Of a stretch of DNA of 64,000 nt, positions 1 through 64,000 are shown one piece after another. The notes under the pieces are model-generated. The model did not search any database. It was not told the origin of the DNA and saw only the letters and a list, made by a program, of their open reading frames with translations. The first letter of the stretch is position 1; every line of letters begins with the position of its first letter. Position numbers and translations under genes: made by a program. The stretch spans positions 195 to 64,194 of the forward strand of contig CAZFTQ010000002.1 of NCBI GenBank assembly GCA_964522365.1, read 5' to 3'. The stretch is from an uncultured Desulfovibrio sp. (GTDB taxonomy: Bacteria > Desulfobacterota > Desulfovibrionia > Desulfovibrionales > Desulfovibrionaceae).

Positions 1-101
1 GGGAAGAAATCCCGCAGCAGGGATTCCACGACCTTCGGGAAACTGAAAATGCGTTTGCAGGCGGCGTCATGGTCCGTGTGTTTTTGGGGCAGAATCCTCA
101 T
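1..101 (-). CDS. Partial CDS (first 33 codons, continues off the left edge): Rpn/YhgA-like PD-(D/E)XK recombination-promoting nuclease / putative transposase family
   Basis: Reverse-strand ATG at 99-101. My translation is MRILPQKHTDHDAACKRIFSFPKVVESLLRDFF. It has the N-terminal HD-xx-x-K-x-(I/L)F signature typical of Rpn/YhgA-like proteins. Only 33 residues are visible. Confidence 0.4.
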   Translation of the reverse strand, partial: MRILPQKHTDHDAACKRIFSFPKVVESLLRDFF

Positions 102-895
102 GCGGAAAACAGGCGGGAAGATCCTTTTTTTGTGGGAAAGGACTATGATACTGACAAGTTGCGCCGGGACCGGCTTTTCAGTCAACAGTTTTTGGGGAGC
201 GGGCGCAAAGTTTTTCAGAGAGAGCCCTGCTGCCGGTGGGTTAGGCCCGGGAGAGAGCTTCAGAATTTTGTGTGACGGGCCGGCGGGGAGCCTGTCCGAA
301 AGGAAAAGGCCGGGCGAAGCCGCCGGACGGGCATCTGCCGAGCGCCTCTCCCCGCGGGGGAGAGGGCTTCCTTCGGGCGTCGGAAGTCTGCGCGGGCCGT
401 CGGGAAGCGGATGGACAGAGGCGGGCCCCATGATCCGTCTTCGGTGCCGGTCGTACTGGCAGTTCCGCCGACAGGCATGACGCCTCCGATTTTTCCATCC
501 AGGCGACACACGCTCCTCTCAGGAAGATTCCTGAGGCGTCCGGCTGTCCGCCGTGAACTTTTTCCCGCCGGCGGCCGGTCCGGAGCCCGCCGGATCTGAA
601 AAAAATTCTGCCGCGTTTCCGGCGGCGTTTTCTCCGGACTGCGTCCTTTTCCCGGTTTCCGCGGGCAGCCGCCGGAAAAAAGCCTTGCCGCGCCCCCGCT
701 CTCCCGGTACTTTCCACGGACAGCCTGCCGGGCGGGTCAGGCCGCCATTCAGCGTCCAGCCCGGGGACTCCCTTCCCCGAGACGCGGGATCCCCTGCGGC
801 CTGCCGCCCGCGGGTTTTTTCCTGGCGCATTCAGCAGGATGTCACCGCGGGGCCGCCGAATTCGGCCCGCCCGGCGGGGGAGGGATCCGGTCGAT

Positions 896-2314
896 ATGAA
901 CAGGCAGACGGAAGAGCGGCTCGCGGGGCATTTTCAGTCCATACTCGATGCCCTCTCAGACGGGGTGTACATCTCCGACACGGCCGGCAGGACGCTCTGC
1001 GTCAACAGCATGTACGAGAAGATGACCGGTCTCAGACGCGAAGAACTGGAAGGCCGCGATGTCCGGGAAATGGTCCGCAACGGCGTTTTTGACAGCGTTC
1101 TCAATCCGGAAATCGTTCAGACCAGACGTTCAGCCACGCGCCTCCAGCGGCTCAAGGACGGCAAAACCCTTGTCCTGAGCGGCTATCCCGTCTTCAACGA
1201 GGGCGGCAGACTCTGCTTTGTGGTCACCTTCGCCAGAGACATCACCATTCTGACCAGTCTCAACGAGCAGATTGAGGAGCAGAAGGGGCTCATCCAGCAC
1301 ACCGAGGACCAGATCGCCTTCATGACCCGCCAGCAGAAGGAGGAGCATGCCGTCACGCCCGCCTTTGCCAGCCGGGCCATGGAGCATGTCCTCGAACTTG
1401 TGGACCGCATCGCGCCCACCGAGGCCACGGTGCTCCTGCTGGGCGAAACGGGCGTGGGCAAGGATGTCATCGCCCATCTCGTCCACCAGCGCAGCTCCCG
1501 CCGGAGCAAGCTCATGCTCAAGGTGGACTGCGGCGGCATCACCGAGTCTCTCACCGAGTCCGAGCTCTTCGGCTATGTGGCCGGCGCCTTCACCGGCGCC
1601 TCGCCCAAGGGCAAGGCCGGCTATTTCGAGATCGCCAACGGCAGCACCATTTTCCTGGACGAAATCGGCGAACTCCCCCTCTCCATGCAGACGCGTCTTC
1701 TGCGCGTGCTCCAGGACGGCGAGATCATGCGGGTGGGCTCCACGACCCCCAGAAAGGTGGACGTGCGCATCATCGCCGCCAGCAACCGCAATCTCAAGGA
1801 CTGCGTCCTCGCGGGAACCTTCCGCCAGGACCTGTACTACCGCCTCAACGTGGCCAGCATCCAGATTCCCGCCCTCCGGGACCGTCCCGAGGACGTGGCT
1901 CCCCTGGCGAAGCTCTTTCTGGAGAGCTACTCAGGCAAGTATCGGAAAAAGCTCCGTTTCCTCGACAGCACCCTGAACCTCCTCCGCCAGTATTCCTGGC
2001 CCGGCAATGTCCGGGAACTGCAGAATCTGGTGCACAGCATGGCCATCACCACCAGGGGCCCGGTCATCTCGCCGCAGGAACTCCCCTCCCAGATTGCCGG
2101 TCTGCAGCCGGAGCCCTCCTTTGCCGATGAGAGCTTCAGCGGTCAGCGCTCTCTGCGCGAAATCATGGCGGAAATGGAAGCAGACTTTCTGCGCCAGGCC
2201 ATAGAGCGTCACGGTTCGGTGCAGAAGGTGGCAGAGATCTTCAAGGTGGACCGCTCAACCATCTTCCGGAAAATCCGCCGGGCCCGCCGGCCGGACGGAG
2301 AGGAAGGCTCCTGA
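896..2314 (+). CDS. Sigma-54-dependent transcriptional activator with N-terminal PAS sensor (PAS-AAA+-HTH)
   Basis: ORF 839..2314. Walker A GETGVGKD, canonical GAFTGA loop (ELFGYVAGAFTGA), WPGNVRELQN, and a C-terminal Fis-type HTH (VAEIFKVDRSTIFRKI). ATG 896 (MNRQTEE...) is preferred; ATG 839 is the alternative. Confidence 0.9.
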   Translation: MNRQTEERLAGHFQSILDALSDGVYISDTAGRTLCVNSMYEKMTGLRREELEGRDVREMVRNGVFDSVLNPEIVQTRRSATRLQRLKDGKTLVLSGYPVFNEGGRLCFVVTFARDITILTSLNEQIEEQKGLIQHTEDQIAFMTRQQKEEHAVTPAFASRAMEHVLELVDRIAPTEATVLLLGETGVGKDVIAHLVHQRSSRRSKLMLKVDCGGITESLTESELFGYVAGAFTGASPKGKAGYFEIANGSTIFLDEIGELPLSMQTRLLRVLQDGEIMRVGSTTPRKVDVRIIAASNRNLKDCVLAGTFRQDLYYRLNVASIQIPALRDRPEDVAPLAKLFLESYSGKYRKKLRFLDSTLNLLRQYSWPGNVRELQNLVHSMAITTRGPVISPQELPSQIAGLQPEPSFADESFSGQRSLREIMAEMEADFLRQAIERHGSVQKVAEIFKVDRSTIFRKIRRARRPDGEEGS

Positions 2315-2443
2315 TCTCCCCCGGAGAAGGAAAAGGCCTTTTCCCGGCGGCCCCCGCGGGCCTTCCGTCTTTGACAGCAGGCTCTCTTTGAGGCAGTGAA
2401 GAGACGACCCAGACCTGTTTTCCCTTTCTGCCCGAGGCCTGTC

Positions 2444-3109
2444 ATGTCAGAGCTCTCTCTTGCCGAACGCTATCTCGCCCTGCGGGGGCCCAGACCCGAA
2501 CTGCCCGAGTCTCCGCTGCGGGGGATTCCTCAGCTTCTCCTGCCCAAGGCGGCCTCTCCCGTGCCGGACGAAGCGGCCTGTCTGGCTCTCTGGGACAAGT
2601 ACGGGATGCTGGACAACATCCGGGCCCACAGCCTGCTCGTGGCTGATTCGGCCACCGCGCTGGCCCGGATGGCCGTTGAGCGCGGCTTTCCGGTGGATGT
2701 CTCCGCCGTGCGGGCAAGCGGCCTCCTCCACGACATAGCCAAGACCTACTGCCTGCTCCACGGTGGCAGCCACGCCCATCTCGGCGCGGCCTGGGTGGTG
2801 GCGGAGACAGGCAATTACGCCGTGGCTCAGGGCGTCTTCCACCATTTCTGCTGGCCATGGCCCATGCCTCTGGATCAGCCCGATCGTCTCTGTTCCCTGC
2901 CCTTCTTCATCATGTATGCCGACAAGCGGGCCAGGCACGACGAATTCGTCACCCTGGACGAGCGCTTCTCGGATCTTCTGGACCGCTACGGCACGACGCC
3001 TCAGCGCAGGGACGGCATTTTTGCCTCCTATGTCCAGGCAAGGGACATGGAGCAGGCTCTGTCCGGGTATCTCGGCAGGGATCTGGCCGGTCTTCCGGCG
3101 CTCCGATAA
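2444..3109 (+). CDS. HD-domain metal-dependent phosphohydrolase
   Basis: ORF 2396..3109. H...HD motif (IRAHSLLVA...GLLHDIAKTY...HAHLGA). ATG 2444 is preferred over GTG 2396. Confidence 0.75.
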   Translation: MSELSLAERYLALRGPRPELPESPLRGIPQLLLPKAASPVPDEAACLALWDKYGMLDNIRAHSLLVADSATALARMAVERGFPVDVSAVRASGLLHDIAKTYCLLHGGSHAHLGAAWVVAETGNYAVAQGVFHHFCWPWPMPLDQPDRLCSLPFFIMYADKRARHDEFVTLDERFSDLLDRYGTTPQRRDGIFASYVQARDMEQALSGYLGRDLAGLPALR

Positions 3110-3132
3110 ATTTTTTCCGCAGAGGGTTCTCC

Positions 3133-4038
3133 ATGAAAGTTCTTCTCATCGTCGGCGGCTGGTCGACGGAACGCGGCGTTTCCCTGACTTCAGCCCCGGA
3201 TCTCAAGGCGGCTCTGGAGGAACTGGGTCACAGCGTGACGCTCTTTGACCTCAGGGACGAGTTTGACTCCCTCCTCAGCGCGGCCAAGGCCCACGATTTC
3301 GCCTTCATCAATCTGCACGGCTCCCCGGGCGAGGACGGCATGGTGCAGGCCATGCTTGACAGCGCGGGCTGTCCCTACCAGGGCGCGGGCCCGGCCGGCT
3401 CCTTCCTGGCCCTTCACAAGGCCTGCACCAAGCAGATCTTCCGCGATGCGGGCCTGCCCACGGCCGACTGGGAATTCCTTCCCGTGCCGCCCCCCGAGGG
3501 CTGGGAAAACAGGCTCGGCTACCCCGTCTTCGTCAAGGGCTGCGTGGGCGGCTCCTCCCTGCGCCTGGGCAGGGCGGACGACAGGGAGCAGATGGAGGCC
3601 ATCATGGCCGAGATCTTCGCCGCCGGCGAAGGGGTGCTTCTGGAGCGGGCGCTGAAGGGCAGGGATGTAACCTGCGCCATCCTCGGCGGCGAGGCTCTGC
3701 CTCCCATTCTCATTCTGCCCCAGAAGGGCGAGTACTTTGACTATGTGAGCAAGTATTCCGACGGCGGAGCCAAGGAAATCTGCCCGGCGCCCATCTCGGA
3801 AAACGCCACGCGCCGGGTCAAGGAGCTGGCCGCGGCCGCCGTGGAGGCCCTGGGCCTCAACGGCTGCGGCCGGGTGGATTTCGTGCTGGGCGACAACGAT
3901 GAGCTCAACCTTCTGGAAGTGAACACCCTGCCCGGCATGACCGGCGCGAGCCTCGTCCCCAAGGCCGCGGCGGCGGCCGGCCTTTCCTTCCCGGCGCTTC
4001 TGGCCCGCTACATCGAGCTTGGTCTGAAAAAGAACTGA
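3133..4038 (+). CDS. ddl: D-alanine--D-alanine ligase
   Basis: C-terminal part of ORF 2857..4038 starting MKVLLIVGGWSTERGVSL. ATP-grasp motifs HGSPGEDGMVQAMLD and EVNTLPGMT. ATG at 3133 lies just after a GC-rich shadow N-terminus. Confidence 0.9.
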   Translation: MKVLLIVGGWSTERGVSLTSAPDLKAALEELGHSVTLFDLRDEFDSLLSAAKAHDFAFINLHGSPGEDGMVQAMLDSAGCPYQGAGPAGSFLALHKACTKQIFRDAGLPTADWEFLPVPPPEGWENRLGYPVFVKGCVGGSSLRLGRADDREQMEAIMAEIFAAGEGVLLERALKGRDVTCAILGGEALPPILILPQKGEYFDYVSKYSDGGAKEICPAPISENATRRVKELAAAAVEALGLNGCGRVDFVLGDNDELNLLEVNTLPGMTGASLVPKAAAAAGLSFPALLARYIELGLKKN

Positions 4039-4044
4039 GGGGCC

Positions 4045-4977
4045 ATGGCCGGCCCGACCCTCACCGCGTTTCTGGCGCATTTCTGCGCCTTCGGCACCGT
4101 CGCCGTCTGGGGCATGACCTTCATATCCACCAAGGTCCTGCTCCAGACCTGCACGCCTCTGGAAATCGCCCTCTACCGCTTCGTGCTGGCCGTTGCCGTC
4201 ATGCACCTCATGGCCCCCAGGATTTTCCGGCATGGCGGGGGCTGGCGGACGGAGCTTCTCTTTGCCGGCGCGGGCCTCGCGGGGGTCTCGGTCTACTTTT
4301 TCTTTGAGAATGTCGCTCTGACGCTCACCTATGCCTCCAATGTGAGCCTCATCATCTGCACGGCGCCTTTCTGCACGGGCCTGGCGGCCCGGATCTTCCT
4401 GGGAGAAGAACTTCACGGCAACTTCTTCCTGGGCTTTCTGGTGGCCATCTCGGGCATCGCCTGCATCTCCTTTGCCGGCGCGGCCTTCCTGGGGCTCAAT
4501 CCGGGCGGCGATCTTCTTGCCGCGGGCGCGGCCGTGAGCTGGGCCTTCTACTCCATCTTCACCCGCCGCATCTTCGCCAGGGGCTATCCTCTCATCGAGG
4601 CCACGCGCCGCATCCTGTTCTGGGGCCTCGTCACCCTGAGCCTGGGCGTTCCCTTTCAGGGCACGCCCCTGACGATCCCTGACTTCGGAAGTCCGGCCGT
4701 CCTGCTCAATTTTCTCTTCCTGGGCGTGCTCGCCTCCTCCGTCTGCTTTGTCACCTGGAATTTCGGACTGAGATCGCTCGGCGCGGTCCGGGCCACGGCC
4801 TATGTCTATCTGACCCCGGTGGTCACCGTGGTGGCCGCCGTCGTCATCCTGGACGAGCGCATCACGGCCCTCTCAGGCCTCGGCATGATTCTCACCCTGG
4901 CGGGTCTCGTTCTTTCGGAGACCCGCGGCAATGTTCTCGCGGCCTTCAGAAAAGTCACGGCCGGCCGAAAAGACTGA
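4045..4977 (+). CDS. EamA/DMT-family permease
   Basis: 310 aa with about 10 predicted TM helices in two halves. Typical EamA-like hydrophobic pattern (YASNVSLIICTAPF..., VRATAYVYLTPVVTVV). Confidence 0.8.
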   Translation: MAGPTLTAFLAHFCAFGTVAVWGMTFISTKVLLQTCTPLEIALYRFVLAVAVMHLMAPRIFRHGGGWRTELLFAGAGLAGVSVYFFFENVALTLTYASNVSLIICTAPFCTGLAARIFLGEELHGNFFLGFLVAISGIACISFAGAAFLGLNPGGDLLAAGAAVSWAFYSIFTRRIFARGYPLIEATRRILFWGLVTLSLGVPFQGTPLTIPDFGSPAVLLNFLFLGVLASSVCFVTWNFGLRSLGAVRATAYVYLTPVVTVVAAVVILDERITALSGLGMILTLAGLVLSETRGNVLAAFRKVTAGRKD

Positions 4978-5130
4978 GAGAAGAGCCGCGAAAGGCCGGC
5001 CAGGGCCGGATTTTCCGGCGGATACCAGAGGATCCGCAGCCGGATCGGGCTTGACCGTCCGGGAAAAGTGTGCATTTTGTCTTGCCACGGAACCCGTGCG
5101 GTTCCTTCTCCTGTCCCCGGAGCTTTTTTC

Positions 5131-6462
5131 GTGCGTCTGCGTCCGCTCACCCTTTTTCTCTGCTTCCTGCTCGCCGCGGCGGCTCTGCCTGCGCCTCAGC
5201 CGGCGCGGGCGGCCCTCTCGGACGTGCGCAACACGCCCGTGGTGCGGGTGGTGAACAGGGTCTCGCCGGCCGTGGTCAACATCACGAGCACCAGCGTGCA
5301 GGGCAGGGGGCTTTCACCCCTGGAGCAGTTTTTCGGAGATTTCGGCATGCCGCGGCGGCCCAGCCGCCGGGAGAGTCTCGGCTCGGGCGTGCTGGTGGAC
5401 GGCAGACGGGCCCTGGTGCTCACCAATTCCCATGTGGTGCAGAACGGCACGGACATCCAGGTCCGTCTCAACGACGGCCGGGAATTCAAGGCCCGCCTGC
5501 GCGGCGCGGATCCGGACTTTGACCTGGCGGTGCTGGAACTGGAGGGCGCGAAGGGGCTCCCGGAACTCCCTCTGGGCGACTCGACCGGCGTCCAGCCCGG
5601 GGAAACGGTCATCGCCATCGGCAATCCCTTCGGCTTTTCCCATACCGTGACCACGGGCGTGGTCTCGGCTCTGGGCCGGAGCATCCGCTCCGAGGCCGGT
5701 CTCTTCACGGATCTCATCCAGACCGACGCGGCCATCAATCCGGGCAATTCCGGCGGCCCCCTCATCGATCTGGACGGGAGTCTCATCGGCATCAACACGG
5801 CCGTCTACGGCAAGGGCTGGGGCATCGGCTTCGCCATTCCCGTGAACAAGGCGCGTCAGGTCATGGCGGGCCTGCTGGACGGCAAAAAACCCGCGCCGCT
5901 CTGGATCGGCATTCAGGCCGAGGACATCGACCAGCGCCTGGCCCTGGACTTCGGCCTCACGAGCCCCAGGGGCATCGTCATCAGCGGCGTCTACAGAAAT
6001 ACGCCCGCCGCCGGAGCCGGCCTTGAGCCCGGCGACATTCTGGTGGCCGTCAACTCGACGCCGGTCACGGACAGGCGGGAATATCTTTCGCTTCTGCGCA
6101 ACCAGACGGGGGGCACGCCCCTGCAGCTGGAGGTGCGGAGTCTGCACGGCGGCCCCGCCAGGCGGGTCAGCCTGGTGCCCCAGGAGTTCAGCGACGACAT
6201 GGCGCTGGAGATTCTGCGGCGGCGCTGGGGCTTCACCGTGCGCAGCCGCGGACGCAGCGGCCTCGCCGTCGCGTCCGTGGAGCAGGAGGGTCCCGCCGGC
6301 GTCCTCAGAAAGGGCGACCTGCTTCTGGGCGTGAGCGGGACGGAAACGTCAACTGCGGCTGATCTGGCTGCGGTCTTCCGCTGGGAACGCCTGTCCAACA
6401 GCGTTCTGCTCCTCATCGAGCGGGGCGGACGGGCCTACTACGCGAGACTGCAGATGCAGTGA
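5131..6462 (+). CDS. Periplasmic HtrA/DegQ-family serine protease (trypsin fold + 2 PDZ)
   Basis: ORF 5068..6462. Catalytic motifs TNSHVV, DLAVL and GNSGGPL, followed by two PDZ-like segments. GTG 5131 follows GGAG (5119-5122) and gives a clean signal peptide (VRLRPLTLFLCFLLAAAALPAPQPARA). GTG 5068 is the alternative. Confidence 0.9.
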   Translation: MRLRPLTLFLCFLLAAAALPAPQPARAALSDVRNTPVVRVVNRVSPAVVNITSTSVQGRGLSPLEQFFGDFGMPRRPSRRESLGSGVLVDGRRALVLTNSHVVQNGTDIQVRLNDGREFKARLRGADPDFDLAVLELEGAKGLPELPLGDSTGVQPGETVIAIGNPFGFSHTVTTGVVSALGRSIRSEAGLFTDLIQTDAAINPGNSGGPLIDLDGSLIGINTAVYGKGWGIGFAIPVNKARQVMAGLLDGKKPAPLWIGIQAEDIDQRLALDFGLTSPRGIVISGVYRNTPAAGAGLEPGDILVAVNSTPVTDRREYLSLLRNQTGGTPLQLEVRSLHGGPARRVSLVPQEFSDDMALEILRRRWGFTVRSRGRSGLAVASVEQEGPAGVLRKGDLLLGVSGTETSTAADLAAVFRWERLSNSVLLLIERGGRAYYARLQMQ

Positions 6463-6515
6463 AGATGAGGCGCGGCGCGGGTCATGGGGCCGGCGCCGCC
6501 GGCGGGGTGTTTCCC

Positions 6516-6544
6516 TTGACACCTTTCCGTTGTTTGTCAATACT
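6516..6544 (+). promoter_or_regulatory. Candidate sigma-70 promoter for the ferredoxin gene
   Basis: TTGACA (6516-6521), a 17-nt spacer, then AATACT (6539-6544), about 70 nt upstream of ATG 6613. Confidence 0.5.
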
Positions 6545-6612
6545 CGAAGGGATGCGGATTTTCCCCGCATGTCCAACCTCGGTCTTCTGACCGTTCCTAC
6601 CGGAGGAATCCA

Positions 6613-6801
6613 ATGTCGTACAATGTCGTTGTTGACCAGGAGAAATGCATAGGCTGCGGCGAATGCGTCGATGTTTGCCCCGTCGAAGTGTACGAACTCG
6701 TCGAAGGCAAATCTGAACCCGCCAACGCTGAAGAATGCCTCGGCTGTGAATCCTGTGTGGAGGTCTGCTCCCAGGACGCCATTGAAGTCAAGGAAGTGTA
6801 G
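6613..6801 (+). CDS. Small ferredoxin with two Cys clusters (4Fe-4S type)
   Basis: 62 aa with CIGCGECVDVCP and CLGCESCVEVCS motifs. GGAGG lies 7 nt upstream of the ATG. Confidence 0.9.
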   Translation: MSYNVVVDQEKCIGCGECVDVCPVEVYELVEGKSEPANAEECLGCESCVEVCSQDAIEVKEV

Positions 6802-6898
6802 CCAGAGGCTCGCCTTTTCTGTTCAGGTGCCGCCGGGAAGCACTCTCCTGGCGGCACTCCTGTCTGATCGCCCGCAAACGACGGAGAGAGAACTCATC

Positions 6899-7567
6899 AT
6901 GGTGCCGGACCTTTCGCCGATTTTCGCGCAGTACGAGCAGCTGCGCGGCTATGTGGACGCGGCCTTTGCCAGGGTGGAGCAGACCTGCCCGGGCTGCGTC
7001 ACCTGTCATCCCGGCTGCAGCGACTGCTGCCACGCGCTTTTTGACCTTTCCCTGGTGGAGGCCATGTACCTGAACCGGGCCTTTCAGAAGGCCTTTGACT
7101 ACGGTCCCGAACGCTCCGCCGTTCTCGAACGGGCGGAAAAGACGGACCGCCAGCTCGCCCGCATCAAGAAGAATCTCTTTCTGGAAGAAAAGAAGGGCAA
7201 GGCGCCTGCCCTCATCATGGAGGAGGTGGCCGGACTGCGCATGCGCTGTCCGCTCCTGGACGAGAAGGACATGTGCCTGCTCTACGAGGCCAGACCCATC
7301 ACCTGCCGCGCCTACGGCGTGCCCACGAGCATCGCCGGCAAGGGTCATGTCTGCGGCACCTCCGCCTTTGTCCAGGGCACCCAGTATCCCACCGTCAAGC
7401 TGGACCGCATCCAGGATACCCTCCTGGATCTGAGCCTGGCCGTCGAGCGGGCGGTGGGCAGCCGTTTTGACCAGCTCCACGAGGTCTACATGCCCCTCTC
7501 CATGGCCCTGCTGACCTCGTTTGACGATGCCTTTCTCGGGATCGGTCCGGCCAGACCGGAAGACTGA
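6899..7567 (+). CDS. YkgJ-family (CxxCxxCC) Fe/Zn cysteine-cluster protein
   Basis: C-terminal part of ORF 6671..7567 from MVPDLSPIF. Motifs CPGCVTCHPGCSDCCH and CPLL...C...PITCRAYG. Confidence 0.75.
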   Translation: MVPDLSPIFAQYEQLRGYVDAAFARVEQTCPGCVTCHPGCSDCCHALFDLSLVEAMYLNRAFQKAFDYGPERSAVLERAEKTDRQLARIKKNLFLEEKKGKAPALIMEEVAGLRMRCPLLDEKDMCLLYEARPITCRAYGVPTSIAGKGHVCGTSAFVQGTQYPTVKLDRIQDTLLDLSLAVERAVGSRFDQLHEVYMPLSMALLTSFDDAFLGIGPARPED

Positions 7568-7588
7568 TCCCCCCAGGGAGGAGAAGCC

Positions 7589-8020
7589 ATGTCCAGCCTC
7601 TTTTCCGATATCCACGCCAATGTGTACCGGGACGGCACCCCCCAGCCTCTGACCCCCGAGCAGGAGGCCAGCAAAAGGGAAATGTACGAGCGCATGAAGC
7701 CGCGCAACCGCCGCTTCATCGACCGCATAGGCTACGAGAACTGGGACCCCTTTCAGAAGCCCAACGATCCCATGGACATCCGCCAGGATGTGACCAAGAG
7801 GACCACCCAGGATCTGGTACGGGAATTTCTCCAGCAGGTCTCCGACAGCGACAGATACAGCAATGAGTACGCCCGCGGGGCCCTCAACGCGGCCCTGGGC
7901 ATCATCAACCGGGACGAGACCATGCGCGGCACCTTTGACTTCTGTCTCTGGTACTGCGATCTCCTCCGCCGGGAAGGCCTGGTCAGCCCCCGCATTGATC
8001 CCATGCCCGGGAAGGCGTAG
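7589..8020 (+). CDS. Hypothetical protein (143 aa)
   Basis: GGGAGGAG RBS upstream of ATG 7589. Ordinary amino-acid composition and strong G/C at third codon positions. No motif recognised. Confidence 0.6.
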   Translation: MSSLFSDIHANVYRDGTPQPLTPEQEASKREMYERMKPRNRRFIDRIGYENWDPFQKPNDPMDIRQDVTKRTTQDLVREFLQQVSDSDRYSNEYARGALNAALGIINRDETMRGTFDFCLWYCDLLRREGLVSPRIDPMPGKA

Positions 8021-8067
8021 ATTGCCGGCCATCCACCGCCTGTCCACCCTTTCCTGAGAGGAGAGCC

Positions 8068-8703
8068 ATGAAGGAACGATACGACGATCTCGATGAATAC
8101 ATCCGTGACCTCAAGGAGGCCATAGCGCTCTCCAGCGGCCAGTGCGCGGCCCACCACTACAATCTCGGGGTGGCCCTTCTGAGCAAGCGCGACTTCATGG
8201 GCGCCGAAGCGTCCTTCCGGGACGCTCTGCGCGAGTCTCCCCACATGGCCGAGGCCATGGTGCAGCTGGGCGGCATCTGCCTGCACCGCGGCGATCTGGA
8301 CGGCTGTCTCAGCTACAACATGGAGGCCACCAGCATCCGGCCCAAGTTTTCCGTGGCCGAAAGCAACATCGCCTTTGTCTACCTGCAGCGCCGGGATCCC
8401 GACAAGGCGCTGGAACACCTGGCCCGGGCCCTCAAATGGGACCCCCGTTTCATTCAGGCCAGAAACGACGAGGCCATCGCCTACTTCATGAAGGGCCAGT
8501 ACGACAAAAGCGAGGCCTCCTGCCGCGCCCTGCTCAAGGACGAGCCGGCCTTCGCGCCCGCCTGGCAGAATCTGGCCCTCGCTCTCTTTGAGCAGAACCG
8601 CTTCCAGGAAGCTCAGGAAGCCATGACCAAGGCCGAGGAACTGGGCTTCAGCGTGCCCGAGGGCTTCAGGAAGGAACTGGCGGACAAGCTGGCGCAGGGC
8701 TAG
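8068..8703 (+). CDS. Tetratricopeptide-repeat protein
   Basis: 211 aa with repeated 34-residue A/Y/L patterns (AHHYNLGVALL, AEAMVQLGGICL, ESNIAFVYL, EAIAYFMKG, AWQNLALALF). Confidence 0.8.
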   Translation: MKERYDDLDEYIRDLKEAIALSSGQCAAHHYNLGVALLSKRDFMGAEASFRDALRESPHMAEAMVQLGGICLHRGDLDGCLSYNMEATSIRPKFSVAESNIAFVYLQRRDPDKALEHLARALKWDPRFIQARNDEAIAYFMKGQYDKSEASCRALLKDEPAFAPAWQNLALALFEQNRFQEAQEAMTKAEELGFSVPEGFRKELADKLAQG

Positions 8704-8766
8704 GCATCGTTTCAAGGAAGGAAATTTTCCCCTGCGGGCCCCCTGGCCCCGGCGGAAAAGAGAGTG

Positions 8767-8810
8767 CGGCCCGTTTCCCGGCAAAAGGGGAAACGGGCCG
8801 TTTCCTTGTT
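8767..8810 (+). terminator. Rho-independent terminator after the TPR gene
   Basis: Perfect 13-bp stem CGGCCCGTTTCCC / GGGAAACGGGCCG (8767-8779 / 8788-8800), followed by TTTCCTTGTT. Confidence 0.7.
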
Positions 8811-8965
8811 CTTCCGCGGCTGAGCAAGCGCGCGGGGCCTCAGTCTGAAGGAAAGTGTCCTCTTCCTCCCGGGCCTCACTTTCCGGCCTCTGAAAGAGGG
8901 AGGAGCTGAATGATATCTTTCAGTTCACGCGGCAGGGCTCCGGTTCCCGCCCTCCGCCCGGCCCG

Positions 8966-9772
8966 TCAGAAATCCAGCGTCAGGTCCACCGGACAGTGAT
9001 CGGAGCCGTACTGATCCGCCTGGATGTCCGCGCTCACGATGCGGTCCTGTATGTCTTCCGTCACAAAGAAGTAGTCCAGGCGCCATCCGATGTTCTTCTC
9101 TCTGGCCCGCATGCGGTAGGACCACCAGGAATAGGCGCCTTCCCTGTCGCCGTGCACATGGCGGAAGCTGTCCACCCAGCCATGGGAGGTGAAGAAATCC
9201 AGAAAGGCCCGCTCCACCGGCAGAAAGCCCGTGTTGAGGACGTTCTGCTGGGGTCTGGCCAGATCTATTTCCCTGTGGGCGATGTTGAAATCGCCGCAGA
9301 CCACCACGGGCTTGGAGGCACGCAGGGACTGGGCATAGGTGAAAAAGGCGTCAAAGAAGCCCATTTTGTACTCGAGCCGCTTGAATCTGCCCTGGTGCTT
9401 TCCTTTTTCGTCCAGGATTTCCTCGCCGCCGTTGGGGAAATAGCCGTTGAGGAAGTGGAAGCGATCGTACTCCAGGTGGAGGAGCCGGCCTTCGCCCTGC
9501 CAGCGGGGATCCGGCAGTTCGGCACGGACGGTCAGGGGCTTCACCCGGCTGTAGACAGCCACCCCGGAATAGCCTTTCTTGACTTCGCTGGAGGAAAAGA
9601 AGGCGTGCCAGCCCTCGGGATTCACCAGTTCCGGGCTCAGCTGCTCCGGCCGGGCCTTGGTCTCCTGGAGGGCGATGATGTCCGCCGTTTCACGACGGAA
9701 CCAGCGCCAGTCCTCTTTGCCGGACACGGCCCGCAGGCCGTTCACATTCCAGGAAGCAAGTCGCAGTGTCAT
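8966..9772 (-). CDS. xth: Exodeoxyribonuclease III
   Basis: ORF 8966..9880. MTLRLASWNVNGLRA start (ATG at 9772), LQETK, and C-terminal SDHCPV motif. Confidence 0.9.
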   Translation of the reverse strand: MTLRLASWNVNGLRAVSGKEDWRWFRRETADIIALQETKARPEQLSPELVNPEGWHAFFSSSEVKKGYSGVAVYSRVKPLTVRAELPDPRWQGEGRLLHLEYDRFHFLNGYFPNGGEEILDEKGKHQGRFKRLEYKMGFFDAFFTYAQSLRASKPVVVCGDFNIAHREIDLARPQQNVLNTGFLPVERAFLDFFTSHGWVDSFRHVHGDREGAYSWWSYRMRAREKNIGWRLDYFFVTEDIQDRIVSADIQADQYGSDHCPVDLTLDF

Positions 9773-9994
9773 TGATATCTCCGTGAAAAAAACGGGCTGT
9801 CTCCGGCCGGGACGGCCGCCGGGATCCCGCGTGGTTTGCTTTTTGCGCCGTCCTCTGCCATACTGCCGCAAACTTGGCATGAGATCATTCGCCGCGCCGT
9901 GCCGGCGCCGCGGGTCCCTGATCCGCGGTCCTGCGCCGTGCGCGGCTCATCGGAGCGGGCCGGATCCCGCCTTCGCGCCGCTGGAGGCAAGCAA

Positions 9995-11206
9995 ATGAGT
10001 TCAGACGCTCAGGTCCTGAAAAACTGGGACTGGGACAAACTGCAGGAAAAAAGGGCCAGGCAGCAGGGCTACACCCCGCCGCCCAGGGACGAAGGCCCGG
10101 AGGAAGAGCCCGAACGGGAGCCTGAAGGAAGGCAGCGCCGCAGCTTCTTCGGCCGCGGAGGCGGCGGAGGGGGAGGCGGTGGAAAGCGCCGTCTTCCGTC
10201 CTTCAATTTCTCCCTGCCCAGCATCGGCGGCGGCAAGGGCCTGGTCATCATCCTGGTGGTGCTGGTGGCCGTCTGGCTGCTCTCCGGCATCTACATCGTG
10301 GAGCCGGACGAGGAGGGCGTGGTTCTGCGCTTCGGCAAGTACAACCGCAGCACCGAGCCCGGCCCCCACTATGCTCTGCCGATTCCCATCGAGACCGTCT
10401 ACACGCCCAAGGTCACGCAGGTGATGCGCAGCGAGATAGGCTACCGGAATGTCGGCCAGTCCGTCACCTTCCAGCAGGGCAGGGTCAAGACCATGCCCCA
10501 GGAAGCGTCCATGCTGACAGGCGACGAAAACGTTGTCAATGTGCAGTTCTCCGTGCAGTACAAGATCAAGGACGCGGTGGAATATCTCTTCAATGTGGCG
10601 GGTCCGACGCCCCTCGTCCACAACGCGGCCGAGGCCGCCATGCGCGAAGTCATCGGCAACAACCTCATCGACTCCGCCATCACGGACGGCAAGCTCCAGA
10701 TCCAGAGCGACGCCACGCAGCTTCTTCAGACCATTCTGGACCGCTACGGCGCCGGCATTCAGGTGCTGGCCGTGCAGCTCCAGGACGTGCATCCGCCGCA
10801 GGAAGTCATCGAGGCCTTCAAGGATGTGGCGAGCGCCCGGGAAGACAAGAGCCGCATCATCAATGAGGCCGAAGCCTACCGCAACGCGCTGCTTCCCAGC
10901 GCCCGCGGTGAGGCTTCCGCCATCCGCAACGAGGCCGAGGCCTACGCCGCCACCCGCGTCCAGAACGCCGAAGGCGCGGCCAGCCGCTTCACGGCCCTGC
11001 GCGTCGAATACGAGAAGGCGCCCCAGGTGACGGGGCAGCGCCTCTACTACGAGACCATGGAAGAAGTTCTCGCCGGCGCGCAGGAAAAGGTGATTCTGGA
11101 CGGCCAGGCCGCCCAGCGGGCTCTGCCCTATCTGCCTCTGCCCACCCTTGCTCCGGCGCCCGCGCCCAGAGCGCCCCGCCAGCCCGAGATGGAGCCGAAG
11201 AAGTGA
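9995..11206 (+). CDS. hflK: FtsH protease modulator HflK (SPFH/band-7)
   Basis: ORF 9836..11206. ATG 9995 follows GGAGG. Gly-rich N-terminus, one TM helix and an SPFH domain (VVLRFGKY...). GTGA stop/start overlap with hflC. Confidence 0.9.
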   Translation: MSSDAQVLKNWDWDKLQEKRARQQGYTPPPRDEGPEEEPEREPEGRQRRSFFGRGGGGGGGGGKRRLPSFNFSLPSIGGGKGLVIILVVLVAVWLLSGIYIVEPDEEGVVLRFGKYNRSTEPGPHYALPIPIETVYTPKVTQVMRSEIGYRNVGQSVTFQQGRVKTMPQEASMLTGDENVVNVQFSVQYKIKDAVEYLFNVAGPTPLVHNAAEAAMREVIGNNLIDSAITDGKLQIQSDATQLLQTILDRYGAGIQVLAVQLQDVHPPQEVIEAFKDVASAREDKSRIINEAEAYRNALLPSARGEASAIRNEAEAYAATRVQNAEGAASRFTALRVEYEKAPQVTGQRLYYETMEEVLAGAQEKVILDGQAAQRALPYLPLPTLAPAPAPRAPRQPEMEPKK

Positions 11207-12048
11207 ACAAGAAAATTTCCGTCCTGATACTGGTGATCTTCGTGGCGGCGGTGCTGCTCACGCAGTCCGTCTTCACGGTGAACCAGATGGAATCCGCCAT
11301 CGTCCTCCAGCTCGGCGAGCCCAAGGACGAGGTCTACGGCCCGGGCCTCCATTTCAAGCTGCCCTTCATCCAGAATGTGGTTTTCTTTGACGCCAGGGTC
11401 CTGGACTACGAGGCAAGCTCCCGCGAAGCCTTCACGGTGGACAAAAAGGCCATCGTGCTGGACAACTACGCCCGCTGGCGCATCACGAATCCCCTGCAGT
11501 TCTACCGCACCATGCGCACGCTCATCGGCGCCCAGGCGCGCCTGGACGACGTGGTCTACTCCCAGCTCCGGGCCATGGTCGGCGGCTACACCCTCTCCGA
11601 GGTCGTCTCCACCCAGCGCGCGGCCATCATGACCGAAGTCACCGTCAAGGTGAAGGAAATCATGAAGAGTTTCGGCGTGGAGGTCATCGACGTCCGCATC
11701 AAGCGCACGGACCTGCCCGCTGAAAACCTCAGAGCCATCTTCGGGCGCATGCGCGCCGAGCGTGAACGCCAGGCCAAGCAGTACCGCTCCGAGGGCGACG
11801 AAGAGTCCACGCGCATCCGCTCCGACGCGGACCGCCAGAAGGCCATCATCCTGGCCGATGCCGCCCGTGACGCTCAGATCATCCGCGGCGACGCGGACGC
11901 CCGGGCCGCCCAGATCTACGCCGACGCCTACGGCAAGAACAAGGACTTCTACGCCTTCCAGCGCTGGCTGGAAGCCACCAGAATCTCCTTCGGCCAGAAC
12001 AGCAAGATGATCCTCAGTCAGGAAAACATGCTGGAGCGTCTGAAGTAG
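11203..12048 (+). CDS. hflC: FtsH protease modulator HflC (SPFH/band-7)
   Basis: 281 aa. GTG start overlaps the hflK stop. N-terminal TM helix plus SPFH domain and a coiled-coil RAERERQAKQYRSEGDEE segment. Confidence 0.9.
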   Translation: MNKKISVLILVIFVAAVLLTQSVFTVNQMESAIVLQLGEPKDEVYGPGLHFKLPFIQNVVFFDARVLDYEASSREAFTVDKKAIVLDNYARWRITNPLQFYRTMRTLIGAQARLDDVVYSQLRAMVGGYTLSEVVSTQRAAIMTEVTVKVKEIMKSFGVEVIDVRIKRTDLPAENLRAIFGRMRAERERQAKQYRSEGDEESTRIRSDADRQKAIILADAARDAQIIRGDADARAAQIYADAYGKNKDFYAFQRWLEATRISFGQNSKMILSQENMLERLK

Positions 12049-12195
12049 CCGCGCGCCCGGAAACCGCGGTCTGCTTTTTCCGAAAAATGCCCCTCGGGCA
12101 GAGCTTTTCAGCGTCCGGGGGAACTTTGACCAGGTTGTACGGTGACCGATCCGGCGGAACCGGACAGACGGTTTGCCTGCAGAAAGCGAGAACTG

Positions 12196-12232
12196 AAAGC
12201 CCGTGACTTCGCAGCAAGCCACGGGCTTTTTT
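12196..12232 (+). terminator. Rho-independent terminator downstream of hflC
   Basis: Stem AGCCCGTG / CACGGGCT (12198-12205 / 12220-12227) followed by TTTTTT (12227-12232). Confidence 0.7.
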
Positions 12233-12538
12233 CAGCGAGGGCTGTCCCGCCGCTGAGAACGGGGTCACGGCCCGCCGCCGGGGAGGAGATTTTCTTTTCC
12301 GCCGGAAAAGGTCGCAGCCTCGGATGTTTTCCTGCTCAGGACAGTCAGGACCGCTCCGAAACAGGCGCTGGCTGACTCACCAGGAAAGTTTTACCGGTAT
12401 TCTCAAATCAGAACCGGCTTTCACCGCAGGATCCCCGGCCAGGCGCGGGGCAGCGCGCCTCTTTTGCGGGGGATCCGGAAACGGCCGTCCCTGCCGCGGC
12501 GGATGTCCGGGAATGTCTGCTGCTGAGGAGAAACCATC

Positions 12539-14899
12539 GTGCAGAAGATAGACAAAACCAGCACACTTCAGAATATTCTGATGAACCGCCGTTTTACGAT
12601 AGACTATTTTCAGAGAGAGTATCGCTGGGGGCGGAAGCAGATAGAGCAGATGCTTTCTGATTTTCAGAACACATTTGAAGAATATTATGATCCGGAAGAG
12701 CATGACACGACGCTGGAAGTTGAAAAATATGGTTATTATTACCTGGGTTGCATCATCTGCACGGGAGGCTCAGCCAGCAAGGTGATTGATGGCCAGCAGC
12801 GGCTTACGTCGCTGACGCTTCTTCTGATCTACCTCATGAATCTGCAGAAGGAGCTGGGCATACCTGCTGACAGCGTCGTTGAACTTGGCAGCATGGTCTA
12901 TTCAGACCATTTCGGCGTAAAGAATTTTAATATAGATGTACCTGAGCGTTCCCGATGCATGCAGGCTCTTCTCAATAATGAGAAGAATTATACCCCGGAG
13001 AATGAAAGCACCAGGAATATGCTGGAGCGATATGAAGATATCGCTGAATGCTTCCCGGATGATCTGAAGGGAAAGGCGCTTCCCTTTTTCATATACTGGC
13101 TGAAAGGCAAGGTCTTGCTGCTGGAACTTGATACGCCCTCTGAAGATGAGGCGCATACGATTTTCCTGACAATGAATGACCGAGGCCTCAGCCTGAACAG
13201 CGCTGAGATGATGAAGGCGTATGTGATACAGCAGGTACAGGAGTCTTATCGCATAGAGGTCAATCATCGGTGGCAGGACAATATAAACAAAATTAAAAAT
13301 GCCTCCTCCAACAGTTCCAGCGGCATGGTAAACACGGAGGATGTTGAGTTTATTTCAATCTGGCTGCGTGCAAAGTACGCAGAGTCGCTTCGTGAGGCAA
13401 AGTGCGGCGCAAGAGACAGGGATTACGAACTTCTCGGCGACAAGTTCCATACCTGGGTAAGGGCGCATGCCAAAGAGAAGATGCGTCTCCAGAAATCAGA
13501 GGATTTCCGCCAGTTCGTCATGAAAGAAATGACGGCAATGACCAGACTCTACCTTCGACTCAGGGAATATTGTTCAGAGTTCACTGAAGGATATGAAGAA
13601 GTCTTTTACAATGCTGACCGTGATCTGACCTATCAGCTCATGCTTGCGCTTTCAGCTGTGAAAGTTGACGATCCCGAAGAGATTGTGAAGAAGAAGATTC
13701 AGATGACGGCGAAGTTTGTCGATGACTTTGCTTCCACCCGTATTTTCAATTTCAGAAAAGCCAACTGGAATACAAATAAATATTTTCTGTTCAAAGTGAT
13801 GTGCGATGTCCGCGATCAGGACTGCAAGACGGTGGGCATGGTTTTTGTCCGCGCATTACGCCGGATGGACGCCGGTCTCGACGGTATCACGAAATTCAGT
13901 CTGAATCAGTTTTCCCGCCGGTATATGCTTCATGCTCTGGCCCGTTTTACCTCCCATGCAAATGTGCTCATGGGCAATCCGTCTCATTTCGACGAGTACG
14001 TCAACCGGAACCTGCACGGAAACACCTACGACATCGAGCATATCATTCCCGGCAGACATGAAGATTACAGAGAGGAGTTTCCCGATTACGATGACTTTCA
14101 GGCCCGGCGCCAGCACATCGGAAATCTGATCATTCTCACCCGCGACAAGAACAGAAGCTATCAGGATATGAAGTATTCTCAGAAAGTGGAGAAGTATTCC
14201 GGTGACAACATTCTGGCGCAGGCACTCAATGAGAACGCCTACAAAAACAATCCCCGGTTCTTGAAGGAAGTAGCCAAGCCTTACGGTTTTTCAGCGATTG
14301 CGCACTTCGACAGTCAGAGTATTGCATCGCGGGCAGAGATCTACCTGAAAATGGCCGTCGACATCTGGAATCCGGACGATATCAAGAGCCTTGCCGGAGG
14401 CTGGTCCGCTGAGGAAGAAAAGCAGTTTTTCAAGAATGTCAAGGGTCAGGAATTTACGGTTGGCTATGCCGATCGCAGCTGGAAAGACGCCCTGAAGTAT
14501 GGATTCCTCTCTGCGAATGGCCATGGAAGCGGCAGGCTCCTGCATAATGTGCAGGCCGGCGACACCGTCTTCTGTCATATTGCCGGCTCCGGATTTGTCG
14601 GAATTGGAGAATGTCTTGAGACAGCCGTTCCCATGAAGGAGTTCACCGTTGATGTTGACGGCAGCTCGACACCGGTGGCGTCGGCTCCGTGGGTTTCCGA
14701 AGAGGCAAAATCAAAGCTCGAACAGAACGAAGAAATCTTCATACGTGTCAGATGGAAGAAATTTGTGGAAGATCCTGCTGAAGGGTACTGGGAGAAAGGC
14801 ATGACCTGCGTGCCGCTGGTGGCGTACACCCTGTATGACAAAACGACGTACGACATGATCAGGGAACACTTTGATTATCGGGAGGATGCTCAGGAATGA
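12539..14899 (+). CDS. GmrSD-like DUF262 (DGQQR/ParB-type) + DUF1524 (His-Me finger nuclease) protein with an additional C-terminal domain of about 165 aa. Probable type IV restriction / anti-phage enzyme.
   Basis: 786-aa ORF. N-terminal FTIDYFQREYRWG and VIDGQQRLTSLTLLL (codons at 12788-12802). Nuclease motif YDIEHIIPG...HIGNLIILTRDKNRSY (about 14030-14160). GAGGAG RBS lies 8 nt before GTG 12539; in-frame ATG 12581 is the alternative. Low G+C relative to the flanks. Confidence 0.85.
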   Translation: MQKIDKTSTLQNILMNRRFTIDYFQREYRWGRKQIEQMLSDFQNTFEEYYDPEEHDTTLEVEKYGYYYLGCIICTGGSASKVIDGQQRLTSLTLLLIYLMNLQKELGIPADSVVELGSMVYSDHFGVKNFNIDVPERSRCMQALLNNEKNYTPENESTRNMLERYEDIAECFPDDLKGKALPFFIYWLKGKVLLLELDTPSEDEAHTIFLTMNDRGLSLNSAEMMKAYVIQQVQESYRIEVNHRWQDNINKIKNASSNSSSGMVNTEDVEFISIWLRAKYAESLREAKCGARDRDYELLGDKFHTWVRAHAKEKMRLQKSEDFRQFVMKEMTAMTRLYLRLREYCSEFTEGYEEVFYNADRDLTYQLMLALSAVKVDDPEEIVKKKIQMTAKFVDDFASTRIFNFRKANWNTNKYFLFKVMCDVRDQDCKTVGMVFVRALRRMDAGLDGITKFSLNQFSRRYMLHALARFTSHANVLMGNPSHFDEYVNRNLHGNTYDIEHIIPGRHEDYREEFPDYDDFQARRQHIGNLIILTRDKNRSYQDMKYSQKVEKYSGDNILAQALNENAYKNNPRFLKEVAKPYGFSAIAHFDSQSIASRAEIYLKMAVDIWNPDDIKSLAGGWSAEEEKQFFKNVKGQEFTVGYADRSWKDALKYGFLSANGHGSGRLLHNVQAGDTVFCHIAGSGFVGIGECLETAVPMKEFTVDVDGSSTPVASAPWVSEEAKSKLEQNEEIFIRVRWKKFVEDPAEGYWEKGMTCVPLVAYTLYDKTTYDMIREHFDYREDAQE

Positions 14900-15015
14900 G
14901 CCGCACCGGTCCCGGTCTGCCCCGCAGATTCGCCTGAAAAAACGGGAAAGCGGCTTTGCGCGGCAGGTTCAGCTGAACGCGGTCTGAAGACCGGCGGGAA
15001 AAGGCGGGGTTTCCA

Positions 15016-16026
15016 GTGATTGAGTCAAAAAATTCCAGACTGTTGCGGCAAAGGCAGAATGTCGCCCTCAAAGGGGCCTTTTTCCTGCTTTTCTTCCTCT
15101 GTCTGCTGGGTTTTCCCGGCTGCGCGTCCCAGACGCCCAAGGCGGGACCGGCGGAGGCCGTTCCGCCGGAGTGGACGGATCTGCGTGACAGGCTTGCCGC
15201 GGACGGGACTTCCGGTCCGGAGGTGGACGCTCTTCTGGCCGGCCTCGGCTCCAGGACCCAGGATCCCATGGGCCGGAAGATGGTTGAGCTCTACCGGAAA
15301 AACTTCCTGCCCAGGCCCCCGTCGAAGCGGGAGCCCCGGGACGCCGTCTACAGAAATGTGGTGACGGAGAAAAACGCCGGCCTCTGCCGGGACTACATCG
15401 CGGCCCACCGGAAAGCTTTCGACGAGGCCGAGCGGACCTGGGGCGTGCCCCCTGCCGTGGCCGCGGCTCTCCTCTTTGTGGAGACGAGACTCGGGACCGT
15501 CCTGAAGGACGTGCCGGAAAACGCCCTGCATACCCTCGCCAGCATGTCCCAGAGCGTCACGACGGAGAGCATTCCGGACTGGCTTGAGAAGATGCCCGGC
15601 TGGGAGGAGCACAGGGACTGGTTCGCCACGGTCATGCCGGCGAGAGCCGAATGGGCCTACAAAGAAACCCGCGCCCTCATCCGCTACATGCTGGCCAACG
15701 GCATCCGGCCCGACATGCTCCCCGGTTCCATCTACGGCGCCATCGGTCTCTGCCAGTTCATGCCGAGCAACATCCCGCTCTACGGCGTGGACGGCAACGG
15801 CGACGGCTCGGTGAATCTCTACGATGCGGAAGACGCCGTGCCCTCCCTGGCCTGCTTCCTGGCCAGACACGGCTGGCGTCCCGGCGCCGCCCGCAAGGCC
15901 CGGCACGCGGCGCTCATGCGCTACAACAAATCCGTGAAGTACGCCAATACCATTCTGGCCCTGGCGGATCTCGTGCAGGGCAGGCCGGCGGAGCCTGTGA
16001 AGGCCGGCCGCGCCGGGGCCCGGTAG
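15016..16026 (+). CDS. Lytic murein transglycosylase (MltB-like), probable lipoprotein
   Basis: 336 aa. Lipobox-like LLGFPGC. GAIGLCQFMPSNIPLYGVDGNGDGSVNLYDAEDAVPSLACFLARHGW matches the MltB-family active-site and Ca-loop region. Confidence 0.85.
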   Translation: MIESKNSRLLRQRQNVALKGAFFLLFFLCLLGFPGCASQTPKAGPAEAVPPEWTDLRDRLAADGTSGPEVDALLAGLGSRTQDPMGRKMVELYRKNFLPRPPSKREPRDAVYRNVVTEKNAGLCRDYIAAHRKAFDEAERTWGVPPAVAAALLFVETRLGTVLKDVPENALHTLASMSQSVTTESIPDWLEKMPGWEEHRDWFATVMPARAEWAYKETRALIRYMLANGIRPDMLPGSIYGAIGLCQFMPSNIPLYGVDGNGDGSVNLYDAEDAVPSLACFLARHGWRPGAARKARHAALMRYNKSVKYANTILALADLVQGRPAEPVKAGRAGAR

Positions 16027-16046
16027 GCCCCTCCTGGGAGGACGGC

Positions 16047-17123
16047 ATGTCAGCAGTCTGGACCTGGCCCGAAGAAGGCGCGCTTTTTCCCGAGGGACTG
16101 GCTCCGGGGCCCCTCGATGACGCGGCCATGGCTGAGGCCGGGGCCGGGCTTGCGAGCGGGCTCGGCCGCCTGAAGGAGCTTGCCTGCCGTCTGGCGGGTC
16201 TGCCCGGCGGACCGGGCGCAGCCCCCGCGAGACTCTTTCTTTTCTGCGGCGATCACGGCGTGGCCGAAGAAGGGGTCTCGGAGAGCGCCGGGTGCCGGGA
16301 GACGGCGGAGGACATCCTGGCGGGCAGGGCGCCCGTTTCCCTCCTCGCTGCCGAGGCGGGCCTGGAGCTTGTTCCCGTCGACGCGGGCCTGCGCGGCGAC
16401 CCCCTCCCGGGAAGTCTCGATCTGCGGCTCGGCGAGGGCACGGCGAACATCGCCCATGGCCCCGCCATGAGTCCGGAGACCTGCCTCGAGGGGCTCAGAA
16501 AAGGCGTCATGCTGGCACTGGAGTCCAGGGACGAGGGGACGCGCCTGCTCTGCGCGGCGCAGCCTGGCCCGGACGGCGGCTGTTCCGCCGCGGCCGTTCT
16601 GAGCTCCCTGCTGGGGCTTCCTCCCGCCGCTCTGGTGACAGGCCGGTCCCGATCTGATCAGACCCACAGAACGGACGTGGTCCGCAAGGCGCTCCTCGTC
16701 AACGCGGCGGTCCTGCACAGCGGCCCCGCCCCGGATCCTCTGCTGACGCTGGCCTGCCTGGGGGGCTTTGAGACGGTTCTCGCGGCGGGCCTCGTGCTGG
16801 GGGCGGCCGCGGCCGGTCTGCCGGTGCTCCTGGACGGCTTTGCCGCCACGGCGGCCTGCGCGGCGGCCCTGCAGCTGGCGCCCGAGGCGGCCTCCTGCTG
16901 CTTCTTCGCCCATGCCTCCGACGGCTCCGGCCAGGCGCAGGCGCTCCAGAAACTTGCCCAGGCCTTCCCGGATCCCTCCTGGGCGAGTCCCCTTCTTCAG
17001 CTCGGCCTGGCCGCGGAAGACGGGACGGGAGCGGCGCTCGCCTGGCCCCTCCTGCGTTCGGCGGCAGGGCTTGCCCGCCGGGCTCTGGCCGCCCGCGAAG
17101 AAAGATCAGGAGGGCGGCCGTGA
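16047..17123 (+). CDS. Divergent CobT-like protein (nicotinate-nucleotide--dimethylbenzimidazole phosphoribosyltransferase family)
   Basis: C-terminal part of ORF 15651..17123 from MSAVWTW (ATG 16047). CobT-like blocks FCGDHGVAEEGVS, GTANIAHGPAMS, PVLLDGFAATAAC and DGTGAALAWPLL. Confidence 0.7.
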   Translation: MSAVWTWPEEGALFPEGLAPGPLDDAAMAEAGAGLASGLGRLKELACRLAGLPGGPGAAPARLFLFCGDHGVAEEGVSESAGCRETAEDILAGRAPVSLLAAEAGLELVPVDAGLRGDPLPGSLDLRLGEGTANIAHGPAMSPETCLEGLRKGVMLALESRDEGTRLLCAAQPGPDGGCSAAAVLSSLLGLPPAALVTGRSRSDQTHRTDVVRKALLVNAAVLHSGPAPDPLLTLACLGGFETVLAAGLVLGAAAAGLPVLLDGFAATAACAAALQLAPEAASCCFFAHASDGSGQAQALQKLAQAFPDPSWASPLLQLGLAAEDGTGAALAWPLLRSAAGLARRALAAREERSGGRP

Positions 17124-18103
17124 TGGACAGCACGCCCAATGGAGAGGCTCCTCTGCTGGAGCTGAGAAACGTCACCCGGATCTTCCATCTCAGGGGAAAC
17201 GCCATGGCCAGGCTCACGGCCGTGCGCGGAGTTTCCCTGCGCGTGCGCAGAGGGGAGTGCGTGGGCCTCGTGGGGGAATCCGGCTGCGGCAAGTCCACCC
17301 TGGGGCGGCTGGTGAGCGGCCTCATTCAGCCCACGGAAGGCGAGATCCTCTTTGACGGCGCGCCCCTGCCGCCGGCCTCGGCCGCGTCGGCCGCAGCGGG
17401 CCGCATCCAGATGGTCTTTCAGGATCCCTTTTCCTCCCTCAATCCCCGTCTGCGCGTGGGCGAAAGCGTGGCCGAGGGTCTGCGGGCGCAGGGCTTCCGC
17501 CGGAGGCGTCCGGGCGAGGAGAATCTCGTGCCCGAGCGGGTGGCCGGGATCTTCCGCAGGGTGGGTCTCGCCGGCATGGAGCGACGCTATCCCCATGAAT
17601 TTTCCGGCGGCCAGCGCCAGCGCGTGGCTCTGGCCCGGGCCTTTGTGACCCGGCCGGATCTGGTGGTCTGCGACGAGCCCGTCTCGGCCCTGGATGTCTC
17701 CGTGCAGGCCCAGGTGCTCAATCTCATGAAGGACCTGCAGGCCCAGGACGGCCAGGCGCAGATTTTCATTTCCCACAATCTGGCCGTGGTGGGCTTCATG
17801 TGCTCCAGGGTGGCCGTCATGTATCTGGGGGAAATCGTGGAAGAGCTCCCCTCGGGCGCCCTGGCCCGGGCGGCTCATCCCTATACCCGGGCCCTCTACC
17901 GGGCCATGCCCTCGGGCGAGAGGGGTCTTGCTCCGGTCCTGCAGGGCGAGCTTCCCTCGCCTCTGGCGCCGCCGCCCGGCTGCCGCTTCCATCCCCGCTG
18001 TCCCGCCGCCCGGGACATCTGCCGGGAAGAGGAGCCCGTCTGGACGGAAATGGGACCGGGCTGGCGGGTGCGCTGCCATCTGGCGGGCGGGCCTGACGCG
18101 TAG
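17120..18103 (+). CDS. ABC transporter ATP-binding protein, oligopeptide/dipeptide (OppF/DppF) type
   Basis: Walker A GESGCGKST, signature FSGGQRQRVALARA, Walker B LVVCDEP, and a C-terminal HPYT...CRFHPRCP tail. The GTG 17120 / ATG 17123 start overlaps the cobT-like TGA. Confidence 0.9.
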   Translation: MMDSTPNGEAPLLELRNVTRIFHLRGNAMARLTAVRGVSLRVRRGECVGLVGESGCGKSTLGRLVSGLIQPTEGEILFDGAPLPPASAASAAAGRIQMVFQDPFSSLNPRLRVGESVAEGLRAQGFRRRRPGEENLVPERVAGIFRRVGLAGMERRYPHEFSGGQRQRVALARAFVTRPDLVVCDEPVSALDVSVQAQVLNLMKDLQAQDGQAQIFISHNLAVVGFMCSRVAVMYLGEIVEELPSGALARAAHPYTRALYRAMPSGERGLAPVLQGELPSPLAPPPGCRFHPRCPAARDICREEEPVWTEMGPGWRVRCHLAGGPDA

Positions 18104-18120
18104 GCGCGCGGAAAGGGCCT

Positions 18121-18190
18121 GAGAAACAGGAAGGGTTCCCCGGCTCTGCCCAGGGAACCCCGAAACAGCCCTCCTGGCGGAGGGTTTTTT
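18121..18190. terminator. Two hairpins between the convergent ABC-ATPase gene and hflX
   Basis: GGGTTCCC / GGGAACCC (18133-18140 / 18153-18160). CCCTCC-tggc-GGAGGG (18169-18184) followed by TTTTTT (18185-18190). Confidence 0.6.
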
Positions 18191-18193
18191 CTT

Positions 18194-19657
18194 TCACATG
18201 AGCCGCAGGGAGCCGTTGCCCGGGCAGAGGCGCCGCTCCAGAGTCTGGAGGAGCGGGGTCAGGCCGAAGCCCGTGCGGGCGGAGACCGGGATGGCCTCCG
18301 GGAAGGCGTCGCCCAGTTCCGCCTGGGCCTGCGCCGGCAGAAGATCCCACTTGTTGAGGACGAGGATGCCGGGAATGTCGTCCAGTTCCATTTCTTCCAG
18401 AATGGCCGTCACGGCCTCTATCTGCTGAAAGACGTCCGGGTGGGCGGCGTCGGCCACATGGACGAGGAGATCCGCCTCCTCCAGCTCTTCCAGGGTGGCC
18501 TGGAAGGCGTCCAGAAGTTCACGGGGGAGGTTGCGGATGAAGCCCACGGTGTCCACCAGGATGATTTCCCGCTCCGCGGGAAAGCGCAGGCGCCGGGTGG
18601 TGGTGTCCAGGGTGGCGAAGAGCTTGTCTTCCGTGAGCACCCGGGATCGGGTGAGCGTGTTCAGGAGGGTGGACTTGCCGGCGTTGGTGTAGCCCACCAG
18701 GGCGGCCACGGGGATGTTGCCGCGGGCCCTGTTGCTGCGCACATACGAGCGCTGGTCGCGGAGGCGCTCCAGTTCGGCGCGCAGGCGCCCCATGCGCTCG
18801 CGGCTGCGGCGGCGGTCGATCTCGAGCTTGGTCTCGCCGGGGCCCCGGCCGCCGATGCCGCCCATGAGGCGGTCCATGGCCCGGTTTCTGCCCGTGAGCC
18901 TCGGGAGCATGTACTGGAGCTGGGCGAGCTCCACCTGGAGCTTGCCGGCGCTCGTCACGGCGTGCTGGGCGAAGATGTCCAGAATGAGCTGGGTGCGGTC
19001 CAGCACCTTGCGCTCGGTGATGTCCGCGAGGGTGTGCAGCTGGGCCGGGCTCAGCTCGCCGTCAAAGACCAGGGTGTCCGCCCGGGCCATGAGGGCCTGC
19101 ACTTCCAGCTCGGCCATCTTGCCGCGACCCAGCAGGCTGCGGGGCTGGGTGCTGCGCACCCGCTGGGTCATGCGGCCGCAGACCGTGAGGCCGGCCGTCC
19201 GGGCGAGCTCGCCGAGCTCGTCCAGATTGTGTTCCTGGTGCGAGCGCTGCTCGGTGGAGACCGAGACGAGGATGCAGCGGTTTTCCTCGCTCTGCTCGCG
19301 GCCGGCGGAGGCTTCCCTGGCCAGTTCTTCTTCCAGGGCCAGGGCGGTGGCCGTGGTGTCGGCCTGGGCCTGATCCCAGGGCCGCATGGTTTCCACCCGG
19401 TAGGCTTCGCCGGCTGTGGGCGGGAGCAGATGCGCCGTCTGCCACTGGACGGGATCCCCGTCGGGGGAGACCGTGAGGACGGTCACGGCGTCCAGCCGCA
19501 GGAAGAGCATGTCCATGAGATCTTCTTCGCTCAGACCCTGCGGATTGAGGTGGGTGTGCAGGAGGCGCAGCCCCCTGAGACGGGTGGTGCTCACGCGGGA
19601 GCGGGCGAGTTCGGGAATGTAGATGCCGTCGGCCCGCCCCACGATGGTCATGCTCAC
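18194..19657 (-). CDS. hflX: GTPase HflX (coordinates to the last canonical start; the frame probably extends to about 19840, see findings)
   Basis: GYTNAGKSTLLNTLT (G1), DTVGFI (G3), NKWD (G4), and the HflX N-domain LILDIFAQHA...KLQVELAQLQY. Confidence 0.9.
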   Translation of the reverse strand: MSMTIVGRADGIYIPELARSRVSTTRLRGLRLLHTHLNPQGLSEEDLMDMLFLRLDAVTVLTVSPDGDPVQWQTAHLLPPTAGEAYRVETMRPWDQAQADTTATALALEEELAREASAGREQSEENRCILVSVSTEQRSHQEHNLDELGELARTAGLTVCGRMTQRVRSTQPRSLLGRGKMAELEVQALMARADTLVFDGELSPAQLHTLADITERKVLDRTQLILDIFAQHAVTSAGKLQVELAQLQYMLPRLTGRNRAMDRLMGGIGGRGPGETKLEIDRRRSRERMGRLRAELERLRDQRSYVRSNRARGNIPVAALVGYTNAGKSTLLNTLTRSRVLTEDKLFATLDTTTRRLRFPAEREIILVDTVGFIRNLPRELLDAFQATLEELEEADLLVHVADAAHPDVFQQIEAVTAILEEMELDDIPGILVLNKWDLLPAQAQAELGDAFPEAIPVSARTGFGLTPLLQTLERRLCPGNGSLRLM

Positions 19658-19858
19658 GCGGCCCCGGCGGTCCAGAAGCAGGCCGATCTGCCGCTCCAGG
19701 GAACGGGAGAGCAGGGCCAGTTCCCTGGCCTGCTCCAGGGTGTAGACCTGGTCGGAGGGAAACCTGCGCCTGCCCAGACGCTCCAGAGCCTTGAGCTGGG
19801 CCGGCTTCAGTCCCTGCAGATTGCCGTCAAGCCGTGAAATGGGAAACCTCCGGCGGGA

Positions 19859-20449
19859 TCAGGGACGTATGTAGGAGGTGATGAGCGCGTCGTAGCGGGA
19901 GGTGGCGTCAAAGGCCCGCGAGGCCATGCGCTGCCGGAAGAGGAGGGAGGAGCGCATGCCGTTGGCTTCCAGGTCCTCCATGGCCGGGCCGTACCATTCC
20001 GGGCCCGGGATGACCAGGACGGAGTGGAAGTTCTTGGCCGCGGCGCGGATGAGGCAGGGACCGCCGATGTCGATTTCCTCCACGGCCTCCTCCAGGGAGA
20101 GGTGCCGCGCCATGGCGCCGGCGAAATTGTAGAGATTGACGCAGACCAGATCGAAGGGCCGGATCTTCAGCTCTTCCAGCACCCGCATGTGCTCGGGCAG
20201 ATCCTTGTTGGCCAGAATGCCGGCGTGGATGTGCGGATGGAGGGTTTTCACTCTGCCGTTGAGAATTTCCGGAAAGCCCGTCACCTCGCTCACGGAGTGC
20301 ACGGGCAGCCCGGCGTCCCGGAGGGCTTTCATGGTGCCGCCGGTGGACACGAGCTCGACCCCGCGGCCGCTGAGGAAGGAGGCAAATTCCACAAGTCCGT
20401 TCTTGTCGGTCACGCTGAGGATGGCCCGGCGGACAGGGAGCAGATCCAT
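19859..20449 (-). CDS. Stand-alone IMP cyclohydrolase (PurH N-terminal MGS-like domain only)
   Basis: ORF 19859..20656. ATG 20449 follows AGGAGGAG. About 196 aa, colinear with the first 200 residues or so of PurH (AILSVTDKNGLVEFA, VSTGGT, GRVKTLHP, VNLYNF, IDIGGP..RAAAKN). No AICAR transformylase domain follows. Confidence 0.85.
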   Translation of the reverse strand: MDLLPVRRAILSVTDKNGLVEFASFLSGRGVELVSTGGTMKALRDAGLPVHSVSEVTGFPEILNGRVKTLHPHIHAGILANKDLPEHMRVLEELKIRPFDLVCVNLYNFAGAMARHLSLEEAVEEIDIGGPCLIRAAAKNFHSVLVIPGPEWYGPAMEDLEANGMRSSLLFRQRMASRAFDATSRYDALITSYIRP

Positions 20450-20771
20450 TTTCTCCTCCTGGAGAGAGAGTTCCTGGCCGGCGGAGCCGGCAGGGGCAGA
20501 GGGGGACTGAACTGCCGGATCCAGTATGCCACACTCAGCGCAGAAAGGCAAAAAAGAGCCGGCCGCAGCCCTCTTCCCCGCGGAAAGGGCCGCGCAGGCC
20601 CTTCTCCGCCGGAAGGCGACTCTTCCGGCGGAGGGAATCTCTGCATGGATTTTCAAGCTTTTCTTGAATTTTTCCGCGCCCCTTCCAGGCCCTTCCGCGG
20701 GCCCTCGGACCGTGTCCGGGGCCTTCCGGAGGCCGGAGAGGAAAGGTCCTGAATCTCACATGTTACAGGAA

Positions 20772-20804
20772 ATCAGGATATAGAGATATCAGGATATCCG
20801 GATA
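20772..20804. repeat. Direct 10-mer repeat ATCAGGATAT x2 plus a third GGATA, inside an AT-rich island
   Basis: ATCAGGATAT at 20772-20781 and 20788-20797. GGATA again at 20800-20804. GGATATCC palindrome at 20792-20799. Confidence 0.6.
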
Positions 20805-21079
20805 CAGTGAACCGTTGCCGGCACGCTTTTCTTGACATTGCGTCCTGACTGTGCCAGTCCTCAGAGACTGAAAACGGCTGCGTTTTCACTTCGGCGGGAG
20901 AGCCTGCGGAGCCGGGCGGGACGCGGACTGCCCTGACAGCCGTCCTCCGGCGCGAAGCTGCTCCTCAACGTGCCGCCGACGGCCCCGGGGCCGCGGCCGG
21001 GCACGTTTTTCTTTCGCGGAACCTGCCCGCCTTCGCCGGTTTCCGCGCAGGCCTGAAGGCCCTTCCTCCTTCCCCACTC

Positions 21080-23050
21080 TTGCGCTCTCCGCCCCGTTCT
21101 TCGGGCGGACACGGGAGAACCCCATCCTTGAACAATACCCACTGCAATCAGCTCCAGCCCTGGCGCGTCGAGGATTCCGCTGAACTCTACGGCGTCCAGA
21201 CATGGGGCGCCGGCTATTTCGACGTCTCCGCCAAGGGCGAGGTGGTCATCTGTCCCTACGGGCCCAGCGGTCCGCAGGTGCCGATCCCGGAGATCATCCG
21301 GGGCATCCGCGAGCGGGGCTACAGCATGCCCTGCCTGCTGCGCGTGGAAAACATTCTCGATTCGCAGATCGCCAGTCTCCACGGCTCCTTCAACCGGGCC
21401 ATAAAATCGCAGGGGTACAAGGGAAAGTACCGGGGCGTCTTCCCCATCAAGGTCAATCAGCAGCAGCAGGTCATCGAGGAAATCGCGGACTTCGGCGCCC
21501 AGTTCCACCACGGGCTCGAAGTGGGCTCCAAGGGCGAGCTCATCGCGGCGGTCTCCCACATGCACGACCGGGAGGCCTGCCTCATCTGCAACGGCTACAA
21601 GGACGGCGAGTTCATCGATCTGGGCCTCCAGGCCCAGCGCCTGGGGCTCAATGTCTTCTTTGTCATTGAAATGCCGGGAGAACTGGAGACCATCCTGGAG
21701 CGGGCGGCCATTCTGGACATGCGTCCCCGGCTGGGGGTGCGCGTCAAGCTCTCCACCAGAGCCAGCGGCCACTGGGCCGAATCCGGCGGCGAGCGCTCCG
21801 TCTTCGGCCTCTCGCCCACGGAAATCGTGGACATCATTGACACCCTCAAGGCCCATGACATGCTGGACTGCCTGCAGCTGCTCCACTACCACCTGGGCTC
21901 GCAGGTCTCCAACATCCGGGACATCCGTCTGGGCGCCATGGAAGGGGCCCGCTTCTACAACGGCCTCGTCCACGAAGGGGCCCCCATGGGCTATCTGGAC
22001 CTGGGCGGCGGCCTCGCCGTGGACTACGACGGCTCCCACACCAACTATCTCTCCTCCCGCAACTACACCCTGGACGAGTACACCGCGGACATCGTGGAAG
22101 CCATCATGTCCACCCTGGACGAGGAGAATGTGCCGCATCCCCACATCGTCACGGAGTCCGGCCGGGCCACGGTGGCCTACTATTCCATTCTTCTCTTCAA
22201 CATCCTGGACGTGAGCCGGCTCGAGCCCATGCCGCTTCCGGACGAGCTCCCGGACGACGCGCCGGAGCCCCTCAAGAACCTCCGGGAGGTGCTCGCCTCC
22301 ATCTCCCCCCGCAGCCTGCAGGAATGCTACAACGACGCGGTCTACTACCGCGGCGAGGTGCGTCAGCTCTTCTCCACCGGGGACGCCACCCTGCGCCAGC
22401 GCTGCCTCTCCGAGCGCTTCTTCTGGACCATCCTCATGCGCATTTCCGAGGAACTGCCCAAGCTCAAGACCATTCCCCGGGATCTTCAGGACATCGACGC
22501 CCATCTGGCCGACATCTACTACGGCAATTTCAGCATCTTCCAGTCCCTGCCCGACTCCTGGGCCATAGACCAGCTCTTCCCCATCATGCCGGTCCACCGC
22601 CTCCAGGAATACCCCTCCCGCCGGGGCGTCATCTCGGACATCACCTGCGATTCCGACGGCCAGATCGACCATTTCATCGATCAGCAGGGCAACAAGCGCA
22701 CGCTGGAGCTCCATCCCCTGCGCAGCGGCGAGGAATACTATCTGGGCGTCTTCCTGGTGGGCGCCTACCAGGAGACCCTGGGCGATCTGCACAATCTCAT
22801 GGGCGACAACAATGTCGTCTCCATCCGCGTGGAGGAGGACGGCTCCTACGAATTCGTCCGGGAGCAGGAGGGCGACACGGTGGCCGATGTGCTCTCCTAT
22901 GTGGAATACCACCCCAGACGCATCATGGAGTCCCTGCGCAGCATGGCCGAGCGGGCCGTGCGGGAAGGCCGCATCACGGCCTCCCAGCGTTTCTCCTTCC
23001 TCCAGGTCTTCGAGGACGGCCTGCGGGGCTACACCTATTTCGAGCGCTGA
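21080..23050 (+). CDS. speA: Biosynthetic arginine decarboxylase
   Basis: 656-aa ORF. WRVEDSAELYGVQTWGAGYF N-terminus, PLP region FPIKVNQQ, GYLDLGGGLAVDY. The only in-frame start is TTG 21080 with no clear SD, so the start is uncertain. Confidence 0.9.
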   Translation: MRSPPRSSGGHGRTPSLNNTHCNQLQPWRVEDSAELYGVQTWGAGYFDVSAKGEVVICPYGPSGPQVPIPEIIRGIRERGYSMPCLLRVENILDSQIASLHGSFNRAIKSQGYKGKYRGVFPIKVNQQQQVIEEIADFGAQFHHGLEVGSKGELIAAVSHMHDREACLICNGYKDGEFIDLGLQAQRLGLNVFFVIEMPGELETILERAAILDMRPRLGVRVKLSTRASGHWAESGGERSVFGLSPTEIVDIIDTLKAHDMLDCLQLLHYHLGSQVSNIRDIRLGAMEGARFYNGLVHEGAPMGYLDLGGGLAVDYDGSHTNYLSSRNYTLDEYTADIVEAIMSTLDEENVPHPHIVTESGRATVAYYSILLFNILDVSRLEPMPLPDELPDDAPEPLKNLREVLASISPRSLQECYNDAVYYRGEVRQLFSTGDATLRQRCLSERFFWTILMRISEELPKLKTIPRDLQDIDAHLADIYYGNFSIFQSLPDSWAIDQLFPIMPVHRLQEYPSRRGVISDITCDSDGQIDHFIDQQGNKRTLELHPLRSGEEYYLGVFLVGAYQETLGDLHNLMGDNNVVSIRVEEDGSYEFVREQEGDTVADVLSYVEYHPRRIMESLRSMAERAVREGRITASQRFSFLQVFEDGLRGYTYFER

Positions 23051-23092
23051 AAAAGGAGGCCCCGGAACGGGCCTGAAAAATCCGACCGGACG

Positions 23093-23128
23093 AAAAAAGC
23101 CGCTTCCTCTCAGGGAAACGGCTTTTTC
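23093..23128. terminator. Bidirectional terminator between convergent speA and the lipoprotein gene
   Basis: A-run, then stem AGCCGCTTCC / GGAAACGGCT (one mismatch), then TTTTT. Confidence 0.6.
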
Positions 23129-23150
23129 TGTTCCGGGTTTCGCGGGATTT

Positions 23151-23813
23151 CTAGAGGCGCTCGGCCTTGGGCTCGCCGCCGCGGGGCTTCGTGCCCGGCA
23201 TGACGGGGGTCCGATCGGGCTGCGGGCTCGGCAGGGGCTGCACGTCCCGGGCGTACCTGACGGCCGTTTCTTCCAGGACGGCCTTGCCCACGATGAGCCA
23301 CCTGTCGCCCTTTTTGCGCAGGGCGATCCAGCTCGTCATGTTGGCCGTGGTGGTGACCCTGGCCACCGCCGTCTCTTCATCCAGCTTTTTCACCTCGGCC
23401 TGTTCCAGAGCCCTGGGATCCCAGGGGCAGTCGGGGGTCTGGGCCTTGGTGCACTGGTTGACCAGCTCGCCGCTGCCCACGGTGCGGACGAAGGTCTTGG
23501 TGTACTGCTGCTTCAGGTTCATGACCGAATTGAGCAGGGCGCCGAGATCCGTCTGGAGGTCCAGCATGGAGCCGAGCTTGCCGGCAAAGTCCAGCAGGGC
23601 GTTGTCCTGGCGGAGATTGGCCAGCTCGTGGCTGGCGAAGGCGTCCATGTCCACCTGGGCCAGGAAGGCGCCGCTGTCCTTGGCCTTGAGGGCTTTGGCC
23701 GTTTCTTCCAGGCTGCTTTCCGGGCCCGAGCCCTTGCAGCCTGCCAGACAGAAGACAAGGCAGAGAGCCAGCAGAAGGGCGCAGCCTCTGGCGGGGAAAT
23801 GAGTGTTCAGCAT
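23151..23813 (-). CDS. Hypothetical lipoprotein
   Basis: 220 aa. Signal peptide with lipobox LAGC (MLNTHFPARGCALLLALCLVFCLAGCKG). Normal composition, whereas the overlapping + strand ORF is Ser/Arg/Ala-rich. Confidence 0.75.
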   Translation of the reverse strand: MLNTHFPARGCALLLALCLVFCLAGCKGSGPESSLEETAKALKAKDSGAFLAQVDMDAFASHELANLRQDNALLDFAGKLGSMLDLQTDLGALLNSVMNLKQQYTKTFVRTVGSGELVNQCTKAQTPDCPWDPRALEQAEVKKLDEETAVARVTTTANMTSWIALRKKGDRWLIVGKAVLEETAVRYARDVQPLPSPQPDRTPVMPGTKPRGGEPKAERL

Positions 23814-23900
23814 GTTCTCCTCAGACAGAGCGTGATGTTTTGGCCCTGCGCGCTGGTTTGTCCGGCAGGGTCGGTCGGAAGAATCTACACCCGGAGCTTT

Positions 23901-24578
23901 TCAGGGGCAAGCGTCCGGAAAGAGGCCGGGGGAGGCGGCGTCCGCCTCGTCCGGCAGAGGGGAGACGAGGGCTCTGCCGCCGGTCGCTTCCGCGAGATCC
24001 TCCTGAAAGGCCCGGGCCGCGGGATCGGGGAGCTCCACCGTGAGCAGGACTGAGGCGCCGTAGTCCTCGGCAAGGACCCGGGCGCCGTGCCTGGCAAGAA
24101 GCCTGCGCGCCCGGTCGGAGTCGGCGTAGTCCAGACGCAGGGAGAGGCGCAGGGGCAGGACTTTGGGGGCCAGGGGCAGATCGGCGAGACAGGCGGAGAC
24201 GCTCTCCTGATAGGCCCGCACCAGGCCCCCCGTGCCCAGCTTGACGCCCCCGAACCAGCGGGTCACCACGCAGCAGATCTCGCCCACCCCCGAGTGGAGG
24301 AGCACCGTGAGCATGGGACGACCGGCCGTGCCCCTGGGCTCGCCGTCGTCGCTCGCGCCGATGCGGGCCGTGGAGCCCGGCGGACCCGCCACATAGGCCC
24401 AGCAGTTGTGGGTGGCGTCCGGCCAGCGGGCCCGGATGGATTCCACGAAGTCCCTGGCCGCCCCGGGCGTTTCCGCCCGGGCCGCCTGGGCCAGAAAACG
24501 GCTGCGGCGCACGGTCATGGCGCTCTCGTGGCATTGCCCCGGAGGGAGAGATGGAATATTGAAGGGCTGTCCGGACAT
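23901..24578 (-). CDS. YigZ/IMPACT-family (UPF0029) protein
   Basis: ORF 23901..24665. RSRFLAQA...DATHNCWAY...SDDGEPRGTAGRPML...VVTRWFGGVKLGTGGLVRAY. ATG 24578 is preferred. Confidence 0.85.
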   Translation of the reverse strand: MSGQPFNIPSLPPGQCHESAMTVRRSRFLAQAARAETPGAARDFVESIRARWPDATHNCWAYVAGPPGSTARIGASDDGEPRGTAGRPMLTVLLHSGVGEICCVVTRWFGGVKLGTGGLVRAYQESVSACLADLPLAPKVLPLRLSLRLDYADSDRARRLLARHGARVLAEDYGASVLLTVELPDPAARAFQEDLAEATGGRALVSPLPDEADAASPGLFPDACP

Positions 24579-24690
24579 GGCGGGCTCGTCCCGGAAGGCG
24601 CGGTCCCCGCGCGGGCGAAACAGGGGCCGCCGCGGGCGCGTTCCCGGAAAAAATTTTCGTCTCACCCCTTTACAAAAGGGGCGAACATAG

Positions 24691-24715
24691 CTTATCAGGA
24701 ATCATTCTCAATAAG
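24691..24715. promoter_or_regulatory. Imperfect 25-nt palindrome, candidate Fur-family (PerR/Fur-like) operator upstream of rubrerythrin
   Basis: CTTATCAGGAATCATTCTCAATAAG with outer arms CTTAT/ATAAG and core GAATCATTC. It lies 51-75 nt upstream of ATG 24766. Confidence 0.4.
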
Positions 24716-24765
24716 GAAACCGCTACCCACATGATTTCCGCCCGAGAGGGCAGGAGGAAAACCGA

Positions 24766-25257
24766 ATGAGCAAGACCCTTGACAACCTCATGGCCGCCTT
24801 CGCCGGCGAGTCCCAGGCCAACCGCAAGTACCTCGCCTTCGCCGAAGTGGCCGACAAGGAAGGCAAAGCCCAGATCGCCAAACTTTTCCGCGCCGCCGCG
24901 GCCGCCGAGACCATTCACGCCCACGCGCATCTGCGCAACGCCGGCCAGGTGGGCACCACCGAAGAGAACCTCAAGGCGGCTCTGGAAGGGGAAACCCACG
25001 AATTCACGAAAATGTATCCTGAAATGATCGCCGACGCAAAGGCCGAAAACGAGGCCAAGGTGGGCAGATACTTTGACTTTGCCTGCAAAGTCGAGGAAGT
25101 GCACGCCAACCTCTACAAAAAGGCCATCGAAGGCGCCTCCGCCTTTGACGGCGACTACTATGTCTGCCCCATCTGCGGCTACACCCATGAAGGCCCCCTG
25201 GACGGCGCCTGTCCCGTCTGCGGCGCCAAGGGCTCCGTCTTCAAAAAAATCGACTAG
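24766..25257 (+). CDS. rbr: Rubrerythrin
   Basis: 163 aa. Ferritin-like diiron helices (ESQANRKY, EGETHEF, EEVHANLY) plus a C-terminal rubredoxin-like CPICG...CPVCG. Confidence 0.95.
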   Translation: MSKTLDNLMAAFAGESQANRKYLAFAEVADKEGKAQIAKLFRAAAAAETIHAHAHLRNAGQVGTTEENLKAALEGETHEFTKMYPEMIADAKAENEAKVGRYFDFACKVEEVHANLYKKAIEGASAFDGDYYVCPICGYTHEGPLDGACPVCGAKGSVFKKID

Positions 25258-25441
25258 CGGACTTTTTCCCGTCCGCGCCGTCCGGGCGCCTTCCCCGCCC
25301 GGACGGAACATGCCTCCAGCCCGGAGAATCCCCACGGCACAGCCCCGGATCTCCGGGTTTTCCCGTCTCCGCCGGCATTGCCTTTTTCGGGGAAATGGAG
25401 CACCATGCGCCCGTTATTTTTTTTCCTTGAGGTGATCCCCC

Positions 25442-26779
25442 ATGCGTCACTGCGTCGCAGGCCTTCTTCTGGCGCTGCTTTTTTTCACAGGCTTTTTCCC
25501 GCCCGCGCAGGCGCAGGCGGCTCCCGAGGCGAAGTCTCAGGCCGCCGAGCCCGCGAAACCCCAGCTCGGCAAGTTTGACGCTCTGCGCCGCTTCGGACAG
25601 GTGCTGGACATCGTGGAGCGCAACTATGTCCGTGACATCGGTCAGAACGAGCTGGTGGACGGCGCCATAAAGGGCATGCTGCAGTGTCTGGATCCGCACT
25701 CCACCTTCCTGACGGCGGAAGAATACAAGGAGATGCAGGAGACCACCTCGGGCGAGTTCTTCGGCATCGGCGTGGAAATCTCCATGGAGAACGGGCAGGT
25801 CACGGTGGTTGCCCCCATCGAGGACACCCCCGCCTTCAAGGCCGGCATGAAAACCGGCGACGTGATCCTCACCATCAACGGCCAGACCACCCAGGAAATG
25901 TCCCTGCAGGACGTGGTCTCCCGCATCCGCGGGCCCATGGGCACCAAGGTGGAGCTCACCATCCTCCACGCCAGCGGCAAGGAGCCCGAAACCCTGAGCC
26001 TCGTGCGCTCGGCCATCCCCATCATCAGCGTGAAGAGCAAGAAGCTGGAGGACGGCTACTACTGGATACGCGTCACCCGCTTCTCCGAAAAGACCACGGA
26101 CGAGCTGGTGGAAGCCCTGGCGGCGGCCGCCAAGGAAAGCAGAACCAGGGGCGTCAAGGGCTTCGTGCTGGATCTGCGCAACAATCCCGGCGGCCTGCTG
26201 ACCCAGGCCGTGAGCGTGTCCGACCTCTTCCTCTCCGAAGGGCCCATCGTCTCCATCAAGGGCCGCTCCGGCGGCCAGGGCCGGGTCTATTCGGCGGAAA
26301 GCCAGCCCTCGGACGTGCAGGCCCCCATGGTGGTCCTCATCAACGCGGGCTCCGCGTCGGCCTCCGAAATCGTGGCCGGCGCCCTCAAGGACCAGCACAG
26401 AGCCCTCATCGTGGGCGAGCGCTCCTTCGGCAAGGGCTCGGTGCAGAACATCACCCCCCTGGCCGACGGCTCGGGCCTCAAGCTCACGGTGGCCCTCTAC
26501 TACACGCCCAACGGCACCTCCATCCAGGCCGAGGGCGTGAGCCCCGACATCGAGATCCCCTTCGAAGCCACGGAAAAGAAGGAGAGCGATTCCCGTCTCC
26601 TGCTCCGTGAGGCCGATCTCAACCGCCATCTGGAAAACCGGAGCTCCGCCGGCCTGAGCGCCAGGGAGAAGAGCGCGGACCAGCAGGTGAAGGAACAGCT
26701 CGCCAGGGACAACCAGCTGCGCATGGCCCTGCAGATCGTCAAGGGCCTGCCCAGCATGCACTCCCTCAGGTTCAAATAG
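25442..26779 (+). CDS. Carboxy-terminal processing protease (S41 family, PDZ-containing)
   Basis: 445 aa. Signal peptide, PDZ segment, and NPGGLL, GSASASEIVAGAL, ERSFGKGSVQ motifs. Confidence 0.9.
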   Translation: MRHCVAGLLLALLFFTGFFPPAQAQAAPEAKSQAAEPAKPQLGKFDALRRFGQVLDIVERNYVRDIGQNELVDGAIKGMLQCLDPHSTFLTAEEYKEMQETTSGEFFGIGVEISMENGQVTVVAPIEDTPAFKAGMKTGDVILTINGQTTQEMSLQDVVSRIRGPMGTKVELTILHASGKEPETLSLVRSAIPIISVKSKKLEDGYYWIRVTRFSEKTTDELVEALAAAAKESRTRGVKGFVLDLRNNPGGLLTQAVSVSDLFLSEGPIVSIKGRSGGQGRVYSAESQPSDVQAPMVVLINAGSASASEIVAGALKDQHRALIVGERSFGKGSVQNITPLADGSGLKLTVALYYTPNGTSIQAEGVSPDIEIPFEATEKKESDSRLLLREADLNRHLENRSSAGLSAREKSADQQVKEQLARDNQLRMALQIVKGLPSMHSLRFK

Positions 26780-26853
26780 CCGCCGGCGCGGCAGTTTTTC
26801 CGAAGGCCATGCCCCTTGCGCGGGCATGGCCTTCTTCAACAGGAGGAAGAGAC

Positions 26854-27654
26854 ATGACGACACTGCGCGTGGGCGCCATCGGCTGCGGAAACATGGGCGG
26901 CGCCATCCTCGCGGGCCTCGCGGGCAGGGAGGGCTACGAGCTCTTCGGCCATACCCGCACCATGGCCAGAATGGCCCCCCTGACGGAAAAGGGCGTGATC
27001 CCGAAGGAGAGCCCGGACGCCCTCGCCGCCGCCTGCGACTGCGTCGTGCTCGCGGTCAAGCCCTATCAGATCGAAGCGCTGCTCTCGGGCATGGACAGGA
27101 CGATCCTCCAGGGGAAGATTCTCGTCTCCATCGCCGCCGGCACCAGTCTCGCCACCCTCAGGAAAGCTTCGGGCGGCGTCTGCCGCCTGGCCCGCTGCAT
27201 GCCCAACACCCCCGCCATGGTCGGGGAGGGCGTCTTCGCCCTCTGCTGTGAGGACGGCATGCCCGAGCAGGACAGGGAGTCCGTGCGGCGGATCTTCCGG
27301 GATCTGGGCCTCTGCCTGGACATCCCGGAAAGCCGGTTCACGGCCTTTTCCGCCCTCATCGGCGCGGGGCCGGCCTATGTCTTCGAACTCATGGAAGGCC
27401 TGGTGCTGGCGGGCGTCACCCTGGGCTTTCAGCACGGGGAAAGCCGCCGCATGGTGGAGGCCCTCTTCTCGGGCTGCGCCCGCATGGCGGCGCAGAACCC
27501 CGGAACCCATCTCACGGCCATGCGGGACAATGTCTGCTCCCCCGCCGGCCTGACCATCGCGGGCCTTTCGCGCATGCTCTCCGACGGGCTCTCGGGCAGA
27601 CTCGCGGAGGCCGTGCTCGCCGCCGACGCCCGCGGCAGGGAAATGGAAGACTGA
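26854..27654 (+). CDS. proC: Pyrroline-5-carboxylate reductase
   Basis: ORF 26809..27654. AGGAGG then ATG 26854. Rossmann GAIGCGNMGGAIL, PNTPAMVGEG, SPAGLTIAG. Confidence 0.9.
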   Translation: MTTLRVGAIGCGNMGGAILAGLAGREGYELFGHTRTMARMAPLTEKGVIPKESPDALAAACDCVVLAVKPYQIEALLSGMDRTILQGKILVSIAAGTSLATLRKASGGVCRLARCMPNTPAMVGEGVFALCCEDGMPEQDRESVRRIFRDLGLCLDIPESRFTAFSALIGAGPAYVFELMEGLVLAGVTLGFQHGESRRMVEALFSGCARMAAQNPGTHLTAMRDNVCSPAGLTIAGLSRMLSDGLSGRLAEAVLAADARGREMED

Positions 27655-27680
27655 ACAACGCGCCGTCCGCGCGCTGAAAG

Positions 27681-27709
27681 AAAAAGGGAGGCTCAGACCT
27701 CCCTTTTTT
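27681..27709. terminator. Bidirectional terminator between convergent proC and the activator gene
   Basis: AAAAA-GGGAGG-ctcaga-CCTCCC-TTTTTT. Confidence 0.7.
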
Positions 27710-27734
27710 ATGTCCCTCGGAGAAACTCCGGGTT

Positions 27735-30311
27735 TCAGGCTTCGTCGTCGGGCCGCTTGCCCGTGCAGACATACTTCTGGGAGGGGCCCTTGCCCTCGCG
27801 CACCACATAGCCCGCCGCCGCGAGCTCCTGGAGATCGTAGAGGGCGGTGCGCGCCGAGATGCCTGCCATCTCCTGGTAGCTCTGGCGGGTCACTTCGCCC
27901 CGCTCCATGAGCTTCGGCAGAATGCGCCGGAGACGGGCGCTCAGGGGCTGCCGGGAGGCCGGCGTCTCCTCGCCGTTTTCCCCTTCCTCCTGTTCCCGGG
28001 AGCGGGCGGGATTTTTCCGGCCGCCGCGGCCGTTTCCGGCGGCTTCCCGGTTCTGGTCGCCGGAGTTCTGGGGAAGGGCGCCCGCGGCCTTGGCCTGCGC
28101 GGCGGGCTCGGGCAGGCTGTTCTTGTTCTGCTGGGCGCCCAGGGGGAGATGCTGGGGCAGGATGAGATCGCCCTCGCAGAAGGCCTCCGCGCTGAGGATG
28201 GTGTTGTAGAGCTCCCGGACATTGCCCGGCCAGTCGTAGTGCATGATGCGGCTCAGGGCGCCCCGGCTGATGCCCGGCATGCGGCGCGGCTCGGGGGACT
28301 TCGCCACGGCTTCCTGGAGGAAGGCCATGACGAGGTAGGGGATGTCCGACTTGTGGAAGCGCAGGGGCGGGGTGCGGATGACGATGACGGCCAGGCGGAA
28401 GTAGAGGTCTTCCCGGAAGGAGCCGGTCTGGATGGCCTCCTTGAGCTCCGCGTTGGTGGCGGCGATGACCCTGGTGCTGAAGGGAACGGGGGTGTCGCTG
28501 CCCAGGGGGAGAATGCAGCGGTCCGAGAGGGCCCGCAGCAGAGCCTGCTGGACCTTGGGAGAGGCCGTTCCCACTTCATCCAGCATGAGGGTGCCGCCCT
28601 CGGCCGTGAGGAAGGCGCCCTTGCGGGCCTGGCGGGCCTCCGTGTAGGCCCCCTTCACATGGCCGAAGAGGGTGTCCATGAGCAGGCCTTCGTCCAGGGC
28701 GCCGCAGTTGATGGTGATGAAAGGACCGTCCTTCCGGGCCGAAAGCCTGTGGATGGCCCGGCTCACGAGTTCCTTGCCGGTGCCCGTTTCGCCCATGATG
28801 AGCACGTCCGCGTCCACCCGGGCCGCCTGGAGGATTTCCTGCCTGAGCTGGGCGATTTCCCGGCTCACGCCGATGATGCCGTCCTCGGGCTGGGGGATGC
28901 TCACGGGCATGGAGGTGACTTCCTCCATCTGCAGGCGCGCGGAGGCGAGAGTGTATTCCTTGTCCCGCTCCTCCTCGAGCCCGCGCAGAAGCTTCAGCAG
29001 GCTGTTGACGCTGTCCCTGAGCTGGGCCACTTCCCGGGGCTCCTCCGCCTGCGCGGGCAGGACGGGGGCGAGGCTCTGGCCGGCGGCCGTCTGGATTTCC
29101 CGGCGCAGGCTCTTCAGGGAGCGGCTCAGGTGGGAGGCTATCCACCAGCAGGCGGCGCTCATGAGGAGGAGACAGGCGAGGCAGGCCGTGAGGCAGACGG
29201 CCTGGAGGGCGCCTCCCTGCTTGGTGGACCCGAAGGTGGGGTCGAGCACCACCATGCCGCCGATGACCTCGCTCGTGCCGGACTCGCCCGTGGCGTAGGT
29301 GACGGGGGCGTAGCTCACGATCTCCACGGTGGGCATGCCCTGGTTCCAGGGCACGTCCCGGGTGGCGAACTGGCCGGACCGGTTCTGGGTGATGTCGTTC
29401 ATCATGGTCCAGTAGCCGTAATAGTCGGCTTCCGGACGGAAGGCCTGGCTGAAGCCGGCGCGGCCGAAATCGCCCCGGAAGCCCGCGCGCACGCTGTCGA
29501 TGATGGCGGACTTGCGGCTGGTGGAGAGGCTCGGGCGGGTCTGGAAGATCATCCAGCCGTCGTGATCCACGAAGAGGGCGGGCATGGGCTGCTGGCCCTC
29601 GTCGGCGGCGGAGAGGGAGAAGGTCGTCACCGCGTCGTTGAGGTAGGAGAGATTGAGGGAGATGACCAGGTAGCCCGCGGCGGTGCCGTCGGTGAGGGTG
29701 ACGAGGGTGGTGAAGCGCACCACATGGAGGGTGAGCTGGGTCTGCTTGCGGTCCTCTCCGGAGATGAAGGAATAGGTGACTTCCGTGGGAGCGCTCAAGG
29801 AGACCTCGTTTTCCTTGGGCAGGCGGGTCGAGAAGCTGAAGGGGGAGCCCGTCTGGCTGTCCAGCTGGGCCGAGGGAATGCTGAGCATCCTGCCGCCCTG
29901 GACAATCCAGAGCCGGCGGAAGCCCCCCTGGGCGCCGATGCCGATGATGGCCGCCTCGGAAAAGCGCTTGTCGCCGAGGCTCGTGAGGGTCTCCAGGCGG
30001 CGGTTGAGACGGTGCTCAAGTTCCGAGAGACTGGCGGAGCCGGCCGCCAGGGAGGCCGTCTGATTCCTGGTCTCCCTGAGGGTCTGGGTCATGGCGAAGC
30101 CCATGGCTTCGGCCATGATGGAGGAATTTCTCGCAATGGCGCGGTCCAGAGTGCCGCCCACCTCGTTGTGCGTGATGAGGAAGATTCCCGTGAGGATGAC
30201 GAGGGGCACAGGCAGGAGGAAGCAGCACAGCCGCCGGAGAAGACTGGCATTCCCGAATATTTTCGGCTTCCCCGGCAGGAAGGCTCTGGGTGAAAGATGG
30301 ATTTGCGGCAT
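27735..30311 (-). CDS. Membrane-anchored one-component sigma-54-type activator: TM, periplasmic sensor of about 330 aa, TM, AAA+ domain, low-complexity linker, winged-helix C-terminus
   Basis: ORF 27735..30371. Two hydrophobic helices (LCCFLLPVPLVILTGIFLI; ALQAVCLTACLACLLLMSAACWWIA). AAA+ motifs GETGTGKE, GAYTEA loop (28635-28652) and WPGNVRELYN. The C-terminus EVTRQSYQEMAGISARTALYDLQELAAAGYVVREGKG is wHTH-like. ATG 30311 or ATG 30371 as start. Confidence 0.85.
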   Translation of the reverse strand: MPQIHLSPRAFLPGKPKIFGNASLLRRLCCFLLPVPLVILTGIFLITHNEVGGTLDRAIARNSSIMAEAMGFAMTQTLRETRNQTASLAAGSASLSELEHRLNRRLETLTSLGDKRFSEAAIIGIGAQGGFRRLWIVQGGRMLSIPSAQLDSQTGSPFSFSTRLPKENEVSLSAPTEVTYSFISGEDRKQTQLTLHVVRFTTLVTLTDGTAAGYLVISLNLSYLNDAVTTFSLSAADEGQQPMPALFVDHDGWMIFQTRPSLSTSRKSAIIDSVRAGFRGDFGRAGFSQAFRPEADYYGYWTMMNDITQNRSGQFATRDVPWNQGMPTVEIVSYAPVTYATGESGTSEVIGGMVVLDPTFGSTKQGGALQAVCLTACLACLLLMSAACWWIASHLSRSLKSLRREIQTAAGQSLAPVLPAQAEEPREVAQLRDSVNSLLKLLRGLEEERDKEYTLASARLQMEEVTSMPVSIPQPEDGIIGVSREIAQLRQEILQAARVDADVLIMGETGTGKELVSRAIHRLSARKDGPFITINCGALDEGLLMDTLFGHVKGAYTEARQARKGAFLTAEGGTLMLDEVGTASPKVQQALLRALSDRCILPLGSDTPVPFSTRVIAATNAELKEAIQTGSFREDLYFRLAVIVIRTPPLRFHKSDIPYLVMAFLQEAVAKSPEPRRMPGISRGALSRIMHYDWPGNVRELYNTILSAEAFCEGDLILPQHLPLGAQQNKNSLPEPAAQAKAAGALPQNSGDQNREAAGNGRGGRKNPARSREQEEGENGEETPASRQPLSARLRRILPKLMERGEVTRQSYQEMAGISARTALYDLQELAAAGYVVREGKGPSQKYVCTGKRPDDEA

Positions 30312-30376
30312 TGCGCGATCTCCGGAGAGGTCTTGTTGCGGGACTCTAGCACGCAATGCGCGCTTTTGCAAATTTT

Positions 30377-30403
30377 TTCACAAGCTCGCGGGCGAATTGT
30401 GAA
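30377..30403. promoter_or_regulatory. Inverted repeat TTCACAA-N13-TTGTGAA next to the activator gene start
   Basis: TTCACAA 30377-30383 and TTGTGAA 30397-30403. Same half-site as the 30837-30874 repeat. Confidence 0.5.
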
Positions 30404-30836
30404 AGATTTCTTTCCGCTGAAGAGGGAAAGAGGCGGGAAGGAAGCGGACGGATGAACCGGACCGGGCCCCGCGCAGAGCGTGTCCGCGACCTTCCGACGC
30501 GCATTTTTCCCTCGTGATGCCGGTTCGATGCGTGATTTTTCTGCGCGACGGGCGGGAAGGACGGAAGAGGCGCCGGAGGGAGGCCTCCGGTCCGCCCGCA
30601 GGGCCGCCCGCGGGGATCCCCTCACGCAGTTCGGGGAGAGAAAAGGTAAAGGAAAGGCGGAAATGCATGTGAAGCGTGAAAGGAAACTGAAAAACGCCCT
30701 GTCCTGAGGGGCGGAGGCAGGCAGTTTCAGGGAAAAAGAAGAGAAAACAAGCTTTTTTTTCAGCGGGGACAAAGCGATGAGACGCCTTTTCCCCGCCGGA
30801 AAAAGAACCGTCTCCCTCCGCCAGGCCCGAAGAGCG

Positions 30837-30874
30837 TGTGAAAGGAGAGCTCCGAACGGAAGTTTTTTTTCACA
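30837..30874. promoter_or_regulatory. Inverted repeat TGTGAAA-N24-TTTCACA, candidate upstream activator sequence
   Basis: TGTGAAA 30837-30843 and TTTCACA 30868-30874. The centre lies about 100 bp upstream of the -24 element. Further half-sites are at 30668-30673, 30676-30681 and 30882-30887. Confidence 0.5.
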
Positions 30875-30951
30875 AGGCCGCTTCACGCTTTGCCTTTTTT
30901 CGTGCGGAACCCTTGCCCGCGGGCGCTTCCTGGCGGCGCGCAGTCACGCAA

Positions 30952-30967
30952 TGGCACGGTCCTTGCT
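30952..30967 (+). promoter_or_regulatory. Sigma-54 (-24/-12) promoter
   Basis: TGGCAC (30952-30957), ggtcc, TTGCT (30963-30967). This is an exact match to TGGCAC-N5-TTGCW, 68 nt upstream of ATG 31035. Confidence 0.8.
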
Positions 30968-31034
30968 ATAGAGGCTTTGACCGGCGAAAGCCTTTTTTCG
31001 CTCTGTCTCAGAAGTTTTTGACAAGGAGTGAGTC

Positions 31035-31337
31035 ATGACGAAGCTGAGAAAACTTTCAATGTGGTTTGCGGGGTGTCTCGCCACCCTGCTGGTGTTCGCG
31101 CCGTCTCTGGCGATGGCCGCGAAGAAAGCCGCGGCCAACGTGGTCATCGTTGCCGACACCAGAAAACTGGACGGCATCATGCTGTGGTGGGCTCAGATGT
31201 ACAATGACAGCCATCTGCAGTTCATGCTGCTGACCATCATCATCGTGCCCGTGACCGGATGTATCTTCGGTCTGCTGGCCGACGTGGTGATGAAGCACAT
31301 CGGCATCGACCTCAAGCACCGCAAACTCGCTGAGTAA
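31035..31337 (+). CDS. Small secreted/membrane protein (100 aa), unknown function
   Basis: AGGAG RBS. Signal peptide (CLATLLVFAPSLAMA) and a C-terminal TM helix (FMLLTIIIVPVTGCIFGLLADVV). Confidence 0.7.
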   Translation: MTKLRKLSMWFAGCLATLLVFAPSLAMAAKKAAANVVIVADTRKLDGIMLWWAQMYNDSHLQFMLLTIIIVPVTGCIFGLLADVVMKHIGIDLKHRKLAE

Positions 31338-31352
31338 CGAGGGGAGGATCTT

Positions 31353-32426
31353 ATGGACTGGTTATATGTCTTGATGCCCATTTCAGGCTGCCTCATTTTC
31401 TGGCCCGGCCTGATCATCCTCGGACTCGGCGTCGGCATCATCGGCGGTTTCTTCGGACTGGGCGGCGCCTGGATGGTGACCCCCGGCCTCAACATCCTCG
31501 GTTTCCCGATGTCCTTCGCCATCGGCACCGACGTGTCCCACATGGCTGGCAAATGCATCATTTCCACCATGCGTCACGGCAGTTTCGGCAACGTTGACTA
31601 CAAGCTCGGCCTGACCATGCTCATCGGTACGGTCATCGGCGTTGAAATCGGCGCCCAGATCGTCATGCAGCTGGAACGCCTCGGCAACGTTGAACAGGTT
31701 GTCAAGTGGCTCTATGTCGTTCTGCTCGTCCTCCTCGCCTGGATGGTGTTCCATGACATCGCCAAGAGGAAGAGAATCGCCCGCGAACTCGCCGACAAGG
31801 GCCAGAAGATGGACGACATGCAGCTCGGCATTGACTGGGCCAGCCGCCTGCACGCCATCCGCATTCCTCCCATGGTGCACTTCCACCAGGCCGGCATTTA
31901 CTGCACCGCCTGGCTGCCCATTCTCGTCTCCCTGCTGACCGGCATGCTGGCCGGCATCCTGGGCATCGGCGGCGGCCTCATCCGCATGCCCGCCCTCGTC
32001 TACCTCGTCGGCTGCCCGACCCACCTGGCCGTCGGTACCGACCTCTTTGAATGCGCCATTTCCGGCCTCTACGGCTGCGCCACCTACACTCTGAAGGGCC
32101 GCACCGAACTCATCGCCGCTCTCATCATGCTCGTCGGCGCCGCCATCGGCGCCCAGATCGGCGCAGTGGCCACCAAGTACATCCAGGGCTACGGCATCCG
32201 CTCCGCTTTCGGCGCGGCCGTCCTTGGCTGCCTCTGCTCCGTCGTTCTGAAGCTCATCCAGCCCTACTTCCCCGATTACTCCAGCATCATCAACGGTCTC
32301 GCCACCGTTGTCGTTCTTGGCTTCGTGTCCCTCATTTCCATCTACATCGCTGCCAAGATGGTCTCCGGTGCCAAGCAGGAACTTGCGGAAAAGAGGCGGC
32401 AGCAGGAACAGGCTGCTCAGAACTAG
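31353..32426 (+). CDS. TauE/SafE (TSUP, DUF81) family anion permease
   Basis: 357 aa. Two 4-TM halves with GGFFGLGGAWMV and GILGIGGGLIRMP repeats, joined by a charged loop. Confidence 0.85.
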   Translation: MDWLYVLMPISGCLIFWPGLIILGLGVGIIGGFFGLGGAWMVTPGLNILGFPMSFAIGTDVSHMAGKCIISTMRHGSFGNVDYKLGLTMLIGTVIGVEIGAQIVMQLERLGNVEQVVKWLYVVLLVLLAWMVFHDIAKRKRIARELADKGQKMDDMQLGIDWASRLHAIRIPPMVHFHQAGIYCTAWLPILVSLLTGMLAGILGIGGGLIRMPALVYLVGCPTHLAVGTDLFECAISGLYGCATYTLKGRTELIAALIMLVGAAIGAQIGAVATKYIQGYGIRSAFGAAVLGCLCSVVLKLIQPYFPDYSSIINGLATVVVLGFVSLISIYIAAKMVSGAKQELAEKRRQQEQAAQN

Positions 32427-32436
32427 GAGGACATCC

Positions 32437-33027
32437 ATGAGAAATCTCTACAAAATCCTCGCCCTGTGCATTCTGTGCCTCGGCCTCGCAGCCTGCGACT
32501 TCGGTCAGGTTGAACAGGGCCGCTGCGTCGCCACCTCCATCGTGGACGGCAAGGTCGCCAAATTCACCCTGGTTCTGGATGTGAAACACGACGTGCAGCA
32601 TCCCGAATACACCGGCGGCGTGCAGGAATACATGGTTCCCGCCGATCCCAAGGAAATGGGTCCTGAACCCGTCGCCGGCGGCCGCGTCCACATCGACCAC
32701 GAAAAGGGCGAAGTGGTCATCTTCCGCGACGGCAAGCTCGAAACCGTGAAGGTTGAGTTCACCGATGTCCAGAAGGGCATCAAGGCCAACAATCCCAAGG
32801 TCAAGGGCAAGAAGTTCCCCGTCATCGACAAGGAAAACCTCACCATCACCGAGTTCTCTCCCCGTCTGTCTGAGATAGTGACCTTCAAGGTTCCGGCCGA
32901 ATACATCGACCTGCCTCCGGTCACCTGGGAAGCCGGCGATGAGTGCCGCCTGTACTACAAGGAAAACGCGAAGCATCAGGCGCTGCGCTTCATGAATGTC
33001 ACCCGCACCAACATCTTCAAGAAGTAA
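32437..33027 (+). CDS. Hypothetical lipoprotein (196 aa)
   Basis: AGGAGG then ATG 32437. Lipobox LAAC (MRNLYKILALCILCLGLAACDFG). Confidence 0.8.
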   Translation: MRNLYKILALCILCLGLAACDFGQVEQGRCVATSIVDGKVAKFTLVLDVKHDVQHPEYTGGVQEYMVPADPKEMGPEPVAGGRVHIDHEKGEVVIFRDGKLETVKVEFTDVQKGIKANNPKVKGKKFPVIDKENLTITEFSPRLSEIVTFKVPAEYIDLPPVTWEAGDECRLYYKENAKHQALRFMNVTRTNIFKK

Positions 33028-33099
33028 TCCCTTCTGAAGCGTCTTTCCCGGAGCTCCCTGAAAGCCTCTTTCGGGGAGCTCCGCTTGTGAGGTCCCCCC

Positions 33100-33426
33100 G
33101 TGGCCAACAATGCCTACAAGCGCGCCGTCTGGCTGGCCGCCGTCAACATCGGCGCCAACGTCATCGTGCTGGGCGCCGCCGTCCTGGGCATGTACATGTC
33201 CTACCGCCACCCCAGCGAGGCCCTGCTGGTCTTCTGTCAGTGGTTCTTCGCCATCGCCGTCCTCGACATCGTCGCGGCCCGGTTCGTGCGCCGCTGGGTC
33301 CGTCTGCGCTTCGCCGATCCGGACCAGAGCCTGGTCCGCCTGCCCGGCCACCGCAGACCCCTGATCGTGCGCTGGCGCGTGGCCGACCACGCCGTCTCCC
33401 TCAGCAGAAGCAGCAGCGGAAGCTGA
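33100..33426 (+). CDS. Small two-TM membrane protein (108 aa), hypothetical
   Basis: GTG 33100 lies 7 nt after GAGG. Very strong G/C at third codon positions. Two hydrophobic helices. A strong terminator follows immediately. Confidence 0.55.
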   Translation: MANNAYKRAVWLAAVNIGANVIVLGAAVLGMYMSYRHPSEALLVFCQWFFAIAVLDIVAARFVRRWVRLRFADPDQSLVRLPGHRRPLIVRWRVADHAVSLSRSSSGS

Positions 33427-33470
33427 CGGAAGACCTCTTCTTCAGGACGGAACAGCCGGTCTTCCGTCCC

Positions 33471-33517
33471 GGAAATGCCGCCAGGGGCTCGCGCCCGGGG
33501 CGGCATTCCTCTTTTTT
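33471..33517 (+). terminator. Rho-independent terminator closing the sigma-54 operon
   Basis: Stem AATGCCGCC / GGCGGCATT with an inner GGGC/GCCC pairing, followed by TCTTTTTT (33510-33517). Confidence 0.75.
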
Positions 33518-33549
33518 CCGGGGGCCCGCCGGCCGCTTCCGCACCCCCC

Positions 33550-33578
33550 TTGCCCGCCGGGCCTTCCCGGCATATTCT
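33550..33578 (+). promoter_or_regulatory. Candidate sigma-70 promoter
   Basis: TTGCCC, 17-nt spacer, TATTCT, 40 nt upstream of ATG 33618. Confidence 0.35.
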
Positions 33579-33617
33579 AGGGGAACTGATGACCGCGTTC
33601 CCGCCCCGGGAGATTCC

Positions 33618-34652
33618 ATGTCCGACGAAGTCCTCTCCTCTCCGGCCCAGAGCAATGCCTGGCAGCTCTACGTCTCGGGCCGCAGGCGCCAGCGCCTGGC
33701 CGGTTTCCTCGCCGCCGTCACGCTGATCCTGGCCTTCGCCGTCCTGGCCGACGGCCTTCTGGCCAACATGCGCAGCGGCGGCAGCTTCCATCTGGAAATG
33801 CTGGCCGGCACCTCCGAGCCCCTCTCGGGGCCCCTGGGCGCGGGTCCCGCGAGCCCCGAGGACGTGGTGGCCTTTCCCATTCCCAAGGACGCCCCGCTCT
33901 CCTTTGAATTCGACGGCTTCTTCGCGAGCTACTGGTTCGGCACGGGCATGTGGCGCGGCAGGGTCCATGTGAGCGAGACGGCCGCCGCCGGCACCTACGA
34001 AATCGCCGTGGGCGTGGCCGGCCAGCCCTCGTCCTCCTTCCAGACCTACACCATCACCGTGGCGGGCTCCCTCCGGGAGCTGAGCCGGCAGTCCCCCTCC
34101 TTCTTCCGGCGGACCACCGGCTGGAATCCCTTCATCTTCGCCGCCTGCTTCCTCGCCGTGGGCCTCGGCACAGCCCTGGGGAGCTTCCTGCTGGGCATGC
34201 GCTGCCGCGGTCTCATGGCCGAGCTCGGCATCGCCGAAATCTTCAAGGTCAGACCCGAGGGCGATCTCGCCCGGGTCATCGCCGTGACCGGCAAGCGCGT
34301 GGTGGACGGCAAGTCCTTCGCGGTCTACGACAGCGCCATGAACCGCCTGGGCAAGGCCGTCTTCGACAGGGAAAAGGGCGGGCTCACGGAATGCCTCTTC
34401 GTGCCGGCCGGCCGCGGCCTGCCGAGACCCGGCTCCTTCGTGGCCTTCTGGCCGCCTTCCCCGCCCGGAGCGAGCCCCGCGCCCCGGGGATTCCTTGCCC
34501 GGCTCACGGGCGTGCGGCTTCCCGTACCCGACCGGGAAGTCCCGAAGGAAAGCGTCCCGGACGAGGCTCCTTCCGCGACCGCCGGGAGCGCGGAGGAGGC
34601 AGGGACGGCTGAAAACGATGGTTCCCCCGGCTCCCAGGGAGAGAAGCGATGA
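33618..34652 (+). CDS. Hypothetical membrane protein (344 aa)
   Basis: C-terminal part of ORF 32943..34652 from MSDEVLSS. Two TM helices ([22 protein letters not shown]; [23 protein letters not shown]). ATGA overlap with the next gene. Confidence 0.65.
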
Positions 34653-35161
34653 GCGAAGAGACAGGCCCCGGTTCCTGCCCCTGCGGCAGCGGCAGGCCCT
34701 ATGAAGAGTGCTGCGGACCCTGCCACGAGGGGAAGGTCTGGCCGGACGACCCCCTGACCATGGTGCGCAGCCGCTACTGCGCCTACGCCAGGGGAAAATA
34801 CCAGTACCTGGTGGACACATATCTGGCCTCGCCGGAAAATCCCGGCCCGACGGCGGAGGAGCTTGCCGAGGGCGCGCGGGGAGTGCGCTGGCAGGCCCTC
34901 AGAATCACGGGAAGCGGCCGTTCGGACGAGGACAACTGCGATTTCGTTGATTTTTACGCCTACTACGCCATGGACGACGGCCTGCACCAGCTGGGCGAGC
35001 ACGCCCTTTTCCGGCGCGTGGAAGACAGGCTTTACTACACGGGCGGCAGCCGTCTGGCGCCGGCCCCCTACCGCCACGAGGGGCCCAGGGTCGGGCGCAA
35101 CGATCCCTGCCCCTGCGGCAGCGGCAGGAAGTACAAGAAGTGCTGCGGCCGGACAGCCTGA
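34649..35161 (+). CDS. YchJ-family (UPF0225) protein with two SEC-C metal-binding motifs
   Basis: [14 protein letters not shown] at the N-terminus and [14 protein letters not shown] at the C-terminus. Confidence 0.85.
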
Positions 35162-35185
35162 GCCGCGGCGGATTCGGAGGAAATC

Positions 35186-36532
35186 ATGCCCTATCTCGAA
35201 TGGTCCAGAGCTTTTGCAGACCGCGTGGCCAGAAGTCATGTGCAGTCGCTGGCGACCAGGGCGCCGGAGCTTTCCGAGCGTCTGCGCCGCGAGCTGGATC
35301 TGGGACTCCTGCCCTTCCTGCGCATGGGCTATGTGGACAAAATCCGGCGGGACATGCCGGCGCTCGCCGCCCGCGCCCGCCGCTTCCGTCACATGCTCGT
35401 TCTCGGCATCGGCGGCTCGGCCCTGGGGGCCCGCGCCATGCAGCGCGCCTTCGCCCCGGATCAGGATCTGCCCGGCCGCGGCGGCCATGACGGCAAAACG
35501 CTCTGGATTGCCGACAATGTCTGCCCCGTGACCCTGGGCCAGTGGTTTGCCCGGCTGAAACCGCAGGACACCATGGTGGTGGCCATCTCCAAGTCCGGCG
35601 GCACCATCGAGACCCTCTCCCAGTACTTCCTGGCCCGCGACTGGCTGCGCAGGGCCCTGGGCGACGCCTGGACCGAGCACATGCTCCTCGTCACCGACGA
35701 GCAGAAGGGCTTCCTCCGCGAGGAGGCCGGAACCTGGGGACTGGGCAGCCTGGAGGTGCCGGACAACCTGGGCGGCCGCTACTCCGGCCTCTCGGCCGTG
35801 GGTCTGCTCCCGGCCGCCTTCCTGGGCATCGACTGGGAGGCCCTGCTGGCCGGCGCCGATTCCGTGGCGAAATCCCTCAGGGAGGATCCCTCCTCGCTGC
35901 GGGATCACCCCTCCTTCGCTCTGGCCTGCTGGGCCCGGGCGCTGGAGGAGTACGGCTACAATGATCTCATCTTCTTCTGCTACGAGCCCCTCTTCGCCAC
36001 CTACGGCCCCTGGTTCGCCCAGCTCTGGGCCGAGAGCCTCGGCAAGGAGGGCCTGGGCACCATGCCCGTGCCCGCCACCGGGGTCACGGACCAGCATTCC
36101 GTCAACCAGATGTTCCTGGACGGCCAGCGCAACAAGGCCTGCCTCTTCGTGACGGCGGGCGGCCGCGAGCCCGGCCCCCTCTTCCCGGCCGATCTCCCCG
36201 AGCCCTGGGCCTTCCTGGCCGGCCGCCCCTTCGGGGTGCTGCTGGACGCCGAAGCCATGGGCACCCGCATGGCCCTCACCCGCCACAAGGTGCCCCTGGT
36301 GCACATCCATCTGGACGACGCCCGGGAGCGTTCCGGCGGCGCCCTCATGATGCTTCTGGAAGCGGCCACGGTCTTCACGGGCTGGCTCATGGGCATCAAT
36401 CCGCTGGATCAGCCCGCCGTGGAGCTGGGCAAGCGTCTGGCCAACGCCCGTCTGGGCAAGCCCGGCTATCCGGAGGAAGAGGCCGAGCTCAGGGCCTATC
36501 TGGACGTGCCGGAAGAACGCCAGTCCTTCTAG
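35186..36532 (+). CDS. pgi: Glucose-6-phosphate isomerase
   Basis: 448 aa. GIGGSALGARA and ISKSGGTIETL SIS-domain motifs. GGAGG RBS. Confidence 0.9.
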   Translation: MPYLEWSRAFADRVARSHVQSLATRAPELSERLRRELDLGLLPFLRMGYVDKIRRDMPALAARARRFRHMLVLGIGGSALGARAMQRAFAPDQDLPGRGGHDGKTLWIADNVCPVTLGQWFARLKPQDTMVVAISKSGGTIETLSQYFLARDWLRRALGDAWTEHMLLVTDEQKGFLREEAGTWGLGSLEVPDNLGGRYSGLSAVGLLPAAFLGIDWEALLAGADSVAKSLREDPSSLRDHPSFALACWARALEEYGYNDLIFFCYEPLFATYGPWFAQLWAESLGKEGLGTMPVPATGVTDQHSVNQMFLDGQRNKACLFVTAGGREPGPLFPADLPEPWAFLAGRPFGVLLDAEAMGTRMALTRHKVPLVHIHLDDARERSGGALMMLLEAATVFTGWLMGINPLDQPAVELGKRLANARLGKPGYPEEEAELRAYLDVPEERQSF

Positions 36533-36551
36533 CGGCTGAAGGGAGAAGAGC

Positions 36552-38069
36552 ATGACCGGCCAGACGGCGCAGGAACAGGAGAGCGGCGGCAGGGGAGGCG
36601 CGGGGCGCGACCTCTCGCTCAGCTACGCCCGCACGCTCTCCTGGCTCTCGCTCCTGGTGGTGCTGCTCACGAGCCTGGGCCTTTCCTTCGTCATGTCCAA
36701 CCAGGCCCGTCAGGCCCTCATGGCCCGCCAGGAGGGTTTCGCCACCCTCCTGGTCCACAATCTCAACAACCAGATCTTCCAGCGCTTCGCCGTGCCCACC
36801 ATCCTGGCCTACGGGCACATCTCCCTGCGCCAGGACGAGCAGTACGAGCGTCTGGACGCCGTGGTCCGCTCGGTCATCCAGGGCCTGCCGGTCTCGCGCC
36901 TCAGGGTCTACGACTTCTCCCGGGTGGTGGCCTATTCCACGGAACCCTCGGAAATCGGGCACCGGGGCCTCGCCCCCATCAACATTTCCTCGGTCTTTCA
37001 GGGCAAAACGCCCAAGCCCGAGACCCTGACCCGCTTCACCTTCTGGGAACTCCCCTTCAACTGGCCCCTCCCGGAGGGTTCCTTCCAGCTCAAGGTCCTC
37101 TTCCCCCTGCGGGGCGACGCCTACAAGACCGTCCCCACGCCGGTGCTGGGGGTCCTCGAGCTGACCCAGGACATCACCTCGGACTATGTGCAGGTGCTCC
37201 TCTTCCAGGCCGCCGTGGTGGTCATGTGCCTGCTCTCCTCCGTCATCATCTTCGCCCTGCTGCTCATCATCATCCACCGGGCGGAGGCGGCCCTGGCCCA
37301 GCGCCTCCAGACCAACATGCAGCTGGAAAAGGAGCTTCAGAGCTCGGAGCGGCTGGTGAGCATGGGCCGGGTGGTGGCGAGCATCGCCCACGAAATCCGC
37401 AATCCTCTGGGCATCATCCGCTCCACGGCGGATCTTCTCCAGAAACGGGCGGGCACCACCCTGGACCGGGGGAGCACCCGCCTGCTCCAGGCCATGTGCG
37501 ACGAGTCCGTCAGGCTTTCCCAGACGGTCAACGACTTTCTGGACTACGCGAGGCCCCGCCAGCCCAGAAAGGACCCCGTGGAGCTGGGAGCGGTCCTCGG
37601 CCAGATCCTGGCCTTCGTGGAAGGCGACTTCGGCCGCTCGGGCATCCATCTCATCACCCACCTGGAAGAGCCCCTCTGGGTGCTGGGCGACAAGGATCTC
37701 CTCTACCGGGCCTTCTACAACATCCTCATGAACGGCCGTCAGGCCATGACGGGACCGGCCAGCCTCACCGTGCACGGCCATGTGCGGGAAAACACCGCCG
37801 TTCTGGCGGTCACGGACTCCGGACCCGGTTTTGACCCGGACACCATGGACAAGCTCTTCGAGCCCTTCTTCACCACCAAGGAGGGGGGCACGGGCCTGGG
37901 GCTGCCCATCGTCCGCTCCATCATTGAATCTCACGGCGGCGCCGTGACGCTCTCCAATCCGGAGGGCGGCGGAGCCAGGGTGGAGGTGAGCCTGCCCCTG
38001 GCGCCCCGGCAGACGGCGGCCGCCGAGGCGGGATCCGAACCCGCTCCGGAAACCGCGGCCCAGGGCTGA
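36552..38069 (+). CDS. Sensor histidine kinase (2 TM, HisKA + HATPase_c)
   Basis: H-box SIAHEIRNPL, N-box NILMNGRQAM, DSGPGF, GGTGLGLPIV. Confidence 0.9.
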   Translation: MTGQTAQEQESGGRGGAGRDLSLSYARTLSWLSLLVVLLTSLGLSFVMSNQARQALMARQEGFATLLVHNLNNQIFQRFAVPTILAYGHISLRQDEQYERLDAVVRSVIQGLPVSRLRVYDFSRVVAYSTEPSEIGHRGLAPINISSVFQGKTPKPETLTRFTFWELPFNWPLPEGSFQLKVLFPLRGDAYKTVPTPVLGVLELTQDITSDYVQVLLFQAAVVVMCLLSSVIIFALLLIIIHRAEAALAQRLQTNMQLEKELQSSERLVSMGRVVASIAHEIRNPLGIIRSTADLLQKRAGTTLDRGSTRLLQAMCDESVRLSQTVNDFLDYARPRQPRKDPVELGAVLGQILAFVEGDFGRSGIHLITHLEEPLWVLGDKDLLYRAFYNILMNGRQAMTGPASLTVHGHVRENTAVLAVTDSGPGFDPDTMDKLFEPFFTTKEGGTGLGLPIVRSIIESHGGAVTLSNPEGGGARVEVSLPLAPRQTAAAEAGSEPAPETAAQG

Positions 38070-38117
38070 GACCTTCGCCGGACTCCGGGACGACACGCCG
38101 GGGACAGGGAAACGAGC

Positions 38118-39500
38118 ATGCCAGAAAGCGCCCACATCCTCATCATCGACGACGAAAAGAACTATCTCCTTGTCCTGGAGACTCTGCTGGAAGACGAGGG
38201 CTACACCGTCACGGCCATCAGCGATCCCGAGACGGCCATGGCCTTTCTTCAGGAAAGCGACGTGGACGTGGTCGTCACGGACATGAAGATGCCCCGCATG
38301 AGCGGCATGGAGGTGCTCTCCCAGGTCAAGCGCCAGTGGCCGCACATCCCCGTGCTCATCATGACGGCCTTCGGCTCCATAGAAAGCGCCGTGGAGACCA
38401 TGAAATACGGGGCCTTCGACTACATCACCAAGCCCTTTTCCAACGACGAGCTCCTCCTCTCCATCCACAACGCCTCGGAGCTCGCCCGCACCCAGCGCCA
38501 GTACCGCCTCCTGCAGGAATCCGTGCAGGAGCACTTCGGCCTGCACACCCTCATCGGCCGCAGCCGGAGCATGGTCCAGATCCGCCAGAAAATCGAGCGC
38601 ACGGCCCCGGGCCGCACCATGGTCCTCATCACCGGCGAGCGCGGCACGGGCAAGCAGATGGCCGCCCGGGCCATCCACCTGGCGAGTCCCCGCAAGGAAA
38701 AGCCCTTCGTGGCCGTGGACTGCACCTCCCTGCCCCCGGAGACCCTGGAAAAGGAGCTCTTCGGCAGCGAGACCCCGTCCTCGGGCGGCACCACGGCCAT
38801 CCAGCGCGGGCGCATCGAGCAGGCCGACGGCGGCACCCTCTACCTGAGCGAGCTCTCGGCGCTTTCCCTGGATCTCCAGGGCCGCCTGCTGCGCGTCCTC
38901 CAGGACCGCAGAATCGAGCGTCTGGGAGGATCGGGCAGCTTTGACGTGGACGTGCGCTTCGTGGCGGCCTCCTCCTGCGACCTGGCCCGAAAGGTGGAGG
39001 AGGGGAAGTTCCGGGACGATCTCTACTACCGCGTCAATGTGGTGCAGATAGCCATGCCGCCCCTGCGGGAGCGGCGGGAGGACATCCCCCTGCTGGTGGC
39101 CCACTTCACGGCCCGGCACTGCCAGGACAACGGCATCACCGAGCAGAAGACCTTCACCCGCCAGGCCCTCAACTATCTCTCGGGCTACGACTGGCCGGGC
39201 AATGTGCGGCAGCTGGAAAATGTGGTGGAAAGCTGCATGGTCCTCGTGGGCGGCCGCGAAATCGGGGAGGAGAATCTTCCCACGGACATCCGGGACGAGG
39301 AATCCCAGTTCAAGAGCGCCGTGGACCTGCTCCCGGTGCAGCTCAATCTGGCGGACACGCTGGACAAAATAGAGGCCGCCATCATCCGCCGGGCCCTTGT
39401 CCGGGCCGAGCTCGTGCAGGCCAAGGCCGCGGAACTCCTCAACATCTCCAAGAGCCTGCTGCTCTACAAGCTCAAAAAGTACGGCATCACGGGCCATTGA
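38118..39500 (+). CDS. NtrC-family response regulator (REC-AAA+-HTH) with a degenerate GAFTGA loop
   Basis: REC (ILIIDDEKNY...DMKMPRMSG), Walker A GERGTGKQ, WPGNVRQLENV, and C-terminal HTH AAELLNISKSLLLYKLKKYGI. The GAFTGA position reads PSSGGT (38775-38792). Confidence 0.9.
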   Translation: MPESAHILIIDDEKNYLLVLETLLEDEGYTVTAISDPETAMAFLQESDVDVVVTDMKMPRMSGMEVLSQVKRQWPHIPVLIMTAFGSIESAVETMKYGAFDYITKPFSNDELLLSIHNASELARTQRQYRLLQESVQEHFGLHTLIGRSRSMVQIRQKIERTAPGRTMVLITGERGTGKQMAARAIHLASPRKEKPFVAVDCTSLPPETLEKELFGSETPSSGGTTAIQRGRIEQADGGTLYLSELSALSLDLQGRLLRVLQDRRIERLGGSGSFDVDVRFVAASSCDLARKVEEGKFRDDLYYRVNVVQIAMPPLRERREDIPLLVAHFTARHCQDNGITEQKTFTRQALNYLSGYDWPGNVRQLENVVESCMVLVGGREIGEENLPTDIRDEESQFKSAVDLLPVQLNLADTLDKIEAAIIRRALVRAELVQAKAAELLNISKSLLLYKLKKYGITGH

Positions 39501-39511
39501 TTCCTCAGCTC

Positions 39512-41437
39512 ATGGAACGGCCCGATCCGCAGACTCTGCCACTTTCGCCCGGCGTCTATCTCTACCGGGACGCCGTGGGCAATGTCCTCTATGTGGGAAA
39601 GGCCCGGGCGCTCAGGCGCCGCGTGCTCTCCTATTTCCGTCCTGACGGCGTGCCCCCCAAGACCCGGGCCATGCTGAGCCATGCCCGGAAGATCGAGTAC
39701 CTGACCACGGCCACGGAAAAGGAGGCCCTCCTGCTGGAGGCGAGCCTCATCAAGCGCTACCGCCCGCACTACAACATCCTGCTGCGGGACGACAAGCAGT
39801 ACTTTCTTTTCCGGCTGGACCTGCGGGCGGAGTTTCCGCGGCTCGAGATTGTCCGCCACGCCCGCAGGGACGGCGCCCGCTATTTCGGCCCCTTTTCCTC
39901 GGCCCTCGCGGCCCGGGAGACCTGGAAGCTCCTGCACCGGGTCTTTCCCCTCAGGCGCTGCGCGGACAGGGCCATGCGCAACCGCGTGCGCCCCTGCCTC
40001 TACCACCACATGGGCCAGTGTCCGGCGCCCTGCCTGGGGCTTGCCGACAGGGAGGAGTACAGGGTCCAGGCCGAGCGGGTCTGCGAGGTGCTCTCGGGCA
40101 GGGCGGGGGGCCTGCTCAGTCAGCTCCGGGAGCGCATGCTCGCCGCCTCCGAGGCCCTGGACTTCGAGACGGCGGCCGCCCTGCGCGATCAGATCCGCGC
40201 CGTGGAAAAAACCGTGGAGCAGCAGGCCGTGGTCCTGCCCAGGGGCGGAGACATGGACGTGGCGGGCCTTTCGGTGGCCGAGGGCGGTCTCGCCCTGGGG
40301 CTGCTCTTCGTGCGGGGCGGCGCCGTGGTGGACGGCCGGGCCTTCTGGTGGCCGGGACTGGATTTCGCCGACGCCTCGGAATGCCTCGTGAGCTTCGTGA
40401 GCCAGTTTTACCTGGACAGGATCCCGCCCCCGCGCATCCTGCTTCCCTGGATCCCTGAGGACAGCGAGGAGGCCGGGGAAGGGGAGGAGGAGGGCCGCGG
40501 CGACCGCGCCCTGCTGGAGCAGAGCCTTTCCGAGCGCCGGGGTCAGCCCGTGCGTCTGGCGGCTCCCAGAAACGCCGCCGACAACCGGCTCGTGGACATC
40601 GCCCGGGACAACGCCCGGGAAGAGGCCCTGCGCAGGCAGCGGGCCGGGGAGGCGGCCCCTCTGGCCGCCCTGGCGAAGCTTCTGCGCCTGCCCGCCCCGC
40701 CCGCGCGGATCGAGTGCGTGGATGTGTCCCACACCGGCGGCCGCGAGACCCGGGTGGGGCTTGTGGTCTACACGGACGGCCAGCCCGACAGATGCGCCTA
40801 CCGGGTCTATGCCATGCCGGACAGCGCCGATGACTTCGCCACCCTCCATGCCTGGGTGGCGAGACGGCTCGAGAGCGGCCCGCCCTGGCCCGATCTGCTC
40901 CTGGTGGACGGCGGCAGGGGCCAGATTTCCTCGGTGGTCCGGGCCCTGGACGAGGCGGGAAAGCCCGCCTTCTTTCCGGTGGCGGGCATCGCCAAGGCGA
41001 GGAACGAGGAAGGCCTCCCCGACCGCCGGGCGGGCAATGTGGCCGACCGGATCTTCGTGCCCGGGCGCGGCAATCCTCTCCCCTTCCGGGAGGGGAGTCC
41101 GGAGCTTCTCTTTCTCCAGCGCGTCCGGGACGACACCCACCGTCTGGCCGTCACCCGCCACCGCCGGGCGCGCACGGGGAAGGCCCTTTCGGGCGAGCTC
41201 ATGCGGCTTCCCGGCATCGGCACGGCCACGGCCCGTCTGCTCTGGGATCATTTCAAAAGCTTTTCCGCCATGCGCGAAGCCTCCGAGGAGGAGCTTCTGG
41301 CCGTTCCGGGCATCGGCCGGGCGAGGGCGAAAAGGATCGCCTCCTGCCTGGCCGCGCTCTCGGCCCCCGGAGAGGCGTCCGGGGGCTCTTCCGGGAAGCC
41401 CCGCGCGCAGCGGGAGCCGAAGGACGGGTCCGCCTGA
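39512..41437 (+). CDS. uvrC: Excinuclease ABC subunit C
   Basis: GIY-YIG N-terminus (GVYLYRDAVGNVLYVGKA), UVR domain, and C-terminal (HhH)2 (LPGIGTATARLL...VPGIGRARA). ATG 39512 is preferred; TTG 39497 is the alternative. Confidence 0.95.
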   Translation: MERPDPQTLPLSPGVYLYRDAVGNVLYVGKARALRRRVLSYFRPDGVPPKTRAMLSHARKIEYLTTATEKEALLLEASLIKRYRPHYNILLRDDKQYFLFRLDLRAEFPRLEIVRHARRDGARYFGPFSSALAARETWKLLHRVFPLRRCADRAMRNRVRPCLYHHMGQCPAPCLGLADREEYRVQAERVCEVLSGRAGGLLSQLRERMLAASEALDFETAAALRDQIRAVEKTVEQQAVVLPRGGDMDVAGLSVAEGGLALGLLFVRGGAVVDGRAFWWPGLDFADASECLVSFVSQFYLDRIPPPRILLPWIPEDSEEAGEGEEEGRGDRALLEQSLSERRGQPVRLAAPRNAADNRLVDIARDNAREEALRRQRAGEAAPLAALAKLLRLPAPPARIECVDVSHTGGRETRVGLVVYTDGQPDRCAYRVYAMPDSADDFATLHAWVARRLESGPPWPDLLLVDGGRGQISSVVRALDEAGKPAFFPVAGIAKARNEEGLPDRRAGNVADRIFVPGRGNPLPFREGSPELLFLQRVRDDTHRLAVTRHRRARTGKALSGELMRLPGIGTATARLLWDHFKSFSAMREASEEELLAVPGIGRARAKRIASCLAALSAPGEASGGSSGKPRAQREPKDGSA

Positions 41438-41479
41438 AAAAAAGGCGCGTTTTTTGCGGAAAATCCTTTTCCCAGGCCG

Positions 41480-41507
41480 TTGACAGGCCTTCGGCCCGGC
41501 GTATAGT
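41480..41507 (+). promoter_or_regulatory. Strong candidate sigma-70 promoter
   Basis: TTGACA (41480-41485), 16-nt spacer, TATAGT (41502-41507), about 78 nt upstream of ATG 41585. Confidence 0.6.
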
Positions 41508-41584
41508 CCCCATCGCGGCCGGGTTTTCCGGACGCCCTTGTCCGGAACCCGCCCCGGGACCACCTTCTCGCGCCGAATAGATCC

Positions 41585-42355
41585 ATGCATCCTTCCCGCC
41601 TCTGGCCTCTGCCTCTTTTTCTGCTTGTCTGCGCCCTTTTCGCGGCCTTCGCCGCCGAGGGGCAGGCGAGCGCCCTGTACTCGGCCGGCAGCGACCGGGG
41701 CGGCGCCTCCGTTCAGCCGCAGGCGCCCGCCGCCCGGGCATGGAGCGAGCGGAGCCTCGAGCGCACGGGCCGCCAGGGACTGCCGGATGTGGCCGTGCGC
41801 TATCCCGCCTTCGGTCTGCCGGCCGTGGACGAGGATCTGGCCCTCTGGGTGGAGCACATGGCGGGCGTCTTCGAATACGACTGCGCGACCCAGGAGCACG
41901 GAGAGGATCAGGCGGAGACGCCGCCGGCCTGGCTGAGCGCCTCCTTCACCGTCACCTCGCCCTCCGGCGCCGCGGCGAGCGTCGTCTTCGATGTCTGGCT
42001 CCGGACGGGGGAGAGCGAAGCGAGCGAGGACATCCTGACCCTGAGCTACGATCTGCTCACGGGCAGGCGCCTGCATTTCGTGGACATCTTTGAGGACACG
42101 GACCGGGCGCTCGCCATCCTCTCCGAAAGATCCCGCGCGGCCCTCGCCCGGGAGACGGCCTGGGACACGGCTTCGGCGGCGGGCGGCACCCGGCCCGCGG
42201 CGGAAAACTTCGCGAGCATCGCCCTCATCCCCGAGGGCGTGCGGGTCTATTTCCAGTCCTTTCAGGTCACGCGCTGGCCGGGAAGCCGTCAGGTGGACAT
42301 CCCGCTGGAAGCGCTCATGCCCGCCGGTCCCTGGCTGGCCCTCTGGGGCCGCTGA
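41585..42355 (+). CDS. Secreted hypothetical protein, possibly DUF3298/RsiV-like
   Basis: 256 aa with a signal peptide (LWPLPLFLLVCALFAAFAAEG). The C-terminal VRVYFQSFQVTRWPGSRQVDIPLEAL resembles the DUF3298 tail. The family call is tentative. Confidence 0.7.
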   Translation: MHPSRLWPLPLFLLVCALFAAFAAEGQASALYSAGSDRGGASVQPQAPAARAWSERSLERTGRQGLPDVAVRYPAFGLPAVDEDLALWVEHMAGVFEYDCATQEHGEDQAETPPAWLSASFTVTSPSGAAASVVFDVWLRTGESEASEDILTLSYDLLTGRRLHFVDIFEDTDRALAILSERSRAALARETAWDTASAAGGTRPAAENFASIALIPEGVRVYFQSFQVTRWPGSRQVDIPLEALMPAGPWLALWGR

Positions 42356-42417
42356 AGAAGGGCGCCTGCGGGATCCGGGCAGGAGAAGCGGACCTGAGGC
42401 GCGCGGAAGAAAAAGGA

Positions 42418-42497
42418 CCGGGAAAAGCGTTTCCCTGCGGGAGGGCGGCCGGCCGTTCCCGGGGGAAAGTCTGTCTTTCCGGGAAAAGCGTCCCCTG
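42418..42497 (+). repeat. Imperfect direct repeat CCGGGAAAAGCGT(T/C)(T/C)CCCTG x2, 61 nt apart
   Basis: Copies at 42418-42437 and 42479-42497, in the spacer upstream of the nucleotidyltransferase gene. Confidence 0.5.
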
Positions 42498-42598
42498 ACG
42501 CCTCCCTTCGGGCGCGGGGGCCCCGCGCCTGAAAAAAAAGAGAACGCGGAAAGGGCGTACGCCGGAGGGCGGACGATTCTTTCACGCGGGAGAAGACA

Positions 42599-43606
42599 AT
42601 GCCGGACAGAGAAGCGCTCCTGGCGGAGGCCAGGGAGATGGTGCGGGGGAGGGGACGTCTCCTTTTCCTCTGCTTTTTCGGATCCACCCTCTACGGCACG
42701 CGCCGCGAGGGGAGCTCCGACACGGATCTGCGCGGTCTCTGGCTGCCGGACGAGGCGCCGGAAAACGAGGAGGCCATGGCCCGCGTGAAGGGTCTGCACC
42801 GGTCCACGGGGGTGCGGCGCGTCCGCAACACCCACGAGGACACGGACATCGATCTCGTCTCGGCCGAGCGCTGGCTCTGCCGGGGGCTTGCCCAGGGGGA
42901 CACCGGGTCCCTGGATCTGCTCTACGCGCCCACGAATCCTCCCTGCGTCCTCTTCTGCCACCCGGCCCTGGAGGAGATCTTCGCCTCGCCCCTGCGCTTT
43001 CTGAACCTTGCCGACGGGGGAAGCTGCGAGAGCTACTGCCGCGGCCAGGGCAACACCTTCGGCATGCGGGGCACCCGGCTGGGAGCCCTCTGGCGGGTCC
43101 GGCGGGCTCTGGAGGGCCTGGATCCCGGACTCCGTCTGGAGAGGCGGGCGGAGTTTCTCGCGCAGGCAGCCGGGGCGCCGGACTTCTGCTCCGTCGCGGA
43201 GGACGGGGGTCTGCTTCTCGCCGGGCAGCGCCACATGGCCTTCACGAAAACCGGCGAGCTTGTCCTGCGGCTGGACAGGATGCTCGCGGGGCACCGGGAG
43301 CGCATCGAGGCGGCGAGAGAGGGCAGGGACGTGGACTGGAAGGCTCTTTCCCACGCCCTGCGGGCCATCCGCCAGCAGGAAAGCCTCCTGCGCGACGGGA
43401 CCCTGCGCTTCCCCCTTGCCTGCCGGGAGGAGATCCTCCGGGTGAAGGAGGGCGGGCTCTCCTTTGCCTGTGCGGAAGATCTCATCTGCTCGGGACTGGA
43501 GGGTCTGAGAAAGCTCAGAAGCGTTTCGCCCTGGGCTGTCGCGCCGGACGGACGGGCGACCGCGGCCGCGGCCTCCCGGCTCAGGGAGCGGGCGGGCGGA
43601 GCCTGA
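42599..43606 (+). CDS. Pol-beta-superfamily nucleotidyltransferase (YcgL/RlaP-like predicted NTase)
   Basis: 335 aa. N-terminal LFLCFFGSTLYGTRREGSSDTDLRGLW (GS-x-YG...SD-x-D) plus a second acidic block EDTDIDLV. Confidence 0.7.
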   Translation: MPDREALLAEAREMVRGRGRLLFLCFFGSTLYGTRREGSSDTDLRGLWLPDEAPENEEAMARVKGLHRSTGVRRVRNTHEDTDIDLVSAERWLCRGLAQGDTGSLDLLYAPTNPPCVLFCHPALEEIFASPLRFLNLADGGSCESYCRGQGNTFGMRGTRLGALWRVRRALEGLDPGLRLERRAEFLAQAAGAPDFCSVAEDGGLLLAGQRHMAFTKTGELVLRLDRMLAGHRERIEAAREGRDVDWKALSHALRAIRQQESLLRDGTLRFPLACREEILRVKEGGLSFACAEDLICSGLEGLRKLRSVSPWAVAPDGRATAAAASRLRERAGGA

Positions 43607-43763
43607 GCTTCGCCTGAAGGGGCCTCCCCGCCCCGGCCCGGACTCCGGAGCCCGCCCCGGGGGCGGCTTGTGCAGGAGCGGGATTTTCCGCTACACTGTG
43701 CGCCGCGGCGGCCGGAAGTCTCCGGCTTTCCACGCCGACATCAGGCTCTCAAAGGAAGAAGGC

Positions 43764-44693
43764 ATGAACATACAGTGTCCACACTGCGGCTACGCCAGGG
43801 ACATGGCGGAGGAGCGGATTCCGGACGGCGAGCTTACGGTGCGCTGCCCTGCCTGCGGAAAGACTTTTCTTTTCTCCAAGGCGGCGGAAGAACTCCGGGA
43901 AGAGTCTGCCGCCCGGCCGGACGACGGGGCGCAGGCGGAAGCCGCCGCCCCTCCCGGGGAAGGGCGGGAAGACCCGGGGCCGGGTTCCTCCGGGCCGGAA
44001 GACCGCTCCGAAGACCGCTCCGAAGAGCGCGGGTTTTCCGCGAAGAGGTCCGGCTCCCGGCGCTCCCGGCGGGATCCCGCGACCGTGAATCCCTGGGAGG
44101 AGGCGGAAAGCCCCGCGGACTGGGTCTCCGCGTTCTGGCGGACCTGCCTGCGGGCCTCGCTCTCCCCCGGACGCTTTTTTTCCGGCACCGTCCCCCGCTC
44201 CGTCCTGCGGGCCCTGGGCTTTCTCGTCACCGTCTGCGTCCTGCAGACCCTCATCGAGCATGTCTGGAGCCAGGTCTTCTTCACCTGGATCATGCCCGTC
44301 ACGGACGAGATGGATCCCCAGCTCAGGCAGTTCGCGGAGATGCTCACGAGCAGGGGGGACCTCGTGGTCTGGCTGGGCCTGCGCTGCGTCATGCTCACGG
44401 CGCAGATCTGCATCTTCTCCGCCGTGCTCCATCTGGGCTGGCGCGTTCTCGTGCGGCGATCCAGCTTTTCCGTGGTGCTGCAGGTCGTCTGCTACGCCCA
44501 GGCGCCGCTGCTGCTGAGCATCGTTCCCGGCGTCGGGTCCATTGTCGGACTCGTCTGGAGCCTCTGCTGCGTGGTCATCGGCTGCCGGGCGGCCCTGCGT
44601 TTTTCCTGGGGTCAGACCCTGCTCGGCATGGCGCCCCTCATGGCGCTTCTCTTTTTTTCCTACATGCATTTTCTCTCCTCCCTGCAGGGCTGA
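43764..44693 (+). CDS. Zinc-ribbon + Yip1-like multi-TM membrane protein
   Basis: C-terminal part of ORF 43668..44693. MNIQCPHCG...VRCPACGKTFLF zinc ribbon, acidic/Ser-rich linker, then 5 hydrophobic helices. Confidence 0.7.
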   Translation: MNIQCPHCGYARDMAEERIPDGELTVRCPACGKTFLFSKAAEELREESAARPDDGAQAEAAAPPGEGREDPGPGSSGPEDRSEDRSEERGFSAKRSGSRRSRRDPATVNPWEEAESPADWVSAFWRTCLRASLSPGRFFSGTVPRSVLRALGFLVTVCVLQTLIEHVWSQVFFTWIMPVTDEMDPQLRQFAEMLTSRGDLVVWLGLRCVMLTAQICIFSAVLHLGWRVLVRRSSFSVVLQVVCYAQAPLLLSIVPGVGSIVGLVWSLCCVVIGCRAALRFSWGQTLLGMAPLMALLFFSYMHFLSSLQG

Positions 44694-44774
44694 GGGCGGC
44701 CGCACAGCCCCGGATCCCCGGGAAGACGCGTTTTTTTTTCCCGTTTTCCGGCGCTCTTTTTTCAGCGTGACTCA

Positions 44775-44802
44775 TTGACTTTTCTGCCGTCTTGTCTAGG
44801 TT
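44775..44802 (+). promoter_or_regulatory. Candidate sigma-70 promoter ahead of a leader of about 235 nt
   Basis: TTGACT (44775-44780), 16-nt spacer, TAGGTT (44797-44802). Confidence 0.35.
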
Positions 44803-45037
44803 GAGGGGCGGACAGCACGCGGAGACTGCGGCGTTCAGGTTCCTGTGTGGACATGCCGGAAAAGGGCAGGCCAGGGATGCCGGGATGAGCAGTTTGCGCT
44901 GACCGGTTTTTCGCGCCCCCTGCGCGGGAGAGGCGGTTTTCTGTCCGGGCGTCCGGCGTTCCCGGACCCGTCCCCCCGGGTCCCCCTGTGCGGAAAATCC
45001 TTCCGCTTTCTGCCCTCAGTCCACTGGAGGTCTGCTG

Positions 45038-46468
45038 ATGAAACGCTTCCCGCTGCTGGCCGGGCTGGCAGCTCTGATCCTTCTTCTTGCTCCGTCCACG
45101 CTCCTGGCGGCTGACGGGCATCTGCCCCACATTCCCGGCGCGGAGCTCTCCATCATCTGGGTCATTCCCTTCGCGTGCATGCTCCTGTCCATCGCTCTCG
45201 GGCCGCTCTTCTTCGCGCATTTCTGGGAAGAGCACTTCGGCAAGATAGCCGTGTTCTGGGGGCTCGCCTTCCTCCTGCCCTGCGCGGCGGTCTACGGCCT
45301 CGGCACGGCCGTCTACGAGGCGCTGCACTCCATCATTCTCGAGTACATTCCCTTCATCATTCTGCTCTTCTCCCTCTTCACGGTGGCCGGCGGCGTCCGT
45401 CTCAAAGGCAGCCTCGTGGGCACCCCCATCGTGAACACGGGTCTTCTGGCTCTGGGCACCATCCTCGCCAGCTGGATGGGCACCACCGGCGCGGCCATGC
45501 TCCTCATCCGGCCGCTGCTCCGGGCCAACTCCCACCGCAGATACCGGGTGCACCAGGTGGTCTTCTTCATCTTCCTGGTGGCCAACATCGGCGGCTCCCT
45601 GACCCCGCTGGGCGACCCGCCGCTTTTCCTGGGCTATCTCAAGGGCGTCGCCTTCTCCTGGACCATGATTCATCTCTTCCTCAAGACCTGTTTCATGACG
45701 TCCATCCTCATCGGCATCTTCTTCATCCTGGACTGCTTCCTCTACAGACGCGAGGGCAGGCCGAAGCCCGCCCGTGATCCTGACGCCGCCGGCGAAAAGA
45801 TCGCCCTGGAAGGCAGCGTCAACATCATCCTGCTCGTCTTCATCGTCCTGGCCGTCCTCATCTCCGGTCTGGTGGATCTGGGCACCCTGTTCACCATCTA
45901 CGGCATCCCGATCCACGGCTCCAACCTGGCCCGCGACATCGTCCTGCTCTGCATCGCCGCCGCCTCCCTGCGGCTCACCTCCGTCCGCAGCCGCGAGCTC
46001 AACGGCTTCACCTGGGCGCCCATCGAGGAAGTGGGCAAGCTCTTCTTCGGCATCTTCCTCTCCATGATCCCGGCCATCGCCATCCTCAAGGCCGGCACCG
46101 AAGGCGCCCTCGCTCCCCTCATCAACCTGGTCTTCCACGACGGCCAGCCCGTCAACGCGGCCTTCTTCTGGCTCACCGGCGCTCTTTCGAGCTTCCTGGA
46201 CAACGCGCCCACCTATGTGGTCTTCTTCAACACCGCCGGCGGCGACGCGGTCCATCTCATGACCGGCATCCCGGACACCCTGGCCGCCATTTCGGCCGGC
46301 GCCGTCTTCATGGGCGCCAACACCTACATCGGCAACGCCCCCAACTTCATGGTGCGCTCCATCGCCATCGACCGCGGCGTCAAGATGCCCAGCTTCTTCG
46401 GCTACATGGTCTGGTCCTGCGGCATCCTCCTGCCGCTCTTCGGCCTCATCACCCTCATCTTCTTCTAA
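45038..46468 (+). CDS. ArsB/NhaD-superfamily permease (annotated-type sodium:proton antiporter)
   Basis: 476 aa with about 12 TM helices. GGAGG RBS. Typical NhaD/citrate-transporter-like hydrophobic pattern. The substrate cannot be inferred. Confidence 0.75.
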
Positions 46469-46570
46469 AAACCAAGTCTCCGGGCCGCCCCTTTCCGGGC
46501 GGCTCCGGCGCCTTTTCCCTGGCCGGGGCTCCCGCTCCGGCCTTTTTCAGTCCTCCGGTCCGAAAAAGAG

Positions 46571-49507
46571 ATGGAACAGCCCGGATCCTGCATACACATT
46601 GAAAACGCGCGGCAGCACAATCTCCGCGACGTCTGCCTCGACATCCCCCGGGACAGGCTGGTGGTCGTCTGCGGCCCCTCGGGCTCCGGCAAGTCCACCC
46701 TGGCCTTCGACATCGTCTACGCCGAGGGCCAGCGCCGCTATGTGGAGTCCCTCTCCGCCTACGCCCGGCAGTTTCTCCCCAAAATGGACAAGCCCGCCGT
46801 GGAGAAGATTGAGGGGCTGACCCCGGCCATTTCCCTGGAGCAGAACGCCTCCTCCCACAACCCCCGCTCCACCGTGGGCACCGTGACGGAAATCTACGAC
46901 TTCCTCCGGGTCTTCTTCGCCCGTCTGGGGACCGTCTTCTGCCCCCGCTGCGGCAGGCCCATCACGGCGCGCTCCACGGACGAAATCCTGGAGGACATCC
47001 TCGCTCTGCCCGAGGGCGCGAAAATCGTGATCATCGCTCCCCTGGTGGAGCTCCAGAAGGGGAGCCAGCAGGACCGTCTGCGCAAGCTGAAGGCCCGGGG
47101 CTTCGCCCGGGTGCGGGTGGACGGGACCATGTACACCCTGGACGATGTGCCGGTGCTCGACAAGAAGCGCAAGCACAGCCTGGACCTCGTGGTGGACCGC
47201 CTGGTGGTCCGGCCGGGCGTGCGGCCGAGGCTCGCCGAGTCCGTGGAGCTGGCCCTCCGGGAAGGGGAGGGGAGGCTCGTCCTGCACCGGCCGGATCTGC
47301 CGGAGTCCGGACAGGACGTCATCTATTCCACCACCGCCGCCTGCCCGGTCTGCCGTCTCTCCATGCCCTCGCCCTCGCCGCAGCTCTTTTCCTTCAACAC
47401 CCCCCAGGGCGCCTGCCCGCGCTGCGTGGGGCTGGGCACGGTGGAATACTTCGAGCCCCGGCTCATCGCCCCGGACAGGGGCCTTTCCCTGGCCCGGGGA
47501 GCCCTTCTGCCCTGGGCCGGCAGAAAGGTCTTCGAGCGCCACGCCCCGGCCCTGGAGGCCCTGGGCCGGCGCCGGGGCTTTGATCTGGAAACGCCCCTCT
47601 CGGACTTTTCCCCGGAGGCCTGGGCCGCCCTCTTCTTCGGCGAGGACGAGCAGGGCAGGCCGTCCTCGGACTCTCCGGGCCTGCGCCGCAACTGGATGGG
47701 CGGCAGCGTGGCCCTCTTCGCCAGGGGCGACTACCAGGCCGATCACTTCAGCTTCAGCCGGGAAGTGAACCTCAAGGTGACGGAAGAGCGCTGGCCCGGG
47801 GTCATTCCGCTCCTCGAAAAGGGCATGCAGTACGGCGACTCCTGGCGCGACGAGCTCGCCCGCTTCCGCCAGACCACCGACTGCCCGGACTGCCGGGGCG
47901 ACCGCCTCTCGCCCCAGGCCCTGGCCGTGCGGATCAGGGAGAAAAGCATCGCGGATTTCTGCCGGCTCTCGGTGGAGCGGGCCATGGAATGGCTCGACGG
48001 GCTCTCCTTCAGCGGCCGCTGGTCCCTCATCGCCGACCCCCTCCTCAAGGAACTGCGCCACCGTCTGGGCTTTCTCCGCAATGTGGGCCTGGAATACCTC
48101 TCCCTCTCCCGCACCATGACCACGCTCTCCGGGGGCGAGGCCCAGCGCATCCGCCTGGCCTCCCAGCTCGGGGCGGGGCTCGTGGGCGTCACCTATGTGC
48201 TCGACGAGCCCTCCATCGGTCTGCACCCCAGGGACAACGAGCGCCTTCTGGCCACCCTGCGCTCCCTCCAGAGCCGCGGCAACACGGTGCTCGTGGTGGA
48301 GCACGACGAGGCCACCATCTGCGCGGCGGACAGGGTCATCGAGCTGGGCCCGGGGTCCGGGGTGCAGGGAGGCACCGTCATCTTCGAAGGGACGGTGCCG
48401 GAGCTGCTGGCCAGCTCCACGCTCACGGCGAAGTACCTGCGCGGGGATCTCTCCGTGCCCATGCCGGAAGAACGCCGCGAGGCGAAGGGAGAACTGGTTC
48501 TCCGCGGCATCACCACCAACAATCTCAAGAACATAGACGCCGTCTTCCCTCTGGGCGTCCTGACCTGCGTCACGGGGGTCTCGGGATCGGGCAAGAGTTC
48601 CCTCGTCATCGACACCCTCTACCGCCATCTCTGCCTGCGTCTGGGCCTGCGCGTGGACAATCCCGGAACCATTGAGGGGCTGGAGGGCGCCGAGGCCGTG
48701 CAGCGGGTGGTCGCCATCGACCAGAGCCCCATCGGCCGCACCCCCAGGTCCAATCCGGCCACCTACACCAAGGTCTTCGACGAGATCCGCGAGCTTTTCG
48801 CCGCCACCCCCGACGCCAGGCGCCGGGGCTACGACGCCGGCCGCTTCAGCTTCAATGTGCAGGGCGGGCGCTGCGAGACCTGCAAGGGCGACGGGCGGAT
48901 CCAGGTGGAGATGCACTTTCTGCCGGACGTGTATGTGACCTGCGACGTCTGCCACGGCAGGCGCTACCGGCACGAGACCCTGGAGGTCCGCTACAAGGGC
49001 CTCAACATCTCCGAAGTGCTGGATCTCACCGTGAGCCAGGCGCGGGCCTTCTTTGCCAGCCACCCCCGGCTGAACCGGGTGCTGGGGATCCTGGAGGATG
49101 TGGGCCTGGACTATCTCCAGCTGGGGCAGGCGGCCACGACCCTTTCCGGCGGCGAGGCCCAGCGCATCAAGATTTCCCGGGAACTCGGCAAGCGCAGCCT
49201 TCCCGGAACCCTCTATGTGCTCGACGAGCCCACCACGGGCCTGCACATGCACGAGGTGGGCAAGCTCATCAGCGTGCTCCACGCCCTGGTGGAAAAGGGC
49301 GCCACGGTGGTGGTCATCGAGCACAACACGGACTTCATCCTGGCGGCGGACCATGTCATCGACATGGGGCCCGGCGGCGGCGAGGCCGGCGGCCGCATCA
49401 TCGCGGCCGGCACCCCCGAGGCCATCGCGGCGGACCCGGCCTCGGTGACGGGGCGCTTTCTCCTGGAAGAGCGCAAGGCGAGACTGCGCAGGCGGCAGGG
49501 CCTGTGA
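46571..49507 (+). CDS. uvrA: Excinuclease ABC subunit A
   Basis: 978 aa. [10 protein letters not shown], two ABC modules (GPSGSGKST / GVSGSGKSS; LSGGEAQRI twice), and zinc-finger Cys pairs ([13 protein letters not shown]...CDVCHG). Confidence 0.95.
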
Positions 49508-49698
49508 CGAAGCAGCGGCCGGGGCCTGAAAAAATCCCCCTTATTGGGAAAAACTGGCTGGACCCCCTTGCAATTTTTGATGTTTCCGGGTAATGAACGC
49601 ACTTTCCACTGCCGGTCCAGAGACAGGACGCTCCTGTATCTGTCCCCCTCCCCAGCGGCAGAGAACGGATCTGAGACACTTTTTGGAGGATCGTGACA

Positions 49699-50733
49699 AT
49701 GAACAGGCTGTCCCGGCGTGATTTTCTCAAGGAAAAGGATTTCACTCCCGAAGATCTGGAATATCTGCTCGACCTGGCCGCCAGGCTCAAGGCCGCCAAG
49801 AAGGCGCGCCGGGAGCCGCAGTTCCTCAGGGGCCGCAACATCGTCCTGCTCTTTGCCAAGGATTCCACGAGGACCCGCTGCTCCTTCGAAGTGGGCGCCC
49901 ACGACCAGGGGGCGCATGTGACCTATCTGGGACCCACGGGCTCCCAGATGGGGAAGAAGGAATCCATGGCCGACACGGCCAGGGTGCTCGCGGGCTTCTT
50001 CGACGGCATCGAGTACCGCGGCTTCGAGCAGAGCATCGTGGAAACCCTGGCGGACTACGCCGACGTGCCGGTCTGGAACGGGCTCACCAACGAGTGGCAT
50101 CCCACCCAGTTCCTGGCGGACATGCTCACCATGAAGGAATGCACGGGCCGTCCCCTCAAGGGCCTCACCATGGCCTATCTGGGCGACGCCCGCTACAACA
50201 TGGGCAATTCCCTCATGTACGGCTGCGCCATGCTGGGGGTGAACTTCCGCTCCGTGGCCCCGAAGTCCCTCTGGACGAGCGATGACATCCATGCCGAGGC
50301 CCTGAAGATGGCCGAAAGGTCCGGGGCGGAGATCCTGCGCACGGAAGACGTGGCACAGGGCGTCCGGGGCTGCGATTTCCTCTACTCGGACGTCTGGGTC
50401 TCCATGGGCGAGCCCGACGAGGTCTGGCAGGAGCGCATCTCCCTGCTCACCCCCTACCGGGTCACGGCCGAGGTCATGGACATGACCGGCAATCCCGACT
50501 GCCGCTTCCTCCACTGCCTGCCCTCCTTCCACAACCGCGAGACCGAGATCGGCGAGCGGATTTTCCGGAAGTACGGCATCGACTGCATGGAAGTGAACGA
50601 CGAGGTCTTCGAATCGAAGCGCAACGCCGCCTTCCTGGAGGCGGAGAACCGGATGCACACCATCAAGGCCGTCATGGTGGCCACGCTGGCCGACGAGGAC
50701 ATCGACGCGAAGCTGAAAGAGGCCGGCTTCTAG
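49699..50733 (+). CDS. argF: Ornithine carbamoyltransferase
   Basis: Near-colinear by eye with E. coli ArgI/ArgF: [60 protein letters not shown] is 8 nt before ATG 49699. Confidence 0.9.
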
Positions 50734-50773
50734 AGCTCCTTTTCGGCGGCCGTCCTTCGGGGACGGCGACGGC

Positions 50774-50807
50774 ACAAAAACCTTTCTTCCCCCGGCAGGT
50801 TTTTTGT
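50774..50807 (+). terminator. Terminator-like hairpin after argF
   Basis: ACAAAAACC ... GGTTTTT(T)GT with an embedded T-run. A second hairpin GCCGTCC/GGACGGC lies just upstream. Confidence 0.4.
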
Positions 50808-50883
50808 CAGGACGATATTGCCCGTTCAGGCGGGCCATCCCTCCCGAGGGAGGGTCCGCCCGCGATCATGTCCGGAGAAACAG

Positions 50884-52524
<1,641 letters not shown>

Positions 52525-52643
52525 GAAAAGGCTCCGGCCGGGACCGCGCCCCCTTCTCCCTTTCCCGGCCGGGGGAAAACGGAGGAGACGGAAAAAAACG
52601 GCGCAGGAAACGACTCTTCCGGAAGGTGCCCCCGCCGGAAAAA

Positions 52644-52672
52644 CCGGAAAATGACAAAAATGTCATTTCCGG
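52644..52672. promoter_or_regulatory. Palindrome CCGGAAAATGACA-aaaa-TGTCATTTCCGG (core TGACA-N4-TGTCA), candidate activator binding site
   Basis: Read directly from the sequence. About 247 bp upstream of the -24 element. Confidence 0.5.
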
Positions 52673-52764
52673 CGCCCGCGGAAAAAAGAAAGAAGCGTCA
52701 AGGGACTAGGCTCTCCCGGAAAAGTCCGGGAGGGCCTTTCCGCTTTTTTCCGGCTTCTGAAATT

Positions 52765-52778
52765 CGACACTTTTGTCG
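52765..52778. promoter_or_regulatory. Palindrome CGACA-cttt-TGTCG, second copy of the GACA-N4-TGTC architecture
   Basis: Read directly from the sequence. About 133 bp upstream of the -24 element. Confidence 0.5.
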
Positions 52779-52903
52779 GTTTTTTCCCTTGCGGGGTCCC
52801 TGGCGCGACCTTCGGGCCTCTCCAGGGCGTTTCTTTTCAACATCTTGAAATGACGGAAGATAGCGCGTCGCCGGCGGAATCGCTCTGAAGGAGAAAAGGG
52901 CTC

Positions 52904-52919
52904 TGGCACGGAATATGCT
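52904..52919 (+). promoter_or_regulatory. Sigma-54 (-24/-12) promoter of glnN
   Basis: TGGCAC (52904-52909), ggaat, ATGCT (52915-52919). GG-to-GC spacing is correct and there is one mismatch in the -12 box. It lies 108 nt upstream of ATG 53027. Confidence 0.7.
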
Positions 52920-53026
52920 TTTTCTTCCTCAAGGAAGAGGAATTCCCCGCCTCACGGGCGGGGGAAGCACTGCACCCCTGAAGATGAAGGGAGGCGCAAG
53001 AGCGCGACCTCCCCTATGGAGAGACC

Positions 53027-55207
53027 ATGTCACAGGCCAGAACCCAGGCCGTTTTCGCGGCCATGAGCACGCCGCCCCTCAAAGGCAGCATTCCGGACCG
53101 TAAACCGGCCGATGAAATCTTCGGCGAATATGTCTTCACCCTGGACGACATGCGCAAGCGGCTGCCCAAGGACGTCTACAGCAATCTGGAGCGCCTCATC
53201 CACAAGGGCGAGCGTCTGGACCCCGCCATCGCCGACAGCGTGGCCGTGGCCATCAAGGAGTGGGCCATCGAGCGCGGCGCCACCCACTACACGCACTGGT
53301 TCCAGCCCATGACCGGGACCACGGCGGAAAAGCACGACGCCTTCATTTCGCCCGTGGGCGACGGCAAGGCCATCAGCGAGTTCTCGGGCAAGATGCTCAT
53401 CAGCGGCGAGCCCGATGCCTCCTCCTTGCCCTCCGGCGGCATCCGCTCCACCTTCGAAGCCCGCGGCTACACGGCCTGGGATCCCACGGTTCCGGTCTTC
53501 ATCATCCCCGGACCCTACTCCTCCACCCTGCATGTTCCCACCTACTTCTATTCCTATTCAGGGGAGGCCCTGGACCGCAAGATCCCGCTCATGCGCTCCA
53601 TTTCCGCCCTGTCCCGGCAGGCGCTGCGCATCCTGCGCCTCTTCGGCAACACCACGGCCACCGGCGTGCGCGCCCAGGTCGGCCCCGAACAGGAATATTT
53701 CCTGGTCGACACGCGTCTGGCCGCCCTGCGGCCCGACCTCCTGCTCTGCGGCCGCACCCTGCTGGGCGCGCCCTCGCCCAAGGGCCAGGAACTGGAAGAC
53801 CACTACTTCGGCGCCATCCCCGGCCGCGTCCAGAGCTTCATGGAGGATGTGGAAGACGAGCTCATCCGCCTGGGCATCCCGGCCAAGACCCGCCACAACG
53901 AGGTGGCTCCCGGCCAGTTTGAAATCGCCCCGGTCTACGAGGAAGCCAACATCGCCTGCGACCACAACATGCTCACCATGAACATGATGCGGCACCTGGC
54001 GGCCCGCCACGGCTTTGTCTGCCTGCTCCACGAAAAGCCCTTCGACGGCGTCAACGGCTCCGGCAAGCACAACAACTGGTCCATGTCCGACAGCGACGGC
54101 AAGAACCTCCTGAACCCCGGCAAGTCCCCCCAGGACAACGCCCAGTTCCTGGTCTTCCTGGCCGCCGTCCTGCGCGCCGTGCACCTGCACTCCGTGGCCC
54201 TGCGCCTCGGCACCGTCGGCGCCGGCAACGACCACCGTCTGGGCGCCAACGAGGCCCCGCCGGCCATCCTCTCCGTCTACCTGGGCGAGCAGCTCACCGA
54301 AGTCATCGAGAGCATCATCGCCGGCAAGAGCCTGCGCAACCACAAGACGCCCGTCATGGAAATCGGCGTCTCCACCCTGCCGCCCCTCCCCGTGGATCTC
54401 TCCGACCGCAACAGGACGAGCCCCTTCGCCTTCACAGGCAACAAGTTCGAGTTCCGCGCCGTGGGCTCCTCCCAGTCCATCGCGCCCGTGAACATCGCCC
54501 TCAACGCCGCCGTGGCCTGCGCCCTGGACGACATCGCCACCCAGCTGGAAGCCGCCGTCTCCGCCGGCTCCTCCCTGAACCAGGCCCTCCAGGACTTCCT
54601 GCCCCGCGAGTTCAAGGCCCACGCGCCGGTCGTCTTCAACGGCAACGGCTATTCCGCCGAATGGCCCGCCGAAGCGGAAAAGCGCGGCCTGCCCAACCTG
54701 AACAACACCGTCTCGGCCCTGGAGCGCTACTCCGACCCGGACGTGATGAATGTCTTCCTGCGCCACGGGATCCTGAGCGAACGCGAGATGCTCTCCCGCC
54801 AGGAAATCCTCCTGGACGGCTACGCCAAGGCCCTGGTCCTGGAAGGCCATGTCCTTGCCGACCTCGTCCGCTCCCGCGTCATTCCGGTCTGCGCGAAGAC
54901 CCAGAGGAAGGCCTGCGACCTGATCCTGAAGACCAAGGAGGCCGGACTCGACTGCGCGGCCGAAAAGACCTTCGCCGAAACGGTGCAGGGCCACACCCGG
55001 GCGCTGCAGAGCCTCACGGCCGAACTGGAGGCCAGAGTGGAGCAGGTCAAGGCAAAGGAAGATGTGCTCGAAAGCGCCAAGGCCGCCAGAGACCTCATCC
55101 TGCCCGTCATGGCCGAAATCCGTTCCCATGCCGACACCATGGAGCGCCTGGCCGACGACGGCGACTGGGTCCTGCCCAAGTACGCCGAACTTCTCTGGAT
55201 GCACTAG
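53027..55207 (+). CDS. glnN: Glutamine synthetase type III
   Basis: 726 aa, the size and layout of GSIII. THYTHWFQPMTGTTAEKHD N-domain and catalytic region NEVAPGQFEIAP...KPF.GVNGSGKHNNWS. Confidence 0.9.
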   Translation: MSQARTQAVFAAMSTPPLKGSIPDRKPADEIFGEYVFTLDDMRKRLPKDVYSNLERLIHKGERLDPAIADSVAVAIKEWAIERGATHYTHWFQPMTGTTAEKHDAFISPVGDGKAISEFSGKMLISGEPDASSLPSGGIRSTFEARGYTAWDPTVPVFIIPGPYSSTLHVPTYFYSYSGEALDRKIPLMRSISALSRQALRILRLFGNTTATGVRAQVGPEQEYFLVDTRLAALRPDLLLCGRTLLGAPSPKGQELEDHYFGAIPGRVQSFMEDVEDELIRLGIPAKTRHNEVAPGQFEIAPVYEEANIACDHNMLTMNMMRHLAARHGFVCLLHEKPFDGVNGSGKHNNWSMSDSDGKNLLNPGKSPQDNAQFLVFLAAVLRAVHLHSVALRLGTVGAGNDHRLGANEAPPAILSVYLGEQLTEVIESIIAGKSLRNHKTPVMEIGVSTLPPLPVDLSDRNRTSPFAFTGNKFEFRAVGSSQSIAPVNIALNAAVACALDDIATQLEAAVSAGSSLNQALQDFLPREFKAHAPVVFNGNGYSAEWPAEAEKRGLPNLNNTVSALERYSDPDVMNVFLRHGILSEREMLSRQEILLDGYAKALVLEGHVLADLVRSRVIPVCAKTQRKACDLILKTKEAGLDCAAEKTFAETVQGHTRALQSLTAELEARVEQVKAKEDVLESAKAARDLILPVMAEIRSHADTMERLADDGDWVLPKYAELLWMH

Positions 55208-55393
55208 GAAACAGAAGAAGCGGCCCGGGACCGGCTCCGGGCCGCCGTCGAGATTTGCTTTCGTGACGAAGTCTTCCGCCCGCCGGCAAGTCGGGGGAAC
55301 TGCCGGCGGTGCGGAGGCTTTCCGAAAGCAAAATGTCCCGGCCGGCGGCGGGCTCCGCCTCGCGCGAAGTCCCGCCGCTCCGGGCGCCCGGGC

Positions 55394-55483
55394 CCTTCGG
55401 AGGGAATCTTTCGGGGGAAAGGAAACCTTTCGGAGGGCCCTTTTTCCGCATCAGGGGGGAAAGGCCCTTCCGGGCCTTTCCCC
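55394..55483. repeat. Cluster of three C(C)TT(T)CGG(A/G)GG(G) motifs followed by a perfect 12-bp hairpin
   Basis: CCTTCGGAGGG 55394-55404, CTTTCGGGGG 55408-55417, CCTTTCGGAGGG 55426-55437. Hairpin GGGGAAAGGCCC-ttcc-GGGCCTTTCCCC at 55456-55483. Confidence 0.5.
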
Positions 55484-55646
55484 GTCCGGGCGGGCAGGGG
55501 CGCGCGGCGTGGCGTTCCGCGCCGGGAAGTGCTAGTCTGCGCCAGTTTTTTTCGCACTCCTTTCGACATCATGCCGGATGCCCGGATCAGGCGTCCGGCC
55601 TCTTGTCTGCACAAGGACGGCAGACTGCCTTCAGAAGGAAAACCCA

Positions 55647-56519
55647 ATGCCCAGAACTCTTCATTTCACCAAGATGCACGGCTGCGGCAACGACTATGTC
55701 TATGTCAACGGCTTCGCCGAGCATGTGGACGACCCCTCCGCCCTCTCGGGCTTCGTCTCCGACCGCCACTTCGGCATCGGCTCCGACGGCCTGGTCCTCA
55801 TCGTCCCCTCCTCCGTGGCGGACGTGCGCATGCGCATGTTCAATCCGGACGGCTCCGAAGCCCAGATGTGCGGCAACGCCTCCCGCTGCGTGGCCCGCTA
55901 CGCCTTCGAGCACGGCCTCGTCAGCGACCCCGTCGTCCGCATCGAGACCGGCGCGGGCATCCGCACGGCCCGTCTCGTCTTCGACGGCGGCCAGGTGACG
56001 GGAGCCACCGTGGACATGGGAGAGCCCGTTCTCCCCGCGGCCAGGGTGCCCCTGGCGGTGCCCGAAGGCCATGACCCGGACGCCGTCTACATGGGCGGCC
56101 CCCTGGAAGTCCTGGGACGCCGCTACGCCGTGACCTGCGTCTCCATGGGCAATCCCCACTGCGTCGTCTACCTGGGCGAAGGCGATCCCGCCCTGGACGA
56201 CCTGGATCTGCCCGCCATCGGCCCCCGTTTCGAGCACGCGCCCCTCTTCCCCGAACGCGTCAACACGGAATTCGTCCGCGTGGACTCCCGCGGCGATGTG
56301 GCCATGCGCGTCTGGGAACGCGGCACCGGCGAAACCATGGCCTGCGGCACCGGCGCCTGCGCCGTGGCCGTGGCCTCCATTCTCAACGGCCTGACGGAAC
56401 GCAGCCTGAATGTGCACCTGCGCGGCGGCGTGCTGAACATCAGCTGGAACGGCGAGGACAACCATGTCTACATGACCGGGCCCGCCGTGACCGTCTTCGA
56501 AGGCGAACTCTTCCTCTAG
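55647..56519 (+). CDS. dapF: Diaminopimelate epimerase
   Basis: C-terminal part of ORF 55578..56519 from [20 protein letters not shown]. Catalytic Cys contexts [16 protein letters not shown] and [10 protein letters not shown]. Confidence 0.9.
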
Positions 56520-56557
56520 CCCCCATCCCCCTCTTTCCTCTGCAAAGGACATCCCCC

Positions 56558-57781
56558 ATGGTACAGGTCAATCAGAACTTTCTGCGCGTGCAGCGCAACT
56601 ATCTCTTTACGGACATCGCCCAGCGCGTGGCGGCCTTCAAGGCGGCCCATCCCGACAAAAGAGTCATCAGCCTGGGCATCGGCGACGTGACGAAACCCCT
56701 CTGCCCGGCGGTCATCTCCGCCCTGCACGACGCCGTGAACGACATGTCCACCCCCCAGGGCTTTCACGGCTACGGCCCCGAACAGGGCTATCCCTTCCTC
56801 CGCGAGGCCGTGGTGGGCGAATACGCCCGCATGGGCATCACCATCGACGCCGACGACGTCTTCATCGGCGACGGCGCCAAGAGCGACCTGGGCAACTTCC
56901 AGGAAATGTTCGCGGCGGACGCCGTGGTGGCCGTGACCGACCCGGTCTACCCCGTCTATGTGGACTCCAACGCCATGGCGGGCCGCGCGGGCGTGCCCCT
57001 GGGCACCGGCCGCTTCGAGCGCCTGGTCTACCTCCCCTGCACCCGGGAAAACGGCTTCGTGCCTCCCTTCCCGGAAAAGGCCCCCGACATCCTGTACCTC
57101 TGCTCGCCCAACAACCCCACGGGCACGGTGCTGCGCCGCGACGCCCTGACGGCCTGGGTGGCCTACGCCCGCGAGCACGGCACGGTCATCCTCTTCGACT
57201 CGGCCTACGAGGCCTTCATCACGGAAGAGGACGTGCCCCATTCCATCTACGAAATCGAAGGCGCCCAGGAAGTGGCCGTGGAATTCCGCAGCTATTCCAA
57301 GCTGGCCGGCTTCACGGGCCTGCGCTGCTCCGCCGTCGTGGTCCCGAGAGGCCTGCAGATTTCCGACGGTCAGGGCGGCCGGACCGACATCAACAGCCTC
57401 TGGCGCCGCCGCCAGTGCACCAAGTACAACGGCTGCCCCTACATCGTGCAGAAGGCGGCCCTGGCCGTCCACAGCGAGGAAGGCCGGCGCCAGGTCCTGG
57501 AACAGGTGCGCGGCTATCTGGCCAACGCCGCGGCCCTGCGCGGGGCCCTGAGCTCCCTGGGCTACGGCGTCTACGGCGGCGTCAACGCCCCCTACATCTG
57601 GCTGCGGGTGCCCGAAACCTCGGATTCCTGGAGCTTTTTCACCACGCTCCTCAACGAGTGCCAGCTCATCACCACGCCCGGCGTGGGCTTCGGGCAAAGC
57701 GGCGAAGGCTATGTGCGGCTCACGGCCTTCAGCACGCCGGAGGACACCGCCGAGGCCATTGAGCGCCTGAAGAAACTCTGA
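56558..57781 (+). CDS. dapL: LL-diaminopimelate aminotransferase
   Basis: 407 aa. [18 protein letters not shown]-terminus typical of DapL, and PLP-lysine context [14 protein letters not shown]. Confidence 0.85.
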
Positions 57782-57803
57782 TTTTCCCTTCCCCCCGGGA
57801 AAA

Positions 57804-57829
57804 GGGGGCCCCCGGGCCCCCTTTTCTTT
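57804..57829 (+). terminator. Rho-independent terminator after dapL
   Basis: GGGGGCC-cccg-GGCCCCC followed by TTTTCTTTC. Confidence 0.6.
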
Positions 57830-57879
57830 CCCCCTTCAACGCTGCCCCCGGCCGGGCAGCCTGCCCAAGGTGTCTGCCT

Positions 57880-58986
57880 ATGTGTCGAATCGGTTCAATT
57901 AAAAGCCTCGAGCCCGTGCCGCCGTCCATGGCGCTGCGGCTGATGATTTCCCAGCAGGAAGGCCATGACAATTCCGGTTTTGCCATGGTCATGAAAGATC
58001 TGGACGGCGCCTTCCTGCACTACAAAAATCAGCCCCTTCTCTCCATGGCCTGCACAGGCCGGGGCGTGCAGCTGGTCAACGATTACATGGAACGGCAGGG
58101 CTTTGTGCAGGTGGCCCAGTGGGTGCCCGAGGTGGACAGACAGCCCGGCCTGCGCATCGAGGCCATGCCGCGCTATGTCTTCCGGAACTACGATTACCCC
58201 GAAATCTACCAGTACCGCACCCAGGAGGAGCGCGAGGATCTGCTCCTGGACACGCGCCTCGCCCTGAGAAAGCTTCTGGAAGAGCAGGGCGACGGCTTCG
58301 TCTACTCCTTCTGGCCCGATGTCCTCACCCTCAAGGAAATCGGCGACCCCGCCGACATCGCCACCTATTTCCGCCTCTGGGACGATGACAGCCGCCTGCT
58401 CGCCCGCAACATCGTGGTGCAGTGCCGCCAGAACACCAACTACGCCATCGTCCGCTACGCGGCCCACCCCTTCTTCCTCCAGGGCTTCACCCTCTGCGCC
58501 AACGGCGAAAACACCTTCTTCACCAAGAACAAGGAATTCCAGAAGTCCCTCTTCCGGGGCTACATCGGCTTCGAATCGGACTCCCAGAACTTCCTCTACT
58601 CCCTCCACTATGTCCTGCACGAGCTCAGGTGGCCCATCCGCTACTTCAAGCATGTGATAACCCCGCTTCCGCTGAGCGAAATCGAGACCCGGCCCGACCG
58701 CGAGGTCCTCACCCTCATCCGCGAGTCCCTGGCCAATCTCGAGATCAACGGCCCCAACACCATCATCGGCATGCTGCCCGACTCCACCATGATCACCTGC
58801 TGCGACTCCAAGAAGCTCAGACCCGTGGTGGTGGCCCGCAACTCGCAGATGGTGGCCATCGCCTCCGAAGTCTGCGGCGTCAACGAGATCATGCCCGACC
58901 GGGATCCGGCCAGGGACATCTATCCCGGCGAACGCGAACTCATCAGCGTGCACAACGACCTGGAGATCCGCAGATGGAAGCAGTAA
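57880..58986 (+). CDS. Glutamate synthase, stand-alone class II glutamine amidotransferase subunit (GltB domain 1-like)
   Basis: 368 aa. The Met-Cys N-terminus (MCRIGSIKS) gives the Ntn catalytic Cys. First gene of a three-gene GOGAT-like set. Confidence 0.8.
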   Translation: MCRIGSIKSLEPVPPSMALRLMISQQEGHDNSGFAMVMKDLDGAFLHYKNQPLLSMACTGRGVQLVNDYMERQGFVQVAQWVPEVDRQPGLRIEAMPRYVFRNYDYPEIYQYRTQEEREDLLLDTRLALRKLLEEQGDGFVYSFWPDVLTLKEIGDPADIATYFRLWDDDSRLLARNIVVQCRQNTNYAIVRYAAHPFFLQGFTLCANGENTFFTKNKEFQKSLFRGYIGFESDSQNFLYSLHYVLHELRWPIRYFKHVITPLPLSEIETRPDREVLTLIRESLANLEINGPNTIIGMLPDSTMITCCDSKKLRPVVVARNSQMVAIASEVCGVNEIMPDRDPARDIYPGERELISVHNDLEIRRWKQ

Positions 58987-60605
58987 GCACACAGGACGTC
59001 TCGGTCAATGACCTTCAGTGGAAGATAGAATACAGTCCCGAACACTGCACGCTCTGCGGCTCCTGCGTGGCGGCGTGTTCCTTTGACGCCATTCATGTGG
59101 ACGTGGAGCGCCTGGACAGGCCCGTTTCCTTGGCCGACGCCCCCGATCTGCACCGCGAGCACCTGGCCCGGCCCGTCATCCGCCAGCGCGCCGATCTGAA
59201 CCGCAGCTGCTCCGGCTGCGGCATGTGCGAGAAGATCTGTCCCAACCACGCCATCCGGCCGGTGCGCAATCCCGACGCCCGCCAGATCCTCCTCATGCGC
59301 CGGGGAGGCCCCGTCAAGCGCGGCGGACGCACCAACCTCAACTACCAGCGGACCCTGGACAGCATCATCGTGGGCCGCATCTCCCAGATGACGGACCCGG
59401 CGCTCGACTCCGAGCGCCACACCTTTGACCTGCGGGCCCCCTTGGGCCGGGTCATGGACGCGAGAAGCCTCCCCCTGGTCATCGAGGGGGAAAACCTCCT
59501 GCTGCGGGGCAAGACGCCGCCCGTGCGCTGGATATATCCGCTCATCTTTTCCGACATGTCCATCGGCGCCCTCTCGCCCCGCGCCTGGGAGGCCCTCACC
59601 CTGGCCGTGGCCTATCTCAACGAGAAGTGCGGCCTGCCCGTGCGCATGAGCTCGGGCGAGGGGGGCGTGCCGAGACGGCTCATGGAGAGCGAGCAGTTCA
59701 GGTACATGATCCTGCAGATAGCCTCCGGCCACTTCGGCTGGAACCGCATCGTGCGGGCCATGCCCTTCATGAAGACCGACCCCGCGGCCGTCCTCATCAA
59801 GATCGGCCAGGGCGCCAAGCCCGGCGACGGCGGCCTGCTCCCGGCGGCCAAGGTGCGGCCCCACATCCAGGCCCTGCGCGGCGTGCCCAAGGCCACCCTC
59901 CACTCGCCGCCCAACCACCAGGGCCTCTATTCCATTGAAGAATCGGTGCAGAAGATGCACCTCTCCCTCAACGCCGCCTTCGGCTTCCGGGTTCCCGTGG
60001 CCATCAAGTGCGCGGCCTCGGCCACCTCGGTCTCGGTCTACAACAACCTCCTCCGCGACCCCTACCGCATCTGCGGCGGCTTCTTCCTGGACGGCATCCA
60101 GGGCGGCACGGGCGCGGCCAACGAGGTCTCCCTGGACCACACGGGCCATCCCGTGGTCTCCAAGCTGCGCGACTGCTACCTGGCGGCCGTGGATCAGGGC
60201 CTCCAGGGCCAGATTCCCCTCTGGTGCGGCGGCGGCATCGGCCTCACGGGCAACGCCGCGGCGGACGCCTTCAAGATGATCTGCCTGGGAGCCAACGGCG
60301 TCTTCGTGGGCAAGATCCTCATCCAGCTTCTGGGCTGCATCGGCAACGAGCACGGCCGCTGCAACCGCTGCAACACCGACAGATGCCCCACGGGCATCTG
60401 CACCCAGGATCCCCGCCTCATGAAGCGCCTGGACGTGGACCGCGGCGCCCAGAACCTGGTGGACTATGTCCTCGCCTTTGACGAAGAGCTGCGCAAGCTG
60501 CTCGCGCCCGTGGGCAACAGTTCCCTGCCCGTGGGCCGTTCGGACGCCCTGGTGTCCACGGACAAGGCCGTGGCCGACAAGCTCGGCATCCAGTACGCCT
60601 GCTGA
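58974..60605 (+). CDS. Glutamate synthase FMN/synthase-domain subunit (GltB domain 2-like) with N-terminal 2x[4Fe-4S] ferredoxin module
   Basis: C-terminal part of ORF 58422..60605 from MEAVSTQD (ATG 58974, overlapping the upstream stop by 13 nt). CTLCGSCVAAC and CSGCGMCEKICP, then the FMN-barrel region IKIGQGAKPGDGG...HSPPNH...GGTGAA. Confidence 0.85.
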   Translation: MEAVSTQDVSVNDLQWKIEYSPEHCTLCGSCVAACSFDAIHVDVERLDRPVSLADAPDLHREHLARPVIRQRADLNRSCSGCGMCEKICPNHAIRPVRNPDARQILLMRRGGPVKRGGRTNLNYQRTLDSIIVGRISQMTDPALDSERHTFDLRAPLGRVMDARSLPLVIEGENLLLRGKTPPVRWIYPLIFSDMSIGALSPRAWEALTLAVAYLNEKCGLPVRMSSGEGGVPRRLMESEQFRYMILQIASGHFGWNRIVRAMPFMKTDPAAVLIKIGQGAKPGDGGLLPAAKVRPHIQALRGVPKATLHSPPNHQGLYSIEESVQKMHLSLNAAFGFRVPVAIKCAASATSVSVYNNLLRDPYRICGGFFLDGIQGGTGAANEVSLDHTGHPVVSKLRDCYLAAVDQGLQGQIPLWCGGGIGLTGNAAADAFKMICLGANGVFVGKILIQLLGCIGNEHGRCNRCNTDRCPTGICTQDPRLMKRLDVDRGAQNLVDYVLAFDEELRKLLAPVGNSSLPVGRSDALVSTDKAVADKLGIQYAC

Positions 60606-60622
60606 GCCGGAGGAGAGAGCGC

Positions 60623-62926
60623 ATGCTTACCATCCACACCCTCAATGAACATGTCCGCATCTCCACCCAGGACCTGCTGCAGACCATCGAAAAGGCCGTG
60701 GCCCGGGGCGAGACGGACTTCTATGTCAACGCCTCCGGCCAGCACGACATCGGCGGTCCCCTCTGGAACCGCGACGGCAGAAAGCTGACCTTCACGGTGC
60801 GCAATCCCGGCCAGCGCGTGGGCTGCATGGCCATGCCCAACACGGAAGTCATCGTGGAGGGCCCGGCCCCGGCGGACGTGGGCTGGCTCAACGCGGGCGG
60901 CCGCATCGTCATCCGCGGCGACGCCGGCGACACGGCGGGCCACTGCGCGGCCGGCGGCGTCATCTACATCGGCGGCCGGGCCGGCACCCGTTCCGGCTCG
61001 CTCATGAAGCACGACCCCATGTACGAGCCCCCGGAGCTCTGGATCCTCAAGAGCACCGGCAGCTTCTCCTTTGAGTTCATGGGGGGCGGAAAGGCCGTTG
61101 TCTGCGGCTGCGACAGCCAGACGCTGAGCTCCGTGCTCGGCGAGCGCCCCTGCGTGGGCATGGTGGGCGGCGTGGTCTATGTCCGCGGCCCCGTGGCGGC
61201 CCTTCCCGACGACCTGCGCCTGGAGCCCCTGGACCAGGACGACATCGCCTTCCTGGACCGCGGTCTGGACGACTTTCTCCAGGCCATCCGCCAGACCAAG
61301 CGCCGCCGCGAAGTCTCGGTCTGGAAGCAGTGGCGCAAGATTGTCCCGCTGAGCTTCACCGAGCGCACGGGCGCCGAACTCCCCTCCGTGGCGGAATTCC
61401 ACCAGAAGGAATGGGTGCCCGGCGGCATCTTCTCCGATGTCTTCCCGGACGGCGGCGAGATCAACGGCCTCCTGGGACACGGCATCTGGCGCCTGCGCGT
61501 GCCTTCCTGGGAAAACCACGCGGCCTGCGCCCCCTGCGAGCACGCCTGTCCGGCCGGCATTCCCACGCAGCTTCGCTGCAACCTCCTGCGGGAAGGCCGC
61601 GTGGAGGAGGCCCTGCGTCTCGTCCTCGACTACACCCCCTTCCCGGGCTGCGTCTGCGGCACGGTCTGCCCCAATCTCTGCATGGAGGCCTGCACGCGCT
61701 CGGGTCTGGACTTTCCCGTGCAGATAGGCCCCCTGGGCCGGCTTTCCAAGGATGTCGAGCTGCCGCCGCCCGCCGCGTCGACCGGAAAGAAGGTCGCCGT
61801 CATCGGCGGCGGCGTGGGCGGTCTCGCCGCCGCCTGGCGCCTTGCCCGCATGGGCCACAAGGTGACGGTCTTCGAGCGCGAGGCGCGCATGGGCGGCAAG
61901 ATGGAGCAGGTCATCCCCAGGGAGAGACTGGACGAGAAGCTCCTCGAAAAGGAAATCGCCCGCATCGCCGCCATGGGAGTCGAGTTCGTCAACGGCTGCG
62001 AGGTGGACGCCCGGAAGTTCCAGGCCATCCGCTCTCAGCACGACGCCGTGGTGGTGGCCACGGGCGGCCATGTGGCGCGCATCTTCAACTGGCCGGGCCG
62101 CGAGCGCATCGTGGCGGGCATCGACTTCATGAAGGCCGTCAACGCCGGACGCAGGCCCAAGGTGGCGGACAATGTCATCGTCATCGGCTGCGGCAACGCC
62201 GGCATGGACGCGGCGGCCGGCGCCTACAAGATGGGCGCGAAGAAGGTCATCTGCATAGACGTGCAGAAGCCCGCGGCTTTCCCCAAGGAGATCAAGCACA
62301 TCACGGATCTGGGCGGCGAGATCGTCTGGCCGGTCATGACAAAGGAGATCACGGAGAAGGGCATCATCGCCGAGGACGGCCGCCTCATTCCGGGCGAGCA
62401 GGTCATCATCACCATCGGCGAGTCGCCGGATCTCTCCTTCCTGCCCGAGAACACGCCGAAATTCCGTTCCTGGCTCGCTCCCCGGGCCGACATGAGCGTG
62501 CTCGACGGCGTCTTCGCCGTGGGCGACACCATCCGTCCCGGCCTGCTCATCCACGCCATCGCCTCGGGCAATTCGGCGGCGGACGCCGTGAACGCGTATC
62601 TTTCCGGCGGAAGCTGGCGGGCGCCTTCCAGGGTCAGGGTGGATCCCGTGAAGCTGCACACGGCCTATTTCGCCCGCTGTCCGGAGAAGGAGAAGCCCGC
62701 CGCCGGCGAGGAATATCTCCGCTGCGTGAGCTGCGGCACATGCCGCGACTGTCATACCTGCGAAAACGCCTGTCCGGAGCAGGCCATTTCCCGGGTGGAC
62801 GAGGCGGACGGCGGCTTCAGCTATGTCTCCGATCCGGAGCGCTGCATCGGCTGCGGCGTCTGCTCGGGCGTCTGCCCCTGCGGCATCTGGACCATGCAGG
62901 AAAACACGCCTCTGGAGCACGGCTAG
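60623..62926 (+). CDS. Fusion protein: GXGXG domain (GltB C-terminal domain-like) + GltD-like FAD/NAD(P)H oxidoreductase + C-terminal 2x[4Fe-4S] module
   Basis: 767 aa. RIVIRGDAGDTAGHCAAGGVIYIGGRAG (GXGXG repeats), Fe-S Cys clusters CEHACPAG...CGTVCPNLC, dinucleotide fold KKVAVIGGGVGGLAAA, and C-terminal CVSCGTCRDCHTCENACP / CIGCGVCSGVCP. Confidence 0.85.
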   Translation: MLTIHTLNEHVRISTQDLLQTIEKAVARGETDFYVNASGQHDIGGPLWNRDGRKLTFTVRNPGQRVGCMAMPNTEVIVEGPAPADVGWLNAGGRIVIRGDAGDTAGHCAAGGVIYIGGRAGTRSGSLMKHDPMYEPPELWILKSTGSFSFEFMGGGKAVVCGCDSQTLSSVLGERPCVGMVGGVVYVRGPVAALPDDLRLEPLDQDDIAFLDRGLDDFLQAIRQTKRRREVSVWKQWRKIVPLSFTERTGAELPSVAEFHQKEWVPGGIFSDVFPDGGEINGLLGHGIWRLRVPSWENHAACAPCEHACPAGIPTQLRCNLLREGRVEEALRLVLDYTPFPGCVCGTVCPNLCMEACTRSGLDFPVQIGPLGRLSKDVELPPPAASTGKKVAVIGGGVGGLAAAWRLARMGHKVTVFEREARMGGKMEQVIPRERLDEKLLEKEIARIAAMGVEFVNGCEVDARKFQAIRSQHDAVVVATGGHVARIFNWPGRERIVAGIDFMKAVNAGRRPKVADNVIVIGCGNAGMDAAAGAYKMGAKKVICIDVQKPAAFPKEIKHITDLGGEIVWPVMTKEITEKGIIAEDGRLIPGEQVIITIGESPDLSFLPENTPKFRSWLAPRADMSVLDGVFAVGDTIRPGLLIHAIASGNSAADAVNAYLSGGSWRAPSRVRVDPVKLHTAYFARCPEKEKPAAGEEYLRCVSCGTCRDCHTCENACPEQAISRVDEADGGFSYVSDPERCIGCGVCSGVCPCGIWTMQENTPLEHG

Positions 62927-62961
62927 CTCCTCTGAGAGTCCCTTCCGGGACCGGTGAAAAC

Positions 62962-62996
62962 GGGGGCCGGACGGACGCTCTGTCCGCCCGGCCCCC
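62962..62996 (+). terminator. Long GC hairpin after the GOGAT cluster
   Basis: 15-bp stem (one mismatch) GGGGGCCGGACGGAC-gctct-GTCCGCCCGGCCCCC. It is not followed by a clean T-run. Confidence 0.45.
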
Positions 62997-63095
62997 GCGA
63001 TCTTTCCGCCGTTCCGTCTTTTCGTTCCCGCACGCTTTTATCCGGACCTTTTCTGTGCTAGGATTTCCCCTGACATGAGAGGAGGTTTTTCGCCC

Positions 63096-63830
63096 ATGCC
63101 GCACGACACTGATCCGGCCCCTGAGAGCCTCGAGGCCCTGCTCGCCCGCATAGGAGAGCGCTTTGAGGTCTCCTTCAAGCCCCTCACGGCGGGGGAGAGG
63201 TGCCTGCAGATACTGGACGTCTCGGACATGACCCGGTATCTGGACCGCCTGCTGGCCTCCGGGAAGATCCGCGATCCCCTCAGGGAACTGCCCGTCTGGG
63301 CCAAGGTCTGGCCGGGGTCCTTCATCCTGGAGACCTGGTTCAGGAAAAAGGCCGACACCGAAGGGAAAACCCTGCTGGAGCTCGGCTGCGGCTGCGCCGT
63401 CTTCTCGCTCCTGGCGGCCGGACTCGGCTTCGCCTCCATCACGGCCGGCGACATCGCGGAGGACGCGCTTCTCTTCGCGAAGGCCAACGTCCTCCGGAAC
63501 GGCCTGGAGGACCGCGTGCGCGTGGTCCGTCTGGACGTATCGAAGCCCGGGGCGGATCCCCGCTTTCCCGAGGGCTTCGACTTCATCGCCGCCTCGGAAA
63601 TCCTCTATCTCGACGAACTCCACACTCCTCTGCTCAATTTTCTGAAGCGCCACCTGGCCCCCGGCGGGAAGGCCGTCTTCTGCACGGACACGGCCCGCCG
63701 CAAGACCCGTTTCGCCCGAAAGGCCGCCAGAGACTTCAAGGTGCAGGAACTTTTCCTGCCGGCATCCTTCACCGACGCCGAAGGCGAACGGCACTCCCGT
63801 CTCTTCTCCCTCCTCAACCTGGAACGCTAG
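63096..63830 (+). CDS. Class I SAM-dependent methyltransferase (Methyltransf_16 / protein-lysine MTase-like)
   Basis: ORF 63075..63830. GGAGG is 10 nt before ATG 63096. Motif I LLELGCGCAV, and post-I/II acidic residues (AGDIAED, FDFIAASEILY). Confidence 0.75.
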   Translation: MPHDTDPAPESLEALLARIGERFEVSFKPLTAGERCLQILDVSDMTRYLDRLLASGKIRDPLRELPVWAKVWPGSFILETWFRKKADTEGKTLLELGCGCAVFSLLAAGLGFASITAGDIAEDALLFAKANVLRNGLEDRVRVVRLDVSKPGADPRFPEGFDFIAASEILYLDELHTPLLNFLKRHLAPGGKAVFCTDTARRKTRFARKAARDFKVQELFLPASFTDAEGERHSRLFSLLNLER

Positions 63831-63833
63831 CCC

Positions 63834-64000
63834 ATGTCAGACACAGACCTCTCCCTCCCCCGCATCGTCCTCAGGCCCTGTCTCAAAGGCTATACGAAGG
63901 ACAGCGACAAGGTCATCGCTCCGGCCGAAACCGTGGCCCGCGTCCTCGCCAGACTCTCGGATCTCGGCACGGACATTCTGAAGGAAACCCGCCGCGTGGA
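63834..64000 (+). CDS. Partial CDS (N-terminal 55 codons, runs off the right edge), possibly YcaO-like
   Basis: ATG 63834 is 4 nt after the upstream stop. My translation is MSDTDLSLPRIVLRPCLKGYTKDSDKVIAPAETVARVLARLSDLGTDILKETRRVD. The K-x-Y/F...R/K-x-x-x-P-x-ET...(I/V)D pattern resembles YcaO N-termini. Confidence 0.4.
   Translation, partial: MSDTDLSLPRIVLRPCLKGYTKDSDKVIAPAETVARVLARLSDLGTDILKETRRV

Follow-up and report, generated by a model that had tools for sequence, protein, structure and literature searches.

A GmrSD-family type IV restriction protein carries a C-terminal PUA-like domain that may read modified bases

In a 64-kb stretch of DNA from an uncultured Desulfovibrio sp. (hereafter the window), one gene encodes a GmrSD-family protein that runs on past the end of its nuclease domain. 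What is this additional tail, and could it recognise modified bases? Type IV restriction enzymes counter phages with hypermodified DNA and are also reagents for epigenomic mapping, and substrate recognition in the GmrSD family is thought to run via the NTPase and middle domains. An initial annotation, made by eye, proposed a two-domain GmrSD core followed by an EVE/PUA-type barrel.

The reading frame is single and intact and starts with GTG (Table 1). Homologues of 780-786 aa with 68-79% identity align from residue 1 of the 786-aa protein. By composition, the gene has a GC content of ~0.48, compared with ~0.65 for the genome. We found nothing around it to account for an insertion, be it a tRNA gene, flanking direct repeats or a mobility gene, and a partner methyltransferase gene is absent from the 64-kb window. 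In four loci a homologue follows immediately downstream of a type I R-M operon, and homologues are also carried on Lactobacillaceae plasmids. We conclude that the gene is horizontally acquired and solitary; it resembles the GmrSD family in being a single gene without a methyltransferase, with relatives in defence islands.

The catalytic part is a fused GmrSD protein, as the initial annotation had it. Both Pfam domains score above their gathering thresholds (97.3 versus 33.2 bits for PF03235 and 43.7 versus 23 bits for PF07510), and their motifs are intact. The N-terminal domain contains VIDGQQRLTSL, with DGQQR at residues 84-88 (12788-12802), and the nuclease domain contains YDIEHIIPG, with DIEH at residues 498-501 (14030-14041). 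Checking the (D/E)-H...N...N motif of His-Me finger nucleases, we placed NLIILTRDKN at residues 529-538, within the DUF1524 stretch NLIILTRDKNRS (residues 529-540, 14123-14158). The helical middle region has no Pfam match of its own; it joins the two domains as the connector of the fused form, and alpha-helical linkers of 200-400 residues are typical of the family (PMC4619093). A single PADLOC Orf5 profile, PDLC02693, covers residues 16-610 with its positions 6-542 of 543. The same DUF262 DGQQR motif, helical middle and DUF1524 motifs occur in GmrSD CT596, Eco94GmrSD, BrxU, SspE and PADLOC Orf5/HEC-06 (PMC4619093, PMC12707154). A sequence search of the PDB with the whole protein returned only 9jfl, a "DUF262 domain-containing protein" (E 2.5e-7).

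Table 1. Features of the GmrSD-type locus, in window coordinates
Feature	Residues	Position	Strand	Details and evidence
Gene for the putative three-module GmrSD-family type IV restriction enzyme	1-786	12539..14899	+	786 aa + stop; ORF list, composition, homologues
Shine-Dalgarno-like GAGGAG		12525..12530	+	8 nt upstream of GTG; read from sequence
GmrSD_N / DUF262 ParB-like NTPase	13-229	12575..13225	+	Pfam PF03235, E 1.7e-27
Helical middle region	230-460	13226..13918	+	between both Pfam domains; spanned by full-length PADLOC Orf5/HEC-06 profiles
GmrSD_C / DUF1524 His-Me finger nuclease	461-586	13919..14296	+	Pfam PF07510, E 3.3e-11
Helical linker, nuclease to barrel	~601-636	14339..14446	+	helices in model 1 and model 2
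Interval singled out by the initial annotation	622-786 + stop	14402..14899	+	linker end, barrel, variable acidic C-terminus (residues 781-786)
Predicted EVE/YTH-like (PUA-like) barrel core	632-780	14432..14878	+	PADLOC PDLC04916, pLDDT 92.6 model, Foldseek, conserved columns, hhalign

The tail was proposed to be extra, rather than an ordinary extension of DUF1524 proteins, and alignments at the 3' end of the gene bear this out. PADLOC GmrSD-type profiles (543-601 positions) stop at residue ~610 of the query. Among 34 plasmid-borne homologues, the alignment ends at residue 610-621 in 32, and the two that span the tail are close relatives. Classical GmrSD proteins of ~540-620 aa likewise end at about residue 610, whereas this one adds a linker and a predicted PUA-like barrel of ~150 aa. 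Judged from these alignments, the tail is an addition to GmrSD, and ordinary members end near residue 610-620. The domain boundary falls at about residue 584-586, just upstream of the linker, and two natural truncations break there, at query residues 584 (L001) and 586 (L013). A 2015 survey listed DUF4268, DUF4357 and DNA_binding_1 as extra domains in the GmrSD family; this tail is not on the list (PMC4619093).

About 115 close relatives retain the tail. Across 114 full-length homologues its identity to the query is 68%, compared with 69-72% for the catalytic domains, and a profile of the tail finds 528 clusters at 50% identity (E<=1e-3). The tail is thus conserved to the same degree as the catalytic domains; this and the breadth of the family show that the reading frame does not simply run on into it by chance. 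Every motif first read by eye could be located in it: WSAEEEKQFF begins at residue 622 (14402), exactly where the noted interval starts, followed by GDTVFCH (674-680), FVGIGE (686-691), IFIRVRWKKF (733-742) and TTYDMIREHF (769-778). A family alignment (A3) shows conserved R646, W648 (14480-14482), D650, G655, G674, G685, V687, G688, G690, E732, W739 (14753-14755), G754 and T770.

The tail also lies outside the named families, as had been suspected. No Pfam, NCBIfam or PHROGs model matches it, a phage collection gave no match, and the family profile run against PDB sequences had no meaningful match (best E 0.16) and recovered no solved structure. The one described group that contains the domain is the PADLOC defence candidate PDC-S11 (PDLC04915, PDLC04916); the tail aligns to PDLC04916 over positions 203-356 of its 358 with E 4e-26. 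Family representatives of ~360 aa are full-length PDC-S11 proteins (positions 1-356, E 1e-139 to 1e-154). The query matches the C-terminal part of the HMM alone, and PDC-S11 differs in having an N-terminal NucS_C-like PD-(D/E)XK nuclease in place of GmrSD. PDC-S11 is a computational candidate, and the literature accessible to us gave no experimental description of it.

To which fold does the tail belong? AlphaFold produced a confident model of it (model 2; pLDDT 92.6, pTM 0.86), in which the three elements picked out by eye are real: the strand pair is a beta-hairpin (tail residues 55-60 and 64-77), the later W/R-rich strand a long one (111-121), and the terminal helix spans 147-156. When searched against the PDB with Foldseek, the model matched the EVE-HNH enzyme VcaM4I best (E 1e-4). 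Nearly all of the top 50 matches are PUA-like, with probabilities of 0.99-1.00 for the first 32, and the model forms a PUA-like pseudo-barrel superposable on the EVE structures PH1033 (TM 0.52/0.59), MJECL36 (0.50/0.56), Rpa0253 (0.45/0.50) and Atu2648 (0.44/0.48). The likeness is at the level of fold only, with TM scores of 0.36-0.59, rmsd of 4-8 Å and 8-20% identity over the matches. A first, shallower model (model 1) gave the same fold classes, and EVE and ASCH proteins appear among the fold matches in BFVD.

Within this clade, YTH domains fit less well than EVE. YTHDF1-3 are all among the matches, and YTHDF2 reaches E 1e-4 to 1e-3; despite these E-values, which are similar to those of EVE, TM scores for YTH (0.36-0.45) lie below those for EVE, and only 2 of 50 relatives match Pfam YTH, at E>=0.027. 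Classical PUA domains were matched as well, as were ASCH proteins (TM 0.41-0.46, E 1e-2 to 0.2), among them the N4-acylcytidine amidohydrolase YqfB. Together with the conserved E, T and R residues of the family, the ASCH matches raise the idea that the tail is an enzyme that removes or processes a base modification instead of reading it. This idea seems very improbable to us: the ASCH matches are weaker than those to EVE and YTH, six of the 50 family members match Pfam EVE or YTH but none matches ASCH at E<=10, and a sensor would be a more natural partner of nucleases and TIR domains than a repair enzyme.

Sequence comparison points in the same direction as the fold. The six sub-threshold Pfam matches among the 50 relatives are to EVE (four, the best at E 8e-4) and YTH (two), the two most frequent families. 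The query's own tail matches none of Pfam EVE, YTH and ASCH, and EVE not even at E<=10. To compare the families directly, we aligned the tail profile by hhalign with a single self-built EVE profile of 75 sequences from metagenome loci, in which hits were kept only if annotated as PF01878 or confirmed by tblastn. The THYN1 bait sequence was 100% identical to a database protein. The alignment (probability 65%, E 6e-5, 48 columns) gives moderate support to a relationship: its score of 34.5 exceeds all 61 controls, of which the reversed profile scored 12.0 and the 60 block shuffles at most 25.5. This profile supersedes a shallow one of vertebrate THYN1 only, which had given a probability of 4%. 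The aligned positions include W-D, GD.vF.YH and G.vGvG, and W648 and D650 align with the W-D conserved in the EVE motif WDGVRNYQARN. Foldseek, the weak Pfam matches in relatives and hhalign thus agree with the EVE/PUA-type fold first suggested by eye. In fold and context, the evidence supports a placement of the tail among the PUA-like readers, as a divergent member closest to EVE.

The company that the domain keeps suggests how it might be used. Its fusion partners are NucS_C-type PD-(D/E)XK (17 of 79), GmrSD_C (12), GmrSD_N (7), TIR (6), PLD (2), GIY-YIG (1), AAA_5/McrB-like (1), REase_II, nSTAND3 and SLATT_4. One TIR protein carries the domain in tandem, and it also occurs in ORFs too short for anything more, many of them possibly fragments. 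Homologues of ~181 aa (P0001, P0002, P0005, P0009 and P0012) were first taken for stand-alone readers; the three that we looked up (P0002, P0005 and P0009) turned out, by tblastn and in-frame translation, to be 5'-decayed remnants of full-length genes.

Reader modules of modification-dependent restriction are typically found with partners like these, and the same list has been described for EVE (PMC7641849). The PD-(D/E)XK, HNH, PLD, GIY-YIG and McrB partners are shared with the known EVE and YTH readers that are attached to McrB or further effectors (Bell et al. 2020; T. gammatolerans YTH-McrB), and the one member of the present family with AAA_5 recalls their McrB-like fusions. "Rare fusions to homologs of GmrSD" were noted in the EVE survey (PMC7641849), and GmrSD and DUF262 go unmentioned in the portion of the Bell et al. 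2020 supplementary text available to us. Those surveys relied on a recognisable EVE or YTH domain, whereas the present family escapes the Pfam models.

Two further kinds of known enzyme offer parallels. In the EVE-HNH group (VcaM4I, TspA15I), too, a helical linker connects a PUA-like reader to a nuclease of the His-Me/HNH type. VcaM4I, which depends on 5hmC or 5mC, flips the modified base into a hydrophobic pocket of its EVE domain, and EVE and linker block the HNH nuclease (PMC7897488). Its reader is N-terminal and recognisable by sequence and it lacks an NTPase; here the reader-like domain is C-terminal and below the Pfam EVE threshold, and it accompanies DUF1524 and a ParB-like NTPase. CMoRE, likewise a type IV enzyme made of one protein, has a C-terminal domain of once "unknown function" that turned out to be the modification sensor. 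It couples a GIY-YIG nuclease, different from the one here, to a domain that senses 5hmC and glc-5hmC, and neither sequence profile nor fold search detected a relationship between a CMoRE structure and our tail.

Taken together, we think it fairly probable that the protein is a three-module type IV enzyme composed of a DUF262 NTPase, a DUF1524 nuclease and a C-terminal barrel that reads modified bases. The fold of the tail is EVE/YTH-like and its family also occurs on further defence nucleases and on TIR effectors, so the tail probably selects the modified DNA that the enzyme cuts; we infer modified-base binding from this fold and these partners. The NTPase and nuclease would form the usual NTP-stimulated cutting machine, which in the GmrSD family acts on modified DNA (such as glc-5hmC) and spares unmodified DNA. 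Held on its short helical linker, the barrel of ~150 aa would flip a modified base out of phage or plasmid DNA entering the cell; the pocket receiving it would be lined with aromatic and polar residues conserved in the family, for which W648, W739, F/Y686, R646, D650, E732 and T770 are candidates guessed from conservation. Capture of the base might then tether or license the GmrSD nuclease on modified DNA, and reader and linker may restrain the nuclease until such DNA is bound, as in VcaM4I. We likewise infer the base flipping, the reading of a modification and the autoinhibition. The tail is acidic (pI 4.9), a caveat for modified-base reading.

Classical GmrSD, BrxU and SspE recognise their substrates with no reader domain set apart for this, and the tail may therefore serve another purpose. 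The barrel could sense RNA, free nucleotides or nucleobases, or a phage-made small molecule, acting as an allosteric trigger and not as a DNA-targeting module. Several observations fit such a trigger: YTH and PUA matches are RNA binders, TIR, nSTAND3 and SLATT_4 are abortive-infection effectors and not nucleases, the domain is acidic, and GmrSD relatives already recognise modified DNA through their DUF262 and middle domains. We nevertheless judge it unlikely, as DNA nucleases of the kind used in type IV restriction make up the majority of partners, the top structural match is the DNA-reading EVE domain of a restriction enzyme, and EVE-nuclease fusions are established sensors of DNA modification.

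Could the tail instead do without a ligand, serving mainly in oligomerisation, in nuclease autoinhibition or as a decoy that draws off anti-restriction proteins of phages? Precedents come from VcaM4I, where EVE and linker sterically block the nuclease, from BrxU and GmrSD, whose activity is controlled by dimer state, and from CMoRE, whose safety catch is a negatively charged element comparable to the acidic tail. The conservation pattern makes this role rather improbable: R, W, D, E, W and T residues are near-invariant across GmrSD, NucS-like, TIR, PLD and McrB-like partners, and a partner-specific docking surface would not stay conserved across such different proteins. The tandem copies in a TIR protein and the domain-only short ORFs, many perhaps fragments, also speak against it.

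If the tail is a modified-base reader, as we favour, this sizeable and conserved subgroup, with its own PUA-like domain, suggests a second, modular route to GmrSD specificity. Because the same domain forms the uncharacterised half of PDC-S11 and occurs on TIR effectors, finding its ligand once would annotate several defence architectures. Some 500 protein clusters now called "hypothetical" or "DUF262 domain-containing protein" would gain an annotation, and the tail could yield a new modification-specific binding module. More tentatively, the family may be a distinct, unnamed PUA-like branch of more than 500 clusters that reads DNA (hyper)modification outside the known EVE, SRA, YTH and winged-helix sensors and serves as a portable alarm. 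If so, one alarm module would be plugged both into restriction nucleases (GmrSD, NucS-like/PDC-S11, PLD, GIY-YIG and McrB) and into abortive-infection effectors (TIR, STAND and SLATT), and tailed GmrSD enzymes would differ in specificity from their tail-less relatives.

By sequence, the protein belongs to the GmrSD family and carries every feature that sequence can define. A single intact ORF encodes it, and all motif strings cited in the initial annotation occur where that annotation placed them. The Pfam scan assigned no domain within residues 602-786, and neither NCBIfam nor PHROGs returned a match for the tail. In a PDB sequence search, the sole solved structure is the DUF262 protein 9jfl, which matches the N-terminal domain.

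Features of the GmrSD gene, its surroundings and homologous loci
Feature	Position	Strand	Remark
GmrSD gene, 786 aa	12539..14899	+	ORF list; GTG start 8 nt downstream of GAGGAG Shine-Dalgarno
GmrSD_N (PF03235)	residues 13-229		Pfam E 1.7e-27, above gathering score
DGQQR	residues 84-88	+	motif
GmrSD_C (PF07510)	residues 461-586		Pfam E 3.3e-11, above gathering score
DIEH	residues 498-501	+	motif
NLIILTRDKNRS	residues 529-540	+	motif
Tail start WSAEEEKQFF	residue 622 = nucleotide 14402	+
hflK + hflC (Band_7)	upstream of GmrSD gene		housekeeping
SLT_2 lytic transglycosylase	downstream of GmrSD gene		housekeeping
cobT-type phosphoribosyltransferase	downstream of GmrSD gene		housekeeping
Oligopeptide ABC ATPase	downstream of GmrSD gene		housekeeping
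hflX	downstream of GmrSD gene		housekeeping
14-nt inverted repeat (AAAGCCCGTGACTT / AAGCCACGGGCTTT), then T run	12196-12229		~150 nt past hflC
Second, milder GC dip	30001-32000		0.594 vs ~0.65 (2-kb composition profile)
Homologue behind type I R-M operon	L011 688-5956; L017, L012, L016		Gemmiger, Lachnospiraceae, Bacillota
Homologue, same type I R-M context listed	L008 3060-4475
Tail-only ORF, ~181 aa	L001 6001-6546 (also L002-L004)		linker + tail
Tail-only ORF, ~181 aa	L005 5875-6423		linker + tail
Tail-only ORF, ~181 aa	L006 4711-5256		linker + tail
CTD11 / MC7 / DUF2326 gene set + HTH gene	L001 2345-5601		adjoins tail-only remnant
Tail-less copy	L013 5890-7800		Bifidobacterium MAG; 67% identity; ends at query residue ~586 (...KYGFPSRTQRVLHDFIKAV*)

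As initially proposed, the tail is a module added to GmrSD and no normal extension of DUF1524. PADLOC's full-length GmrSD-type profiles Orf5 and HEC-06 (543-601 positions) stop at residue ~610, and 32 of 34 plasmid homologue records (28-35% identity) align to residues ~9-621 only; the two that cover the tail are both close relatives. The homologue survey suggested at the same time also covered the 120 database proteins nearest to residues 1-601; about 115 of them are 779-823 aa long and hence carry the tail. Across 114 aligned full-length proteins, the tail core is conserved to the same degree as the catalytic domains (68% vs 69-72% identity to the window's protein; column entropy 0.82 vs 0.62-0.67 bits). 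The GmrSD-plus-tail architecture is old. Distant examples include P0106 and P0056 (33% and 24% full-length identity), and proteins of 950-1126 aa combine an N-terminal DUF262 with a C-terminal tail-type domain.

Because two independent breakpoints fall at residue 584 (L001) and residue 586 (L013, where linker and tail are lost), the module boundary lies right after DUF1524. Three tail-only ORFs (P0009, P0002 and P0005) are intact and 67-76% identical to the window's tail. We rejected them as stand-alone proteins: upstream of their ATG, homology runs on to a stop codon or scattered N-terminal fragments, and they are what remains of the 3' ends of full-length GmrSD genes that have decayed. The tail ORF was left intact in all three independent decays, perhaps by chance, perhaps because a lone tail is tolerated or useful. 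The CTD11, MC7 and DUF2326 domains beside one remnant presumably resemble those of ABC-three-component conflict systems.

A first model of the tail from close homologues (pLDDT 77.6) already matched EVE, YTH and ASCH structures. The second, built on a 50-sequence family alignment (A3; 23-68% identity), reached a pLDDT of 92.6 and a pTM of 0.86, and its Foldseek matches in the PDB were almost exclusively PUA-like. They comprise the EVE-HNH enzyme VcaM4I (E 1e-4), many YTHDF2/3/1 entries (E 1e-4 to 8e-3) and the EVE proteins PH1033 (TM 0.52/0.59), MJECL36 (TM 0.50/0.56), Rpa0253 and Atu2648; ASCH, YqfB, McrB-N of Staphylothermus and classical PUA domains rank lower. In a viral structure library, the named matches were EVE and ASCH proteins. 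By TM-score, EVE is nearest. We are highly confident that the tail has a PUA-like, EVE/YTH-type fold, in agreement with the EVE/PUA-type barrel first suspected by eye. It is a divergent branch, because the structural matches are all distant (8-20% identity, rmsd 4-8 Å).

When 50 family members were scanned singly, the commonest Pfam families were EVE (in four, best E 8e-4) and YTH (in two). Using hhalign, A3 gave no significant match to a shallow THYN1 profile (4%) and 65% probability against an EVE profile of 75 sequences built from metagenome loci (E 6e-5, score 34.5, 48 columns); controls scored lower (reversed profile 12.0; 60 block shuffles at most 25.5). The alignment pairs tail R-x-W648-x-D650 with EVE 'W-D-G-V-R-N', G-D-T-V-F-C-H with 'G-D-x-a-F-F-Y-H-S' and G-F-V-G-I-G with 'G-I-v-G-i', and these segments include the strand pair that the initial annotation had singled out. 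Family-conserved positions in A3 are R646, W648, D650, G655, G674, G685, V687, G688, G690, E732, W739, G754 and T770. Although the tail shares the EVE fold, it does not qualify as EVE by Pfam's sequence definition, and we therefore place it outside that family.

An exhaustive profile search (E<=1e-3) gathered 528 clusters at 50% identity of this ~145-aa domain, whose placement varies among proteins of many lengths. In PADLOC, the tail aligns with the C-terminal part of the defence candidate PDC-S11 (PDLC04916 positions 203-356 of 358, E 4e-26); it shares that domain, but the GmrSD protein itself is no PDC-S11 protein. Family representatives of ~360 aa are true full-length PDC-S11 (E 1e-139 to 1e-154). 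Other PDC-S11 HMMs have the N-terminal nuclease alone in common, which shows that the domain can be exchanged as a module here as well. Scanning 79 longer representatives with Pfam identified NucS_C-type PD-(D/E)XK in 17, GmrSD_C in 12, GmrSD_N in seven, TIR_2 in six (a related TIR model in four, ThsB_TIR in two), DUF5655 in five, PLDc_2 in two, and AAA_5, GIY-YIG, nSTAND3 and SLATT_4 in one each. The metagenome TIR protein P0042 (476 aa) has tandem reader-like domains (residues 140-296 and 309-461). In other representatives the domain is joined to a HEC-05/NsnA-like DUF262 (P0100) or a type II REase-like module (P0173). These partners agree with the ones reported for EVE readers of modification-dependent restriction systems (PMC7641849), among them 'rare fusions to homologs of ... 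GmrSD'. Since the domain is also fused to TIR, STAND and SLATT, the tail might instead be a trigger sensor for a non-DNA ligand.

The genomic settings of homologues bear on a role in restriction. Three-module homologues lie directly downstream of a type I R-M operon (HsdM, HsdS, HsdR) in four related loci, two of which (L011, L017) have a CAP12/Pycsar-type TIR gene inserted between hsdS and hsdR, and two Lactobacillaceae plasmids bear close relatives. This defence context, behind type I R-M operons and on plasmids, supports a restriction role. The window itself is without the defence-island context of those four loci. Its GmrSD CDS forms a GC trough (~0.44-0.54; genome ~0.65), with the fall matching the CDS boundaries. 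The window holds no tRNA genes, neither a methyltransferase nor a mobility gene lies directly beside the GmrSD gene, and short repeats near it look like chance matches. The nearest full-length relatives (68-79% identity) come from gut Firmicutes and Actinobacteria (Hungatella, Hornefia, Gemmiger, Lachnospiraceae, Megasphaera, Lactobacillus delbrueckii, Bifidobacterium) and from the two Lactobacillaceae plasmids. We infer horizontal acquisition of the gene as a solitary cassette; a type IV enzyme fits, because the gene stands alone without a methyltransferase. The inverted repeat past hflC probably acts as terminator of hflKC; in that case a ~300 nt spacer of 60% GC would lie ahead of the low-GC cassette.

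GmrSD-family enzymes are NTP-stimulated nucleases acting on modified DNA. In BrxU and SspE, the DUF262 and middle domains are credited with substrate recognition (PMC12707154, PMC12065111). The EVE domain of VcaM4I flips 5mC/5hmC into a hydrophobic pocket of P24, W82 and Y130; together with the linker it blocks the HNH domain, and removing both yields a toxic non-specific nuclease (PMC7897488). Likening the tail in function to EVE readers, we lean towards a tail that reads modified DNA and thereby steers the nuclease. By this analogy, the C-terminal barrel may read a flipped modified base, which would recruit or license the GmrSD nuclease, and linker-mediated autoinhibition is possible.

Enzymes that join a PUA-like reader to a nuclease are well known, and fusions of EVE with GmrSD have already been mentioned as rare. 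In the literature on the tail family we found no experimental work, leaving aside one preprint naming PDC-S11. What is new is the reader-like family, which the initial annotation could not assign to a named family and which has no model in Pfam, NCBIfam or PHROGs. This family marks out a large and conserved subgroup of GmrSD proteins whose only annotation is 'DUF262 domain-containing protein'.
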